From positions 32,001 to 96,000 of the forward strand of contig JAVRCJ020000026.1 in NCBI GenBank assembly GCA_034530875.2: DNA of 64,000 nt, in the 5' to 3' direction. The notes under the pieces were generated by a model. That model was not told where the DNA came from, did not search any database, and worked only from the letters and a program-made list of their open reading frames with translations. The first letter of the stretch is position 1, and each line of letters starts with the position of its first letter. This document shows, one piece after another, positions 1 through 64,000 of the stretch. The translations under genes and the position numbers were made by a program. The stretch is from Nostoc sp. DedSLP01. Its GTDB lineage: Bacteria; Cyanobacteriota; Cyanobacteriia; Cyanobacteriales; Nostocaceae.

Positions 1-1761
1 CGATATCTCTTAAAAGATCCGCACCAGTCCTATCAGATTTTAGAGGCTGACTGTGCAGAAGAAGGATTCGCCTTGTGTCAAAAAACACACTGCGATGTGA
101 TTCTGCTCGATTATTGTCTGCCCGATCGAAGTGGATTAGAGCTTTTCGATCGGATGCAGGAGGAAATATTTCAGACTTCTGTACCTGTAATTATGTTGAC
201 AGGGCGCGGTGATGAAGAAGTTGCTGTACAAGCAATGAAACGAGGTGCCCTGGATTATTTAGTCAAGCAACATCTGACACAAGATGTACTGCAACTAGCA
301 GTCCGCAATGCCATCAAGCAATTGTGCTTACAAGCTCAACTCAGTAAAACTCAGGAGCGACAGCGTTTAATTGCGACAACTGCTTTGAGAATTCGCCAGT
401 CTCTCGACCTAGAGCAAATTTTGAATACGGCTGTAGCGGAGGTGCAGCAACTTCTAAAGTGCGATCGCGTGATGGTATATCAATTCGCACAAGATAAAGA
501 AGGTAAGATAGTTGCCTCCTCAGTTGAACCATACCGGACTGTAGCTGTGTGCGATGGCTTAGGGACTGGGGACAAAGAGGACACGGGGACGCGGGGACAC
601 GGAGAGGAGTCTGAGCGGCGGCTTCCGCTGCTCAGAACTTCGGGGGACACGGAGAATTTTTTCCCTGCATCAGTGCGTCTGCCGATGGCCGTGTCTTCTC
701 CTTTCACTGCGTCCCCACGTCCCCGCGTCCCCGCGTCTTATTTCCAACCCCCAATCCCTAATCCCCAATCCCCAATCCCTCAAATATACGAGCTTGGCTT
801 GTGTAATTGTCTGAGCCTGAGAGAGCAATTTAACACTAAATCAAATTTGGTGGTTCCGATTAATCTCAGCAACAATGGCAACCCAACTCCTAAGCTTTGG
901 GGTTTGTTGATTGCTCACCATAATTCTTACGAACGACAGTGGCAAGCTGATGATGCCCTGATGCTGAATGAAGTATCGGTACAACTAGCCATCGCCATCC
1001 AACAAGCGGAATTGCTAGCCCAAACTCAAGCAGCCCTGGCTAAAGAAAAGCAACTCAATGCATTTAAATCCAAAATTATTGGCACGGTTTCCCATGAGTA
1101 CCGAACGCCCTTAACTTCAATTTTGGCTGCTGCATCAACTTTAGTAAAACATAGCCAGCAACTTGATGAATCGAAACAGCAGAAATTTTTGGGAATTATC
1201 GAACACAAAGCCAGGTATATGTCCAAACTCGTGGATAATATGCTTTTGGTGAATCAATTTGAAGCCGAAAAACCGAAACTCAAGCCAATACCGCTTGATT
1301 TATTACAATTTTTTTCCGATTTGATAGAACAAGAACGAGAACTAGCAGGCGATCGCCACGAATTGATTTTCAAGATTACTGGAAATTATCATGACTTTTG
1401 GGGCGATCGCGGACTTTTACAGCAAATTTTTAGTAATTTAATATCTAATGCAATTAAGTATTCTCCAGATGGAGGTAATGTAGAGTTACATCTAATTGGT
1501 AAAGAATCAGAAATCATTTTTTACATCCAAGATGAAGGAATTGGTATCCCACTCGCCGACCAAGGAAATTTATTTCAATCTTTCAGTCGTGCAAGTAACG
1601 TTGATACAATTCCTGGCACGGGTTTAGGGCTGGCGATCGTCAAAGCTTGCGTCGAGTTACATGGCGGTAATATCAGTTTATCCAGTCAAGTAGGACAAGG
1701 AACTAAAGTTACAGTTACCTTACCAAAGGTATTTTCCCTTGGTCAAATATCACCATCGTAA
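1..1761 (+). CDS. Hybrid sensor histidine kinase (REC-GAF-HisKA-HATPase), 5'-truncated by the window edge
   Basis: Frame is open from base 1 (RYLLKDPHQSYQILEADCAEEG...). REC motifs ILLDYCLPD and DYLVK; GAF ends LWGLLIAHH; H-box VSHEYRTPL; N-box NLISNAIKYS; G-boxes DEGIGI and GTGLGL. Confidence 0.9.
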   Translation, partial: RYLLKDPHQSYQILEADCAEEGFALCQKTHCDVILLDYCLPDRSGLELFDRMQEEIFQTSVPVIMLTGRGDEEVAVQAMKRGALDYLVKQHLTQDVLQLAVRNAIKQLCLQAQLSKTQERQRLIATTALRIRQSLDLEQILNTAVAEVQQLLKCDRVMVYQFAQDKEGKIVASSVEPYRTVAVCDGLGTGDKEDTGTRGHGEESERRLPLLRTSGDTENFFPASVRLPMAVSSPFTASPRPRVPASYFQPPIPNPQSPIPQIYELGLCNCLSLREQFNTKSNLVVPINLSNNGNPTPKLWGLLIAHHNSYERQWQADDALMLNEVSVQLAIAIQQAELLAQTQAALAKEKQLNAFKSKIIGTVSHEYRTPLTSILAAASTLVKHSQQLDESKQQKFLGIIEHKARYMSKLVDNMLLVNQFEAEKPKLKPIPLDLLQFFSDLIEQERELAGDRHELIFKITGNYHDFWGDRGLLQQIFSNLISNAIKYSPDGGNVELHLIGKESEIIFYIQDEGIGIPLADQGNLFQSFSRASNVDTIPGTGLGLAIVKACVELHGGNISLSSQVGQGTKVTVTLPKVFSLGQISPS

Positions 1762-1800
1762 GAATTCGGGATTGAAATTCACGATCGGATTTTGTAATTT

Positions 1801-2319
1801 TTAATCTCGAATTTCGATTTTATTAATTAGCCATTCTTGTTTTGTTTTTCCACAAGGTTCAGCACTTTGACAATCATTGACATTTTCGAGATCGTAAAAT
1901 AAATTTACATTCTTGTTGACGTATTTATCTGGTTCGCAAACATCAAAGGTTGCACCAATACTTTCATATAATTTGCCATTGCGATCGGCAAGAGTGACAT
2001 AGCATTTTAAGTCCCCATTTTGCATGTCTTTGATAGTGCCAAAAGAGGGATTATCATTTTTAATAGCTGTCTGTTCGGATGCTACGGAATTATTAGTTGG
2101 TTTTTGATTATCGAGATTTGCTTTATTTGCTGAAGTAGATTTAGAATTACTTTGGTTCGTTATTGCTGTATTTTCATGTTGAGATTGATTTTGTTGAGAA
2201 GCACTCTTCCCAGATTCATCGCAACTCACAATTAAAATAGAGCAAAGAAGAAATGTAGTAGTGAAGATTGTTTTTTTTATTTGATTGATGTTCGTAAAAT
2301 TGCAATAGCGCTGACTCAT
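1801..2319 (-). CDS. Hypothetical lipoprotein
   Basis: Hydrophobic signal peptide ending in lipobox-like LIVSC, a low-complexity N/Q/S linker, and a small C-terminal domain with four Cys. Confidence 0.7.
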   Translation of the reverse strand: MSQRYCNFTNINQIKKTIFTTTFLLCSILIVSCDESGKSASQQNQSQHENTAITNQSNSKSTSANKANLDNQKPTNNSVASEQTAIKNDNPSFGTIKDMQNGDLKCYVTLADRNGKLYESIGATFDVCEPDKYVNKNVNLFYDLENVNDCQSAEPCGKTKQEWLINKIEIRD

Positions 2320-2556
2320 GATATAATAAGGGGTTTTAATATTAAGATAAGCAATTTTTAGGTTAGCACAGCTGTGTTACCCTAGCTTGTACGCGACTAA
2401 AATCAGAAGTTGGTATCTGAATTTTCTCTATTTATAGTTTTATGTATTTAAACTTATAAATGGCAACCTGATATTTGCGGATAAGACTCGGCTCGATCTC
2501 AGGTTTTTATATCTTCTTCAGATAAATAAACTTTAAAAAATGGAAGTATTGATTTT

Positions 2557-3441
2557 GTGTTACTTCAAGGTTTTCTCAACTTAAACAAACCATTCGACTG
2601 GACTTCCCACGACTGTGTGGCGCGAGTGCGAAAATTGCTGCGCCTCAAACGTGTGGGACATGCAGGAACTCTAGACCCAGCAGCTACCGGAGTGTTACCC
2701 ATCGCCTTTGGTAAGGCTACAAGACTATTACAATATCTACCAGAAAATAAAGCTTATAAAGCTACCATTCGCCTGGGGGTGCGTACCACAACCGATGATT
2801 TACAAGGCGAAATTATTAATTCTCAAGCTTGTGCTGGATTGAGTTTGGCACAAGTGAAAACTGCGCTATCAAAATTTGAAGGCAAAATAGAGCAAATACC
2901 GCCAAGTTACAGCGCAATTCAAGTGGATGGAAAACGTCTCTACGACTTAGCGCGTCAAGGTAAAACGGTGGACGTTCCAGTGCGGACAGTGGAAGTTTTT
3001 CATATAGAAATTTTGGACTGGCGCGAAGGAGATTTTCCAGAATTGGATGTGGCGATCGCCTGTGGCAGTGGTACATATATAAGAGCGATCGCTCGTGACT
3101 TGGGTGCAATTTTAGAAACTGGTGGCACCCTTGCAGCTTTAATTCGTACCGAAAGTAGTGGTTTCCATTTAAGCGATAGTCTCACGTTGACAGACTTGGA
3201 AACACAACTGCAAACCGGAACATTTCAACCCGTTTCTGTTGATGCAGCTTTACAACATTTATCATCTGTGACTTTACCGCCAACATCTGCTAAAAAATGG
3301 TGTCAAGGTCAGCGAATTTCTCTAACTTTTGATGTTGCTAAAATTGTGCGAGTTTATGATGAAGAGAATAGATTTTTAGGTGTTGGGCAATTACAAGATG
3401 AAGCGTTGATTCCCCAAATGGTTTTTGAACCGATTTCTTAA
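2557..3441 (+). CDS. truB: tRNA pseudouridine(55) synthase TruB
   Basis: Motifs [26 protein letters not shown] and [15 protein letters not shown]. Confidence 0.97.
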
Positions 3442-3456
3442 ACTAATTAAAAAGTG

Positions 3457-3557
3457 TATAGCAATCCTAAATGAGTTACAAATAAATCTACTCCCCACTC
3501 CCCATTCCCTACTCCCTCCCTCCACTAGTAGTTTAGAAATCAAATAGGATTGCTATA
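3457..3557. mobile_element. MITE-like element with TATAGCAATCCTA terminal inverted repeats
   Basis: TATAGCAATCCTA at 3457-3469 and TAGGATTGCTATA at 3545-3557 form a perfect 13-bp inverted repeat with TA ends. The interior is non-coding with heptamer repeats. Confidence 0.7.
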
Positions 3558-3595
3558 TAAGTTAGTTTTTAACTTCACTAAGTACAATTTGAGTA

Positions 3596-4453
3596 ATGAG
3601 CGATCGCCACATTTATAATACTGCTGCAAATCTTAACGTCTACATCCAAGGCCAAGGATTTCCCATCTTAGCCTTACACGGTCATCCTGGTTCTGGTCGC
3701 AGTCTTTCTGTGTTTACCAATCATTTATCAAAACGCTACCAAACTTTTGCCCCAGATTTACGTGGATACGGCAAAAGTCGCTGGAATGGAAATTTTGATA
3801 TGAATGACCATTTAACCGATTTAGAAGCGTTGCTAGACCACTTTAAAATTGAAAAGTGCCTAGTATTGGGATGGTCGCTTGGGGGTATTCTAGCAATGGA
3901 ATTGGCATTGCGTTTGCCACAGCGCATTACAGGTCTGATTTTGGTAGCGACAGCCGCAAAACCCCGTGGTAGCCATCCTCCCATCAGTTGGCAAGATAAT
4001 TTATATACTGGTGTTGCTGGTCTACTCAACTATATAAAACCGAGTTGGCAGTGGAATATTGAAACTTTTGGTAAGCGATCGCTTTTTCGCTACTTAATCC
4101 AACAACATACATCTACAAGTTATAGCTACATTGCCACCGAAGCAGTACCAGCGTATTTGCAAACCTCTCGTGCTGCTACTCGCGCCCTTTACAGCGCAAT
4201 TCAAGCAGGGTATGACAGGCTTTTAGACTTACCACAAATTCAATGTCCGAGTTTGGTGCTTGCTGGCGTCCAAGACCGTCACATTACTGTTGATTCCAGC
4301 TTGGAAACAGCCCGATACCTCAACAATTGTCAATGGCATTGCTACCCTAATACTGCTCATCTTTTTCCGTGGGAAGTTCCTCAACTGGTGCTAAATGATA
4401 TTGACCGTTGGCTCGAAGAATATCCCCAGGTAATAGGAAAGATGGCGCAGTGA
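3596..4453 (+). CDS. Alpha/beta fold hydrolase
   Basis: LHGHPG oxyanion motif, PDLRGYGKS, nucleophile elbow GWSLGG, C-terminal AHLFPWE. Confidence 0.92.
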   Translation: MSDRHIYNTAANLNVYIQGQGFPILALHGHPGSGRSLSVFTNHLSKRYQTFAPDLRGYGKSRWNGNFDMNDHLTDLEALLDHFKIEKCLVLGWSLGGILAMELALRLPQRITGLILVATAAKPRGSHPPISWQDNLYTGVAGLLNYIKPSWQWNIETFGKRSLFRYLIQQHTSTSYSYIATEAVPAYLQTSRAATRALYSAIQAGYDRLLDLPQIQCPSLVLAGVQDRHITVDSSLETARYLNNCQWHCYPNTAHLFPWEVPQLVLNDIDRWLEEYPQVIGKMAQ

Positions 4454-4659
4454 AAGAGGAGATGTGAAGCAGGGAAAGAAGATGCGAATCAGAGGAGATT
4501 CGCTAATGTGGTCAAAGAAGACACGAATAAGGGGAAACGCGGTGACATGGTGAAAAAATTCTCGGTGTTCCCATGCCCCCGCGTTTTCATATTCCTACAT
4601 CGTCGCATTTTTGCATAGCCGCATCTTTGCGTCCCTGTGTCCTCTTAATTCTGCCTAAA

Positions 4660-4962
4660 TTAAATTTGACCGCCAAAGGCAGGCTGTACTTTGCGGTCAA
4701 ATCTTTCCCCCAAGTCATCAGCAATTGTTAAATTACTGGGTTTGCAACGTTTGATGTTTACAACAATTCCTTGCGCTCCTTCGATTTCCAAGTCTTCGAT
4801 GTATCCACTGCTGGCTAATCTTGCTTCGGAAGAACTCAGAAATGGGCCGAAGTAGTAGGTGCAACGGGGATTCTGGGTTACAATTTCTACCCACCAAGCC
4901 AAGCCGAGGTAGTCGAACGTGTTAATCAACCCTTCCTTGAGAGTATGCCAAATGGTTTTCAT
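4660..4962 (-). CDS. DUF1816 family protein
   Basis: WWVEIVTQNPRCTYYFGPF and GYIEDLEIEGA are typical of this cyanobacterial family. Confidence 0.85.
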   Translation of the reverse strand: MKTIWHTLKEGLINTFDYLGLAWWVEIVTQNPRCTYYFGPFLSSSEARLASSGYIEDLEIEGAQGIVVNIKRCKPSNLTIADDLGERFDRKVQPAFGGQI

Positions 4963-5048
4963 GGTTTTCGCCGATTAATAAACGTGCTACAGGGTGTTAA
5001 AGGATATGTTACTTGATTTTCATTTACATTTCTTTATACTCTTTTACG

Positions 5049-6026
5049 CTATTTTTTCAAAGAGATTTTTTGTAATTTATCTAAATGCAGCGTATTTAGC
5101 GATCGCTGGCGATAAATTTCATAAAGTGCCATACCTGCTGCAACCGAAGCATTGAGGCTAGGAGTTTTGCCTTGTAAGGGAATTGATACTAATACATCAC
5201 AGGAGCGTTGAGTCAACATACTCAACCCTTCACCTTCAGAACCAATTACCAAAGCGATCGGGCCGCTAAAATTGACTGTGTGTAAGGGTTCGCTGCCAGT
5301 TGCAGCAGTACCGTAAATCCAAAACCCAGCTGTTTTTAATTCTTCTAAGGCGCGACTGAGGTTAACAACTCTGGCTACAGAAAAATTTTCTAAAGCACCT
5401 GCTGCAACTTTGACGACAGTAGAAGTGATCCCAGAAGCCCTTCTTTGGGGTATGACTAATCCTTGAGCGCCGATTGCTTCGGCAGTGCGAATAATTGCTC
5501 CCAAGTTGTGGGGATCGGTAATTCCATCAGCTACCACAATTACGGGATCGGTGACAGATTTTGCTTTTTCAATCAGATCCGGCAATTCGATATAGGCGTA
5601 GGGAGCAATTTGTGCCGCCACACCTTGATGATTAGATCCATTAGTGATTTGATCTAAGCGCTTGGGTTCAACTTCGTCAATAACTGTGCCATTTTCTTTG
5701 GCTTGCAACAGCAAATGGTGGAAGTTGGGATCGTAGCGCAGACGGCTAGTAATCCAGATGCGGTTGAGACCGCGCTGATTTTGCAACGCACTCAATACAG
5801 GATGACGGCCGTAGATTAAATCGCTCTCTTCTGCTGGTTTTGGGGATGGAGACGGGTGTGAGAAGTTATTATTTTGCGGGCGGGGGTTGCTAGAGATGGG
5901 GTTGATATCTATTTTTTTTCTGGGATTGCGAATCGGATTAGTAACAACACGCTTACCCTGAAGTTTTACTGGTTGCCCGCGATTAGGTTCGCTAGAAGTC
6001 TTGATTTTTCTGGGTTTATTGGACAT
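5049..6026 (-). CDS. rlmB: 23S rRNA (guanosine-2'-O)-methyltransferase RlmB (TrmH family)
   Basis: [39 protein letters not shown]. Start placed at ATG 6026; alternative ATG at 6059. Confidence 0.93.
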
Positions 6027-6122
6027 TTTAGTTTTAGGATATAGCTTAATAATGGGCATCCTGACGAGCTCGATTGACCAGACCTAATTTACTGTTTTGA
6101 TAATTGTGAAATTGAGTTCTCA

Positions 6123-6602
6123 CTATTTTTCAAGATGGAGTATTTCCAACAGTTCGGTTAGGCGCTGGTAATCGGTGAGATACAGGTAGCCAATTAACGT
6201 TTCTAGACTAGTTGCCTGTTGATAAATTTCGGGATCGAGACGCTTAGGCCGTCCTGTGGCAGCGTTTCGACCGCGGCGGACAATTTCTAATTCGGTCTCC
6301 CTCAGATGAGGAGTCAGCGATCGCAAATGTAGCGCTTGTGTTTCTGCTCTTACCTGTGCCACTACCAGACGATGGTAAGTATCTGGTCGCTGTAGAGGCA
6401 TCAGATAAAACATTCTAACATACACTTCATAAATTGCATCTCCCAAGTACGCTAAAGCTGTGGGAGAAATTTGTTGTACTTCTGAAAGAGAAATCTGTTG
6501 GGATAATGGCGCTGTGGTTAACAAGAGTGCTTGAGTCCAGGATAAACTCTGTTTGGGATCTTCATCTTGTCGAGCTAATAGCCCTTCCTCCTGTGAGTTC
6601 AC
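6123..6602 (-). CDS. mrnC: Mini-ribonuclease III
   Basis: ALAYLGDAIYEVYVR, RRGRNA, YQQATSLETLIGYLYL; no dsRBD. GTG at 6602 chosen as start because AGGA lies upstream; the ORF is open to 6650. Confidence 0.9.
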   Translation of the reverse strand: MNSQEEGLLARQDEDPKQSLSWTQALLLTTAPLSQQISLSEVQQISPTALAYLGDAIYEVYVRMFYLMPLQRPDTYHRLVVAQVRAETQALHLRSLTPHLRETELEIVRRGRNAATGRPKRLDPEIYQQATSLETLIGYLYLTDYQRLTELLEILHLEK

Positions 6603-7014
6603 AAATAAATCATTCCTAACTCGGCTCAATTTGGCAGGCATTATTCGCAAAGAGAGATTTTTTTGAAGTATGCCACGATCGTCTACCTAGCATAATCAAC
6701 ACTATCAAAATTACTGACTAAATTTTATCTTTTTGATTAAAACTTCGCATTTTAGATTGCCCTGATGTCATCCTTCTCGCAACGGAATTTGGTGTATCGA
6801 TCGCTGTCTGCACCTTAAAATAAGATAAAATTTTGACATCCTAGCTTGCCTGAAAATTGACTATGTTGCCATGTTTGCCGACTAGGCAACGATCCTTAAG
6901 CATACAATACCAAGTAAAATTTAGATACAGATAAATCTGCTGACTTTGTATTTACTAAATCTTTACCTTGACTATAGTTTTATACAAAATACTCGCCAAC
7001 ACTTACACGATATT

Positions 7015-7174
7015 AAAGGTATTTGAAAAGTTTCTGATGATACACTAATGATTTAAATATACCCTTAATTTCCCTGAATAAGGGCGGCTTCGAGAATCTA
7101 ACTGTCTGTTTTTCAATGGTGATTCAGGGGATCGAGCTAAATATTTATACTTGTATACTTGACAAACATCCGCT
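7015..7174. mobile_element. Degenerate copy of the MITE at 28555
   Basis: AAAGGTATTTGAAAAGT ... ACTTGACAAACATCCGCT resemble the TIRs at 28554/28720, at similar spacing, with a remnant internal CCCT...AGGGGATC. Confidence 0.4.
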
Positions 7175-7356
7175 AAAAATTGGCTGCCTGTAATTAATAT
7201 TGACGCTTAATCTTAGTCAGTTTTAAATATAAAAGTTCAACTGGCTTAGCGCCTCTCCCACAAGGAGAGAGGTTTTTGCCAGAAGTTTTATAAATTTAGC
7301 TACCCCGTGTTGAATGTGGATAGCTAAGCTCATCTCAAGAGGTCGAGCGATCGAGA

Positions 7357-7719
7357 CTACTTGACGTTTTCTAAAGCCTCTTCAACTGATTTTTGCAAAG
7401 AGAGAAACTTCTCTAGGCGAACAAGCTTGACCGTTTGAGTTACCCGGGCATTTGTGACAATTTGCAAAGTGCCATTAGCGTTTTGAGCTTTCTTGGCTGC
7501 CTGCACCAGAGCACCCAAGCCAGAGCTATCAATAAAATCGATTTGTGAGAGATCCAAAATAATATGCTTAGGACCTTCCTCAATCTTGCTCTCAAGTACC
7601 TTGCGAAATGTCGGCTCAGAAAAGGCATCTAACAAACCTGTGAGGCGGAATAGCTGACAGTTATCCCGGATTTCACGAGTGCCCCTCAGGCTCACGGTTA
7701 GATTCAGTGGCTCAGCAAT
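7357..7719 (-). CDS. STAS-domain anti-sigma factor antagonist
   Basis: ILDLSQIDFIDSSGLGALV phosphorylation motif. Start is either GTG 7695 or ATT 7719 behind AGGAGG (see findings). Confidence 0.9.
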   Translation of the reverse strand: MAEPLNLTVSLRGTREIRDNCQLFRLTGLLDAFSEPTFRKVLESKIEEGPKHIILDLSQIDFIDSSGLGALVQAAKKAQNANGTLQIVTNARVTQTVKLVRLEKFLSLQKSVEEALENVK

Positions 7720-7908
7720 AATTCCCTCCTCATAAGTTTAAGTGAACGCTCAAGTATAGATGGTTTTTGAGCGAGTTGTCTACAATCTGTTGGAGCAAAA
7801 CCCTTCGGCTAGGGAAAAGGTGAAAGGTAAAAGGGAAAAGGTAGGGTTTATTCCCTTTCCCCTTTGCCCCTTGCCCCTTTCCCCAAGGCGAAGCCATCTC
7901 CCCATTCC

Positions 7909-9066
7909 CTAATTCCCATCACTTTGACGTGCCCTCCGCATAGCTTGAACAAATTGCTCAAACAAGTAATCAGCATCGTGAGGACCGGGGCTGGCTTCTG
8001 GGTGATACTGTACGGAGAATATGGGCAGAGACTTGTGGCGTACCCCGGCTACGGTGCGATCGTTTAAATTCAGGTGGCTAACTTCCACAACTGCCGCAGG
8101 TAAAGAATCTGGGTCAATGGCAAAACTATGGTTTTGACTGGTAATTTCTACCTTTTGTTGTAAACCCGCAGGCTGGTTTAAACCACGATGACCAAATTTG
8201 AGTTTATAGGTTTCTGCTCCCAAAGCATGACCCAAAATTTGATGCCCCATACAAATCCCAAATATGGGTTTTTGACTCAACAGCAACGCTTTGGTAGTTG
8301 CAATTCCTTCGGTAACGGCAGCAGGGTCGCCAGGCCCGTTAGAAAGAAAGACACCATCAGGATTGCAGTTGAGAATTTCCTCTGGTGGCGTATCAGCAGG
8401 TACAACAATCACCCGACAACCATAACTTGCTAACCGACGCAAAATATTGCGTTTGATGCCAAAGTCAAGGGCAACAACGGTAAAGGGCTTGTCAATGTTG
8501 TTGGCAGTTTCTGGATTAAATTCCCAGGCTGGAATTGTGGGATCTGACCATTCATAAATTGTTGGCGTCGTTACTTCACGAACCAGGTTTAATCCCGCCA
8601 TGTTTGGAGCTGCCTGCACCTGCTCTAACAATTCGGCCTCATCTAAAATAGCTGTAGAAATACCACCGTTCATAGCTCCGAACATCCGAATTTTGCGGGT
8701 GAGGGCGCGGGTATCGATGCCATAGATAGCTGGAATTTGGTAGTGTTTAAGGTAGTCAGGTAAGGATTGTGTCGATCGCCAGTTACTTGGCCGCTGACAA
8801 ATATTACGAGCGATCGCACCCCGCACTTGGGGTCGGACTGATTCTTCATCCTCAGGATTGACGCCAGTGTTCCCTAATTCGGGATAAGTAAAAATCACAA
8901 TCTGTCCGCAATAACTAGGGTCGGTCAGTACTTCTTGGTACCCAGTCATGCCAGTGTTGAATACCACTTCTCCGATCGCGGTTCCCGTAGCGCCAAAAGA
9001 CCAACCGCGATAAGTGGTTCCATCTGCTAGGACAAGTAAAGCTGGTATTGCGTCAGATAGGGGCAT
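7909..9066 (-). CDS. carA: Carbamoyl-phosphate synthase small subunit
   Basis: [42 protein letters not shown]. Start placed at ATG 9066 because the upstream extension is repeat-derived. Confidence 0.97.
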
Positions 9067-9334
9067 AGGCGAGAGATTGGGAAAGGGGAAAAGGGGAAAG
9101 GGGAAAGGGGAAAAATGCAAGGGGACAGACTGCCGCCACTTTTCCTTTGCTCCCATCTCCAATTTTCAAGACTGCGATCCTCGATTATCTCATGAGTTGA
9201 GCTATTAAAAGTTTTCGAGTTGTTAATAAAAAATTAAAATTTTCTGTTCCTTATTGTTTGTTGGCTTTTACTTAAAATCTTTAAATAGGTACGCGAGAGT
9301 GGATTTGCAGAAGCTTGGGCAGTTAATATTAATT

Positions 9335-10375
9335 ATGCTTTTATCCCGTGTAACCCTAATTTTTGCATTCAGCGCTCTAACGGTTTTGACTGTTGCCTGT
9401 AGTGAAGACAAACGAAACACTACGACTACTGGCACTGAGCAATCCGCGCCAGTTGGTGATTTGGCATCGGTAAAGCCTACCATCGCCGAACCTGCAACAC
9501 CAAGACCTACTCCTACGCAGCCACCAGAGCCATCTGAAACTGAACCAAGCGTTTTTGAACTGGGGTTAGATAAAGCTGTCAGTGCTTGGAGTATCAGCCA
9601 ATCTGCTCAATCTGCTGATGATTGGAATTTGGTCGCCAGTCAATACCAAGATGCGATCGCTTTGATGCAAAAAGTACAGCGACAAACTCCAGAATTTGCC
9701 TTTGCTCAATCGAAAATCACAGAATATCAGCGCCAAATCAAATACGCTAAACAAAAAGCCAATCCTCGCCCCGCACCAGTTCAGGAACCTCAAAAAATAG
9801 TAGTTGTGGTTCCCCAAACAGGAACTACACCAAAGTTCGCTTCACCTCTACCGATTCCTGTAGAAAAAAAAGTATTACCACAAGATCCAGAGATATCTTC
9901 TTCAGCAGTGGTAATTCCAGATCCACTCGTGTTTACAGCGCCGATTAAAAGGCGGGCTGGTGGTACGCCAATTGTAGAAGTAACTTTCAACGGTCAGCGA
10001 AAGTTTGAGATGATTGTAGATACCGGAGCCAGTGGTACTGTGATCACTCAAGAAATCGCAAATGCCTTGGGAATAGTGCCAATAGGCAGAGCCAAGGCAA
10101 ACACCGCCAGTTCTAGGGCTGTAGAATTTCCTGTGGGCTATGTTGAGTCAATGGCACTTGGCGGGCTGAGGGTGAATCGAGTACCGGTAGCGATCGCTGG
10201 TACGGAACTCGAAACTGGACTTTTGGGACATGACTTTTTTGGCAATTACGATGTCACAATTAAACGAAATGTGGTAGAGTTCCGCCCGCAACTGCGATCG
10301 CAAGTCAATTCCCCAGAAATTGAACTAACTGCTCCAACTTCGTCCAAGCCGCCCCGCTTTGCAGGATATCCTTAG
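9335..10375 (+). CDS. Lipoprotein with C-terminal retropepsin-like aspartic protease domain
   Basis: Lipobox-like LTVAC, Pro-rich linkers, a helical middle region, catalytic MIVDTGAS and C-terminal LLGHDFF. Confidence 0.85.
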
Positions 10376-11402
10376 CGATTTTAATAGCTTGGGTATGATT
10401 CAGGAACGGTACCGCCCCCGCGACTTGCAGCGCCAGCGACGCGTTTAAAGCAACCGCATCCTGTTGCGCTTGAGTTCCTTTGCCTTGGAGTACAGCCTTC
10501 AAAATTTCGGCATTCTCTTGCACATCGCCACCCCGAAGCATACCTATAGGAGCAGGTGTGACATCCAACTCCAGAGGATTAATAGTAGTTAACTGCACTT
10601 CTCCCTCTGATAAAACTGCCAAGTCAGTTACATCTCCTAACCCAGCCTCATCAAGTTTTTCTCGCCCGTGCAGCACAATTGCTCTTTCCTTGCCCAAATT
10701 ATGTAAAGCTTGGGCAACAGTTGCCAAAAGTTTCGGTGTAAATAACCCCACCACTTGCCCAGTTGGACGCAAGGGATTTACCAACGGCCCCAGTAAATTA
10801 AACACTGTTCGCACTCTGAGAGTCCGCCGTAAGGGTGCAACTGCTTTGAGTGCTGGATGCCAACCAGGAGCAAACAAGAAAGTAATTCCCACTTCGTGTA
10901 AAGCAGCTTGTACCTTTTCACTAGGGGCGCTCAAATTTACGCCCAAGGCTTCCAAAACATCGGCGCTTCCCGTAAGACTTGAGGCTGAACGATTCCCATG
11001 TTTAGCAACAGGTACACCATAGGCAGCGGCAACAAAGGCAACCGCCGTCGAAATATTAAAAGTTGACGAACCATCTCCACCAGTGCCGCAGGTATCAATT
11101 ACAGATTGGTGATTAAGAATTGGGGATTGGGTGGATTTTTCCCCAGTCCCCAGTCCCCAGTCCCCAGTCCCCAGCTTTGATTGCGATTGTAATACTTCAG
11201 CCATACCGGTTAACTCGTCGGCAGAAACGCCTTTAAAGTTCAGCGCTGTTAAAATTGCTCCCGATAATTCTGGAGGAACGGCTTCACTGAGCCAACCTTG
11301 CATCAATTCAGCAGCTTGAGTACGCGACAATGATTGGCCATCTATTAATTGTTGTAGCAAGACATAATATGATTCTTGTACAGGGATTGGGGAAGTTGTC
11401 AT
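10305..11402 (-). CDS. trpD: Anthranilate phosphoribosyltransferase
   Basis: [40 protein letters not shown]. Confidence 0.97.
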
Positions 11403-11479
11403 AGCTAGGGTTTTTGTATGTTTAGGATGTAGCTACCTTGGAGGACATGGGAGCTATACTACCGGAAAATTGGCTTCGA

Positions 11480-12361
11480 TCAAAGTTCAAGGCTTAAGTT
11501 TAAACCTGGATTAATAAGATTTTTATTTTGTAATTTTTTCTTCAAATCAGGTTGAATTTTGTAATTAGTAATAAATAACTCTTTCCCCTTAGCAGCACTA
11601 CTCTGTTTATAGTTATTCATGCCATATTGCAATTCCCACTCGGAAATGTTAGCCCATTGAAAATTTTCTCGAATTTGTGGTGAATCATCGTAAGTAATTA
11701 GCCAGGGATGATGGCATTGTTGTAAAAGTTCGGCAAATCTTTGATGTTGAAATGAAGTGTGCAAGTCACCATCTTTGCCATATAGTTTTGATTTTGTAGG
11801 GCTAAAGTATGGCGGGTCTAAGAACAAAAATATTTTTTTTCCTTCTTTTTGTAAGAGATAACTGTAATCTAAGTTAGTAATTTCGACATTTTTTGCCAAA
11901 ATAGATTCTAATTTTTCTAGCCGTTCTATTGAGGAGTCAGTAAAGCGTTTATGAAAAGCTTCTTGAGAAAAACCGCCTGATTCTACAGTACCGCTAAAGG
12001 TAATTCTATTAAGAACAAAAAATCGGACTGCTCTTTCAAAATCAGATAATTTTTCGATGTCTATATTAGTTAATTCTGTATATAATAATTTACCATCTCT
12101 GTATTTGGCTTTAATATGGCGAATTTCTTTAACTAAGTGAGCTATATCAGATTGGGCAAACTTCCAAAATAAGAATAGTTCGCGGTTTAAATCGTTAATC
12201 CAAATTTTGATATCAGGAAATTTTTGTTTTAAATAAATAAATACCGAACCACCGCCGACAAAAGGTTCTCGAAATTCAGAGAAATCATCTGGTAAATATT
12301 CTACTATTTGATTTATGGCTTTTGACTTGCCACCAGGATATCGCAGAGGGCTTTTAAGCAT
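11480..12361 (-). CDS. Dam-like (alpha class) N6-adenine DNA methyltransferase, no adjacent restriction enzyme
   Basis: SPLRYPGGKS, motif I EPFVGGGSV, INDLN, motif IV FLDPPY. Confidence 0.92.
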   Translation of the reverse strand: MLKSPLRYPGGKSKAINQIVEYLPDDFSEFREPFVGGGSVFIYLKQKFPDIKIWINDLNRELFLFWKFAQSDIAHLVKEIRHIKAKYRDGKLLYTELTNIDIEKLSDFERAVRFFVLNRITFSGTVESGGFSQEAFHKRFTDSSIERLEKLESILAKNVEITNLDYSYLLQKEGKKIFLFLDPPYFSPTKSKLYGKDGDLHTSFQHQRFAELLQQCHHPWLITYDDSPQIRENFQWANISEWELQYGMNNYKQSSAAKGKELFITNYKIQPDLKKKLQNKNLINPGLNLSLEL

Positions 12362-12600
12362 TTAGTTTTGCCATATTTTAGTTTGGCATTTGCTATTAAA
12401 ACATAGAAATAGATAAGCAAGAATAATTTTATCTTTACTGGTTAAAATTTTTGAAGTGATTTCGTGAGGCTAAATTTTATGGCCCGTTCTGCACCCTACC
12501 AACCTTTGTTGTTGCGAATTCTTCATTGTGCGAGTGGAATTTTAGCGATCGCCAACATACCACAAAAACTACGCATCCGTAATAACTCTTGGCTAACTAA

Positions 12601-12650
12601 TTATGTAATTTATGTTGCAATTTCGTAAAAATCTGTTACATTACTTAACG
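12601..12650 (+). promoter_or_regulatory. Possible HLR1-like (RpaB) elements upstream of hli
   Basis: GTTACATT-AC-TTAACGTA at 12635-12652 plus inverted TGTAA-like half-sites upstream. hli genes are known RpaB/HLR1 targets, but the second half-site is imperfect. Confidence 0.4.
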
Positions 12651-12693
12651 TAAGGTTCTAACTGTCACAGCATAGAAGCTCGGAGTGTTAATT

Positions 12694-12873
12694 ATGTCAA
12701 ACGCTAACAAGACTACGCCTTCGGTTTCACAAGATCCTAATGCTTTACGCTGGGGCTTTACTCCTCAGAGTGAAAACTGGAACGGTCGTTTTGCGATGAT
12801 TGGTTTTTTAGCTGCCATTCTAGTTGAAGCGTTTTCTGGTCAGGGGATTTTACACTTCTGGGGCATTTTATAA
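12694..12873 (+). CDS. hli: High-light-inducible protein (Hli/Scp, chlorophyll a/b-binding-like)
   Basis: [19 protein letters not shown] (ExxNGRxAMxG) followed by one transmembrane helix. Confidence 0.95.
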
Positions 12874-13001
12874 ATTTAGTCATTAGTCATTAGTAAATAC
12901 GGATAACTGATGACTAATGATTAATCAAAGTCGTCTTCTGGCCAAAAACAATGGGGCGCAAGGCACAGGACACAATTTCAGAGTGAATAAATCGCCAGTA
13001 A

Positions 13002-14111
13002 CTAGCGCGATGAGCGAAATATTACACGACCTGGGGATTCTTCGTGGTTGATTCGTGTATATACTCGCAGACAAGTTAATACTTCCCCAGGAGTTCCGCC
13101 AAAATCTAGTTGTAAGTCATCTTTAGATGAGGCGCAGATATCTGCATAAAGTCCTGATAATTGGCGAATTCGGACTTCATAACCTTCATTAATCGCTCTA
13201 TCGGCGGCTTTTTTGAGGATACGGCGCGATTCGGATTGTAGCTTACCCCACCAAGAATAGCGATCGGCTGGGGGTAGAAATACCAAAGAGTGTATTGCTT
13301 CATCCATATCAATCCAAGCACGCAAAATAGACACGGGATCGGCATTGTCTTCAGCTTTTTGGGTGCGTTGACAGCGATCGCTTAAAGCATTAATGTATTG
13401 ATGCCGCTGTTCTGATTTAGAGTGTAACGAGATGATATCGAAGCTACAAAGACTCTTTAAAGCGTGATATAAATCTGGTTCTATTTCCAGAAATTTGATA
13501 TATAAAAATAGGAATCCGACTGCTAAATCGGATTCATTAACTTGGGAAGTTTGAGAATTTAAAAGTGCTTGCTGAGATAAACTTAATCCTTGAGTTTGAA
13601 CAGAACCACTCAGTCCAGGATAGATAATTTCATCGCGGATAAAAGGAAGTTGATAGAGATTAGAACTATCAGCGATCGCGCCGACTTCTTGAGCCATATC
13701 TAAGCTGCGCTGTCGCCACAACGCACCCAATTCTTCTGGTATTCTTAGCAGCTTGCGTTGAATTTCATTCCACAAATCTGAGTCAGTTTTACTTTGTAAT
13801 TGGGAATTACCGAGATAGAAATTAAGTTCTGAATCAGAATCAAAAGCTTCCCTTAGATGATTGAGTTTTAATGTATTTTGGGGAGAGATAATCGTATCTT
13901 CCCAACCAATATCTCGGTGTAAAGGTGTAGGCGCAGGTTGCAATAAATTATGAAGTTCTTGCAATAATTCATCGCATAACTTGACTCCTGGATCTAGTGG
14001 AAATTCTGCACGAGCGTGATTTAAAGTAGCTTCGAGTCCGGAGAGAGTAAACCGCAATAATTGGCCTAGTTGGGAGTTTTGTATTTCTAATAATTGACGG
14101 AAATGTTGCAT
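13002..14111 (-). CDS. Hypothetical protein with a putative GrpE-like C-terminal domain
   Basis: 369-aa ORF, last gene of the cluster. C-terminus PGEVLTCLRVYTRINHEESPGRVIF resembles the GrpE beta-domain pattern. The ORF is solid; the function is inferred. Confidence 0.6.
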   Translation of the reverse strand: MQHFRQLLEIQNSQLGQLLRFTLSGLEATLNHARAEFPLDPGVKLCDELLQELHNLLQPAPTPLHRDIGWEDTIISPQNTLKLNHLREAFDSDSELNFYLGNSQLQSKTDSDLWNEIQRKLLRIPEELGALWRQRSLDMAQEVGAIADSSNLYQLPFIRDEIIYPGLSGSVQTQGLSLSQQALLNSQTSQVNESDLAVGFLFLYIKFLEIEPDLYHALKSLCSFDIISLHSKSEQRHQYINALSDRCQRTQKAEDNADPVSILRAWIDMDEAIHSLVFLPPADRYSWWGKLQSESRRILKKAADRAINEGYEVRIRQLSGLYADICASSKDDLQLDFGGTPGEVLTCLRVYTRINHEESPGRVIFRSSR

Positions 14112-14129
14112 GAAGATTACCTTTTTATC

Positions 14130-14235
14130 TCACGCAGAGGCGCAGAGGCGCGGAGAGAAAGAGGAGATTTTTTCTATCTCACACTAGGATGTAAGGCCTC
14201 AACAAAACTCTTTGCGTCTCTGCGTCTCTGCGTGA
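14130..14235. repeat. Inverted-repeat element built from CGCAGAGG(C/A) units
   Basis: TCACGCAGAGGCGCAGAGGCGCGGAGAG ... CTCTTTGCGTCTCTGCGTCTCTGCGTGA. A half copy lies at about 37906-37934. Confidence 0.75.
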
Positions 14236-14242
14236 AGTAATT

Positions 14243-17200
14243 CTAATGTATACCGCAAAATGGATCGCGTTCTTTATCAACTTCATTAGGTTGTAATTCT
14301 AATTCAGCAATATAAACGCATCCTTCTTCTTTGAGACATTCTTGATTTGTCGATCTCCAATAAGGTACTTCACCTGCGTGCATCCGTAAAATACCTTGAT
14401 TATCGAGAGTCACACGATATTGACAAGGATAATCTGTTGTAATGTCTGGTTTGCTGAGTGCGCCAATTCGTATCCATTTTTTCGTTTGGGTTTCGGCGTC
14501 TGTTTGATAAATATAAAAGGTATGCTGGCCAGTTTTTGGGAAAGGAGGTAAGGGATTACTAATTAATCCGATTCCTGATTGTGCTGCGCTATCATCCAAA
14601 TAGTGAAATTCTTGGAAAGAGCGATCGCTATTTCCAACTTCAAATACTAGATGATAAGCATCTGCTCGATCCACAGTTGCAGATTCGATCACATTAACTG
14701 CAATATCACCATCATTTAAGTCTTTATTGGGGCGTTCTATAGCAATATTCCACTTTAATGTACCATCAGCAAATAGCGCTGAACTTTCTGAAATTAGATT
14801 TCCTAAATCAATGCCAGGAATGTCAATTAAATAATGGGGATTTCCTTGACAAAGTAAAACCTTAAATTCAAGCGTTTGGTCAATTTCAAACTGAATTTTG
14901 ATTTTTTTGAGAAATGCTGCTTCTTCCATTCCTAACTTATTCATCAGGTTTTTACCGTCGAAGCTACCCCAAAGCCGTAAATCTCCTTCTTCGTAATCTT
15001 GGCGGTAGATAATATTAGTTAATTGTATCCCTTGCCAAGGAGTACGGACTTTGGCGACAGTCTCCCAAGGTGCTAGTTGATAAAGTTCTTGTCCGGCTCG
15101 GAATATAGTCAATAAATCGTTGCTTTGAGTTTTACGTTTGAAGTTACAGGGCAAATAATAAAATAGATTTTTTACATCAATTTCTAACTGATTGGCTCCC
15201 TTACGCAGTAAGGTTTTAGATTCTTCTGGATCGAATCTCAATCGGCGTAATTTTTCGGCATAGCAAGCACCGGCGGAGGTAGCTAATTTAGTAAATTCAA
15301 GGACAAATGTAATACGTTCTGGATTCCAAACAAAATACGGAGACTTGCTGAATTCTTGATAGATTTGGCGTTGCACTAAATCAAGGTTGCAAGTTTTACC
15401 AGATAAGATTAACCAATCAACTTTTTGAGAATTCCAAAAATATTTGGTAAGATTCTCAGGACGCAAACGGCTTTCCATTAATCCTTTAGCAATGCCGATC
15501 GCTTCTTTAATTCCGGAAACTGCGGCTCGTTGAAATTGCCGATTGTCTAGAGTGACGCAGATGTTATTTGGGTCTTTAACTGGGAATTTAATAGCACTTT
15601 GGCTGAGGAGTTCGGAAATTTCTTGTTCGGAAAGCGTAAAGGTTAGTAGAGAATTATTATTGGGTGCTTTTTGTCCAAGTTTTAGTTTAGCTGCTTCTGC
15701 ATAATCCCACAGCAGATAAAATGTTTGTAGGCGTTGTGGTGCTTGTTGCCAACGAGTAGGTAATACTTTTTCAGCAATATCTAAAGCATCTTTATAAGCG
15801 ACATCACCTTCTGGATTTTCCTTGTCCAAACATTTTAAAAGACTGCCAGTTTTGAATTTGCCTTGTTCTAAAAAACGCTCGTTTAATTCCGAGTTAATTA
15901 AATCTTCTAACTTTTCGCTTTCAATATTACCTGTGGTGACTGCTGTTAATACAAAGTCAGCGATCGCAACTTTCAAAAGTCGAAAAATTCGCAGTGTAAT
16001 TAATTCACCACCTAGCTGTAAATGACCGGACGAACCTAATAGCTTAGGAGTCAATTTGTAATAACGTCCTCCTAAACCGCGGTCTTCATCATTAGCAAAA
16101 GTTGGGGTTTTATCTTCCAGAGTTAATTCTATTAAAGCTAAATCTGTGGTACCGCCGCCGATATCCAAAACGAGGACATTTTGCGACCATTTATTTCCAG
16201 TTTGGCGACAACGAGTTTTGAAGGATTCGATACCAATATTCAGATTACCACCAAATTCTCGCCACAAAAAGAATATCGCCACAGAAACAGCTTCATCATA
16301 AGCAGTTTGGACATCATCAATTGCCAACTGTTCGACTAATTCTTTAACTTCCTTGCGAACAACAGGCGGGGCGACTGTTGGATAGGTAACAACTGCTGTT
16401 AACAAATCCCCTTCAGAAAATCTGCGTCGCGCCCGTTGGCGGTAGTCTTCAGTTAACTTTATTAAATGCGCCCAAGCAGATTGAATTAATTCTTTTGCGG
16501 TAATTGTTTCTTCCTTGCCATCCAAATTAACTGAAAACGATCGCTCTTGACCAAAATAGCGTTTTGGTGAATGATGAAACCTGCTAATAATTTCCTTTAA
16601 ACTACCGCTTGTACCTTGAGCGATCGCTTTTTTTCGATTATCTCTCGCTTCCCTACCCATCCGCAGTTGTAATTTGCCTAAATCAGAAATTTCCGATTCA
16701 CTAGGAATTTCTGTTTCGCGGCGGTCTATATCCAACACAACTGGAATGAGATTTTGCGATTCTAAGGTAGGAACGCGGAACACTTCATGATAGATTTGAT
16801 ATAGTTTTTTGCTGACAGCGCGACGGAATCTTTCGCTATTGCCTAAGCAAAGTTCAATTTGGCGAATTGCTTCTAAAAATCGTTCTTTGTTATCAGTTTC
16901 AAAAACTTCGCTTAATTTTCTTGGTTCTACTTCTAGGTTTTTACTAATTTCGAGAATAAACTTTTCCCAATCATCATCGCTGACATCTGGTAATGCTACA
17001 GAAGCAGGAGAACTCAGCCATTGCGATAAGCGATCGCGCAATCGAATTTCTTGTTCTTTGGGTAAAATTTCAGCAATGGGTACTTCAATGGGATCGAAAA
17101 GAGTAACTGTAGAATTCGACGTCCCAAAATCTAATGCGAACCATCCCGGAAATCTTTTTTGTTGTTTATCAGTATAGTTGTTCAATTGAAAAGAGTTCAT
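14243..17200 (-). CDS. Large atypical Hsp70/actin-fold ATPase (SrfB-like)
   Basis: All Hsp70 NBD motifs in order: ALDFGTSNS, YDEAVSVA, VLDIGGGTTDL, LGGELIT, AEAAKLKL, LILSGKTCNL, KLATSAGA. Confidence 0.85.
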   Translation of the reverse strand: MNSFQLNNYTDKQQKRFPGWFALDFGTSNSTVTLFDPIEVPIAEILPKEQEIRLRDRLSQWLSSPASVALPDVSDDDWEKFILEISKNLEVEPRKLSEVFETDNKERFLEAIRQIELCLGNSERFRRAVSKKLYQIYHEVFRVPTLESQNLIPVVLDIDRRETEIPSESEISDLGKLQLRMGREARDNRKKAIAQGTSGSLKEIISRFHHSPKRYFGQERSFSVNLDGKEETITAKELIQSAWAHLIKLTEDYRQRARRRFSEGDLLTAVVTYPTVAPPVVRKEVKELVEQLAIDDVQTAYDEAVSVAIFFLWREFGGNLNIGIESFKTRCRQTGNKWSQNVLVLDIGGGTTDLALIELTLEDKTPTFANDEDRGLGGRYYKLTPKLLGSSGHLQLGGELITLRIFRLLKVAIADFVLTAVTTGNIESEKLEDLINSELNERFLEQGKFKTGSLLKCLDKENPEGDVAYKDALDIAEKVLPTRWQQAPQRLQTFYLLWDYAEAAKLKLGQKAPNNNSLLTFTLSEQEISELLSQSAIKFPVKDPNNICVTLDNRQFQRAAVSGIKEAIGIAKGLMESRLRPENLTKYFWNSQKVDWLILSGKTCNLDLVQRQIYQEFSKSPYFVWNPERITFVLEFTKLATSAGACYAEKLRRLRFDPEESKTLLRKGANQLEIDVKNLFYYLPCNFKRKTQSNDLLTIFRAGQELYQLAPWETVAKVRTPWQGIQLTNIIYRQDYEEGDLRLWGSFDGKNLMNKLGMEEAAFLKKIKIQFEIDQTLEFKVLLCQGNPHYLIDIPGIDLGNLISESSALFADGTLKWNIAIERPNKDLNDGDIAVNVIESATVDRADAYHLVFEVGNSDRSFQEFHYLDDSAAQSGIGLISNPLPPFPKTGQHTFYIYQTDAETQTKKWIRIGALSKPDITTDYPCQYRVTLDNQGILRMHAGEVPYWRSTNQECLKEEGCVYIAELELQPNEVDKERDPFCGIH

Positions 17201-17276
17201 TATAGTATCAAATGGTTATGTTTAATGCTGATTTTTTATTTAGGGCGATGCTTTAAACTGCATCTAATGAAACATC

Positions 17277-19823
17277 TCAGTAAAAAACACCAGCAATATC
17301 TGAAAGAATCTGCAACCAACTAGGAACTGCAATTTCAATTGGAAAATCACCCGCTGTTAAATATCTCAGTAATGTTTCTTTTTTCGAGAAGTTTTGCAAA
17401 CTAGGAATAATTCCATCCAAAATGCCTTCTAGTTCGGAATTAATTTGCTGATTCACTTCACTAACATATTGCACTAAATGAAGGCTAGCACTAGCAGTAA
17501 TTTCATCTCGTAGCCGCAGTATTAAAAGTTGATGATTGATAGATCTGGGTAAGCCTTGGCTTTTCTCTGGTGCCCAGTCGAAGATTTGACCAACGTTGTG
17601 TTTATCGTCTTGACGCGCTAGGGGAAAAATATTTTCTGGTGCAACGGTTTTGTCTGTGTTACTAATTTCAGAAATGATTGCTTCTTTCCATTCGTTGGGG
17701 TCGCATCCTAGTAAGAGCTTATAAAATAAATCGGCTTCTTCTACACCAAATTTGGTTTCGATTTCTTGTTCCATCTCTGGTTGGAGAATTGCTTTCAATT
17801 GTTCGCGTTCTGGGGCGACTTCATTTGACAATTGACTCAACAAATCTACCACTGCTTGACGAATGCGATCGCGGGCAAATTCTTCTACTTCTTTAACAGT
17901 TTTTTCAAATACTAGATAAAAATCATCGCTCTTTGTCGGCACAGAAGTATTAACGCGATTTCCTCTATCAAATAATTTGCCAGCCGCACCTTTAGATTCA
18001 GTTAGAGCAATGCTACCATTGTTGATTTTATTGAACAGTAAAGTCCACTGACTCCAATTCAGTATTTTAAACGTAAGTTCGTCTTTAACGACATCGCTCA
18101 CAACAACACCGCGTCTGTCTTGAAGTGGTTCTTTTCCTAAAGTTTTTTGAAAATTCCTGTAGATTTTATCTAAACTTTCCACCACAAAACGCAACTCCAG
18201 AAAAGCAGGACTGTCTCCTGTGGGGATGCCTTGCTCGTGAATTTCATCTAAGATATCTTTCAGATGATCTTGTTGCTGACTTACTACATCAGCAGCTCTT
18301 TTAGTATCTTCATACAATTGCTTTAAACCATGAGTAGCGACATGATTTTGAATCAATTCTCGGAGCTTACTCAGACTACCATCTTGAGCAAAATAACCTA
18401 ATTGTCTGCCTAAATAGCTGCGGGTATTTGATTCTAACAATGCTTGGCTTAAGCGTCGCCATTTATCTTGTAGCCGCTTAGATCTATCTAAATAATCAGG
18501 ATAGTCTAAGTTAGCTAAAAACTCTGGCGAACCTGCTTTGACTTGACTCGAACGTTTCGCTAAATCAGCCAGTCCTAATAGTGGCGACAGTAAAACGATG
18601 CGGTCTTTTTGAGTTGTAAACGCCTGGGCGCCATCAATGGTGGTTTGCAAAACTTTGAGTTTTTGGAAAACAGTTTCCTCGTCTAAATCTCGATCTTCAG
18701 TCAGTTGGTCGAGTTCTCTTTCGCCACCCTCATTCTCCAAAGGTAATTGGTCGAAGCGACCCACACCCACGAGAATTAAATCTTTCAAGTCTTGTCCTGG
18801 TCGCTGCTGCTGCATCATCGTAAAGATTTTATGAGCGCGATCGCTTCCCGGAGATTTACCATTGAGCAGTACCAAAATTGTCTGTACTTCTGCCAATTCC
18901 CGCAGTGACAAAAAGGTATCTCTCGCACCGGAATTAGCAGCGCCCAAGCCGGGAAAATCGATCAGAATAAATTTAGCAGCACCCGTAACATCCCAAATTT
19001 CCCGCGAGATTTTCACATCAATATCTACGCGGCGAATCAGTGGAAAGCTGTTTTGTAATAATTTCGTTGGTAGCCTCTGGGGTGGACTCGGTAACCGAAT
19101 ATGCGCTGGCGGTAGATCCTCAAAGCTGAGAGTTTGGATAGCCATCGGCTGTTCGACTAGCTGTAGCCCTTCGCGGGCAGTGGTAGCATCAATCTGGTAG
19201 CGTCCGCTACACATTACTTGACCATACGCTTGATAAGCCCGAATGAATAAGACTAACTCTCTCAATAAATACCGTAGTTCGAGATTGTTAGAACTGTTCC
19301 ATGCTTCCTCACACCAGTCAATAATATCTTTCCCAGAGTTAAGCTTTGACACTGGTATGGGAGGCAGCCCTGCCGCCGTTGTCCGTTTATTGGCTTCTCC
19401 CAGCATGAAACGCAGACACTCATGCACCCCCTCGTGGGAAAGATATTCTACTGTAAAATTACTGAGTTGCGTAGTTGCAAAGTCATCTTGGGGTATGATG
19501 TGCAGGGCGGTGACGTTACCTGTAGTTGGGTTTTCACTTACTGGCAAAGCATCTGCATATCCAATCAAACTGCCTAAAAGTAAAGTTTTGCCGCTGCTGA
19601 ATTCTCCCATCACACCAATTTTCACAGGCGAAGTGGCAAGATCTACAGTTTTTTCTGCCGCTTCTCGCAGACGACGCAGACAATCATCAAGGCTAGCCGG
19701 AACCCAATCTTCTTGTTGTGAAGGATATTCGGGTACAGAATCTATCTTCCGGAGGATGAATTCACCATACTCTTTAAAACTAGCTAGTTTGTCTGTTTCC
19801 ATAGAGTAGTTTCCGCCTAACAT
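17277..19823 (-). CDS. Dynamin-like GTPase (SrfC-like)
   Basis: G1 GEFSSGKT, G2 ALPVSENPTTG, G3 LIDFPGLG, divergent G4 GRFD, then a long predicted-helical C-terminal half. Alternative start ATG 19802. Confidence 0.82.
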   Translation of the reverse strand: MLGGNYSMETDKLASFKEYGEFILRKIDSVPEYPSQQEDWVPASLDDCLRRLREAAEKTVDLATSPVKIGVMGEFSSGKTLLLGSLIGYADALPVSENPTTGNVTALHIIPQDDFATTQLSNFTVEYLSHEGVHECLRFMLGEANKRTTAAGLPPIPVSKLNSGKDIIDWCEEAWNSSNNLELRYLLRELVLFIRAYQAYGQVMCSGRYQIDATTAREGLQLVEQPMAIQTLSFEDLPPAHIRLPSPPQRLPTKLLQNSFPLIRRVDIDVKISREIWDVTGAAKFILIDFPGLGAANSGARDTFLSLRELAEVQTILVLLNGKSPGSDRAHKIFTMMQQQRPGQDLKDLILVGVGRFDQLPLENEGGERELDQLTEDRDLDEETVFQKLKVLQTTIDGAQAFTTQKDRIVLLSPLLGLADLAKRSSQVKAGSPEFLANLDYPDYLDRSKRLQDKWRRLSQALLESNTRSYLGRQLGYFAQDGSLSKLRELIQNHVATHGLKQLYEDTKRAADVVSQQQDHLKDILDEIHEQGIPTGDSPAFLELRFVVESLDKIYRNFQKTLGKEPLQDRRGVVVSDVVKDELTFKILNWSQWTLLFNKINNGSIALTESKGAAGKLFDRGNRVNTSVPTKSDDFYLVFEKTVKEVEEFARDRIRQAVVDLLSQLSNEVAPEREQLKAILQPEMEQEIETKFGVEEADLFYKLLLGCDPNEWKEAIISEISNTDKTVAPENIFPLARQDDKHNVGQIFDWAPEKSQGLPRSINHQLLILRLRDEITASASLHLVQYVSEVNQQINSELEGILDGIIPSLQNFSKKETLLRYLTAGDFPIEIAVPSWLQILSDIAGVFY

Positions 19824-20110
19824 AAATTTCTCTGAGCTTCAGGACATACAAAATGCGATCGCCAGGGATCTATACAACAGACTGGGTATGAGAAACAGGA
19901 TAGGGAACGCAGTAGAAGGTGCAGTAATTCTTCTTCCTTTGCTTGTACGTCTCCCCATCTTCTTCATCTCCCCCACTCCCCATTCCCTCATCGGCCTGAA
20001 GCTACCAGGACAATTTCCAAAATCTGGCTTTACGGAGCAAAATAATTATTGATTTAATATAAAAATCTTGAAATTTGTGAATTTTCTATGAAGAGTTGAA
20101 GAAGGTAGAA

Positions 20111-20197
20111 GGCAGGAGGCCGTTTTTGTAACGAAGACCCCATTCCAAAAACTTTTCGCCTTAAAAGGCGAGTTTTAGACCCGATTGTTTCGATAAC
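20111..20197 (+). repeat. Dispersed repeat of about 88 bp, copy 1
   Basis: GGCAGGAGGCCGTTTTTGTAACGA...ACCCCATTCCAAA...GACCCGATTGTTTCGATAAC; a direct-orientation second copy is at 23733-23821. Confidence 0.8.
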
Positions 20198-20553
20198 GAT
20201 GATTTTTAACACTGAGCTACTTATATAGTTTTCATGAAGCTCAATTAGATTTTTCAACCGTAAATTTACGCAATCCATATCAATTTATTAATGATTTATA
20301 TAAAAAAGCTAGTTAAGTAAATTTCCTGAGGAAAAAAACTTTTAATTTCAAGGAAAACGGTGAAGTTGGTCTTAATCAAAACTTCAGCATTTCTCTAATT
20401 TATTTACACAAAAAGAGGAATTAATATATATCCAAAAACAAATAAAGTATTAAGATAATTACCAGGCTGAGATCGAAATATTATACACATTTTTTAACAA
20501 ATCTAGTTTGAGAAATTTTACATCAATAATTTAGGCATAGAAGGCAGGCAAAA

Positions 20554-23526
20554 GTGTTTCCTAAAAGGGTGCAAAGCTACATTAACAAAACCAACATCAA
20601 ACAAGAACAAATAGAACAGGATGAAACAGTATTCGATCGACAAGCTCAATTCACAGGAAAAAAGCAGGCAAGAGAATTAACAAAACTATTGATGCGGCTG
20701 AAACTCGAAACTAAAAAAAGTCAGGCTGCTGAAGTACAGTTACGCCAAAAAACATCAGAATTGGCAGCTATTTTGCAGGTAATTCCCGACTGGTTTTTTC
20801 GGATTGATTCTCGTGGAACTATCCTGGATTATCAGCCAGGAAAAATGCCAAGTCAGTATATTGCACAAGAAATTGAACGGAGTAAAAATTTACCAGAATG
20901 CTTATTAGGCGGTGTAGGCGATCGCTTATACCATGCCATCGCTCAAGTGCTGGCAACTCAAAATGAAGTCAGTTTTGAATATAGCTTACCCCTATCATCG
21001 GGAAATCGTCACTTTGAAGCTAGATTATTACCATTACCAGAGCAACAAATTATAGTTCTTGTCCGCGAAAACGAGGACAAAGTACAAGCTGCATTGGTCG
21101 AAAGAAATACTAAGTTTCGTACTATCATCGAAAATGCTAACAACATTATTTTTGAGTTGACGGTTGAGGGGATATTTTCTTATGTTTCTCCGAACTGGAC
21201 TGATATTTTAGGGCATGAGGTTGCCGAAGTGGAAGGCAAATCCTTTACAGTGTTTCTACATCCTGACGATGTGCAATTGTGTATAGATTATTTACAAACA
21301 GTTGTAACAACAGGCGAAAAACAAGACCCAATCGAATATCGGCTAAAACACAAAAATGGCGGCTGGCGATGGCATACAAGCAATGCATCTGCTAATAGAG
21401 ACGGGTTAGGCAATGTTTTAAACTTTGTTGGTATTTGTTATGACACCACTGACCGCAAACAAGCAGAAGAAGCACTAGCAGAACGCGTGCGTTTAGCAAA
21501 TTTTCGTGCTGATGTGGATGCAGCTCTAACTAAGAGTGACACCTTAGAAAACATGATGCGCGGTTGCACTGAGGCTTTAGTTCAACATCTCGACGCAGCC
21601 TTCGCTCGGATTTGGACGCTCAACAAACAGGAAAATGTACTAGAGTTGCAAGTCAGTTCTGGAATTTACACTCATACTAATGGGTCTCATAGACGCGTGC
21701 CAGTTGGGGAATTAAAAATTGGTGCGATTGCCCAACAAGGCAAACCTCACTTCACTAACTCCGTGCAGACAGATCCCTACATAGCTAACAAAGAGTGGGT
21801 ACAGCGACAAGGTATGGTTGCTTTTGCTGGCTATCCGCTGATTGTTGAAGATGAAACTGTAGGGGTGATAGCGATGTTTGCCCGCCAAGCCCTAGCAGAA
21901 TCAACTTTTAAATCATTGGAATTTGCCGCCCAAGAAATTGCCATTGGCATCAAGCGCAAACAAACAGAAATTGCACTCAGAGAAAGCGTCCAGCGGGAAA
22001 CATTACTCAATCGCCTTTCTGGCCAAATTCGAGCATCTCTAGATCTCAATTACATTGTGGAAACTGCTGTGCGGGAGATTCACAATTTATTTCAAATAGA
22101 CCGCTGCGCCTTCTTTTGGTATCGACAAAATGCCCCGATGCCCTACTGGGAGAGAGTATATGAGGCGAAAAGTTCGTTTTTACCATGTCTGTTGAAGGAG
22201 CAAGGAAATAATGCAGAAATTGAACTCATCGCCAGCAAAACTTTGAATAAAGAAATCATCTGCATAGATGATGTGAAGACTGTGGGCTATGGCACTGCAC
22301 GGCAGTTTTTGAATGATTTCGGTTTCACTGCTTTTATGTCGCTGCCCGTACATACCAAATCTGGAGAAATTGGTGCTTTTAGTTGTGGTTATTGTAATGG
22401 CTCTCGGCGTTGGTTAGACAACGAAGTAGAATTACTCCAAGCAGTTACAGATCAAATAGCGATCGCTATCGATCAAGCCAAACTTTATCATCAAAGTCGC
22501 ATCGCCGCCCAAACTGCCCAAGACAAAGCCCAGCAGCTAGAAGCAACGCTCTTAGAACTCCAACAAACCCAAGCGCAACTGATTCACACTGAAAAAATGT
22601 CTAGTTTGGGACAGTTGGTAGCGGGAATTGCCCACGAAATCAATAACCCCGTCAATTTTATTTATGGCAATATTAGCCACGCCGCTGGATATATCGAAGA
22701 TTTGCTGTACTTAATAGAACTTTATCACCAACATTACTGCCCAGTACCACCAGAAATTCAGCAACAAATCCACACCATTGATTTAGATTTTCTCAAACAA
22801 GACTTGCCCAAAATCCTCAACTCTATTAACTTAGGAGCCGAACGCATTCGGCACATTGTCCTATCTTTACGCAATTTCTCTCGTCTTGATGAAGACGGTA
22901 TGAAACCAGCAGACATTCATGAAGGTTTGGATAACACCTTACTACTATTACAAAATCGTTTAAAAGCCAAACCAGGACATCCCGAAATCCAAGTAATTAA
23001 AGAGTACGGCAACCTGCCACGAGTAGTGTGTCACGCCGGACAAATGAATCAGGTATTTATGAATCTGTTAACAAATGCGATCGATGTGTTAGAAGAGTCA
23101 TTTGTCATTAATCATTTGCCATTAGTAAACAACTCTCAACCAAAGACTAACGACCGAGCGCAAAGTCTGAGCGGAGGTTTCCTCCGTTCCCCGAAGGGGT
23201 TGCCGTTGGCGAAGCCTCTCGAAGAGAAGGCATCGGAACTTTGTAAGAGAGGAGTAATGACTTCTCCCACAATTCGCATCCGCACCCTCATCGAAAACAA
23301 TTGTGTAATTATTCGCATTGCTGACAATGGTACGGGGATGACTGAGGAAGTACGCAAACGCTTATTTGACCCGTTTTTCACTACCAAACCTGTGGGTAAA
23401 GGCACTGGCATGGGTTTATCAATTAGTTACCAGATTGTTGTCAAAAAACACGATGGTCAACTTGAGTGTATTTCAGCACCGGGAGAAGGTGCCGAGTTTG
23501 CGATCGCCATCCCACTCAAGCAGTAA
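20554..23526 (+). CDS. Multi-sensor histidine kinase (PAS-PAS/PAC-GAF-GAF-HisKA-HATPase)
   Basis: PAS motif FLHPDDV, PAC DTTDRKQAE, two GAF domains, H-box AGIAHEINNPVNFI, N-box NLLTNAID, G-boxes DNGTGM and PFFTTKPVGKGTGMGL. Confidence 0.93.
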   Translation: MFPKRVQSYINKTNIKQEQIEQDETVFDRQAQFTGKKQARELTKLLMRLKLETKKSQAAEVQLRQKTSELAAILQVIPDWFFRIDSRGTILDYQPGKMPSQYIAQEIERSKNLPECLLGGVGDRLYHAIAQVLATQNEVSFEYSLPLSSGNRHFEARLLPLPEQQIIVLVRENEDKVQAALVERNTKFRTIIENANNIIFELTVEGIFSYVSPNWTDILGHEVAEVEGKSFTVFLHPDDVQLCIDYLQTVVTTGEKQDPIEYRLKHKNGGWRWHTSNASANRDGLGNVLNFVGICYDTTDRKQAEEALAERVRLANFRADVDAALTKSDTLENMMRGCTEALVQHLDAAFARIWTLNKQENVLELQVSSGIYTHTNGSHRRVPVGELKIGAIAQQGKPHFTNSVQTDPYIANKEWVQRQGMVAFAGYPLIVEDETVGVIAMFARQALAESTFKSLEFAAQEIAIGIKRKQTEIALRESVQRETLLNRLSGQIRASLDLNYIVETAVREIHNLFQIDRCAFFWYRQNAPMPYWERVYEAKSSFLPCLLKEQGNNAEIELIASKTLNKEIICIDDVKTVGYGTARQFLNDFGFTAFMSLPVHTKSGEIGAFSCGYCNGSRRWLDNEVELLQAVTDQIAIAIDQAKLYHQSRIAAQTAQDKAQQLEATLLELQQTQAQLIHTEKMSSLGQLVAGIAHEINNPVNFIYGNISHAAGYIEDLLYLIELYHQHYCPVPPEIQQQIHTIDLDFLKQDLPKILNSINLGAERIRHIVLSLRNFSRLDEDGMKPADIHEGLDNTLLLLQNRLKAKPGHPEIQVIKEYGNLPRVVCHAGQMNQVFMNLLTNAIDVLEESFVINHLPLVNNSQPKTNDRAQSLSGGFLRSPKGLPLAKPLEEKASELCKRGVMTSPTIRIRTLIENNCVIIRIADNGTGMTEEVRKRLFDPFFTTKPVGKGTGMGLSISYQIVVKKHDGQLECISAPGEGAEFAIAIPLKQ

Positions 23527-23732
23527 CCTTTGCCATTAATATAATCAATTATTAACCTTTTGTTAACCAAATTTTAACTAAAAAGTTGTTAACTGAGATC
23601 AATTCACTTTTTGCTGCAACATTTAAACATCCCTCCAACAACTGTAAATTTACAGAAGTCAGGGGGGTTATTTTTAACGAAGGCAGGAGGCAGAGGGCAG
23701 GATAGCGCAGCTAAGCCGTGTCCGCGAGCGTC

Positions 23733-23821
23733 GGCAGGAGGCCGTTTTTGTAACGAGGATTTATACCCCATTCCAAATACTTTGGACGAAGTACGGTTTT
23801 TGACCCGATTGTTTCGATAAC
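23733..23821 (+). repeat. Dispersed repeat of about 88 bp, copy 2
   Basis: Near-identical ends to 20111-20197, with a diverged middle. Confidence 0.8.
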
Positions 23822-23945
23822 AATATAAACTACAGCATAAATTGCGTCTGTACAAGAATCAATCTTTTTACAGACAGCGATTTGTCACCTCAAGAAATGT
23901 ACAAAAAAAATTCTGAATTCTGAGTTCTGTATTCTGTATTCTTCT

Positions 23946-24731
23946 TTAAAATTCCTGCTGTTGATAAACAAGATAAATAGCTTCTAAAAATACATCAGGC
24001 GTAAAAGCTTCTGGCAATTTTTCTAAATTAATAATAGCTTGAACTTCCTCTGCTAATTTTAAAGATAGTGATGCTCTTGTTTTTAAAGACATTGCGCTAC
24101 GTCGTTGTAAATACTCTCGAATCACAGCGAAATCATCCGGCAACAATTGGGATAAATTAGCAGTTTGTAGCAATTCATCGTGGAGTTTATTTGCTTGCTC
24201 TGAAATTGTGAATTTGGCTGATGCATTGGCTGGTTCGGTCTGAATCACAATTGTACCGGCAGCCATATCACCCAAGCGCTTTTCGCGGCTACCCAACATA
24301 ATTAAAAAAGCGCCAATAAATAAAGTTTCATCAAATGGTCGCAATAAAGCACGTAATGTTGCTTGCTGTAGTCCGATGAGTCTGCCATCATCTCTAACTA
24401 CGCGAATTTTAGCAATGCGTTTTCCAGGTGTTTGCCCAAACCATAAAGTTTCAAAAAATACAAAATAACCAATGTAAATTGCAAAGGCAATAAATAAGAA
24501 AATTGCTACTAACCAAAGTCCTATATGCCGAGCATTTGTAATCAAGCCTTCGACAAAATTAAACACTTGTGTTGAGAAGAAACTCCAGGCAAGCACAAAT
24601 AGTAGCAAACTGATACCTAACACTGTATAGTCAACCGCCAGTGCTAATGCTCGATTGCCGATTCCTGCTAAAGTGAATTCTAGTTCTACACTTTCTGGAG
24701 TTTGGAAGGAGATGCGATTAAAAAAGCGCAT
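23946..24731 (-). CDS. RDD family membrane protein
   Basis: TPESVELEFTLAGIGNRALALAVD, GQTPGKR, KRLGDMAAGTIV. Confidence 0.9.
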   Translation of the reverse strand: MRFFNRISFQTPESVELEFTLAGIGNRALALAVDYTVLGISLLLFVLAWSFFSTQVFNFVEGLITNARHIGLWLVAIFLFIAFAIYIGYFVFFETLWFGQTPGKRIAKIRVVRDDGRLIGLQQATLRALLRPFDETLFIGAFLIMLGSREKRLGDMAAGTIVIQTEPANASAKFTISEQANKLHDELLQTANLSQLLPDDFAVIREYLQRRSAMSLKTRASLSLKLAEEVQAIINLEKLPEAFTPDVFLEAIYLVYQQQEF

Positions 24732-24788
24732 ATATGAACTAACGAAAAATTAATAAAGTTGAATTCAGGTATTGAGTTAGTGAAAATC

Positions 24789-25622
24789 CTACGCCGGAGG
24801 TTGTCGTAACTGCAAACCCAAACCTTCACGCCGACTACGCAAATCAAAGTATAAAACAGCTTTCAAGGCTTGCCAAAATGGCATGATCAAAACTCCACCA
24901 ATTAAGCTACCAATCCAAGAAATAATATACACAATTGAGTAGATAGCAGAGCCTTCCTCAAGTTTTAAAAGAAAGAAGCTCGGTATATAATTTAATACAG
25001 CTATTAGTGGGAATGTGACGATAAAACCAACTAAAACAACGCCTTGAATGCGAAATACTGAAGCTTTAGTTAACTCCCAACTTCTGTCAATACTTTCGCC
25101 ACCATTAATATTTTCCTCAACTGCTAGGGGAACTTCAGCAACAATCCAACGTGAATAAAACCAGCTTAATCCCAACAGCACGATCGCCACAGTTACAATT
25201 ATTCCCAATGTGGTTGCGACTATAACGCCCGAACGGCCTAATATCCCTCCAAAAACTATTCCTACCAAGCCAGCGAAGATAAAACCAACAATCGCTAATC
25301 CAAAATAAATTGCCAGTAAAGATAACCCGACTTGCAAAGCAACTCTGAAAAATGACCACAAACGAGGATTAATATGACTGTTGGCACTTTGGACGCTTTC
25401 AGGCTGGTAAACTAATTCTCCAAAAGCCAAACGTGAAATTAATCCAGAAATGGCAGCGTATTTTGCCCAGCCATAAATCGGGACTATAATCCACAAGTGA
25501 GCGATCGCAGCTAAATTTAGATAAGTCTTGAGATGAGAACGATACAATCGCACAGCTGCACTGACAACGTTACCGATACTCAGTGGTTGTATGTGGCCTG
25601 GAGATCCAAAATTTTCAGACAT
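24789..25622 (-). CDS. Hypothetical multi-pass membrane protein of the type found with RDD/SpoIIM genes
   Basis: Several TM helices; motifs PLSIGNVV, SIDRSWELTK and LYFDLRSRREG. Confidence 0.8.
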   Translation of the reverse strand: MSENFGSPGHIQPLSIGNVVSAAVRLYRSHLKTYLNLAAIAHLWIIVPIYGWAKYAAISGLISRLAFGELVYQPESVQSANSHINPRLWSFFRVALQVGLSLLAIYFGLAIVGFIFAGLVGIVFGGILGRSGVIVATTLGIIVTVAIVLLGLSWFYSRWIVAEVPLAVEENINGGESIDRSWELTKASVFRIQGVVLVGFIVTFPLIAVLNYIPSFFLLKLEEGSAIYSIVYIISWIGSLIGGVLIMPFWQALKAVLYFDLRSRREGLGLQLRQPPA

Positions 25623-25702
25623 AATACCAAATTTCCCTTGAAAGTACGGATCTGAATTTGAGGCTATCTTAAGCTAAGTTAAAGTCAGTGTCCCCAAAAT
25701 TC

Positions 25703-26701
25703 ATGAATATTCAACGTTGGATTGCACGACGAGAACCGAATTGGCAGCGTTTGGATGCCTTATTAAAGCAAGTAGAAAAACAAGGCTTGAAGTCTCTCCG
25801 GGCAGCCGAAATTAGAGAGTTAGCAAGCTTGTATCGTTCGGTAACGGCAGATTTAGCCCGCGCCCGCACCCAGAAAATCAGCAATACTTTGATACAAAGT
25901 TTACAATCTTTAACAAGCCGTGCTTATACGCAAATCTACCAAGGTTCGCGGCGGCAAGAATGGCAGGCAGTTATAGAATTTTACCGTTGGGGATTGCCAT
26001 CTGTAGTGCAAAAAACATTTGGATATATTGCTGCGGCTACGGCGTTGTTTCTATTGGGTGCGCTAGTGGCTTGGTGGTATTCTTGGCAAAATCCTAGTTT
26101 CATGTCCTTAATCGTACCTGAAAGCTTGATTACCAAGGTGCGAGATGAGCATAAATTGTGGATGGGTTCAATTGTTGGTATGGAACCTCTAGCATCCAGT
26201 GGGATTACAATTAATAACTTGTCGGTGTCTTTTGGGGCTGTGGCTGGTGGGATTACAGCTGGGATATACACAGCCTATTTGATGGTATTTAATGGTTTAT
26301 TAATTGGTGCCGTTGGTACTTTAGTTGGTCAAAATAATTTAGCGTATCCTTTTTGGGCATTTGTATTTCCGCATGGTTCCTTAGAATTGCCTGCGATATT
26401 TTTTGCTGGGGGCGCAGGATTTTTAATAGGAAGAGCAATTTTATTTCCTAGTAAATATCGCCGAGGAGATGCACTGAAATTTTATGGTAATCAGGCGGTG
26501 CAGTTAGTATTTGGGATTGTACCAATGTTGATGATTGCAGGGGCGATCGAAGGCTTCTTTTCGCCTAATCCGAGCATACCCGACCCGATTAAATATCTTG
26601 CAGGAATGGGATTGTTTATAGTTTTAGTAATGTATTGTAGTCGCAAGAAAATATCAGTAGAAGAATTGAGAACTCAGAACTCAGGAGTCAGAATTCAGTA
26701 G
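25703..26701 (+). CDS. Stage II sporulation protein M (SpoIIM) family membrane protein
   Basis: LYRSVTADLARAR, ITINNLSV, FNGLLIG, PHGSLELPAI, IAGAIEGFFSP. Confidence 0.9.
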   Translation: MNIQRWIARREPNWQRLDALLKQVEKQGLKSLRAAEIRELASLYRSVTADLARARTQKISNTLIQSLQSLTSRAYTQIYQGSRRQEWQAVIEFYRWGLPSVVQKTFGYIAAATALFLLGALVAWWYSWQNPSFMSLIVPESLITKVRDEHKLWMGSIVGMEPLASSGITINNLSVSFGAVAGGITAGIYTAYLMVFNGLLIGAVGTLVGQNNLAYPFWAFVFPHGSLELPAIFFAGGAGFLIGRAILFPSKYRRGDALKFYGNQAVQLVFGIVPMLMIAGAIEGFFSPNPSIPDPIKYLAGMGLFIVLVMYCSRKKISVEELRTQNSGVRIQ

Positions 26702-26774
26702 GGTGTGTTAATGCTGGTGGTACGTCATCGTCAAAAATTCAAGGTGCGTTGTGCTGTGCGACAATGCACCCTAC
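26698..26774. repeat. REP-like GTAGGG...CCCTAC element
   Basis: Starts GTAGGGTGTGTT and ends GGTGCGTTGTGCTGTGCGACAATGCACCCTAC (hairpin). It supplies the TAG stop of the upstream gene. Confidence 0.65.
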
Positions 26775-26967
26775 ATCTAAGAACCAAGGAAATTAAGAAA
26801 TCAAATTATATTGCTAGAGTTTAAAATTTACAACTTGTATATCTGTTTGATTTTGGCTTGAATTATCAAGTTTAAGTATAGAAGCTGGATTAATTATAAA
26901 TAATTAATTTTCGCAATTTATTTTGTTAAAATTGAGAGTGAAGTACACTTTTTGAATAAGTATAATC

Positions 26968-27351
26968 ATGGCAGAATTAACTATTCAAATACCTGATGAG
27001 TTGGCTCAACGTCTAGAACCTCTGCAAAATCGGTTACCTGAATTGCTGTTGCAACTCCTGGAAAATGAGAAGATACAAACAATTAGTCAGCCAACAGTTA
27101 AAACAGAGGTTATAGATATTCCAGCAGTTTATCAAGAAGTTCTTGATTTTTTAATTAAGCGTCCAACGCCAGAAGAAATTCTTGCTTTTAAAGTCTCAGC
27201 GCCAGCCCAAAGACAGCTACAAGAATTACTAGAAAAAAATCGCTCTACAACACTCACTGCAATGGAATTGGCAGAATTGGATGTTTACGAGCAATTAGAA
27301 CATCTGATGCTTTTACTCAAGGCGCAAGCTTTAAAAGGCGAGATCGCTTAA
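26968..27351 (+). CDS. Hypothetical protein, putative antitoxin-like partner of the HNH nuclease
   Basis: N-terminal MAELTIQIPDELAQRL strand-helix (RHH-like) pattern; ends 1 nt before the HNH gene. Confidence 0.65.
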   Translation: MAELTIQIPDELAQRLEPLQNRLPELLLQLLENEKIQTISQPTVKTEVIDIPAVYQEVLDFLIKRPTPEEILAFKVSAPAQRQLQELLEKNRSTTLTAMELAELDVYEQLEHLMLLLKAQALKGEIA

Positions 27352-27352
27352 C

Positions 27353-27766
27353 ATGAGTTCTAATCCAATTTCTCGGGAACTTCGTCAGCTTGTCGTTAAA
27401 AAAGCTTCGGAACGGTGTGAATATTGCCTAATTCACCAAGATTTTTCAATTTATACCCATGAAGTAGACCATATTATTGCGATAAAGCATGGGGGCGAAA
27501 CTACAATCGAAAATTTGGCACTTTCATGTTTATCTTGCAATCGCCACAAAGGTTCTGATTTTGCGACTATAGATGCCATTACAGCAGAAATTGTGCCGTT
27601 GTTTAACCCTCGGCGTCAGGTTTGGGACGAACATTTCTATCTTGAAGGTGCAAGAATAGAGGGGAAAACTCAGATTGGTCAAGGGACTGCAAAGTTACTT
27701 CAGTTTAACCTTCCCAATCGTGTGCTTCAACGACAAGTTTTAATGAGTCAAGAACAGTATCCCTAA
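27353..27766 (+). CDS. HNH endonuclease
   Basis: RCEYC, EVDHIIAIKHGG, NLALSCLSCNRHKGS, LFNPR. Confidence 0.92.
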   Translation: MSSNPISRELRQLVVKKASERCEYCLIHQDFSIYTHEVDHIIAIKHGGETTIENLALSCLSCNRHKGSDFATIDAITAEIVPLFNPRRQVWDEHFYLEGARIEGKTQIGQGTAKLLQFNLPNRVLQRQVLMSQEQYP

Positions 27767-27853
27767 GTAAAAGCGTGCAGTCCGCCGATTCATTTAAAGT
27801 TTATAAAAAACCTTCTAATTTTTATTGCCCACTTATCTTACTTCAGAAAAATA

Positions 27854-28465
27854 TTAACTATTAATAATCCCTACAAGTATTTTTACAAGTAACGATAAAT
27901 CTTGTGGAACTTGATAGCGTTTATGGTCTTGAGTCACCTGACGATTTGCACGATGATAAACTCCAAAACGCCAGTCTTCACCTGTTGTAACTGCTCCATA
28001 TAGAAGTTCAGATGCAGATTTAGTCCATGCGTCAAGTGCAATTAATTCAATTGCAAGTTGAGTAAATCCTCTAACTAAATCTGATTGTTTTGCTTCAATG
28101 ACTAATAAATTTTGAGGCGCTGCAATATAATAGTCGAGAGTGCCTTTGAGATAATCGTTGATAGCAATAGAATATTCTATATTAAGTCGTTGATTAGTTA
28201 AACTACAAACCTCAAACAAAATTGGGCCAATTAAAGCTTCACGTCTAGCAGTTTCATTAACTAAATCGATATGAGATAAATTACGCTGCAACTGCTGTTG
28301 TAAAAACTGTAAATTAAAAAAATCTGAAGATTCGGGTAAAGTTAGATTCTTCCTTTCAAGAGTGCAATTTAAATCCGCTAAAATATCATCAATAGTAAAG
28401 GGCAATTCAAAATATCGGCTAAAAGTATAAGATTCACCAGCTTTGAGGATACGGCGGGAATTCAT
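27854..28465 (-). CDS. Hypothetical protein, probable PD-(D/E)XK restriction-endonuclease-like fold
   Basis: NETARRE, GTLDYYI...VIEAK, GFTQLAIEL, YGAVTTGEDWRF. Confidence 0.7.
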   Translation of the reverse strand: MNSRRILKAGESYTFSRYFELPFTIDDILADLNCTLERKNLTLPESSDFFNLQFLQQQLQRNLSHIDLVNETARREALIGPILFEVCSLTNQRLNIEYSIAINDYLKGTLDYYIAAPQNLLVIEAKQSDLVRGFTQLAIELIALDAWTKSASELLYGAVTTGEDWRFGVYHRANRQVTQDHKRYQVPQDLSLLVKILVGIINS

Positions 28466-28554
28466 AAAACAGCCAAGCCAAGTTGATTCTACTTAATTCT
28501 ATACAAATTAGCTGAGGTGTTACGAGAAATCGGCAGATGTTTGCAACCCAGTCA

Positions 28555-28719
28555 GAGGTTGTTTGAAAAGTGTTTTGCTGTGATTTTAGGCACGTTTAGA
28601 TCCCCCCCTAGCCCCCCCTTAAAAAGGGGGGAACTGGAATCAAAGTCCCCCTTTTTAAGGGGGATTTAGGGGGATCTAGAACTTTTCAATACCGACTAGA
28701 GGACTTTTCAAACATCCTC
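28555..28719. mobile_element. MITE with TIRs and 3-bp TCA target-site duplication
   Basis: AGAGGTTGTTTGAAAAGT (28554-28571) matches ACTTTTCAAACATCCTCT (28703-28720) at 17/18 inverted positions. TCA flanks both sides of 28555-28719. Internal palindromes CCCCCCTTAAAAAGGGGGG and CCCCCTTTTTAAGGGGG. Confidence 0.85.
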
Positions 28720-28882
28720 TCAGAGCTTGTTGATAAAGGGGAGCGATCGCTACTCTAGAAATAGGCACGATTAAACATCACTTATTTTACTTTGCTTTGT
28801 GAAACCATTCCTAAATGTGGAGTGCTTTTCGGCTACTTTTCGGCTTATGATTTGAAGGCTATCGGACTTGTAGCCAGATCGA

Positions 28883-31378
28883 ATGTTACGACTTCTCTTG
28901 ATTGATGACAATCCGAACGATCGCCTTTTAGCAATTCGGCAATTAGAACGCGAGTTTTCTGACCTCCAAGTAGAACAAGTTGCCACAGCACAAGACTTTG
29001 CTCGAGCATTGGAGAGAGGAGAATTTAACTTGGTTGTCACCGATTATCAATTGCGCTGGAGTAATGGCATAGAAGTACTCCACGCAATTAAAGCTAGTTA
29101 TCCTAACTGTCCAACGATCATGTTTACCAACAGCGGTACTCAAGAAATTGCTGTGGAGGCAATGAAATCTGGATTGGATGACTACGTGATCAAATCTCCT
29201 CAGCACCAGGTACGCTTAACAGTAGCAGTGCGATCGGCACTAGAACGAGCTGAAGCTCGCCAAAAAGCCGCAAATTTAGAAATTCGCTTTCAAACTTTGC
29301 TCAACAACTTAAATGTTGGCATTTATCGGGCAACTTTCGACGGTTCTTTATTGGAATGCAACCCAGCATTTCTACGTTTGATTGGGTTGGGAAGTTTACC
29401 TCAAGAACAAGCAAGTAGGTTCATAGAGCTTTATTTTCAGCCAGACGATTATACTCAGCTAATTAACCAACTGCGAGAAAATGGTGAAGTGCGCGACCAA
29501 GAAATCCAATTGCGCCGAGTTGATGGAAGTTTGATTTGGGTGCGCGTGAGTAAAACCTTCACTAAAATTGATGGCAACGCTATCATCGATGGCTTGGTAG
29601 AAGATATTAGCGATCGCAAACGAGTAGAGTTAGAACGAGAGCAATTACTCATCAGCGAACAAGCTGCCCGTATGGAAGCTGAGGCAGAAAAGCAAAATTA
29701 CAGTTTGCTATCTGAAGCTAGCCGCTTGTTGGTATCTTCCCTCGATTACCGCATAAATCTGACAAAATTAGCAAACTTGATAGTTCCGACTTTAGCTGAT
29801 TGCTGTCTCATTGATATTGTTGACGCTAATTTAACAGTATTTGAAGAACCAGTTGTTGCAGCAACTACTCCTGAAAAAGAAGCATTAGCCCTCGTACTCA
29901 GAAGATTTTATTCCACCTCATCTGAGGCTGATTTTGGTGTGAGAAAGGTTTTACTTACAGGAGAACCAGAATTAGTTACTGATGCGACAGCGGATTCTTC
30001 TTTATTAGCGATGAAGCAGGATGCAGAAACCCAACGGTTGATGCGCCAGATCGATATCCAATCCTATATAATTGTGCCGCTAGTCGTCGGCGATGCCTAC
30101 GGTGGGCTGCGTTTACGCAAGCTAGGTACGATTACTCTCATTAGCACCCAACATAACCGTCGCTACAATCATCAGAATTTAAATATGGCTCAAGCCCTGG
30201 CTCAGCGGGCAGCCATAGCAATTGAAAATGCTCGGCTTTACCAGCAAGCAATAGATGCAAATCGCATTAAAGATGAGTTTCTCGCGGTTCTCTCTCACGA
30301 AATCAGAACTCCTTTAAATCCGATTTTGGGTTGGGCAAAACTTCTGCGTACCAACAAGCTAAATCCACAAAAGACTGCTTTAGCTTTGGAAACTATAGAA
30401 CGTAATGCAAAGTTACAAACTAGACTCATTGAAGACTTGTTAGATATCTCCCGCATCTTGCGAGGTAAACTCAGTCTCAATATTTGCCCAGTTGATTTGG
30501 CAACCATTATTCGAGCCGCGATGGAAACAGTACGGTTGTCAGCAGAAGCGAAATTGATTCAAATTAGCTCCAATCTCGATCCTAGTGTTGGTCAAGTGTT
30601 TGGCGATGCAGGGCGCTTGCAACAAATCGTCTGGAATCTCATCTCCAACGCGATTAAATTTACCCCTGAAGGCGGGAAAGTAGAGATTTATTTAGAACAA
30701 ATCGATTCTCAAGTTCAAATTAGAGTTAGAGATACAGGTAAAGGAATCAACCCAAATTTTCTGCCATTCGTGTTTGAAACCTTCCGCCAAGCTGATAGTG
30801 CAACCACTAGAAAATTTGGTGGCTTAGGTTTGGGATTAGCAATTGTCCGTTATTTAGTAGAAATGCATGGTGGAACTGTCTTTGCAGAAAGTTTAGGTGA
30901 AAATCAGGGAGCAACCTTTGTTGTCAAGTTGCCGATGATACTTACTGATGCAGTTGACTCTGGCAAAGAAAGCGATGTAATAGCTACTGATACTTCAGCT
31001 TTTAAAGATTTGAAAATCGTAGTTGTAGATGACGATCCTGATTCCCTAGAGTTAATTACCTTCCTACTCGAACAATATGGAGCCACTGTCACCGCGGTGT
31101 CATCAGCAACAGAAGTACTGGAAATTGTGCCAAAGTCGCAACCAGATTTACTCGTCAGCGATATCGGAATGCCAGAAATGGACGGCTATATGTTAATTAG
31201 ACATATTAGGTCAATGGGTCGCGAACAAGGAGGAGAAATTTTAGCGATCGCTCTCACAGCGTATGCTGGAGAAACTAACGAACAGCAAGCGATTGAAGCA
31301 GGTTTCCAAGCTCATATTAGCAAGCCAATAGATCCAGCGCAGTTAATCGAAACCATTGCTGGCTTAATGTCAAAATAA
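28883..31378 (+). CDS. Hybrid histidine kinase (REC-PAS-GAF-HisKA-HATPase-REC)
   Basis: N-terminal REC (LIDDNPND, VVTDYQL), H-box LSHEIRTPL, N-box NLISNAIKFT, GGLGLGL, C-terminal REC (VSDIGMPEMDG, HISKP). Confidence 0.93.
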   Translation: MLRLLLIDDNPNDRLLAIRQLEREFSDLQVEQVATAQDFARALERGEFNLVVTDYQLRWSNGIEVLHAIKASYPNCPTIMFTNSGTQEIAVEAMKSGLDDYVIKSPQHQVRLTVAVRSALERAEARQKAANLEIRFQTLLNNLNVGIYRATFDGSLLECNPAFLRLIGLGSLPQEQASRFIELYFQPDDYTQLINQLRENGEVRDQEIQLRRVDGSLIWVRVSKTFTKIDGNAIIDGLVEDISDRKRVELEREQLLISEQAARMEAEAEKQNYSLLSEASRLLVSSLDYRINLTKLANLIVPTLADCCLIDIVDANLTVFEEPVVAATTPEKEALALVLRRFYSTSSEADFGVRKVLLTGEPELVTDATADSSLLAMKQDAETQRLMRQIDIQSYIIVPLVVGDAYGGLRLRKLGTITLISTQHNRRYNHQNLNMAQALAQRAAIAIENARLYQQAIDANRIKDEFLAVLSHEIRTPLNPILGWAKLLRTNKLNPQKTALALETIERNAKLQTRLIEDLLDISRILRGKLSLNICPVDLATIIRAAMETVRLSAEAKLIQISSNLDPSVGQVFGDAGRLQQIVWNLISNAIKFTPEGGKVEIYLEQIDSQVQIRVRDTGKGINPNFLPFVFETFRQADSATTRKFGGLGLGLAIVRYLVEMHGGTVFAESLGENQGATFVVKLPMILTDAVDSGKESDVIATDTSAFKDLKIVVVDDDPDSLELITFLLEQYGATVTAVSSATEVLEIVPKSQPDLLVSDIGMPEMDGYMLIRHIRSMGREQGGEILAIALTAYAGETNEQQAIEAGFQAHISKPIDPAQLIETIAGLMSK

Positions 31379-31408
31379 TTTCTAGTTAATGACACCAGCA
31401 GGTAACCA

Positions 31409-32659
31409 ATGCAGAGTAGAAATCATTCCTGGCAAAAAAGCTACGGTATTGCTGTACTCTTCAGTGGTTTGGCAGTATTATTTTCTCTACTTGTATCGCC
31501 ATTCATAGAAAATATTACTTTTTCAGTATTTTTTGCAGCCGTGGTGCTGAGTTCGTGGTATGGAAATCGCGGCTCGGGTTTATTCGCAACCCTGTTATGT
31601 AGTTTAGCGATCGCTTACTTTTTTCTTTGGCCAACTTATTCAGTGAGTATTGTAACGCTGGATGCGTTTATTCGTTTGGGATTATTTGCCATCGTATCGG
31701 TACTCAGTAGTGAATTGAATGCTGCTTGGAGACGCACAGAGTTAAAGCTGCGAGAAAGTGAAACTCGCTATCGTGAAATGGCAGAGGCGGTACAGAAGTA
31801 TGCCAACGAACTAGAGCAACGAGTCAGCGACAGGACAGCCGCCCTAGTGGAAGCCAACAAAGAACTAGAAACCTTTGGCTATTCAGTCTCCCATGACTTA
31901 CGCGCTCCATTGCGGGCAATGCAAGGTTTAGCTGAAGCCCTACAGGAAGATTATAGCGATCGATTAGACAGCCAAGGTCAAGACTATATTCAAAGGATTG
32001 TCGCCTCTGCCGAACGGATGGATAGGCTAATTCAAGACCTACTTGAATACTCGCGCCTGAGCCAGTTAGAAATTAACCTGCACGTAGTTAATCTGGCAGA
32101 GATTGTGACAGAAGCGATTAAGCAACTAGAAGTAGAATCGCGATCGCCAAAGGCGGGGCGTAGCCCATCGCAACAAGCTCAAGTCAGCGTAGAGCAACCG
32201 CTTCCAGAAGTTATAGGTAATCGGATAATTTTAATACAAGTACTCGTAAACTTACTCAGTAATGCAATCAAATTTGTTCCAGCGAACAGCCAACCCCAAA
32301 TTCGTATATGGGCAGAAATCCCAGGAGTAGAGAGAGATGGGAAGGTAGGGGAGACAAGGGGACAAGAGGACAAGGGGACAATGAAAATAACTCATAACTC
32401 CTCACTCCTAACTCCTAACTCAACAATTCGCCTCTGGATAGAAGATAACGGTATTGGCATTGCAGCAGAACATCAGCAGCGAATTTTCAACGTATTTGAA
32501 AGATTGCACAGCGAAGATACTTATCCTGGTTCTGGCATTGGCTTGGCAATTGTGCGAAAAGGTGTTGAACGTATGGGGGGACAGGTCGGTGTAGAGTCAA
32601 TAGTAGGTCAAGGTAGCCGCTTTTGGATTGAATTACAAAAATTTGCGATCGACACATGA
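31409..32659 (+). CDS. Membrane-bound histidine kinase (DUF4118/KdpD-like TM sensor)
   Basis: N-terminal TM helices (FFAAVVLSSWYG), H-box SVSHDLRAPLR, NLLSNAIKF, YPGSGIGL. Confidence 0.9.
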   Translation: MQSRNHSWQKSYGIAVLFSGLAVLFSLLVSPFIENITFSVFFAAVVLSSWYGNRGSGLFATLLCSLAIAYFFLWPTYSVSIVTLDAFIRLGLFAIVSVLSSELNAAWRRTELKLRESETRYREMAEAVQKYANELEQRVSDRTAALVEANKELETFGYSVSHDLRAPLRAMQGLAEALQEDYSDRLDSQGQDYIQRIVASAERMDRLIQDLLEYSRLSQLEINLHVVNLAEIVTEAIKQLEVESRSPKAGRSPSQQAQVSVEQPLPEVIGNRIILIQVLVNLLSNAIKFVPANSQPQIRIWAEIPGVERDGKVGETRGQEDKGTMKITHNSSLLTPNSTIRLWIEDNGIGIAAEHQQRIFNVFERLHSEDTYPGSGIGLAIVRKGVERMGGQVGVESIVGQGSRFWIELQKFAIDT

Positions 32660-33108
32660 ACACAGAGCAGCAGACAATCTTACTCGCAGAAGACGACCCC
32701 AATCAAGTCCTATTAATTCGTCGTGCTTTACGCAAAGCTAATCTCATACAACCGCTACAAGTCGTCAGCAACGGAGAAGCCGCTATTTCTTACCTCTGTG
32801 GTGAAGGAGAATATGCCGACCGAGAACGCTATCCTCTACCGATGCTAGTTTTGTTAGACCTGAAAATGCCGCGCAAATCTGGATTTGAGGTTTTGGAGTG
32901 GCTCAAGCAACAACCCCAGCTCAAACGCCTGCCGGTTATTGTACTGACAACTTCTAAGGAAATAGCCGACGTTGATAAAGCTTATGACTTGGGTGTTAAT
33001 TCTTATCTAGTTAAACCAGTTGCATTTAGTGACTTGACAGCAATGATAAAGTTGCTTGATGCCTACTGGCTGAATTTAAATCAACAATCCTTGCTTTACT
33101 TCAGTTAG
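32656..33108 (+). CDS. Single-domain response regulator (Rcp1-like)
   Basis: LLAEDDPN, LLDLKMPRKSG, LTTS, NSYLVKP. ATGA overlap with the upstream kinase. Confidence 0.92.
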   Translation: MNTEQQTILLAEDDPNQVLLIRRALRKANLIQPLQVVSNGEAAISYLCGEGEYADRERYPLPMLVLLDLKMPRKSGFEVLEWLKQQPQLKRLPVIVLTTSKEIADVDKAYDLGVNSYLVKPVAFSDLTAMIKLLDAYWLNLNQQSLLYFS

Positions 33109-33426
33109 ATAGGTTGATTTGCTCAAAGATTGCAATCCCGCTTACTAAAAGAGTGGGAATGCCAATAATGGTTTAGCCTAGAAAAGGCATCATTAAGTAA
33201 TTCGTAATGGGCTACGCCACGCTACGCTAACGTAATTCATGAAGAAATTCTCTGGGTTTAGCCATTGTGTTTTAGGGGGAAAGCGCAATGCACGTATGTG
33301 TCAAATTAACCTAAAATTGACATCCAGCAAAAAACTGAAAAATACTACAAAATTTCTATATTAAATTGACTTTCCTAATTAAAGATTCTGCACTTATAGC
33401 TTTTTAAGCATTAATTTTGGCTTCTC

Positions 33427-35412
33427 ATGCACATTCTGATTATTGACGACAATCCAAATGACCGATTCATGATTATTCGGGAAATGCGACGGGAATTTCC
33501 TGATGTAGAAATAGAAGAAGTGGGCGAACCAGAAGACTTTGAACGAGCGCTGGCAGCAGCTAGCTTTGACCTGACAATTACCGATTATCAACTCCGTTGG
33601 TCTAATGGTTTAGACATATTACATCTTCTCAAAAACCGTTACCCCGATCGCCCGGTGATTATGTTTACCAACACAGGCAATCAAGAAATAGCTGTCGAGG
33701 CCATGAAAAGCGGACTCGATGATTACATCCTCAAGTCACCAAGGCATCTAGTTCGTTTGTCCGCAACAGTGAGATCTGTTTTAGAACGTAACGAAACTCG
33801 TCTGAGAGCTAGCTTTTTAGAGAATCGGCTCCAATCTTTACTCAATCAATTAAATGTTGGGGTATTTCGAGCAATTCCCGATGGACGTATATTAGAAGCG
33901 AACAGTGCATTTCTCAACCTTTTGAGACTTGATTCTCTAGAAGAAATTCAGTCTAATATTAGCTTTAATGAGATTTTTTCTCGAGCCGGAGATATTACAC
34001 CACACAAAAGACGAGAACGGGAATTAAAGATACGTAGGAAAGATGGTAGTTATATATGGATATCAGTAAATGAAACTCTCAATGTTACTAATGGAGAAGA
34101 GTTAATTGATGGGCTAGTGGAAGACATCACCGGGCGCAAACGCTCAGAAGAAGCACTGAAACGTTATGCAACAAGATTACAAACTCTCCAAGAGTTAGAT
34201 CGGTCGATTTTGGGGGCGATTTCTCCCAAAGGAATTGCCCAAGCAGCTTTAACTGCGACTTATCCTTTACTTCCCTGTCAATTAATGGATGTGACATTGT
34301 TTGATTTGGAACAGCAACAAGCCACTGTCTTGGCTGTTCAGTCTAATGATGGTATTGGCTTTTCTGTCGGTGAAACTTTATCATTACATGATTTTGGCAA
34401 CATTGAAAACTTGCAACAAAATCAGGTGATGATGATTGAAAACCTGGGCGAACATCCCAGACCCTATCGCGTTCAACAACAGCTGTTTGACCAAGGCATT
34501 CGTTTAATTATGAATGTGCCTGTAATTGCCCAACAACAGCTAATCGGTTCTTTGAATGTGGGAGTAATTCAACCGTGGTCGTTAACTGAGGAAGATGTGG
34601 AAATTGCCCGTGAAGTGGCAAATCAATTAGCGATCGCCATTCAACAATCTCGCTTGCGCGAACAATTGCACCGCTACACCGAACAACTCGAACAACTAGT
34701 CCACAACCGCACGCAACAGCTTGAAGAAGCCAATAGTGCCTTAGAAGCCTTTGCCTACTCCATCTCCCACGACTTACAAGAACCTCTGCGTGCGATTCGG
34801 GGATTTGCCACAATTCTTTTAGAAGATTACGATACTGTATTGAATTCAGCCGGGCAAGATTTACTCCATCGCATCGCTAATAACGTCGAGCGTATGGACA
34901 ACTTACTGCTAGATTTATTAGAGTACAGCCGCTTGAGCCGGATTGATTTACCGCTACAACCAATTAATCTCAATTCCCTAATCAAGCAAGTGCTGAACCA
35001 ATTAGAAGTATCGCTGCAACAAAAGCAAGCACAAGTGACAATTGCCGAACCTCTTTTGGAAGTTGTGGGAAACTACCGCACCGTCGAGCAAATTGTCACA
35101 AATCTAGTAACCAACGCCATCAAATTTGTCGCCTCTGGAGTTCAACCCCAAGTCAGAATCTGGACAGAACGCCGCGAACATTGCGTCCGTTTGTGGGTAG
35201 AAGACAACGGCATAGGCATCTCACAGCAGCACTGGGAGAGGATTTTTGGTGTTTTCGAGCGTTTACACAGCATTGAAGCTTATCCTGGCACAGGAATCGG
35301 GCTAGCGATCGTCCGTAAAGGCGTTGAACGTCTGGGCGGACAAGTAGGTATGGAGTCAGAAGTCTCTCAAGGTAGTCGTTTTTGGATAGAACTACGGGAA
35401 TATGTTAAATGA
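33427..35412 (+). CDS. Hybrid histidine kinase (REC-PAS-GAF-HisKA-HATPase)
   Basis: REC paralogous to the one at 28883; H-box SISHDLQEPLR; NLVTNAIKF; YPGTGIGL. Confidence 0.92.
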   Translation: MHILIIDDNPNDRFMIIREMRREFPDVEIEEVGEPEDFERALAAASFDLTITDYQLRWSNGLDILHLLKNRYPDRPVIMFTNTGNQEIAVEAMKSGLDDYILKSPRHLVRLSATVRSVLERNETRLRASFLENRLQSLLNQLNVGVFRAIPDGRILEANSAFLNLLRLDSLEEIQSNISFNEIFSRAGDITPHKRRERELKIRRKDGSYIWISVNETLNVTNGEELIDGLVEDITGRKRSEEALKRYATRLQTLQELDRSILGAISPKGIAQAALTATYPLLPCQLMDVTLFDLEQQQATVLAVQSNDGIGFSVGETLSLHDFGNIENLQQNQVMMIENLGEHPRPYRVQQQLFDQGIRLIMNVPVIAQQQLIGSLNVGVIQPWSLTEEDVEIAREVANQLAIAIQQSRLREQLHRYTEQLEQLVHNRTQQLEEANSALEAFAYSISHDLQEPLRAIRGFATILLEDYDTVLNSAGQDLLHRIANNVERMDNLLLDLLEYSRLSRIDLPLQPINLNSLIKQVLNQLEVSLQQKQAQVTIAEPLLEVVGNYRTVEQIVTNLVTNAIKFVASGVQPQVRIWTERREHCVRLWVEDNGIGISQQHWERIFGVFERLHSIEAYPGTGIGLAIVRKGVERLGGQVGMESEVSQGSRFWIELREYVK

Positions 35413-35660
35413 GGGGAGTGGGGGCATGAGGCAATTTTAGACGCGATCGCAGCTATCGAAAGCTTATAGTGAAGGCATTTTGGAAGTGCGATCGCATCTA
35501 GAATTTTTAATTATCCTTCTTCTGTCACTTTCTGAATTAAACAAGTAATAAATAAACCCTTTCATCCACAACAATAAAAAGGTTTGAATTGGTTCATCGT
35601 CCTAATTAGGTGCTGGCGAGGTTACCCGACGAATCAATTCCTGAATTTGTATTTAATTTT

Positions 35661-36494
35661 TTAACTACTCTCCTGCTGTTCTAGTAAAACTACTAAATCA
35701 GATATTTGAGAAAACTCTACAAATTCCTCTCCTAATACTTCCAATTGTTCGGTAGACAATCCTCGAATACGTTCAATTATCGACGAATCTATTTCACCAA
35801 ACCGCCTTCTTAATTGACGCATTAAAAACCGAAAGGCTTCTTGTTGTTGCCCCTTCTGTAAAATATCTTGATAAATTACCGACTCTTGCATCACATCTTC
35901 CCTTAAAAATTGACGAATCAATTCTTTTTCAAACTTTAAACCAGCCAAAATTTCTGCGTAAGCTGCAATATCCTGTCTAGTATTCCTATCGGGAATTCTA
36001 GCAACACTCTGTGCAACCTGGGATAGCAACCTTTGGGCTGAGGTTGTTCTTGTTAATGGTGCTAAAGGTAATAATGCAGGGTTATCAAGAAATAGTGCTG
36101 ATTATTGTTCCCACATCCGCAGGACTCGATAACGATGAGTTGTTGTCTCATTTACATATTCTTCAGTAAAAGCAATTTCGTTATTTGTTTCTTGTAAAAA
36201 AATTACAACCTGGGTGACTGGGACGTTGTATTGACGTATTAACCTCACGGAGTAATCCAGCATGCTGAATGGAAGCGGCGGATTTGAGATGGTACGAGTT
36301 TGAAATTCGATGTGTAAAATTCGATTGGCTGTTTGCAGAAAAGTTACACAATCCGCACGGATTGGTTCTAAACTCAATTCGGTCTTAAGCACCTTAACTT
36401 TTGTCGGTGCTTGACCCAGTAACCAACTAACAAATTCTCTTGGATATTTTTCAGCTAATACCTTACAAACGTTGTCAAAACTCACAATTTCCAC
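35661..36494 (-). pseudogene. Rpn-family recombination-promoting nuclease/putative transposase (DUF4351 C-terminus) with one nonsense codon
   Basis: FDNVCKVLAEKYP, EPIRAD, ILHIEFQT and C-terminal QLRRRFGEI..LSTEQLEVLGE. Both ORF pieces share one frame, separated only by TAA at 36102-36104 (MWEQ*SALFLDNPALLPLAPL). Confidence 0.88.
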
Positions 36495-36675
36495 CCCATT
36501 TCACACCAAAATAATCGTTACACAGGATAGGAGACTTCCAATAAAAAAATATCCCATCCCTGCGGGACGCTACGCGATCGCATTTAGGGCAGTGGGCAGG
36601 GGAGTATGGGATTATAAAAGCGGATTTGGTATCAAGTCTGGATGTGCTTTCACAGTTGCGATACCCACATCACAA

Positions 36676-36906
36676 TTTGATATTCGCCGATGAATCTTTG
36701 ATATTCGCCGACGAGTCTTTAATACTCGCCGACGAGTCTTTGATATTCGCCGACGAGTCTTTAATACTCGCCGACGAGTCTTTAATACTCGCCGACGAGT
36801 CTTTGATATTCGCCGACGAGTCTTTGATACTCGCGAACGAGTCTTTAATACTCGCGAACGAGTCTTTGATACTCGCGAACGAGTCTTTGATACTCGCGAA
36901 CGAGTA
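36676..36906. repeat. Tandem array of 11 x 21-bp units
   Basis: Unit TTT(G/A)ATA(T/C)TCGC(CG/GA)ACGAGTC repeated head-to-tail with no spacers. Confidence 0.95.
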
Positions 36907-36964
36907 TTAAAACCTCGTCAATGCAATTCAGCTTTCTATCTGCCGAATGCCCCATGCCCCATTC

Positions 36965-37882
36965 CTACTTAGATAAACGCGTCATTTCAAACAATTGCTG
37001 GGCATTACTTCCTAAAAAAGCATCAAAAAGTACTTGCTTTCCAGGTTCTACTTCCACTAGATACCGCTGGGCAATTTCATAATAAGCGTAAGTCCAAGGA
37101 ATCTGAATTTCTAAACCACTGTTATCATCTAATACTGTTACCATTTCCGTTACTGCTTGAGTTGCCGTTTGACGCAAACCACAAGCAACATTTCCCTCTA
37201 TCTCTGCTTTCATTGGTACGCCTAAGTTAGCCAAACTACTGGCGGTAGTGTCTATATCTGGATATTTTGCGGTGTTCTGGCCGTTAACGTAGCCTGTGAA
37301 ATGGTTGACAGCATATCCGTGCAGCAATACCCAAGCACCATACTGAGTAACCTGATTCACCTCTTCGACAACAGAACGCCTGGGAGGTAACCAAGGACGG
37401 GTAAATATTTGTTGGAGTTGTTGGGCAATGGTTTGAATGTTTTCTTCTGTTTCTGGAAGAGAATTAATAGGTGGAGTGAATTTATAGTCAATTGAAGATA
37501 CTGTTTGAGAAATGATTTGAGCAATATTGCTAGGTAATTCATCAACAATTAACTCGCTAATAAATAGTTTGGGTAAGTTAAATTCCTCTTGTTGCGGATG
37601 ATGATAATGACGGGCATAAAGATGAGTTTTTGCAAAAGTATACTCTCCAGCTGGGATATAACCTAAAGCTTGTACAATTTTTTCGAGGTAACCAATGCCG
37701 AGGTTAATTTGACCTTGTGGGCTATCTATTAATAGGCGCAGAGACCGAAAGGCGATGTGGTCGTTGGCGACGTTTCCACCCGCAGCGGTAATCATTTGCT
37801 GGTAGGTACGGGCATGATTTACTCTGGCGCTGTATTGTTGCCAGAGTAGTTTCCAGAGATGGAGGGCTATTTCGGGTTTCAT
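36965..37882 (-). CDS. DUF1338 family protein (2-oxoadipate dioxygenase/decarboxylase, HglS-like)
   Basis: NDHIAFRS, LPKLFISEL, YGAWVLLHGYAVNHFT, LRQTAT, YYEIAQR (His/His/Glu metal triad plus Arg). ATG 37882 preferred because GTG 37909 lies inside a repeat. Confidence 0.82.
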   Translation of the reverse strand: MKPEIALHLWKLLWQQYSARVNHARTYQQMITAAGGNVANDHIAFRSLRLLIDSPQGQINLGIGYLEKIVQALGYIPAGEYTFAKTHLYARHYHHPQQEEFNLPKLFISELIVDELPSNIAQIISQTVSSIDYKFTPPINSLPETEENIQTIAQQLQQIFTRPWLPPRRSVVEEVNQVTQYGAWVLLHGYAVNHFTGYVNGQNTAKYPDIDTTASSLANLGVPMKAEIEGNVACGLRQTATQAVTEMVTVLDDNSGLEIQIPWTYAYYEIAQRYLVEVEPGKQVLFDAFLGSNAQQLFEMTRLSK

Positions 37883-37946
37883 AAGGTTGATGGGGATGAT
37901 TTTTTTCACGCAGAGTCGCAGAGGCGCGGAGAGTTTTTGCGTGGGG

Positions 37947-39260
37947 TTACAATATATTTGAGAGAATTTGGAGGGCGGTGTGGATTTGGTCGCTGTCGAT
38001 AACTAGAGGCGGACAAAAACGAATTGCGGCTTTGCCACAACCGAGTAATAATAAACCTCGTAAGAAGGATTCTTGGATAATGCGATCGCGCAATTTCTTA
38101 TCAAGATTGCCTTGTTCATCCAATAAGTCCACCGCAACCATTAAACCTTTACCTCGTGGTGGCGATATTCTAGGAAATTTGTAATGTAATTCGCTAAGTC
38201 CAGTTTGTAATAATTCTCCCATTTGGGTAGCGTTGGTCATTAAACCGCCCTCTAGGAGTTCTAGAGTGGCAATACCAGCGGCACAAGCTACGGGATTACC
38301 GCCGAATGTGGTAGCGTGAGAACCAGGAGGCCAAGTCATTAACTCTGGTCTAGCAAGTATTGCTCCTAAGGGCAGACCGCTGGCGATACCTTTGGCGGTA
38401 GTAATAATATCAGGCATGACTCCCCAATGCTCGATCGCAAATAATCTACCTGTGCGCCCCATTCCGGCTTGTACTTCATCCACCACCATTAAAATACCGT
38501 GGCGATCGCAAATTTCCCGAATCCGTTTTAAAAAGCCATCTTCTGGTACGATATACCCGCCTTCCCCTTGAATCGGTTCGACTACAATTGCTGCTACTTC
38601 TTGCGGTGGTAAAGTTGTCGTAAATAGCTGTTCTTCTAAGTAATCTAAGCTGGCATGAGTCCCATAAGGAATATGAGTTACCCCAGGAACTAAAGGGCCA
38701 AAATTGGCTCGCTGCACTACTTTGGAACCAGTCAGAGACATTGCGCCATAAGTGCGTCCGTGGAATGCGCCTAAAAATGCCACGATGAGCGATCGCTTGG
38801 TGTAATATCGAGCTAATTTAATCGCTCCTTCGTTAGACTCTGCCCCGGAATTGGTAAAAAATACTTTGGCAGGAAATCCCGCGTTATCCTGTGGCTGCGG
38901 AAACGGGGCGCGAACAGCCAATTTTTCTGCTAATTCCACCATCGGTTCGTAATAAAAATCCGTCCCCGACATGTGTAGCAAACGCGCCGACTGTTCTTGA
39001 ATTGCCTTGACGACTTCCGGGTGGGCGTGTCCCGTGGCGGTGACGGCAATACCTGCGGTCATATCGAGAAACACATTGCCGTCAACATCTTCCACCATAC
39101 AGCCCTCGCCACGAGCCACAACTAAAGGATAATCGCGGGTATAAGAAGGAGAGGTGACAGTGCGATCGCGCTGTATAATTTCTTGAGCGCGAGTTCCAGG
39201 CAAAGAAGTTATTAAGCGCGGTGTCCGAGGTAAATTTAAGTTAACAGGAATACTTAACAT
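37947..39260 (-). CDS. Class III PLP-dependent aminotransferase (acetylornithine/4-aminobutyrate/lysine-6 type)
   Basis: DVDGNVFLD, NSGAESNE, AFHGRT, VEPIQGEGGY, DEVQAGMGRTG, TAKGIASG. Confidence 0.93.
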   Translation of the reverse strand: MLSIPVNLNLPRTPRLITSLPGTRAQEIIQRDRTVTSPSYTRDYPLVVARGEGCMVEDVDGNVFLDMTAGIAVTATGHAHPEVVKAIQEQSARLLHMSGTDFYYEPMVELAEKLAVRAPFPQPQDNAGFPAKVFFTNSGAESNEGAIKLARYYTKRSLIVAFLGAFHGRTYGAMSLTGSKVVQRANFGPLVPGVTHIPYGTHASLDYLEEQLFTTTLPPQEVAAIVVEPIQGEGGYIVPEDGFLKRIREICDRHGILMVVDEVQAGMGRTGRLFAIEHWGVMPDIITTAKGIASGLPLGAILARPELMTWPPGSHATTFGGNPVACAAGIATLELLEGGLMTNATQMGELLQTGLSELHYKFPRISPPRGKGLMVAVDLLDEQGNLDKKLRDRIIQESFLRGLLLLGCGKAAIRFCPPLVIDSDQIHTALQILSNIL

Positions 39261-39482
39261 AGTTTTTTAGAATTACTAATAGTTGAGGTAATTCGTAATT
39301 CGTAATTAAAAATTCTGTTGGAGTCTGTAACCTCTACAGGTTGACTCATTATGTTTGGGTCTAAATCCCCATACATACGGTAATTAGAATTCCCATAGGG
39401 AAACTTAGAACAACAAACCAATTGAATTGCCCCTACTTAAATAAACTGCTCTGTCCCTCAATTACGAATTACGAATTACGAA

Positions 39483-40985
39483 TTACGAATTATTCCTATT
39501 GTCTATTTGGGCGCGTTGCAGACTTCCGGAAAAGTCAACATAAACGCTTTTCCATTCTGTGAATACATCTAAAGCAGTGATGCCAGCTTCGCGGTGTCCG
39601 TTGCCGGTTTGTTTGACGCCACCAAAAGGCAAGTGTACTTCTGCACCAATGGTAGGGCCGTTAATATAAGTGATACCTGCTTCGATGTCGCGCATAGCAG
39701 TAAAAGCGCGGTTGATATCGCGGGTATAAACTGAAGAAGAAAGACCGTAATTGGTATCATTGACAATGGCGATCGCTTCTTCAAAAGAACTCACCTCAAT
39801 CAATACCACCACCGGGCCGAATATCTCTTCACGGGCAACCCGCATGTTGGGAGTTACCTCATCCAAAATAGTCGGTTGAAAGAAGTAACCATTTTTTAAT
39901 TCCCCAGCAGATGCGATTTCCCCACCAATTAAAACTTTTGCTCCTTCCTCGCGGGCAATATCTAAATATTTGCTTACCTGTAGGAGTTGCTTTTCATTGA
40001 TTATCGGCCCGATATCTGTATCTGGGTCATTACCAGCACCCAAGCGTAATTTACTGGCACGCTCGTAAAGCATAGCAGTAAATTTTTCTTTAATATCGCG
40101 ATGCAAAATTAGCCGACTCGTAGCCGTACAGCGTTGACCGGTTGTGCCAAAAGCACCCCACACCGCACCATCTAAAGCCAGTTCTAAATCGGCATCTTCC
40201 ATTACCACTTGAGCGTTTTTGCCGCCCATTTCCAAACAAACGCGCTTGTGAGTGCGCCCGCAAGTCTCGCCCACAAAAGCACCGGTTTGGGAAGAACCAG
40301 TAAAGGACACCAAATCAACATCAGCATGTTCGACTAAAGCTTTTCCTACCTCTTCCCCCACACCATGCACCAGGTTAATTACTCCTGGCGGTAAACCTGC
40401 TTGTTGAAAAATTTCAATTAATTTAGTTGCACAGGCAGATGTATCTTCAGCAGGTTTGAGAATGACTGTATTACCACACACCAAGGCTGGCATAGCTTTC
40501 CAGCAAGGAATTGCCACTGGGAAATTCCAAGGGGTAATTAAGGCGCAAACACCAATGGGCATTCGTACCGTCATCGCAAATTTATTGGGCATTTCCGAGG
40601 GTGTGGTTTGCCCAAAAAGTCGCCGTCCTTCACCAGCACTATAAAAAGCGCAGTCAATACCTTCTTGCACATCTCCCCTAGCTTCTGTCAGGGGTTTACC
40701 CATTTCTCGGCTGATTAACTGGGCTAGTTCTTCTTTGTGTTCGAGTAATATTTCGCCTACACGAAAAATGTATTCTGCCCTAGCTGGGGCTGGGACTTTG
40801 CGCCAACTTTGGTAGGCTTTGCGGGCGGCGGCTACGGCTGTATCTACATCCTGGGCTTGGGAACGGGGAAATGTAGCAACGAGTTCGTTTTTGTCAGCAG
40901 GGTTACGGCTTTCAAGAATCGCTTCCCCTACAGCGGTCACCCATTGACCGTCTATGAAATTGCGGCAAGATAGCGGAGTTATCAT
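39483..40985 (-). CDS. NAD(P)-dependent aldehyde dehydrogenase
   Basis: ITPWNFP, SFTGS, LEMGGKN, catalytic GQRCTA, EEIFGPV. ATG 40985 lies 8 nt after GGAGG. Confidence 0.95.
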   Translation of the reverse strand: MITPLSCRNFIDGQWVTAVGEAILESRNPADKNELVATFPRSQAQDVDTAVAAARKAYQSWRKVPAPARAEYIFRVGEILLEHKEELAQLISREMGKPLTEARGDVQEGIDCAFYSAGEGRRLFGQTTPSEMPNKFAMTVRMPIGVCALITPWNFPVAIPCWKAMPALVCGNTVILKPAEDTSACATKLIEIFQQAGLPPGVINLVHGVGEEVGKALVEHADVDLVSFTGSSQTGAFVGETCGRTHKRVCLEMGGKNAQVVMEDADLELALDGAVWGAFGTTGQRCTATSRLILHRDIKEKFTAMLYERASKLRLGAGNDPDTDIGPIINEKQLLQVSKYLDIAREEGAKVLIGGEIASAGELKNGYFFQPTILDEVTPNMRVAREEIFGPVVVLIEVSSFEEAIAIVNDTNYGLSSSVYTRDINRAFTAMRDIEAGITYINGPTIGAEVHLPFGGVKQTGNGHREAGITALDVFTEWKSVYVDFSGSLQRAQIDNRNNS

Positions 40986-41080
40986 CACAAACACCTCCGA
41001 CTGATAATTCAGTGGATTTTGTGTACTAAGTGTGCTTGCTTTCTACGTTATCGTCAAGTCAGGAGTCAGAATTCTTCCCC

Positions 41081-41803
41081 CTAAGGTACGAACGCCAAAA
41101 CCCCCACAGGAGAACCGGAACCACCACGCAACCTCAGAATTCCAATCGCTAAAGTAGTACCTTTAGGTGGCAACCGATCCAAATTAGTCAGATTCTCTAA
41201 TACAATACGCGGTTGTTCTAATATCAAGCGGTTAGTAGCAAAGGTGGTATCTTGTCCTGGGTCTACGCCATGAGTATCAATTCCTACCCCAGCAATTTGC
41301 CGCTGCTCGAGTAAAAATTGGGTGGCATCTTTACTAAACCCTGGAAAGTGGCTAATTCCTTCTGCATCTTGATTGAAGAACGCATTTTTATCAGACCACT
41401 TTTTTTGCCAACCCGTATTCAGTATAACTACTGAACCAGCAGCAATTTCACCGTGTTGTTCTTCCCAAGCTAAAACATCAGCGATCGCCAGGGCATAATC
41501 AAAGTTAGCTTTGACGGCTTGACGAATATCTATAACTACCGCAGGTACAACTAAAGACTGGGCTGGATACTGGTCAATTCCGATACTATGACTATAAAAA
41601 CTATTAGGCGCGTTAATATGGGTGGCGCTATGTTCCCCCAAGGAAAAACGCCGCAGGTAGTAGCCATCGTTGTTCGATTCAGCTACAGTTTCAAATTCTA
41701 CTGGTGGGTCACCAGGCCATTGGGGAATATCCAAGTCAATAACATGACTTAAGTGGATAACACGCCTATAGGTGATACTCTTTTGACTTTCGGGTTGTAT
41801 CAT
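41081..41803 (-). CDS. Cyclase (kynurenine formamidase-like) family protein
   Basis: HLSH..WPGDP, EHSATHINAP, HFPG, GIDTHGVD, LENL, GSGSPV. Confidence 0.88.
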   Translation of the reverse strand: MIQPESQKSITYRRVIHLSHVIDLDIPQWPGDPPVEFETVAESNNDGYYLRRFSLGEHSATHINAPNSFYSHSIGIDQYPAQSLVVPAVVIDIRQAVKANFDYALAIADVLAWEEQHGEIAAGSVVILNTGWQKKWSDKNAFFNQDAEGISHFPGFSKDATQFLLEQRQIAGVGIDTHGVDPGQDTTFATNRLILEQPRIVLENLTNLDRLPPKGTTLAIGILRLRGGSGSPVGVLAFVP

Positions 41804-42582
41804 CCCAGCCCTCTATATTGATTGCTAAAAGATTTCTCTCACAAGTGCGATGTTTAGCCTGGATTTTGTCAGAAGATGGAGACGGAATTGTTCTGCTAAA
41901 TTCAGTTAAGTAATAATACAGTATCGCATTGCCGAGTGCGATCGCTGTAAATAATGCGCGCCTCCCTTGGAAGATCGCGTTCCGATATTATAAAAATATC
42001 TCCCTAGAGGGGGAAGAAAATTCTCAATAAATGCTCAAATTCTTTTCTAAGATGGCAAATTTACAAGCTTGCTGGTAATTTTGGCAGCAATAACAGCATA
42101 AAGAAAAGTATACACACTGAAAAACAGTTGCCAAATTAACATTGATGTGTTTTCATGGTCTGGAACTTTAACAACTATTTTTCAGCAGCGGAGCGATCGC
42201 TACTTTCATAACAGAGCCAAATTTTACGCCGAATTCATATATATTTAGCGATACAATCCAGCTTTTTAAAGAGGACAATGGCGGATCTAAAGTTCTAGAT
42301 ACTTCGGCCACTAATTTTAAAACATCGTATTAAATTGACCGATGTACAACTGTATACGCCTACACATTCATGAAAATCATTAATTATCAGGCAAAATAAT
42401 GATGATTTTCCCGGAGGCAATCTATGGAAGTATTGACAATTGAAAATGATTGTTTGTATGCCCTGTAAAGGATGCGGTCAAATTGCCAAAATTCATCAAT
42501 CTTTAATAGTATTCTCGTATATATTTTTTAAACTATGAGGTAGAGTATAAGTCTTATATCTCTACATTTTACGCAATTCTCC

Positions 42583-43131
42583 ATGTTCCGACAAACTGCT
42601 TTTGGCATCGCTTTAACTGCGCTTGTCCTAACTAGTGGATTAACAACTGTTCCGATACCGAATGATACTTCTACAAATACATCCACCCGTAATAAGCTGT
42701 TGTCGCTTTTTTCGAGTCAGGCTGCAATATCAACTCCTACTTTTAAACCTACCGAGTTAGAAAAATCTGTTTTTGACCAAATTAATCAATATCGAGCTTC
42801 TAAAGGGCTGCCAAAGTTGACTCTAAATGCAAATATCACACGGCAGGCCAGAATTCATAGTCAAAATATGGCTCGAGGTAAAACCCCATTTAGCCATCAG
42901 GGATTTGAAGGACGGGTAAACGCTATCCCTATTCGCTACAACAGCGCAGCGGAAAATGTCGCTTTCAACCGGGGATATAGCAATCCAGCGTCCGAAGCTG
43001 TTAGTGGCTGGATAAAAAGCCCCGGACATCTAAAAAATCTTAAAGGAAATTACAACCTGACTGGAATTGGCGTTGCTACTAATAGTCAAGGGGAAGTTTA
43101 CCTGACACAATTATTTTTTCGCACTAGGTAA
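42583..43131 (+). CDS. CAP/SCP domain secreted protein
   Basis: Signal peptide, INQYRASKGL, HSQNMA, AENVA, WIKSPGHLKN. Confidence 0.9.
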   Translation: MFRQTAFGIALTALVLTSGLTTVPIPNDTSTNTSTRNKLLSLFSSQAAISTPTFKPTELEKSVFDQINQYRASKGLPKLTLNANITRQARIHSQNMARGKTPFSHQGFEGRVNAIPIRYNSAAENVAFNRGYSNPASEAVSGWIKSPGHLKNLKGNYNLTGIGVATNSQGEVYLTQLFFRTR

Positions 43132-43220
43132 ATATAATTTTTGATATTTTTGCACAATAATAATCTAGTGTCTGACAAAAGTTTTGTCGGCTAGACAGTG
43201 CTCTTATTTTTGAACATTTC

Positions 43221-43850
43221 ATGACATTACAAGATTTTCAGGTGAGCGATCGCGACCTCAGTGACGCAGCCGTTGGAGAATATTTAGAATCAACGGCGAT
43301 CGCAGTAGATACGGAAACGATGGGATTATTACCACAGCGCGATCGTTTGTGTCTAGTTCAGTTATGCAATCCACAAGGAAAAGTCACTGCAATCCGCATC
43401 GCTAAAGGACAAACTGACGCCCCAAACTTAAAAAAACTTCTTTCAGCAACGAATATTGTGAAAGTTTTTCACTTTGCTCGTTTTGACCTTGCTACTTTGC
43501 GAGCCAATTTAGGGATTCACGTCCAGCCTGTTTTTTGTACCAAAATTGCTAGTAAGTTAGCCCGTACTTACACAAATCGCCACGGACTCAAAGATGTGGT
43601 GCAAGAACTAGAACAAGTAGAACTGGATAAAAGCGCACAAAGTTCGGATTGGGGTAACGCTGCCAATTTATCTGAAGCTCAATTAAGTTATGCCGCTAAT
43701 GATGTACGCTACTTACTTAGCGTCCAGCAAAAGCTCACAGAAATGCTCAAACGAGAAGAACGTTGGCAACTTGCTCAACAATGTTTTGAATTTCTGCCAA
43801 CAATAGTTTCGCTAGATTTGCTGCAATTTAAAGATTTGTTTGAACATTAA
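43221..43850 (+). CDS. rnd: Ribonuclease D-like 3'-5' exonuclease
   Basis: AVDTETMGL, RLCLVQL, FHFARFD, SSDWG, YAANDV (DEDDy motifs). Confidence 0.9.
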   Translation: MTLQDFQVSDRDLSDAAVGEYLESTAIAVDTETMGLLPQRDRLCLVQLCNPQGKVTAIRIAKGQTDAPNLKKLLSATNIVKVFHFARFDLATLRANLGIHVQPVFCTKIASKLARTYTNRHGLKDVVQELEQVELDKSAQSSDWGNAANLSEAQLSYAANDVRYLLSVQQKLTEMLKREERWQLAQQCFEFLPTIVSLDLLQFKDLFEH

Positions 43851-44035
43851 TTATTTGCCAAAAGGCAAACCAATCTAATTCGTAATTATATTAATAAATA
43901 GGCTTGAGCAACAGCCTTGTTAAGCCGATCCCATCCCGAAAATAGGATGGGATTTGACATTAATTGTTGACTGTTGACGCTTAACACTCATCATTCAACA
44001 GCCAACATTCAATCTTTTTCTAGATGATTCTTGGC

Positions 44036-44692
44036 CTAAGAACCTACATTAGAATCATCTGGATTTGCAGATGTTCTAGATTCATTAATGCCTTGCTTGA
44101 CGTCGCTAGCTTTATCTTGAATACCTTCCTTGAGATTGCTAGCTCCTTCTTGAATATTTTCCTTGAGGTTGCTAGCTCCTTCTTGAATATTTTCCTTCAG
44201 GTCGCTGGCTCCCTTTTTGAGACTTTCACCAAGACCAGGGCCTCCCTTTGGCTGATTTTCTGCATGGTTTTTGAGACGATCTACCACGTTGTAATCATCT
44301 GCACCAGCGGGAGTTTTTGATTCAATAATACCTTCGGTGGGACCGCCGATCGCCTTCCATGCGCCAAGACCACCTTTGAGTTGAGACACATGTTCAAACC
44401 CACTAGAGCGAAGTTGTTGTGCAGCTTGGGCAGTTTCTTCATCACTAGCACCGTAAACATAAATATCACGGCTTCTATCCAAAGAAGCTGTTGCACGGTC
44501 TACCAATTCATCTATTGGCATAGGCATCGCTCCCATGATGTGACCTTCATTGTAGGTTCTGCGATCGCGCACGTCCAATATTGTAAAAGCTGGTTCGCCC
44601 CATTCGAGACGAGACTTTAACGTATGAGCGTCAGATTGTGCTTCTATGGGTGGCTGTGGGGGAATGATCCCGCCTACTAAATTGTTTGTCAT
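44036..44692 (-). CDS. Rhodanese-like domain protein with C-terminal 11-aa repeats
   Basis: ILDVR, GHIMGA, LKGGLGAWK; tail of GASNLKENIQE-type repeats. Confidence 0.88.
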   Translation of the reverse strand: MTNNLVGGIIPPQPPIEAQSDAHTLKSRLEWGEPAFTILDVRDRRTYNEGHIMGAMPMPIDELVDRATASLDRSRDIYVYGASDEETAQAAQQLRSSGFEHVSQLKGGLGAWKAIGGPTEGIIESKTPAGADDYNVVDRLKNHAENQPKGGPGLGESLKKGASDLKENIQEGASNLKENIQEGASNLKEGIQDKASDVKQGINESRTSANPDDSNVGS

Positions 44693-44976
44693 AACTGTTT
44701 CCTACTGACGATATTAATAGCAATTTAACTAACAAAATATATTTAATTGCTCTTTCCCTAGTATGAATATATTAAAAGTCTCTCCTCAGATAGAGTAAGT
44801 ATTTTCAAAAATTTCTACCAATTAATAAATTGCAAATATACCAAATTAGAGCTATGGGAGAATTGATTAATTTTTATTGAGAGGAATTGATTGCTAATCA
44901 ATAATAATCCAGTATTAATTTTATACTGTGTTCGCTATTGCGATTTAGTTTTGAAAGTATTTTGAAATTTGAATTC

Positions 44977-45975
44977 TTAATCAGGATATAGCTTTTCAAT
45001 ATCGGCGATCGCTAACAATAACGTATCCTCAATCTTCTGCCGCATTCCAGGAGTTACATCAGCAGCAGTATTGAGACAATCCACGAGCAATTTATTCACA
45101 TCGTAGTATTTTTGTAGCAATTCTTTTTGTTGTCTGATAACTTTATCTGCTTTTTTTCTTGGTATCTCATCTAATCCATCTAGCAAAATCAGCAGTTTTC
45201 CATGAGCTAAAAGAGTTGTAGTTAATTCTTGTTCGACGCCGCAACTGAGAAATTATTGGCTGATATACTTAAATAAATTGAGTTCGCGATCGCTTTTGGC
45301 ATCTTCAGCAAATTCTTTTAATCTAATAAAAGTTACTATGCGATTTGGCAGAAACTCACCTTGATTACACTCAATCGCTAAATATTGCAAAAATATAGTT
45401 TTACCGCACCCTGGTTTACCCAGCACCATCAATTTTGAGTGTCGCAATACAGCTTCAATTGGTGATAATTTTTTGCCATGTTTATATCTTATCAATCGAT
45501 TAAAATTTGATTCAGATTTAAAGTCTTTTTCCAAGTCAGAAAATTCTCGCTATTGTTGATGATTTATCTCTTTTAATACATAAAAATTGGTGTAAATGTC
45601 TGCCAATTTAACTGTTTTAGAAACATCCAATATTTGTAAAAAATGACATTGATGTTGAATTTTATCTTGGCACTTTTGGCGCAATTTTCACACCAATATA
45701 TCGATATCGACATCTTTTGATTAGACTTTAGCAGTTACCTCAAATTCCAAATCTTCAGGTAAGCCAGCAACTTTTTGCCAAGATAAACCTAACTGGTGAC
45801 AAATTTGCACAGAACAAGAGCGAGACACGGATTCACCAGCAAAAAATTTGGAAACTGGTTGACGTGTAATACCTAAAACTGCTGCTAATTTATGCTGACT
45901 CCTAGTTTTGTCTGTTAAAACTCTTTTAGCTGCCCTTACACCTTCTGCGGATGCTCTTAGTCCTTGGTTTGCCAT
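44977..45975 (-). pseudogene. Decayed HTH-NACHT NTPase gene (in-frame stops plus a large internal deletion)
   Basis: Three same-frame fragments: HTH (LGITRQPVSKFF), Walker A GKPGCGKT, and Walker B LILLDGLDE joined almost directly to the C-terminal KYYDVNKLLVDCLN motif. Confidence 0.85.
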
Positions 45976-46691
45976 AGTAACTCATAATTATAACCATCCA
46001 TAAATGCAGCTAATCATCAAATATTAATTAGTACATTTTTTCTATTTGTATTAATTGATTAAGCCGCTCTTTCTATTAATTACGAATTACGTGGTACTTT
46101 GCCCTTGTCCGAGAATATTAAGCATTACTAATTTTCTGTTCGCTGCCTCAAGTTTAAACTTGTAGTATAGTATATGCTTAAGAAGACAATTACATGTATA
46201 TGCCCGTCGACTAATTCTTCCCAAGTCTTCTTCACCAGGGTGTATAGCTTGCTTACAGTACGCTAAGCAGTTAAAAATTTATAATCTAGATTGGCATACA
46301 GCTTAGTTTGTTAGCCTTTTTAGAAACTGAATGAATCAACTAGTGTGTTCCTTTACAAAGTTCTAGCGATGGCTGTTCCTTCTTGTGTGTCTTTGAGCTG
46401 TTTATGATGATGGAGATAATTTTGAATGGCACTTAATTCAGTGTATTAAGTTTAATTTTATACCATAAATTTCAAAATTATACCAAAATCATACAAGACT
46501 CATACAATTTCTAAGCATGACGATAGCTGAAGTTTTTATCGACTTCATGGAAAATTAATTGTAAACAAGTACTACAGTAGCGATCGTACTCAGCAAAGAG
46601 CCAGTGTAAATCAACTTTCAATATCAACACCTAAAGCAAAACTGGCACAACAGCCAATTGCCCAACCAACAATAGGCAGCAAAGCAGTATT

Positions 46692-47408
46692 ATGACTATC
46701 GTTACCGATACCACTCCGAAAATTCTCATAGTAGATGACGATTTCGGCGTCCGAAATCTTGTCTATCGTTTTTTAAGTCGGAAATATCAAATAGAATCAG
46801 CAGCAGACGGTAAGACTGCCTTATCGTTGTTTGAGCAATTCAACCCATCCTTGGTGATTTTGGATTGGAATTTACCGGATGTTAATGGTTATAATCTTTG
46901 CCAAGAAATGCAGAGCCGCACTAATGTTCTAGTGATGATACTCACTAGTAGAACTGACGAGGCTGATAAAATTAAAATTTTAGCCGCTGGTGCTGATGAT
47001 TTCATGACTAAACCATTTAGTCTTGCAGAAGTGGAAGTGAGAGTAGAAGCTCTTTTGAGGCGGATACGCTACATTAACCCCTCCCCAACACAACGTATCA
47101 TCTTCAAGCAGCTAGCGATCAATCCAGAAGGCAGGGAAGTAACACTTAACGATAAACCCCTAGCCTTAACAGCTCTAGAATTTAATATCTTACATTTTTT
47201 AGCAAGCCATCCTAATCAAGCTTGGAGCCGTCCACAGCTCATCCAAAAAATTTGGGGTTGTGACTACGTAGGAGATGGACGAGTGGTTGACGTACACATT
47301 GGTCAGCTTCGTAAGAAGATGGAAATCGATGCCAGTGTCCCAGAATTTATTAAAACTGTACGCGGCTACGGTTACAAGTTTGAAGTACCTGAAGAAAATA
47401 CTAATTAA
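46692..47408 (+). CDS. OmpR-family response regulator (paralog of 48848)
   Basis: REC (LIVDDD, ILDWNLPD, TKPF) plus winged helix (LTALEF, VVDVHIGQLRKK, TVRGYGYKF). Confidence 0.93.
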   Translation: MTIVTDTTPKILIVDDDFGVRNLVYRFLSRKYQIESAADGKTALSLFEQFNPSLVILDWNLPDVNGYNLCQEMQSRTNVLVMILTSRTDEADKIKILAAGADDFMTKPFSLAEVEVRVEALLRRIRYINPSPTQRIIFKQLAINPEGREVTLNDKPLALTALEFNILHFLASHPNQAWSRPQLIQKIWGCDYVGDGRVVDVHIGQLRKKMEIDASVPEFIKTVRGYGYKFEVPEENTN

Positions 47409-47522
47409 TAAGTATTGGGCATGGGGCATGGGGCATTGGTTATTCCTTCCGCTGCTTCTCCTGCCCTTCTGCTCTCCATCTTCCCTATTTCCTACTTCCC
47501 GTATTTCACAGAAAGTACGAAT

Positions 47523-48149
47523 TCAGCGTAGAAAGCTAGTAACTAACCACAATAAAATAAAAGTCAGTACTGTAGAGAACTGATTAGATCCCAAATTTAT
47601 TAATGGTATTTGTGGTAATAGCAAACTAGCAAGTACGCCCCCAGCAATTAAGCCAATTATTAAACTGACTAGAGTGAATAAAACTGCTCGACCAAATTTG
47701 CCTTCCTTGCGATTGAGAAAGTAAATACCGATACTTACCCCAACCACCAATGCTAATTGCAAAACCTGGTCGCCTCCCTCTGGGTAAAACAGACTAATAG
47801 CACTCAAACCAAGATACCAAGCTCCTGGTAAGAGTATGTCAGCAGGCGCTGGCTGGTCTAGGATTTGTTGCAGCCATACAGGTGAATTTTCGCGAGGGGT
47901 TTGAGTTTCTTTAGGAGGCGATTGTACTCGCAACTCTGGAAACCGGATACGTTCGGGAACTTTGATTTTACCTTCCTGTCGCATCCGTAAGCGATCCATT
48001 AAAATCGCATCGTAAGCTGCTTCAATCACTTCTAGGTGCTTGGCATCGCCACTATGTTGCTCGAATAGACGATTACGAGCATCCTGAATTTCATCGAAGG
48101 AAGCCTCTTCTGATACCCCAAGTTTTTCGTAGGGATTTTGATCGCTCAT
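47523..48149 (-). CDS. CPP1-like (J-like domain) membrane protein
   Basis: NPYEKLGVSEEASFDEIQDAR, IEAAYDAILMDRLRMRQEGKI, C-terminal TM helices; no HPD motif. Confidence 0.88.
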   Translation of the reverse strand: MSDQNPYEKLGVSEEASFDEIQDARNRLFEQHSGDAKHLEVIEAAYDAILMDRLRMRQEGKIKVPERIRFPELRVQSPPKETQTPRENSPVWLQQILDQPAPADILLPGAWYLGLSAISLFYPEGGDQVLQLALVVGVSIGIYFLNRKEGKFGRAVLFTLVSLIIGLIAGGVLASLLLPQIPLINLGSNQFSTVLTFILLWLVTSFLR

Positions 48150-48847
48150 GGGAGTTTGTTACTTCAGCCTCAGTCAGCGGCGGTCTATTGTCTAAGAAAA
48201 AACAAATTTAGATTTTGTTTTCATCGAAACTAAATATTTCGACTTTACGTCTATGTCCTACCAGGATAGTAGCACGATTTAGTTCGATTGATTTTAAGAT
48301 TTAGGCTATAGTCACTTTAACATATCACTATAACTCAGTGTATACCCTCATGTCGTTGCCCACTTCTGGCTCTAATCTAGAATTTGAACTCAATAGTACC
48401 TAAAACGCAGAGCTTTTATGAAAAAATTAACTTTACTGTTTCAGATTTGGCAACTTACCGTGCCTTAAGAGAGTTTTTTAATTATACTGATAATCGCTTG
48501 TGGTGTAGAACCACATATCGATTTAAAATTGAAACGTTTTAAGTTACCACCTAATTGGGATAAAAAGTATTAAAGTTTTACAAACCGCTGTGGTAAGGTT
48601 TGAACGTCTCTCTGGTAGGCAAAAAATTGACAGTTATAAGGCCTGCGCTCAATGCAGGGCTAAACTATAAGGTTTTCCAGAAGTTCCCGTTCTCATCGTC
48701 GATCGTCCTGATTACAGTATTAATTATTTGAATCATCAGGATTTTCATACCCTAGCTGTGTAGATTCTTAATAACCCACAACGTGGCAACTGTGTTTTTA
48801 CGCAACCTTCTTGTTAATCTTACGAACTTTTGTGCAAAGTGATGGTC

Positions 48848-49567
48848 ATGGCTCCTGCCAAGATTCTTGTTGTTGACGACGACCCTGCGGTTCGGAATTT
48901 AATTCAACGCTTCTTGATGAAGCAGAACTATCAGGTGGAGGCTGCCGAAGATGGAAAGACAGCCTTAACTCTATTTGAGCAATTTAACCCCGATCTGGTG
49001 ATTCTAGATGTGAATTTACCAGATGTAATTGGGTTTAACCTCTGCCAAGAGATGCAAAGTCGTAATGGTGTTTTTGTATTGATGCTGACTAGTCGTGCCG
49101 ACGAAGCTGACAAAATTCGCGGTTTTTCTAAAGGTGCTGATGACTATCTCACCAAGCCTTTTGGTTTGGGAGAGTTAGAAGTCAGAGTAGGAGCGATTTT
49201 GAGGCGTCAGCGAGTCATCACTACTGCCGAGCAGAAACGTTTGGTATTTGAAAAACTGATGATTGACCCAGTGCGCCGCGAGGTAGCGCTGAATAATCAA
49301 CCAGTACCCTTAACTGCTTTAGAATTTGACTTATTGCATTTTTTAGCCAGCCATCCAGGTCGAGTTTGGCGGCGTGCAGAACTAATTCAAGAGGTGTGGG
49401 ACTATGAATATGTCGGCGACCAGCGGGTTGTAGATGTACACATCGGTCAAATTCGTAAGAAGATTGAAATTGATGCTAGTCAGCCAGCATTAATTCAAAC
49501 TGTACGCGGTGTAGGGTATAAGTTTGAATCTCCTGCTCACTCCCAACAGTTGGAAGCCAAGTCCTGA
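48848..49567 (+). CDS. OmpR-family response regulator
   Basis: LVVDDD, ILDVNLPD, GADDYLTKPF, RVVDVHIGQIRKK, TVRGVGYKF. Confidence 0.95.
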   Translation: MAPAKILVVDDDPAVRNLIQRFLMKQNYQVEAAEDGKTALTLFEQFNPDLVILDVNLPDVIGFNLCQEMQSRNGVFVLMLTSRADEADKIRGFSKGADDYLTKPFGLGELEVRVGAILRRQRVITTAEQKRLVFEKLMIDPVRREVALNNQPVPLTALEFDLLHFLASHPGRVWRRAELIQEVWDYEYVGDQRVVDVHIGQIRKKIEIDASQPALIQTVRGVGYKFESPAHSQQLEAKS

Positions 49568-49705
49568 GTCTATAGTCTAGAGTTTTTTAACTCTTGACCG
49601 AAACAAGTTGGGATTTTAGATCTTGGATAAAATTTATTTTGCTTTCACAGCCACCACGAGGAATTGCCATAAGTTTAACAAACTTAAGCAAATTGGTGTG
49701 CCGTT

Positions 49706-49739
49706 TGTAGGGTAGCACAGCTAACTGTGCTACCCTACA
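49706..49739. repeat. Perfect REP-like hairpin
   Basis: TGTAGGGTAGCACAG-CTAA-CTGTGCTACCCTACA, 15-bp perfect stem, between convergent genes. Confidence 0.8.
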
Positions 49740-49962
49740 TGTGTTGCATTTTTAGACTTTCAGTTTTAAATTTTCAATCCAAAATTTGTTTTGAAAAGTT
49801 CGCCAGCACTGTGAGACCAGTTGCTTCTGTGAGAGAGTTTAGAGCGACGGTTACCGTCGCTCTAAACTTTGCGCTTTTGAGGTCAGGCGCTGAGGTATCC
49901 CTGGCTCGACTTTTGGCAAAATCTTAAATTTAAATTTTGCTGAGTCGATGCAGTATTTATAT

Positions 49963-50160
49963 TTAGGAATGGTGAAACAAAGTCTCCAGATACACTCTGG
50001 CAGCACGACGATCGCTTTCTCCATTTTGGAGTAAAAACAATGATAGCGCCGCCGTTAATACTCTGTTCTCATCCCAATCAGGATGAGTTTCTAAGTAATT
50101 TTTTAGGGATTCGTGAAGTGATTCGGGAATTTCGGTAAAAATGCTAACCGTTGCTTTCAT
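49963..50160 (-). CDS. DUF2811 family protein
   Basis: EIPESLHESLKNYLETHPDWDENRVLTAALSLFLLQNG; AGGAGG RBS upstream. Confidence 0.88.
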   Translation of the reverse strand: MKATVSIFTEIPESLHESLKNYLETHPDWDENRVLTAALSLFLLQNGESDRRAARVYLETLFHHS

Positions 50161-50532
50161 GAGATTTTCCTCCTATGAGGTCAATCAAGTGGGATAAGTT
50201 GCTTGCGGTGATGCAGTTGAGAGCTACTTCACACGATTTTGCCTGCCCGACAACCTACGCCAACAATTCAAGTAGTTTTACACAGTTGATGTCAACGGTT
50301 GAACGGACTATAAACGCCAGCCGCATCATTGTGCGCTAAGAGGGGGTGGGTTTGTCAATGCTGCGAAATGTTAAAAAAGCTGGTATAAAAAATAAATCCG
50401 CACGAAAGAATCGGGCTTTCGTAACGATTTTTGTTACTTTACTTTACAAAAACTCAGTCCCCTAAGTGGCTGGCAACTGTTAATTCACAATCCCCAGTTG
50501 ATAGTCAGAAGCCCATTCGCTCGTAGGACACC

Positions 50533-50585
50533 TGTGGAAAACTGCTAAAATCCCTGTGGAAACCCTGTGGAATAAGTGAGGAAAA
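50533..50585 (-). promoter_or_regulatory. Cluster of DnaA-box-like 9-mers
   Basis: TGTGGAAAA (50533), TGTGGAAAC (50555), TGTGGAATA (50566), TGAGGAAAA (50577); same orientation, starts at multiples of 11 bp. Confidence 0.6.
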
Positions 50586-50625
50586 TTGCAGCCAATGATA
50601 AGAATTACAAAAATGTCAATAAATC

Positions 50626-51918
50626 ATGACATTTAAGCTGATGAAATTAGCTTCTCAATCGCAGTTAGTCTCCTGGTTGCCCTCGATACATCCCCAGGTA
50701 TGGGTTTTGGCTGTTGGTCGATTTCTTTCAGAAATTGGTACCGGCTTTACGCTGTTTTACGCCCCGATTTTTTTTGTCAACGAAGTTGGTTTATCTGCAA
50801 CTGCTGTAGGTGTAGCCTTGGCTAGTGCTTCGATTTCCGGCATTGTAGGGCGGATTGTAGGCGGTTCTTTAGCCGACTCTGGGAATTGGGGACGCCGCCG
50901 CACTTTGTTACTGGCCACGGCGATTTCAGCTATTGCCTCTTTAGTTTTTGCAGCAACCAATAATTTTACGATTTTAGTAATTGGTAGCTTGATTAACGGC
51001 TTAGGGATAGGTTTCTATTGGCCGGCAGTTGAAGCTGTGATTGCTGACGCCAGCGTGGTTGAAAATCGCCGCGAAACTTTTGCGATCGCCCGATTAGCAG
51101 ATAATCTGGGGTTAGCGATCGGCATTACGATCGCAGGGTTTTCGATCGCAGTAATTGGCAGTTATCGTTGGCTATTTATTGTTGATGCCATCTCTTATTT
51201 AGTGTTTTTTAGTGTTGTGTATGTGGGAATCGCTGAAACCAACGCGCAGCAAATCCAGGATGACAAAAGACAATATTTTGCTTCTTGGATAGCAGTATTC
51301 AAAGATAGCCGTTTTGTGGTTTACATTACAGTTAATATCTTCTTTACAATTTACATTTCCCAAATACACAGTATTTTGCCGCTTTACTTCAAAAACTTTG
51401 TCATTGAAAGTGCTGACAAAGGATTTGCTGAAACTATTATTAGCAGAATATTTGCTTGGCATCTGATGGTAGCTATTATCTGTCAGTTGCCTGTAACCAG
51501 TGCTTTAAAACGTTGCTCTCACACACTTGCACTTACTGTTTCCGCAATTTTTTGGGCAATTGGTTTTAGCCTGATTTGGGTAAGCGGTACTGCTCCATCT
51601 GGTAATTTGATTTGGGCAACATTGGCATTGGGAGTATTTGCTATGGCAAATGTTGCTTATACTCCAGTTGCCGCCTCTTTAGTTACTGAGTTAGCCCCAG
51701 AAAATCAAAGGGGTGTTTATTTTTCCATCAATGCTTTGTGCTGGGCTGTTGGTTCTTTTATTGGTCATCCTTTGGGTGGATGGGCATTAGACCAACAGCG
51801 AATAATTACCGATCGCTTTTGGTTAGGCTTTTCTTTGAGTGTGGCGATCGCTGTAGCAATTTTACAGTACTTAAATCGCATTTTGGTTGATTCCCAGCCT
51901 GAATTCGATCGGGATTAA
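50626..51918 (+). CDS. Major facilitator superfamily transporter
   Basis: About 12 hydrophobic segments; motif A-like GGSLADSGNWGRRRTL; LAPENQRGVY. Confidence 0.92.
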   Translation: MTFKLMKLASQSQLVSWLPSIHPQVWVLAVGRFLSEIGTGFTLFYAPIFFVNEVGLSATAVGVALASASISGIVGRIVGGSLADSGNWGRRRTLLLATAISAIASLVFAATNNFTILVIGSLINGLGIGFYWPAVEAVIADASVVENRRETFAIARLADNLGLAIGITIAGFSIAVIGSYRWLFIVDAISYLVFFSVVYVGIAETNAQQIQDDKRQYFASWIAVFKDSRFVVYITVNIFFTIYISQIHSILPLYFKNFVIESADKGFAETIISRIFAWHLMVAIICQLPVTSALKRCSHTLALTVSAIFWAIGFSLIWVSGTAPSGNLIWATLALGVFAMANVAYTPVAASLVTELAPENQRGVYFSINALCWAVGSFIGHPLGGWALDQQRIITDRFWLGFSLSVAIAVAILQYLNRILVDSQPEFDRD

Positions 51919-51934
51919 AATACTATTTTTTCTG

Positions 51935-52585
51935 CTATCGCCGACGTTCTTGGAGCTTCCGATATACAGATTTTAAATCAACTTGATGATGAGCTAGAGC
52001 AACCAAAGTATGATATAGCAAATCGGCAACTTCACCAGCGATCGCGTCTGGTTCGTCATCCTTAAAAGCCATTACTACTTCAGCACTTTCCTCACCGATT
52101 TTTTTCAAAATTTTATTGTCACCACCTGCAAATAACTTGCAGGTATAAGAACTTTCAGTAGGATTATCGCGGCGATCGCATATTACTTGAAATAATTGTG
52201 ACAAAGTATCTCCTGGTGGAGGAATTATTTTGCCTTCTATTTGGTGAAAGCAACTCCGTTCTCCTGTATGGCAAGCAATATCTCCTACTTGCTCTACCCC
52301 AATGAGCAACGCATCACTATCACAGTCATAACGGATACTGTGCACTTTTTGAATATGTCCAGAAGTCGCTCCCTTGTGCCAGAATTCTTGGCGAGAACGA
52401 CTCCAAAACCAGGTTTCTCGTGTTTCTAAAGTCTTTTTTAACGACTCCTGATTCATCCACGCCATCATCAGGACAGTGCCATCAAGATAATCTTGGACAA
52501 TTGCAGGCACTAGACCCCGTTCATCGTAGCGAATTTCCTCAACAGGAATGGCGTCATGCAGCAAATGCGAATCGTTAGAATACAT
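51935..52585 (-). CDS. hisIE: Bifunctional phosphoribosyl-AMP cyclohydrolase / phosphoribosyl-ATP pyrophosphatase
   Basis: [50 protein letters not shown]. Confidence 0.97.
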
Positions 52586-52771
52586 ACCAGCTAGTTTGCT
52601 CTAATGAGAATGATTCATTGATTCACGATACCATTCTAAATACAGCAACTGGCATGTTTTTTTTGAATTCAACTATCTTCATCTAACTTGAAAAAGGGAG
52701 TAGGGAGTAGGGAGTGGGGAGTAGGGAATATTCCTTTTTCATGTTTGGTTGTAGGATTTTCTCGTGAGCGA

Positions 52772-52966
52772 CTAGCTTGGAACAACAGCATTTCGTTCCA
52801 TCGCAGAATGCATCTTCACAGCACTCAATGCTACTTGGTGGGCTTTTGAAGGTTCACCATACCAATGAATTGCGGAGTTAAAAGCTGCTCGGTAAAGATC
52901 CTGATATGCCTCAGATAAGCGACTCCGAATATCTAAAGGCAAGTCTTCATTCGACTTATATAACAT
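52772..52966 (-). CDS. ChaB family protein
   Basis: Y.SNEDLP..IRSRL, QDLYRAAFNSA, AHQVALSAVK. Confidence 0.82.
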   Translation of the reverse strand: MLYKSNEDLPLDIRSRLSEAYQDLYRAAFNSAIHWYGEPSKAHQVALSAVKMHSAMERNAVVPS

Positions 52967-53072
52967 ATTGTTATTTTCTTGGTTCTGGTAATTTTATACG
53001 ATAGAAATTCTAAGCAGCTTTTGACCCTATCCTAAGATAGAGCTTTTTATTGCCAACTGTTAGGAGAGAACC

Positions 53073-54371
53073 TTGGTAAATACCCCAATTAAAACAACAA
53101 AATCACAAGAAATCTTTGCCGCTGCTCAAAACCTGATGCCAGGAGGAGTTAGTTCTCCAGTTCGTGCTTTTAAATCTGTAGGCGGACAACCCATTGTTTT
53201 CGATCGCGTTAAAAACGCGTACATTTGGGATGTAGATGGCAACAAATACATAGATTATGTAGGCACTTGGGGCCCGGCTATTTGCGGTCATGCTCATCCG
53301 GAAGTTACCGCAGCCTTACGTGAAGCCCTGGACAAAGGTACTAGTTTTGGTGCCCCTTCAGTACTAGAAAATGTCTTGGCAGAAATGGTCATCGATGCCG
53401 TTCCCAGCATCGAAATGGTAAGATTTGTCAACTCTGGAACTGAAGCCTGCATGGGAGTTTTGCGGGTGATGCGGGCTTTTACCAACCGAGACAAAATTAT
53501 CAAGTTTGAAGGCTGCTACCACGGACACGCCGATACATTTTTAGTGAAAGCAGGTTCTGGTGTGGCCACACTTGGCTTACCAGACTCCCCAGGTGTGCCT
53601 AAATCGGCAACTAGCGGCACTCTCACAGCACCTTACAATGACCTAGAAGCCGTCAAAGCCTTGTTTGAAGAAAACAAAGATGAAATTGCTGGTGTGATTC
53701 TTGAGCCAGTAGTCGGCAATGCTGGATTTATTCCCCCTGATGCTGGTTTTCTCGAAGGCTTGCGGGAACTTACACACGAGTATGGAGCTTTGTTGGTATT
53801 TGATGAAGTGATGACGGGCTTCCGCATTGCTTACGGTGGCGCTCAAGAAAAGTTTGGCATCACTCCCGATTTAACAACCTTAGGCAAGGTAATTGGCGGT
53901 GGTTTACCAGTAGGAGCTTATGGCGGTCGTCGCGATATCATGTCATTGGTTGCCCCTGCTGGCCCCGTATATCAAGCCGGGACTCTTTCAGGTAATCCCC
54001 TAGCGATGACTGCTGGGATTAAGACATTAGAATTGCTGCAAAAGCCCGGTACTTACGAATATCTTGACCGAATTACTAAGAAGCTAGCAGATGGTTTGCT
54101 ACAAGTAGCTAAAGAAACTGGCCATGCGGCTTGTGGCGGCCAAATCAGTGCTATGTTCGGTCTATTCTTTACATCTGGCCCAGTTCACAACTACGAAGAT
54201 GCGAAAAAGGCGGATACAGCAAAATTCGGTCGCTTCCATCGCGGTATGCTAGAACGCGGTATTTACTTAGCACCTTCTCAATTTGAAGCTGGGTTTACAT
54301 CTTTGGCTCACACCGAAGAAGATATCGACCAAACTTTAGCAGCTGCACGGGATGTATTGTCTAATTTGTGA
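53073..54371 (+). CDS. hemL: Glutamate-1-semialdehyde 2,1-aminomutase
   Basis: [64 protein letters not shown]. Confidence 0.97.
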
Positions 54372-54669
54372 CAATTAAAAGTGCTAAGCGTTGAACGAAG
54401 AAAGCGGCGATCGCATTGCTTGCAGTAAAAGGTCACAAGGAATGGGGAACAGGCAACAGGGGGACGGGCAATGCTGCGAGCTTAAAACCTAACACCAACG
54501 GCAGCCACTTATAGATAAGGCACTCAAACGGCTCAAGTATGGAAAAGGTAAGAATAAGCAACTGTTCCCTTGTAGGAGCGATCGCAAACCTCACCATTGC
54601 CAGTTGTCTGTTTCTTGTTCCTTCTTTTGAAGGGACTTAAACTCTATTGCTACTCAGCAGTCAAACAAA

Positions 54670-54719
54670 ATTCAGGGCGCCGACTTGCTCCCCATCGAGG
54701 CTTTAGTCGCCGCCCTGAA
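54670..54719. terminator. GC-rich hairpin between convergent hemL and fasciclin genes
   Basis: TTCAGGGCGCCGACT ... AGTCGCCGCCCTGAA, preceded by an A-run that reads as a U-tail on the minus strand. Confidence 0.5.
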
Positions 54720-54863
54720 CTTCAATAATTTTGCACTACTCAAAAGTCACAAATCGTAAAATGATACAAATAAATTTCGTAGCGAAGATTGTTCGCTACG
54801 AGAAATATATGTGTATCAGGTTTCCTGCGAAATACTATTACAGGTTTTACTTATACTTAAAAA

Positions 54864-55691
54864 CTACAAATCAGGAGGCAAAATTACATTATCAATGGCG
54901 TGGATTACACCGTTGCTGGCTGTGATGTCAGCCTGAGTGACTTTAGCATCATTGACAGTTACGCCATTAGCAGGGTCAACTTTAACGTTGATTGCCCCAC
55001 CTTCAAGGCTTTTAACTTCACCAGACTTCAAATCAGAAGACAATACCTTACCAGGTACGACATGGTAAGTTAAGAGCTTGAGCAATACTTCTTTGTTTTC
55101 TGGTTTCAACAAATCTCGCACTGCATCTGCTGGCAATTTAGCGAAGGCCGCATCTGTCGGTGCGAAAATAGTCAAGTTATCTTTGCCTTGCAAAGCTTGA
55201 GTCAATCCTGCTGCTTTCAAAGCCTTGGTTAAAGTTGTAAAGGAGCCATTTGATTCTGCTAAGGCTAACAAATTTTTGCCTTGAGTTTCGGTTGTATTAG
55301 TAGGCGCTCCTTCGCTTCCTGGTGTAGTAGGTTGAGCTTCAGGAGTAGAACTTGGAGTACTTTCACTAGGTGTAGTACTAGTACCGCGACGGTTGTAGGG
55401 AGGCTCATCAAAAATACTTGGTCTGGGATTTAACGGGCCACCACCACTACTCTGAGCTACTTGTTGGCGTTTGGTATTGCCCTTTTCTACTGCTGAAACA
55501 GCCTGAGCCGGTGCGTACTGAGTGTTTGCTTGCAGGCGTTGACCTCGGTTATAGGGGGCTTGGTTGAAAATACTGGGGTTAGGATTTAATACCTCTTTGG
55601 CATCAGATGGTAAACTCACCAGAAGGCTGAAACTGCTCAATCCTGCTATACCTGCCAACGTGGTCAGCAATTTGCCGTAATTTGTCTTCAT
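54864..55691 (-). CDS. Fasciclin (FAS1) domain secreted protein
   Basis: Signal peptide, TIFAPTDAAF, LTYHVVPG, ASNGVIHAIDNVILP. Confidence 0.93.
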   Translation of the reverse strand: MKTNYGKLLTTLAGIAGLSSFSLLVSLPSDAKEVLNPNPSIFNQAPYNRGQRLQANTQYAPAQAVSAVEKGNTKRQQVAQSSGGGPLNPRPSIFDEPPYNRRGTSTTPSESTPSSTPEAQPTTPGSEGAPTNTTETQGKNLLALAESNGSFTTLTKALKAAGLTQALQGKDNLTIFAPTDAAFAKLPADAVRDLLKPENKEVLLKLLTYHVVPGKVLSSDLKSGEVKSLEGGAINVKVDPANGVTVNDAKVTQADITASNGVIHAIDNVILPPDL

Positions 55692-56384
55692 AAATTTTGT
55701 TTGTTTTTTGTCCAGACGTTACATAAAGATTTATAACATTTTGCTATGCACAAAATCTAACCTCAGAAGGAAGTAAGTTTTTTTCAGGTAACAGTTCGTG
55801 TTAGTGAGGTTAAATGCCCCACTTAGCTTAGACATAAAAAGTATTAAATATATCTGCCATATATTTTATCTAAATTCAGTAGATATTGTTTTTTACACTC
55901 AAAGGAGTTCAAAAGCATGATTAACAGCTTAAAAAACTTTTAAAAAACATGAAAATCTCTCATTTACAAGCTTTAGCTAACGATTGCATCTCAAGACAGG
56001 TTTTAGTAAAAAGTAAATTTACATACAAAATTTTTGCGTAATTTATAGTCTGCTAAGAAATTACGTCACCATTAGGTAGCCACTATTCAATAGTCAGAAT
56101 AGTTAAAAAGTCGAGCAAAAAAATTAGGTATGAAATTATTTATAAATTTTGACTTTGAAATGGTAGTTACTACCGTGTGATTTTATAGATCGGAAATTAA
56201 ATTATTTAATATGTTAATTTTAAATTAAAAAATATTATTTTAGAATGGATAATTTTGCTAAAAATTAAGTATCAGTAAAACCCGAACGCCAACAAAATAA
56301 GCAGCTCAAAGCAGTAAAATTTACTTTAACTAAAGTTAGAATTGTAAAGTTAATAATCAGTTCAGTAGTTATAAGGTATAGATT

Positions 56385-57179
56385 ATGTTGGAATTATACC
56401 AGTGGGAGCTATCTCAATACTCGGAAAAAGTCCGCTTGATTCTAGATTTTAAAGGGCTAGATTACCGCAAAATAGAAGTTACGCCTGGAATTGGACAGGT
56501 AGAACTATTTCGGCTGACTGGTCAAAGAGAAGTCCCTGTATTAAAGGATGGTCAAAAATATATTGTAGATTCTACGGAAATTGCTAAGTATTTAGACTTA
56601 AAGTATCCCGATCGCCCATTAATACCGCAAGATCCGAAAAAACGGGGTTTAACTTTATTAATAGAAGAATGGGCGGATGAGTCCATCGGCATCAAAGGTC
56701 GCAAAGCACTGTTTGCGGCGGTAAGTCAAGATCAAAATTTCCGCAAGTCTTTGTTACCCACCTCAACACCAGATATATTTAAAAGTCTAGTTGAAGGTGT
56801 ACCTAGTGACTTGCTAACTCTATTCGGTATCGGAGTAGGTTATAGCCCAGAGGTAATACAGTCAGCGATCGCATCCTTGAAACAAGACTTGGAAGCCTTA
56901 ACATTATTATTGGCAGATAGTCCTTATTTAACAGGAGACGAACCGACTTTAGCTGACTTAGCAGTAGCGGGTTTATCGATATTGCTGAAATTCCCCTCAG
57001 GGTCATATTTAGATTTACCAGCATCTATCAGAGGAAAAGGACTGCCAATATTAGCTGAAAATCCTGATTACGAACCATTCTTCACTTGGCGCGATCGCCT
57101 TTACGCGCAATTTCGCAAACCTTTAATTAGTACCACTCCACCATCAGCAAGTGCGCCAACTTCGATTCAAATTGATTAG
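56385..57179 (+). CDS. Glutathione S-transferase family protein
   Basis: SQYSEKVRLILDFKGL, GQREVPVL, DSTEIAKYLD, PTLADLAV. Confidence 0.92.
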   Translation: MLELYQWELSQYSEKVRLILDFKGLDYRKIEVTPGIGQVELFRLTGQREVPVLKDGQKYIVDSTEIAKYLDLKYPDRPLIPQDPKKRGLTLLIEEWADESIGIKGRKALFAAVSQDQNFRKSLLPTSTPDIFKSLVEGVPSDLLTLFGIGVGYSPEVIQSAIASLKQDLEALTLLLADSPYLTGDEPTLADLAVAGLSILLKFPSGSYLDLPASIRGKGLPILAENPDYEPFFTWRDRLYAQFRKPLISTTPPSASAPTSIQID

Positions 57180-57180
57180 G

Positions 57181-57379
57181 GAATGGTGACTGGTGACTGG
57201 GGGCTGGTGACTGGGGATTGAGGAAGATAAAGGGATGGGGAGATGGGGAGACAAATCAATTCAAAATTAAGAATTCAACCTCCTGCCTCCTACCTCATTG
57301 CCCAGTCACCAGTCACCAGTCCCCAGTCCCCAGTCCCCAATGCCCAATGCCCAATGCCCAATGACTAATGACTAATGAG
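57181..57379. repeat. STRR heptamer arrays in inverted arrangement
   Basis: (GGTGACT/GGGGACT)n facing (AGTCACC/AGTCCCC)n, then (AATGCCC)n and (AATGACT)n. Confidence 0.85.
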
Positions 57380-59110
57380 ATGAATTCGGGACAGCCATTA
57401 GGTTCGGTTATTCAAGGTTCTCTGACTGAAGGGTTAGAAGTGCGATTGCATCCTGACATTTCTGTGGAAGATATGCGGGTAGGCAAGTTTCTCGTTGTCC
57501 AAGGGATGCGATCGCGTTTTTTTTGTATGCTCACAGATGTGGCATTAGGAGCTGCTAATGCCCGAATTATTGCTAATCCCCCTAGTTGGGAAGACACTTT
57601 TTTACGAGATGTTTTAGCGGGAAGCGGTACTTACGGTACTATCAACCTCGCACCGATGTTGATGTTTACTCCCGAATCTCCAGAATCTTATTCCACCACA
57701 AATGGCAAATCGGCAAATCCTTTCTTACCATCGGTGACGGGTTTGGCTTCATTTGTGCCGCAAACCAGTACGACGATGGAATTGTTGCCTGTTAAAACAA
57801 TCCCTAGTCACTTTAGTCAAGTTTACGAAGCCAGCGTTGACGATTTTCGTCGAGTGTTTGGTTGGGAAGACGATCCGCAACGGCGCAATTTCTCCATTGG
57901 CAAACCTTTGGATATGGATGTGCCTGTTTGTATCGATTTGAATCGCTTCGTAGAACGAAGCAATGGGGTTTTTGGCAAATCCGGTACTGGTAAATCTTTT
58001 TTAACCCGTTTACTTTTAGCTGGGGTCATCCGTAAAAGTGCGGCAGTCAATTTAATTTTTGATATGCACTCTGAATACGGCTGGGAAGCGGTTGCCGAAG
58101 GTAAAAATGTCAATACTGTTAAAGGCTTAAAGCAATTATTTCCCAGTAAAGTCGAAGTTTACACCCTCGACCCAGAATCGACAAAGCGCCGGGGTGTACG
58201 CGATGCTCAAGAACTTTATCTCAGCTACGAGCAAATTGAAGTTGAAGATATTAAGTTATGCGGTCGAGATTTAGGACTTTCTGACGCAGCCTTAGACAAC
58301 GCCAATATCCTGTATAGCGAATTTGGTAAATCCTGGATTGTGCAGTTGCTCAATATGAGTAATGAAGAAATCGAGATGTTCTGCGACGAAAAGCGCGGAC
58401 ACAAAGGCTCGATTATGGCATTACAGCGCAAACTCTTGCGGATGGACAGTTTGAAGTATATGCGAGCCGTTTGCCCGCAAAATTATATTAGTAAACTTGT
58501 CCAGTCACTAGAAGCTGGCAAGAATGTTGTGATAGAATTTGGTTCCCAGTCTAATATGCTCTCTTATATGTTGGTGACCAATATGATCACCAGACGTATC
58601 CACGAGCATTACGTTAAAAAGGCTGATAAATTCCTGCAAACTAAAAATCCTAGCGATCGCCCAACGCCTTTGATGATTACCATTGAAGAAGCGCACCGTT
58701 TCCTAGACCCGGCTGTGGTACAAAGTACTATCTTTGGAACTATTGCCCGCGAGTTGCGGAAATACTTTGTCACTCTTTTGGTAGTAGATCAACGCCCGTC
58801 GGGGATAGATAATGAAGTGATGTCCCAAATTGGGACTCGCATTACCGCTTTGCTGAACGATGAAAAAGACATTGACGCGATTTTTACGGGTGTATCTGGT
58901 GGCGGCGGATTGCGATCGGTTTTGGCCAAGTTAGACTCTAAGCAACAAGCCTTGATTTTGGGTCATGCCGTTCCTATGCCAGTGGTGGTGCGTACCCGTC
59001 CTTATGATGCAGCTTTCTATGAAGAAATTGGCGAACCCGCTTGGGAAGAAAAAACTGACGCAGAAGTATTCGCAGCTGCGGAACTCGCGAAAGCTGACTT
59101 GGGATTTTAA
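57380..59110 (+). CDS. HerA/FtsK-superfamily ATPase (HAS barrel + DUF87)
   Basis: Walker A GVFGKSGTGKS, FDMHSEYG, Walker B TIEEAHRF, ARELRKY, DQRPS. Alternative start 57368 lies in a repeat. Confidence 0.9.
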   Translation: MNSGQPLGSVIQGSLTEGLEVRLHPDISVEDMRVGKFLVVQGMRSRFFCMLTDVALGAANARIIANPPSWEDTFLRDVLAGSGTYGTINLAPMLMFTPESPESYSTTNGKSANPFLPSVTGLASFVPQTSTTMELLPVKTIPSHFSQVYEASVDDFRRVFGWEDDPQRRNFSIGKPLDMDVPVCIDLNRFVERSNGVFGKSGTGKSFLTRLLLAGVIRKSAAVNLIFDMHSEYGWEAVAEGKNVNTVKGLKQLFPSKVEVYTLDPESTKRRGVRDAQELYLSYEQIEVEDIKLCGRDLGLSDAALDNANILYSEFGKSWIVQLLNMSNEEIEMFCDEKRGHKGSIMALQRKLLRMDSLKYMRAVCPQNYISKLVQSLEAGKNVVIEFGSQSNMLSYMLVTNMITRRIHEHYVKKADKFLQTKNPSDRPTPLMITIEEAHRFLDPAVVQSTIFGTIARELRKYFVTLLVVDQRPSGIDNEVMSQIGTRITALLNDEKDIDAIFTGVSGGGGLRSVLAKLDSKQQALILGHAVPMPVVVRTRPYDAAFYEEIGEPAWEEKTDAEVFAAAELAKADLGF

Positions 59111-59700
59111 AGAGTTATCGGGAATTTTGAGTGCTGAGTGAGGAGTTAATAGTTAAGAGTTAGGAGTTAGGAGTTAAGAATCATTCTCCTTTTCCCCTTC
59201 CTCCACCCCATTCGTAACATCCCTCCATCCCCAGAGCAAATTCAGTTCGGTTATCCCGCTAGTTTTTAGCAACAGAAGAGGGGTTTTTGGCGTCACTATA
59301 GATGTAGTAAGTAATTTCAAGGAAGTTTAAAATTTTTTTCCTAAAGGAACAATTTTAATTTATAATTACAAGCTTTATCTTAAGATACTTTACTATTCGC
59401 CGGATTTATCGTATTATAAAGCTAAGTAAAACTCATATCGACTTCGGATTTTTCAGTTACAGCCAGTGACTGCCGAAGAGAAGAATTCTCAAAAACAACC
59501 AGAGTGCTTATAAAAGATTGAAAAATTTAGGGAAGGTAGGGGGAACCTATCTTAGGGGCTTAGCGTCTGAACAACGGCTTTATCAATTGAGTAACTGCTT
59601 TTGGTAGCTTCTAGGTTTCCGTGATATATCTACTACCTTCATCAAATAACTTTAGTAAGAAAAAATACATTTTGTTTACGGAGTAGAGGACAACGCACCA

Positions 59701-60684
59701 ATGCCTACTGTCAATACCCAAACGGAAAACTTGAACACCAAATTCACGGCTGATATGGTGCGAACCTATCTGCGAGAAATTGGTCGCGTACCACTGCTAA
59801 CCCGCGAACAAGAGATTGTCTTTGGGAAGCAGGTGCAACAAATGATGACGCTAATCGACGCCAAGGAAGCTTTGGCGAAGAAACTGCGTCGGGAACCGAG
59901 TTTACCAGAGTGGGCTGACCACGTTCGCCAATCAGAAACAGAGGTGAAACAAACGGTAGCCCAAGGTAAGCGGGCCAAGCAAAAAATGATTGAAGCGAAT
60001 TTGCGCTTGGTGGTTGCGATCGCGAAGAAGTACCAAAAGCGTAACATGGAGTTTCTGGATTTGATCCAGGAAGGAACGCTGGGACTAGAACGGGGTGTAG
60101 AGAAATTTGACCCGACGAGGGGCTATAAGTTCTCAACCTACGCCTACTGGTGGATTCGCCAAGCGATTACCCGGGCGATCGCTCAACAAGGTCGTACTAT
60201 TCGCTTACCGATTCACATTACCGAAAAACTCAACAAAATCAAAAAAGTACAGCGCGAGTTGGCGCAAACCTTAGGGCGATCGCCTACTCCAGCTGAAATT
60301 GCCAAAGAACTGGAATTAGAACCTGCTCAGATCCGCGAGTACCTGAATATGGCGCGTCAACCAGTGTCTTTGGACGTAAGAGTTGGCGATAATCAAGATA
60401 CTGAGTTGCAAGAAATGCTCGAAGATGACGGGCCGTCACCAGAGTATTACACCAACCAAGAGTTCTTACGCCAAGACTTGAACAACTTGCTAGCCGAACT
60501 AACTCCCCAACAGCGCGAAGTTTTAGCCTTACGCTTTGGTTTAGAGGATGGTAACGAAATGTCATTGGCGAAAGTAGGCGAGAGATTAAATCTCAGCCGC
60601 GAACGCGTCCGTCAGTTAGAGCATCAAGCTTTAGCTCATCTGCGCCGCCGTCGTGCCAATGTCAAAGAATACATCGCTAGCTAA
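59701..60684 (+). CDS. sigB: Group 2 RNA polymerase sigma factor, SigB-type
   Basis: [66 protein letters not shown]; lacks region 1.1. Confidence 0.85.
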
Positions 60685-60729
60685 AACTACAGACGCGAAC
60701 TCTCGCGTCTTAACACCACCTTGGTGAAA

Positions 60730-60759
60730 TGCCTCCTGAAATCAGGGGGCAATTTTTTT
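60730..60759 (+). terminator. Intrinsic terminator after sigB
   Basis: TGCCTCCTGA-AA-TCAGGGGGCA stem followed by ATTTTTTT. Confidence 0.7.
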
Positions 60760-61166
60760 ATGGTGTAGCGGCGTACAGCTAGCTGTGCGCTGCTAACGCT
60801 ATTTTAGGAGAGATTTCAAACCTACAATTATCCCAAATCCTACACGATTGATATAGTTCTAGGGAGATAGATATGGGAAAAAATATCACTATTTTCTCTG
60901 TTAAAAATGTAAAAGGTAAGATGTCAATCTTGAGTGAAAGTGCTGAATCTGTAATTAACTTCACCCAATGGAATGAATCCCTTGGATGAATCATAAGACT
61001 CTAACAGATGGTAATCTAAGATTATTGAATTAAATTAAATAAAAAATTTAGTTTTTGAGACTTTTGTTTTTCAGACAATAGAAACTAAGCCATTAGCGAT
61101 CGAAATTTAGTTATGGTTTAAGTAAGTTGGAGAAAACTAAGCTAACTTTGTAACAGGAGAAGTAAG

Positions 61167-61868
61167 GTGCTTAACAACTTCCATCGGTTATTATCCCCCG
61201 TTCAGTGGGGAATTTCTCTTACGGGCTTAGGCTTACTTCTCGCTTTGGGCTTTATAGGCAAGCAGAATGAAGTTGTCTCATATACAAATGCTTCATTTTC
61301 ATCGCCTCAGATTCACAAAACCTCCGAAACATCTCTTTTGGCAAGGCTCAGACAAATTCGAGACCAGAGAACTCAACTGCAAACAGCTTCCGCTGATAAA
61401 GAAATTTTTGGGTATAAGAGCCAAAAAGCAGGAGCTACAACCATAGCACTGGCTCCAGATTCTCAGGCAGCTGGAAAAGGCGTAGGAGTTTTACCAAGAG
61501 CGAATTTTCCCACAAAAGATGGGATTTATCTTTACGGCCAATCAACAAAAGCAAACCAACTCGGTCAAGCTTACATCATCTTTCAGAAGCAACGTGATAA
61601 GGTGACTGGTGCTTTGTTTATGCCGCAATCAGAATTTAATTGTTTTCAGGGTACGCTCGATCGCTCGGGAGAGTTGGCGATGACGGTTAGTGCTTCATCT
61701 ACTGAAAGTAGTTCTGATGAGTACGATCGGGTGGCTACAAGCAATAGATTGCCTAAGGTAGATGAAGATGAGCTAGAAACTTATGCTTACTCCGTAGCTT
61801 TGCAAGACTTTCATCGGTTAAATTCTATCAGTGCTGGCGATCGCCGCATCTTACAAATGTGTAAGTAA
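61167..61868 (+). CDS. Conserved cyanobacterial hypothetical protein with N-terminal membrane anchor
   Basis: Hydrophobic N-terminus; DGIYLYGQS...GALFMPQSEFNCFQG...RRILQMCK. Confidence 0.75.
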   Translation: MLNNFHRLLSPVQWGISLTGLGLLLALGFIGKQNEVVSYTNASFSSPQIHKTSETSLLARLRQIRDQRTQLQTASADKEIFGYKSQKAGATTIALAPDSQAAGKGVGVLPRANFPTKDGIYLYGQSTKANQLGQAYIIFQKQRDKVTGALFMPQSEFNCFQGTLDRSGELAMTVSASSTESSSDEYDRVATSNRLPKVDEDELETYAYSVALQDFHRLNSISAGDRRILQMCK

Positions 61869-62038
61869 TCTTTAAGAACTTTCTCCACAAAATTAGTCAA
61901 ATAAAAACAAATTCAATCTTGACGATAAATTCCACGCAGCTCGGTTTACTCAAAATCGAGCTGAACTAGACAGTGGAATTGAAGAAGCGATAATTACATA
62001 AGTTTAGTCGCTAAATATATCAGCCTATCCAATAAAGT

Positions 62039-63106
62039 TTAAAAACCCAAATATTTTTGCGATATCCTTACACCTATAAGTTTTCTTGTAATATATATTA
62101 TTGTATAGCAGATAAAAATTGTACTGAAAGTAGCAATAAATATACAGAGTAAATTGAAATTATAAATAATTTCAATTTTATTTATTAAAGATTCTATAAC
62201 TTCAAGAACTAAGATGTGTATTAAATAAATACCAAAAGAAAATTCGCCAAGAATAACCAAAATCTTAGGCCAAAATTTGATTCTTTTTCGCAAGCTTATA
62301 AATAATAATATCAAACAGAAAGAGTATAATATCGATGAGATTTTAAGTTGAGAGCCTGCTAAATCATCTGCTTTAAAAACTTTATACAGATACAAGCTTT
62401 CTATAATAGAAAAAAATAAGGAAGCTATATATAAAAAAATAACAGTTCCGATTCTTGTCTCGCCAAAATAAATTATTTTTTTGTAATTTTTTGCTAGCAT
62501 TCCAAAGTAATAAAATGTCATCCATGTAGAAAAAGAAATTGCATTCCAAGGAAAATTTATCTCGTGTTTAAAATAAAGTTCCGAAAAATACAAAACTACT
62601 ACTGTTAGGGGAGTTAGAGAAAGCCATAGGATACTTTTTGCTATACTTTTTATAGATGAAATCAGGAAGGGAGTTAGTACAATTAATTGTGTTAGGACAA
62701 TTATAAAATAGTAAGGACCCTCAACCCTACCTGTGGTTATATTGATAAATATCTTAAATAAATTCCAATTGTAAGCAGATTTTAAAAACAAAATAATGAA
62801 AAAACACCAAAATAGATAAGGTATTAAAAGCCTAGTTAGGCGCTTTTTGTAAAAAATTAAATAATCTGAGACTTGTGAAAAATAATTTGTCGGTGCAAAA
62901 TAACCTGAAATAAATATAAAAATCGCAACTGCATAATTAATAAATTCCCTAAATATTAATGTAAGTTCGTAATTTAATGAAAACAAATCATCATGAATAA
63001 ATAATTTACCTCTATTAGATGCATGAATTGCCACTACTGCTATGATTGCAATTCCACGAAGTGCTTGAAAAGATAAATCTTTATTGTTACTCATGAATTT
63101 ATTCAA
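62039..63106 (-). CDS. Acyltransferase family 3 membrane protein
   Basis: LRGIAIIAVVAIH, AVAIFIFISGY, RLTRLLIPYLFW, SFGIYLIH. Confidence 0.9.
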   Translation of the reverse strand: MNKFMSNNKDLSFQALRGIAIIAVVAIHASNRGKLFIHDDLFSLNYELTLIFREFINYAVAIFIFISGYFAPTNYFSQVSDYLIFYKKRLTRLLIPYLFWCFFIILFLKSAYNWNLFKIFINITTGRVEGPYYFIIVLTQLIVLTPFLISSIKSIAKSILWLSLTPLTVVVLYFSELYFKHEINFPWNAISFSTWMTFYYFGMLAKNYKKIIYFGETRIGTVIFLYIASLFFSIIESLYLYKVFKADDLAGSQLKISSILYSFCLILLFISLRKRIKFWPKILVILGEFSFGIYLIHILVLEVIESLINKIEIIYNFNLLCIFIATFSTIFICYTIIYITRKLIGVRISQKYLGF

Positions 63107-63343
63107 TTCTTGTGGTTATATTAAGCAGAATATAAATAGAACTCGCACATAAATTAATTTACTCAAAACAATTTTTTGCCGAGCAAATTATAATAGATGC
63201 TTAAACACACTAAAATATTTGCTTGGCAGGCAAATTTGAGACTTGTATTGTGTAAATTTAGTCTCAGATTACCATATTCGTACTTTATTTAATAGCCTTC
63301 TGCCCTTGCTGTATGGTAATTGAATATCACCTTTGTTAATCAT

Positions 63344-64000
63344 TTAATACTCAATACCTGGTTGTGCTTTCACGCCTCCATCGCGGAAGGGATGCTTAAC
63401 TAGGGTCATCTCTGTTACTAAATCAGCACGCTCAATTAAAGCAGGTGGTGCGCCTCGACCTGTAAGAATAACGTGTTTGTTAGCTGGTTTTTGTGCTAAA
63501 CCTGCTAAAACTTCTTCTACGTCTAAATAAGCCATTTTCAGAGCGATATTGATTTCATCTAATAGCACGAGATGAAAGTCTGGATTGCGGATGTATTCTA
63601 ATGATTTTTGCCATGCGGCGCTAGCTTTATCGAGGTCGCGATCGCGGTCTTGAGTTTCCCAGGTGAAGCCTTCGCCCATTGCATGAAATTCTATCTGGTT
63701 TTCCCAATGGCTGAAAACCCTTTTTTCCGCGGGTTCCCAGCTACCCTTGATAAATTGCACGATCGCTACTTTATACCCGTGACCAAGCGATCGTAACACC
63801 ATCCCTAAAGCCGCAGTAGTTTTACCTTTACCGTTACCGGTATTTACAATAATTAACCCTTTTTCCGGTACAGCTTGTGCTATGCGCTTGTCTTGTACTT
63901 CTTTGCGCCGCTGCATCTTTTTGCGATACTGTTCGTCAGTCAGAGATGATGACATGACTTCATCAATCAAGCGCTCAATCTCCCGATCTGGATTTAATTC
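63344..64000 (-). CDS. cobO: Cob(I)yrinic acid a,c-diamide adenosyltransferase, 5'-truncated by the window edge
   Basis: TGNGKGKTTAALG, VQFIKG, LLDEINIA, ILTGRGAP, AQPGIEY; the frame stays open to base 64000. Confidence 0.95.
   Translation of the reverse strand, partial: ELNPDREIERLIDEVMSSSLTDEQYRKKMQRRKEVQDKRIAQAVPEKGLIIVNTGNGKGKTTAALGMVLRSLGHGYKVAIVQFIKGSWEPAEKRVFSHWENQIEFHAMGEGFTWETQDRDRDLDKASAAWQKSLEYIRNPDFHLVLLDEINIALKMAYLDVEEVLAGLAQKPANKHVILTGRGAPPALIERADLVTEMTLVKHPFRDGGVKAQPGIEY

Follow-up and report, generated by a model that had tools for sequence, protein, structure and literature searches.

The locus examined here raises the question of whether three neighbouring genes in Nostoc sp. 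DedSLP01 constitute a route from lysine to D-2-hydroxyglutarate (D-2-HG), and which enzyme families carry its steps. The genes lie in a window of 64,000 nucleotides, the whole stretch of DNA that was analysed. The analysis established which genes are present, the families they belong to, their conserved residues, their linkage and co-occurrence, and the fold predicted for the DUF1338 protein; from these we infer the substrates and the direction of flux, and the trio is probably a lysine-catabolic module.

Gene organization and linkage

The locus comprises the following genes.

39483-40994 (ATG at 40985), minus strand: aldehyde dehydrogenase (ALDH) gene, 500-503 aa, predicted aminoadipate-semialdehyde/P6C dehydrogenase of an ALDH7-related subfamily
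37947-39260, minus strand: class III PLP omega-aminotransferase (AT) gene, 437 aa, PRK05769, predicted lysine epsilon-aminotransferase
36965-37909, minus strand: DUF1338/HglS gene, 305-314 aa, predicted 2-oxoadipate dioxygenase/decarboxylase

The co-oriented ALDH, class III aminotransferase and DUF1338 genes described in the initial annotation are three intact open reading frames, matching PF00171 (595 bits, ALDH), PF00202 (404 bits, AT) and PF07063 (89.5 bits, cut-off 25, HglS). The likely start of HglS is the ATG at 37882, where the alignment of relatives begins. The intergenic gaps are 222 nt between ALDH and AT and 37-64 nt between AT and HglS. A promoter and terminator scan of the locus gave no decisive sign on co-transcription.

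The survey of synteny that had been suggested for this locus shows that the grouping exceeds chance. Among Nostoc-type loci with sufficient flanking sequence, AT lies no more than 1.2 kb upstream of HglS in 72 of 77, and among metagenome loci whose HglS is at least 50% identical it does so in 38 of 50. A directly adjoining ALDH is rarer (10/68 Nostoc-type and 11/37 metagenome loci). The compact ALDH-AT-HglS order is found again in distant loci.

The DUF1338 protein

The Fe(II) triad of HglS is present as H51, H203 and E278 in the motifs DHIAFR, NHFT and YEIAQR, aligned with solved homologues. The earlier interpretation of these motifs as a His/His/Glu site is borne out by an alignment of 137 sequences, where H51 and R55 never vary and conservation reaches at least 90% at H203 and E278. 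R55, four residues past the first His, is the specificity arginine and equals HglS R74 and FLO7 R64, the Nostoc DHIAFR being aligned with DHFAFR of FLO7.

The predicted model of the protein (pLDDT 93.9) has rice HglS (6w1k) as its top fold match, with Z 31.6 and rmsd 2.6 over 276 residues. P. putida HglS (6w1h) gave Z 22.0 and five other DUF1338 entries Z 21-30, while the next family, HMS/HPPD, reached at most 13.9, which points to a VOC-type HglS fold. The gene is single copy in the genome. For ten distant relatives of HglS, a cluster look-up returned 'hypothetical protein' as the only name.

Of seven 2-oxoacids, the previously characterised HglS used 2-oxoadipate only and did not act on 2-oxoglutarate; its homologues from E. 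coli and plants catalyse the same reaction (10.1101/2020.01.30.927905). Judged by its residues and model, the Nostoc protein is predicted to convert 2-oxoadipate to D-2-HG and CO2 in an Fe(II)/O2-dependent reaction.

The aldehyde dehydrogenase

The best PDB match of the ALDH is 6fjx (7e-127). The aminoadipate-binding residues of ALDH7A1 were taken from PMC11362210 and their numbering was verified on the 4x0t alignment; the eight scored (E121, F168, W175, R301, T303, G461, A462 and F468) are all kept. Together with the cysteine C302 they correspond to E111, F158, W165, R288, T290, G450, A451, F457 and C289 of the Nostoc ALDH. At the same eight positions, the six other ALDHs of the genome match in 1-5 and a P5C dehydrogenase in 4. 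The C-terminal AQ motif is also retained.

The textbook families to which the initial annotation related AT and ALDH did not hold: AT belongs to PRK05769, and the ALDH scored 399 bits against the ALDH7/P6CDH model NF050084, below the cut-off of 730. True P6CDH members in related loci score 741-801 bits on this model, and the identity of the Nostoc ALDH to true P6C dehydrogenases is about 35-37%. Its score for the GucD (alpha-ketoglutaric semialdehyde dehydrogenase) model, 556 with a cut-off of 770, is above its P6CDH score. The P5C/glutamate-semialdehyde dehydrogenase model NF002852 gave 431 (cut-off 648), and the loop reads R-C-T, not K-C-S. In a tree of 26 rows the four P6CDH rows form a separate clade (100/100) with the Nostoc ALDH outside; it sits in a wider group (90/94) with GucD-like rows, from which the tree gives no separation. 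By sequence, the Nostoc ALDH is not an ALDH7 member, and the residue match is evidence of working alike, not of membership. On two Deinococcus plasmids DUF1338 is adjoined by the same ALDH subfamily, and no assigned physiological substrate was found for the 6fjx-like subfamily.

The aminotransferase

The PRK05769 model NF004426 (648.8 bits, cut-off 552) was the sole model that AT passed among the 25 listed. Scores were below the cut-offs for GABA transaminase (TIGR00700, 360/507), ArgD (TIGR00707, 382/410) and RocD-type enzymes (TIGR01885, 281/378). Other class III enzymes in the genome are ArgD (C12), a DABA transaminase and a HemL-like enzyme.

The best PDB match of AT is an archaeal enzyme, 7vno (5e-110), which we take to be PH1423, an ornithine/lysine omega-transaminase. 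In the sequence alignment AT keeps K290, R169, E233, R414, T100 and D101, the last two (GTD loop) aligned with T92/D93 of 7vno. Every close orthologue listed retains the loop Asp, and the GabT-like and ArgD rows differ; in enzymes of the PH1423/TK2101 type the Thr-Asp loop presumably binds the alpha-amino group of the substrate. The tabulated substrates are L/D-Orn and L/D-Lys for PH1423 and L-Orn and L-Lys for TK2101, which also accepts 2-oxoadipate (PMC9986279). With the active site read from the alignment, AT is predicted to be a lysine epsilon-aminotransferase.

Distribution in cyanobacterial genomes

Orthologues were counted in 301 cyanobacterial genomes with a protein-query census, which was used because a Pfam-family census overlooked the HglS of genome G035 (74% identical). 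HglS was found in 17 genomes, AT in 16, ALDH in 18 and the complete trio in 16; the three genes are nearly always co-inherited in cyanobacteria, in a census carried mostly by one family, so that the genomes are not independent. The trio is complete in G251 and G035 despite the genes being unlinked, and G217, of the same genus, is without any of the three. The ALDH accompanies HglS in 17 of the 18 ALDH genomes, also where unlinked, and lies at most 10 kb from AT in just 4 of 16. G163 has the ALDH without AT or HglS, and in G179, which has both HglS and ALDH, AT is reduced to a relic of 164 codons.

The adjacent upstream cyclase gene was rejected as a fourth member of the module; it occurs in 46 of the 301 genomes, 30 of which have no intact trio.

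Related loci and gene replacements

The related set consists of 14 metagenome loci, several of them short contigs, with HglS at 38-47% identity. The metagenome scan used a 13-row alignment; the 137-row alignment gave no conserved seed. Beside HglS, nine of the 14 loci have a lysine-6-dehydrogenase-like gene, whose only solved relatives are 3abi and 3ic5; structure 3ABI is a lysine 6-dehydrogenase. Four have a PRK05769 AT instead (the ATs of L159 and L203 are partial, and L211 and L212 are apparently one organism), and none has both. In L211/L212 the order is P6CDH (passing NF050084), PRK05769 AT and HglS, matching the Nostoc order. Related HglS loci of other bacteria have a true P6C dehydrogenase in place of the 6fjx-like ALDH, and in Deinococcus a DAO-family oxidase is found in the slot. 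Class I/III aminotransferase probes gave no match in four loci of the lysine-dehydrogenase type (L199, L216, L221 and L223), so the aminoadipate transamination step is commonly unlinked. The locus-linked lysine-dehydrogenase-like proteins had no match in the Nostoc genome.

Proposed route

The active-site residues of HglS and ALDH, the joint presence and absence of the three genes and the gene swaps in related loci support the reading of the initial annotation, lysine to 2-oxoadipate to D-2-HG, and make it likely. AT would transfer the epsilon-amino group of lysine to 2-oxoglutarate, the semialdehyde/P6C so formed would be oxidised by ALDH to 2-aminoadipate, and HglS would convert 2-oxoadipate, with Fe(II) and O2, to D-2-hydroxyglutarate and CO2. 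For the conversion of 2-aminoadipate to 2-oxoadipate, either a housekeeping enzyme of aminotransferase class I or AT itself may be responsible, and no dedicated 2-aminoadipate transaminase was identified in the genome. Both lysine nitrogens would be regained as glutamate.

Candidates for the onward use of D-2-HG are GlcD-type FAD dehydrogenases and SerA. GlcD is the only match to PF02913 in the Nostoc genome, and with a locus-linked D-2-HG-dehydrogenase-like protein as the query GlcD and GlcE matched best, at 27-34%; a candidate FAD enzyme is also encoded at C42. YdiJ was found neither in the Nostoc genome nor in any of the 17 genomes with an HglS orthologue. It is present in 8 of the 301 genomes, all without an HglS orthologue, and was rejected as the partner of HglS. 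In the related locus L169 a YdiJ-like gene lies 2.6 kb downstream (1294 bits, cut-off 1350). LhgO, present in the genome, was rejected as the D-2-HG enzyme, being described as L-2-HG specific. The 2-HG dehydrogenase had at first been placed outside the window; it is indeed not in the window, but a dedicated enzyme was not found anywhere in the genome.

It is conceivable, though unlikely, that the trio is self-sufficient, one class III AT performing both transaminations and Nostoc-type cyanobacteria accumulating or excreting D-2-HG or recycling it via photorespiratory GlcD. The double role is suggested because TK2101, a relative of AT, accepts 2-oxoadipate. If so, lysine turnover would feed into the carbon/nitrogen signal through D-2-HG, a 2-oxoglutarate mimic, and two uncharacterised subfamilies, bacterial PRK05769 and the 6fjx-like ALDHs, would be given a function.

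Alternative functions

There is a small chance that AT acts only as an alpha-transaminase of 2-aminoadipate, as PP_4108 of P. putida does. The trio would then lead from the semialdehyde through aminoadipate and oxoadipate to D-2-HG, and the deamination of lysine would fall to an enzyme whose gene lies elsewhere. PP_4108 and AT are both class III enzymes and related, but the match of AT to the PP_4108 model NF049976 (289.7 bits) is far under the cut-off of 650, whereas PRK05769 passed. No gene is linked to HglS more tightly than AT, which as an alpha-transaminase would make the HglS substrate; AT, however, takes the slot of the lysine-6-dehydrogenase-like genes in related loci, where the alpha-transamination step is commonly unlinked. 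A saccharopine-dehydrogenase-like gene is present at C4, but is near HglS in 2 of 182 loci searched and was rejected as the entry step.

It is improbable that AT and ALDH belong to ornithine/arginine catabolism, taking ornithine by way of glutamate semialdehyde to glutamate, with HglS drawing its 2-oxoadipate from another source. This would leave unexplained why HglS tracks AT and ALDH across genomes, and the characterised HglS has no activity on 2-oxoglutarate. The closest characterised AT relatives are ornithine omega-transaminases, and Anabaena alr1080, a putative orthologue of AT by elimination only, figures in PMC4234267 as a possible ornithine transaminase. The D. radiodurans member of the AT family adjoins a P5C-type dehydrogenase and KamA. 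The Nostoc ALDH, however, has R288/T290/W165 against K/S/G of P5C dehydrogenases, and a PutA-sized ALDH (C4, 994 aa) and an AgrE-type TIGR00300 gene are already in the genome.

Still less likely is the same chemistry on another substrate (D-lysine, pipecolate-derived P6C or modified or damaged lysine), for detoxification or salvage and not L-lysine turnover. No conserved racemase, oxidase or transporter was seen beside the cyanobacterial loci examined, whose neighbours are partly annotated. D-Lys is nevertheless accepted by PH1423, in P. putida the HglS route is used for D-lysine, and a DAO-family oxidase occupies the Deinococcus slot; the failure to find a D-2-HG dehydrogenase suits removal over carbon use.

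That the ALDH is a chance neighbour, or that 2-oxoadipate comes from tryptophan via kynurenine with the cyclase as formamidase, is highly improbable: the ALDH is rarely close to AT (4/16) and the cyclase weakly matches arylformamidase (53 bits, cut-off 223), but the ALDH occurs with HglS even where unlinked (17/18), distant loci repeat the tight order of the three genes, kynureninase and tryptophan dioxygenase were not found in the genome (99.8% complete) and the cyclase is present in 30 genomes without an intact trio.

If the preferred reading, the lysine-catabolic module, is confirmed, Nostoc-type cyanobacteria would have a defined route to regain lysine nitrogen as glutamate. 'Acetylornithine/GABA aminotransferase' and generic ALDH annotations would be corrected in many genomes, and each of the first two steps in the HglS route would be open to either of two families (lysine 6-dehydrogenase-like or PRK05769 AT; ALDH7 or 6fjx-like ALDH).

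Comparison with known systems

Section 8 of Thompson 2019 (bioRxiv 10.1101/450254) names the N. punctiforme DUF1338 and states that neighbouring ALDH and aminotransferase genes in Cyanobacteria point to a function like that of PP_5260; the exact gene order may already be in its Figure 4B or the bioRxiv supplements. The literature searched held no experimental account of cyanobacterial lysine catabolism via 2-oxoadipate. The view that the route was not described in cyanobacteria is therefore no more than partly right: the loci were flagged in that section, and since the chemistry is also known the surprise is limited.

The P. putida D-lysine route (AmaB PP_5258, PP_4108, HglS/YdcJ PP_5260, YdiJ PP_4493; Thompson 2019, 2020) shares with the Nostoc trio a semialdehyde dehydrogenase and a DUF1338 protein that carries both the HHE triad and the specificity arginine; the predicted intermediates and product are also the same. 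Entry is by pipecolate oxidation in P. putida and by predicted epsilon-transamination in Nostoc, where the ALDH fails the AmaB/P6CDH model, HglS is a short form of about 305 aa and YdiJ and PP_4108-type genes were not found. The plant hydroxyglutarate synthase FLO7/AT1G07040, which occurs with ALDH7, is the best fold match and shares the catalytic and specificity residues, but has only 24% identity to Nostoc HglS over the structural alignment, and plant entry is by LKR/saccharopine dehydrogenase.

In the actinobacterial loci of R. opacus and M. tuberculosis, as given in section 8 of Thompson 2019, a lysine aminotransferase adjoins DUF1338, which implies the same route. The Nostoc AT is a PRK05769 member nearest to archaeal enzymes, as judged by PDB matches; there were no Lat structures among its best 60 PDB matches. 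The GTD loop and catalytic residues are common to AT and the archaeal PH1423/TK2101; the best solved relative of AT is 7vno, taken here to be PH1423. TK2101 is, by the title of Zheng 2018, required for proline-free growth; the cyanobacterial AT is instead tied to HglS. With ALDH7A1/antiquitin, Pcd/AmaB and 6fjx the Nostoc ALDH has in common the eight product-binding residues and the AQ motif, but it belongs with the 6fjx-like subfamily rather than with ALDH7A1 and Pcd/AmaB. The Nostoc trio is a variant of a known route, with the first two steps predicted to be carried out by different enzyme families.

Gene content and surroundings

The three co-oriented enzyme genes claimed by the initial annotation are borne out as intact open reading frames on the minus strand, each with a Pfam domain:

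39483-40994, minus strand: aldehyde dehydrogenase (ALDH), intact ORF, PF00171
37947-39260, minus strand: class III aminotransferase (AT), intact ORF, PF00202
36965-37909, minus strand: DUF1338 protein (predicted HglS), intact ORF, PF07063

The intergenic gaps are 222 nt and 37-64 nt, and the upstream neighbour of the trio is a cyclase-family gene 86 nt away. The genome is of the Nostoc type: among named relatives, those closest to the DUF1338 protein come from Nostoc linckia and other Nostoc (90-92%).

Just 3' of the DUF1338 gene a 21-bp unit is repeated 11 times in tandem with 92% matches (36676-36905); the array opens a repetitive plus-strand frame of 94 codons that is probably no gene. The gap between ALDH and AT contains short tandem repeats of a 7-bp unit (39288-39307 and 39460-39492), one of them overlapping the 3' end of the ALDH gene; they look similar to the heptamer repeats known from heterocystous cyanobacteria. 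Two short minus-strand ORFs of 130 and 122 aa at 35661-36494, the second with DUF4351, look like halves of a split gene. A dense two-component cluster on the plus strand (28883-35412), comprising by sequence two hybrid kinases, one sensor kinase and one response regulator, converges on the enzyme genes.

Conservation of the module

ALDH, AT and DUF1338 constitute a real, conserved three-gene module. A census of 301 genomes sampled from across the phylum found orthologues (identity at least 60% for HglS, 80% for AT and 72% for ALDH) in 17, 16 and 18 genomes, respectively; one additional genome (G029) has a 31% HglS homologue only and 22 more have ALDH matches of 41-50% only. The intact trio is complete in the same 16 genomes, 15 of which belong to one family and are therefore not independent events, and no weight is placed on a Fisher test. 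As a control, the adjacent cyclase gene is found in 46 of the 301. Two genomes (G251 and G035) keep the whole trio though it is unlinked. G179 keeps HglS and ALDH with a 164-codon 5' relic of the AT (L226:4143-4637), and G163 has ALDH alone. All three are missing from G217, a member of the same genus.

HglS is adjoined by AT in 14 of the 16 trio genomes, and AT and ALDH lie at most 10 kb apart in four. AT precedes HglS in 72/77 loci of the Nostoc type and ALDH is directly adjacent in 10/68; the corresponding figures for metagenome loci with HglS of at least 50% identity are 38/50 and 11/37, divergent loci of 54-61% identity included. These figures suggest an old three-gene order that has often been broken. 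The cyclase-family gene (41081-41803) often precedes ALDH, carries a fused N-terminal domain of the acyl-CoA-dehydrogenase type in some relatives (L105:4053-5879, L112:3339-5153) and looks like part of a separate pathway.

Proposed route and the HglS step

The module probably serves a route from lysine through aminoadipate semialdehyde, aminoadipate and oxoadipate to D-2-hydroxyglutarate (D-2-HG). The AT would carry out epsilon-transamination of lysine to aminoadipate semialdehyde, the ALDH would convert this to aminoadipate, an unlinked or shared step would give oxoadipate and the predicted HglS would form D-2-HG.

The last of these is, on alignment and structural model, the best supported step of the putative route. 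The motifs DHIAFR, NHFT and YEIAQR, noted earlier, are indeed present, and H51, H203 and E278 correspond to the HglS triad. R55 is the counterpart of the HglS specificity arginine; D50, H51 and R55 are invariant in a 137-row alignment, and DHIAFR lies opposite DHFAFR of rice FLO7. The predicted model (pLDDT 93.9) has rice hydroxyglutarate synthase as its top fold match (Z 31.6, rmsd 2.6, 276 aligned), followed by five other DUF1338 entries (Z 21-30) and then HMS/HPPD (Z at most 13.9). According to the accessible text of Thompson 2020 (10.1101/2020.01.30.927905), 2-oxoadipate is the sole active substrate of HglS, the R74A variant is inactive, and homologues from E. coli, Arabidopsis and rice catalyse the same reaction.

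Gene swaps in related loci

That the substrate would be lysine rather than ornithine, and the transamination at the epsilon rather than the alpha position, is most strongly argued by the 14 of 80 metagenome loci with HglS at 38-47% identity. In nine, a saccharopine-dehydrogenase-family gene of about 365 aa stands beside HglS, its best solved relative being 3abi, a lysine 6-dehydrogenase (PMC10413350, accessible text). Four have the AT family in its place (two of them partial, at contig ends), one has neither gene in view and none has both. On contigs of sufficient length a true P6C dehydrogenase and an FAD-linked D-2-HG-dehydrogenase-like gene come next; two loci, probably from one organism (L211/L212), have the order P6CDH, PRK05769 AT, HglS. 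By position, then, the AT takes the place of the enzyme for epsilon-deamination of lysine, and the ALDH that of the P6C dehydrogenase. The need for an ornithine route is also reduced, since the genome has a PutA-sized ALDH and a gene of the AgrE type.

Aminotransferase

The AT scores above the PRK05769 cut-off (648.8/552 bits) and below the cut-off of each family model for GABA, ArgD, RocD-type and aminoadipate transaminases. Its best PDB match is 7vno (5e-110), which we take to be P. horikoshii PH1423; T100/D101 align with 7vno T92/D93, residues that presumably bind the substrate alpha-amino group. The other class III enzymes of the genome are ArgD, a DABA transaminase and, by sequence, a HemL-like gene. 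In a table of PMC9986279 the substrates of PH1423 are L/D-Orn and L/D-Lys, and those of TK2101 are L-Orn and L-Lys, the acceptor for TK2101 being 2-oxoglutarate or 2-oxoadipate. According to PMC6047364, racemase activity was not seen with PH1423. Anabaena alr1080, which we infer to be orthologous to the AT, is listed as ornithine or acetylornithine transaminase, as a label only, in the available text of PMC2242806, PMC4234267 and PMC4390845.

In Deinococcus radiodurans (NZ_OV024759.1, L144:3975-9003) a KamA-family radical SAM gene, DUF4274, a PRK05769 aminotransferase and a P5C-type dehydrogenase form a run, possibly a beta-lysine catabolic operon.

Aldehyde dehydrogenase

The ALDH falls below the cut-offs of all 25 NCBIfam models listed (GucD 556/770, P6CDH 399/730, P5CDH 431/648 bits); among solved structures 6fjx is the best match. 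In a 26-row tree it lies outside the P6CDH clade, apart from P5CDH/PutA and unseparated from GucD-like rows. All eight aminoadipate-binding residues of ALDH7A1 listed in the accessible text of PMC11362210 are kept, with numbering set on the 4x0t alignment and a true P6C dehydrogenase as bridge; by comparison, 1-5 of the eight are found in each of the genome's remaining six ALDHs, four in a P5C dehydrogenase of Deinococcus and five in a GucD-like protein. Judged by these residues the enzyme would work like ALDH7, yet it is no ALDH7 member. The proposed C6/C5 discriminator, Ala462 versus Ser (PMC13162559, accessible text), is not relied on because the compared bacterial P5C dehydrogenases have Ala too.

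The same subfamily adjoins DUF1338 on two Deinococcus plasmids. On a Bacillus cereus plasmid (NZ_CP070340.1, L141:6624-9497) an NRPS/fatty-acid-synthase cluster ends in a GabT-like transaminase and an ALDH that likewise keeps all eight residues; these two may supply an aminoadipate-like building block. In three genomes of the phylum of about 2 Mb (G114, G148 and G136; L132-L134), from which DUF1338 is absent, a PRK08117-like aminotransferase adjoins an ALDH of this subfamily, with 8/8 residues in the two checked.

Connecting and downstream steps

No dedicated aminoadipate transaminase was identified in the genome, which has 23 PF00155 matches. Aminotransferase matches are absent as well from four loci of the lysine-dehydrogenase type, so an unlinked housekeeping aminotransferase is the simple reading. 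A dual role of the AT, covering aminoadipate to oxoadipate, would be chemically plausible because TK2101 uses 2-oxoadipate. Kynurenine-route enzymes were looked for in the genome and not found.

YdiJ was found neither in this genome nor in any of the 17 with an HglS orthologue. PF02913 is represented by GlcD only; a C42 FAD enzyme, SerA and an L-specific LhgO are also present. In one metagenome locus a YdiJ D-2-HG dehydrogenase, near cut-off, lies downstream of the trio (L169:7525-10536), and copies 59-60% identical to it occur in G068, G153 and G211, all without HglS.

Comparison with the known route

The initial annotation knew of no description of the route in cyanobacteria. This stands in that no experimental study of a lysine to D-2-HG route in cyanobacteria was found in the literature searched, with subscription journals mostly outside coverage, and the accessible parts of PMC10287535, PMC7290344 and 10.1101/2020.06.29.176149 contain nothing on the trio. 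It does not stand for the DUF1338 neighbourhoods: the available text of Thompson 2019 (10.1101/450254) already names the N. punctiforme DUF1338 and takes cyanobacterial ALDH and aminotransferase neighbourhoods to imply a function like that of PP_5260, the P. putida HglS. The Nostoc trio is thus a variation on an already known route.
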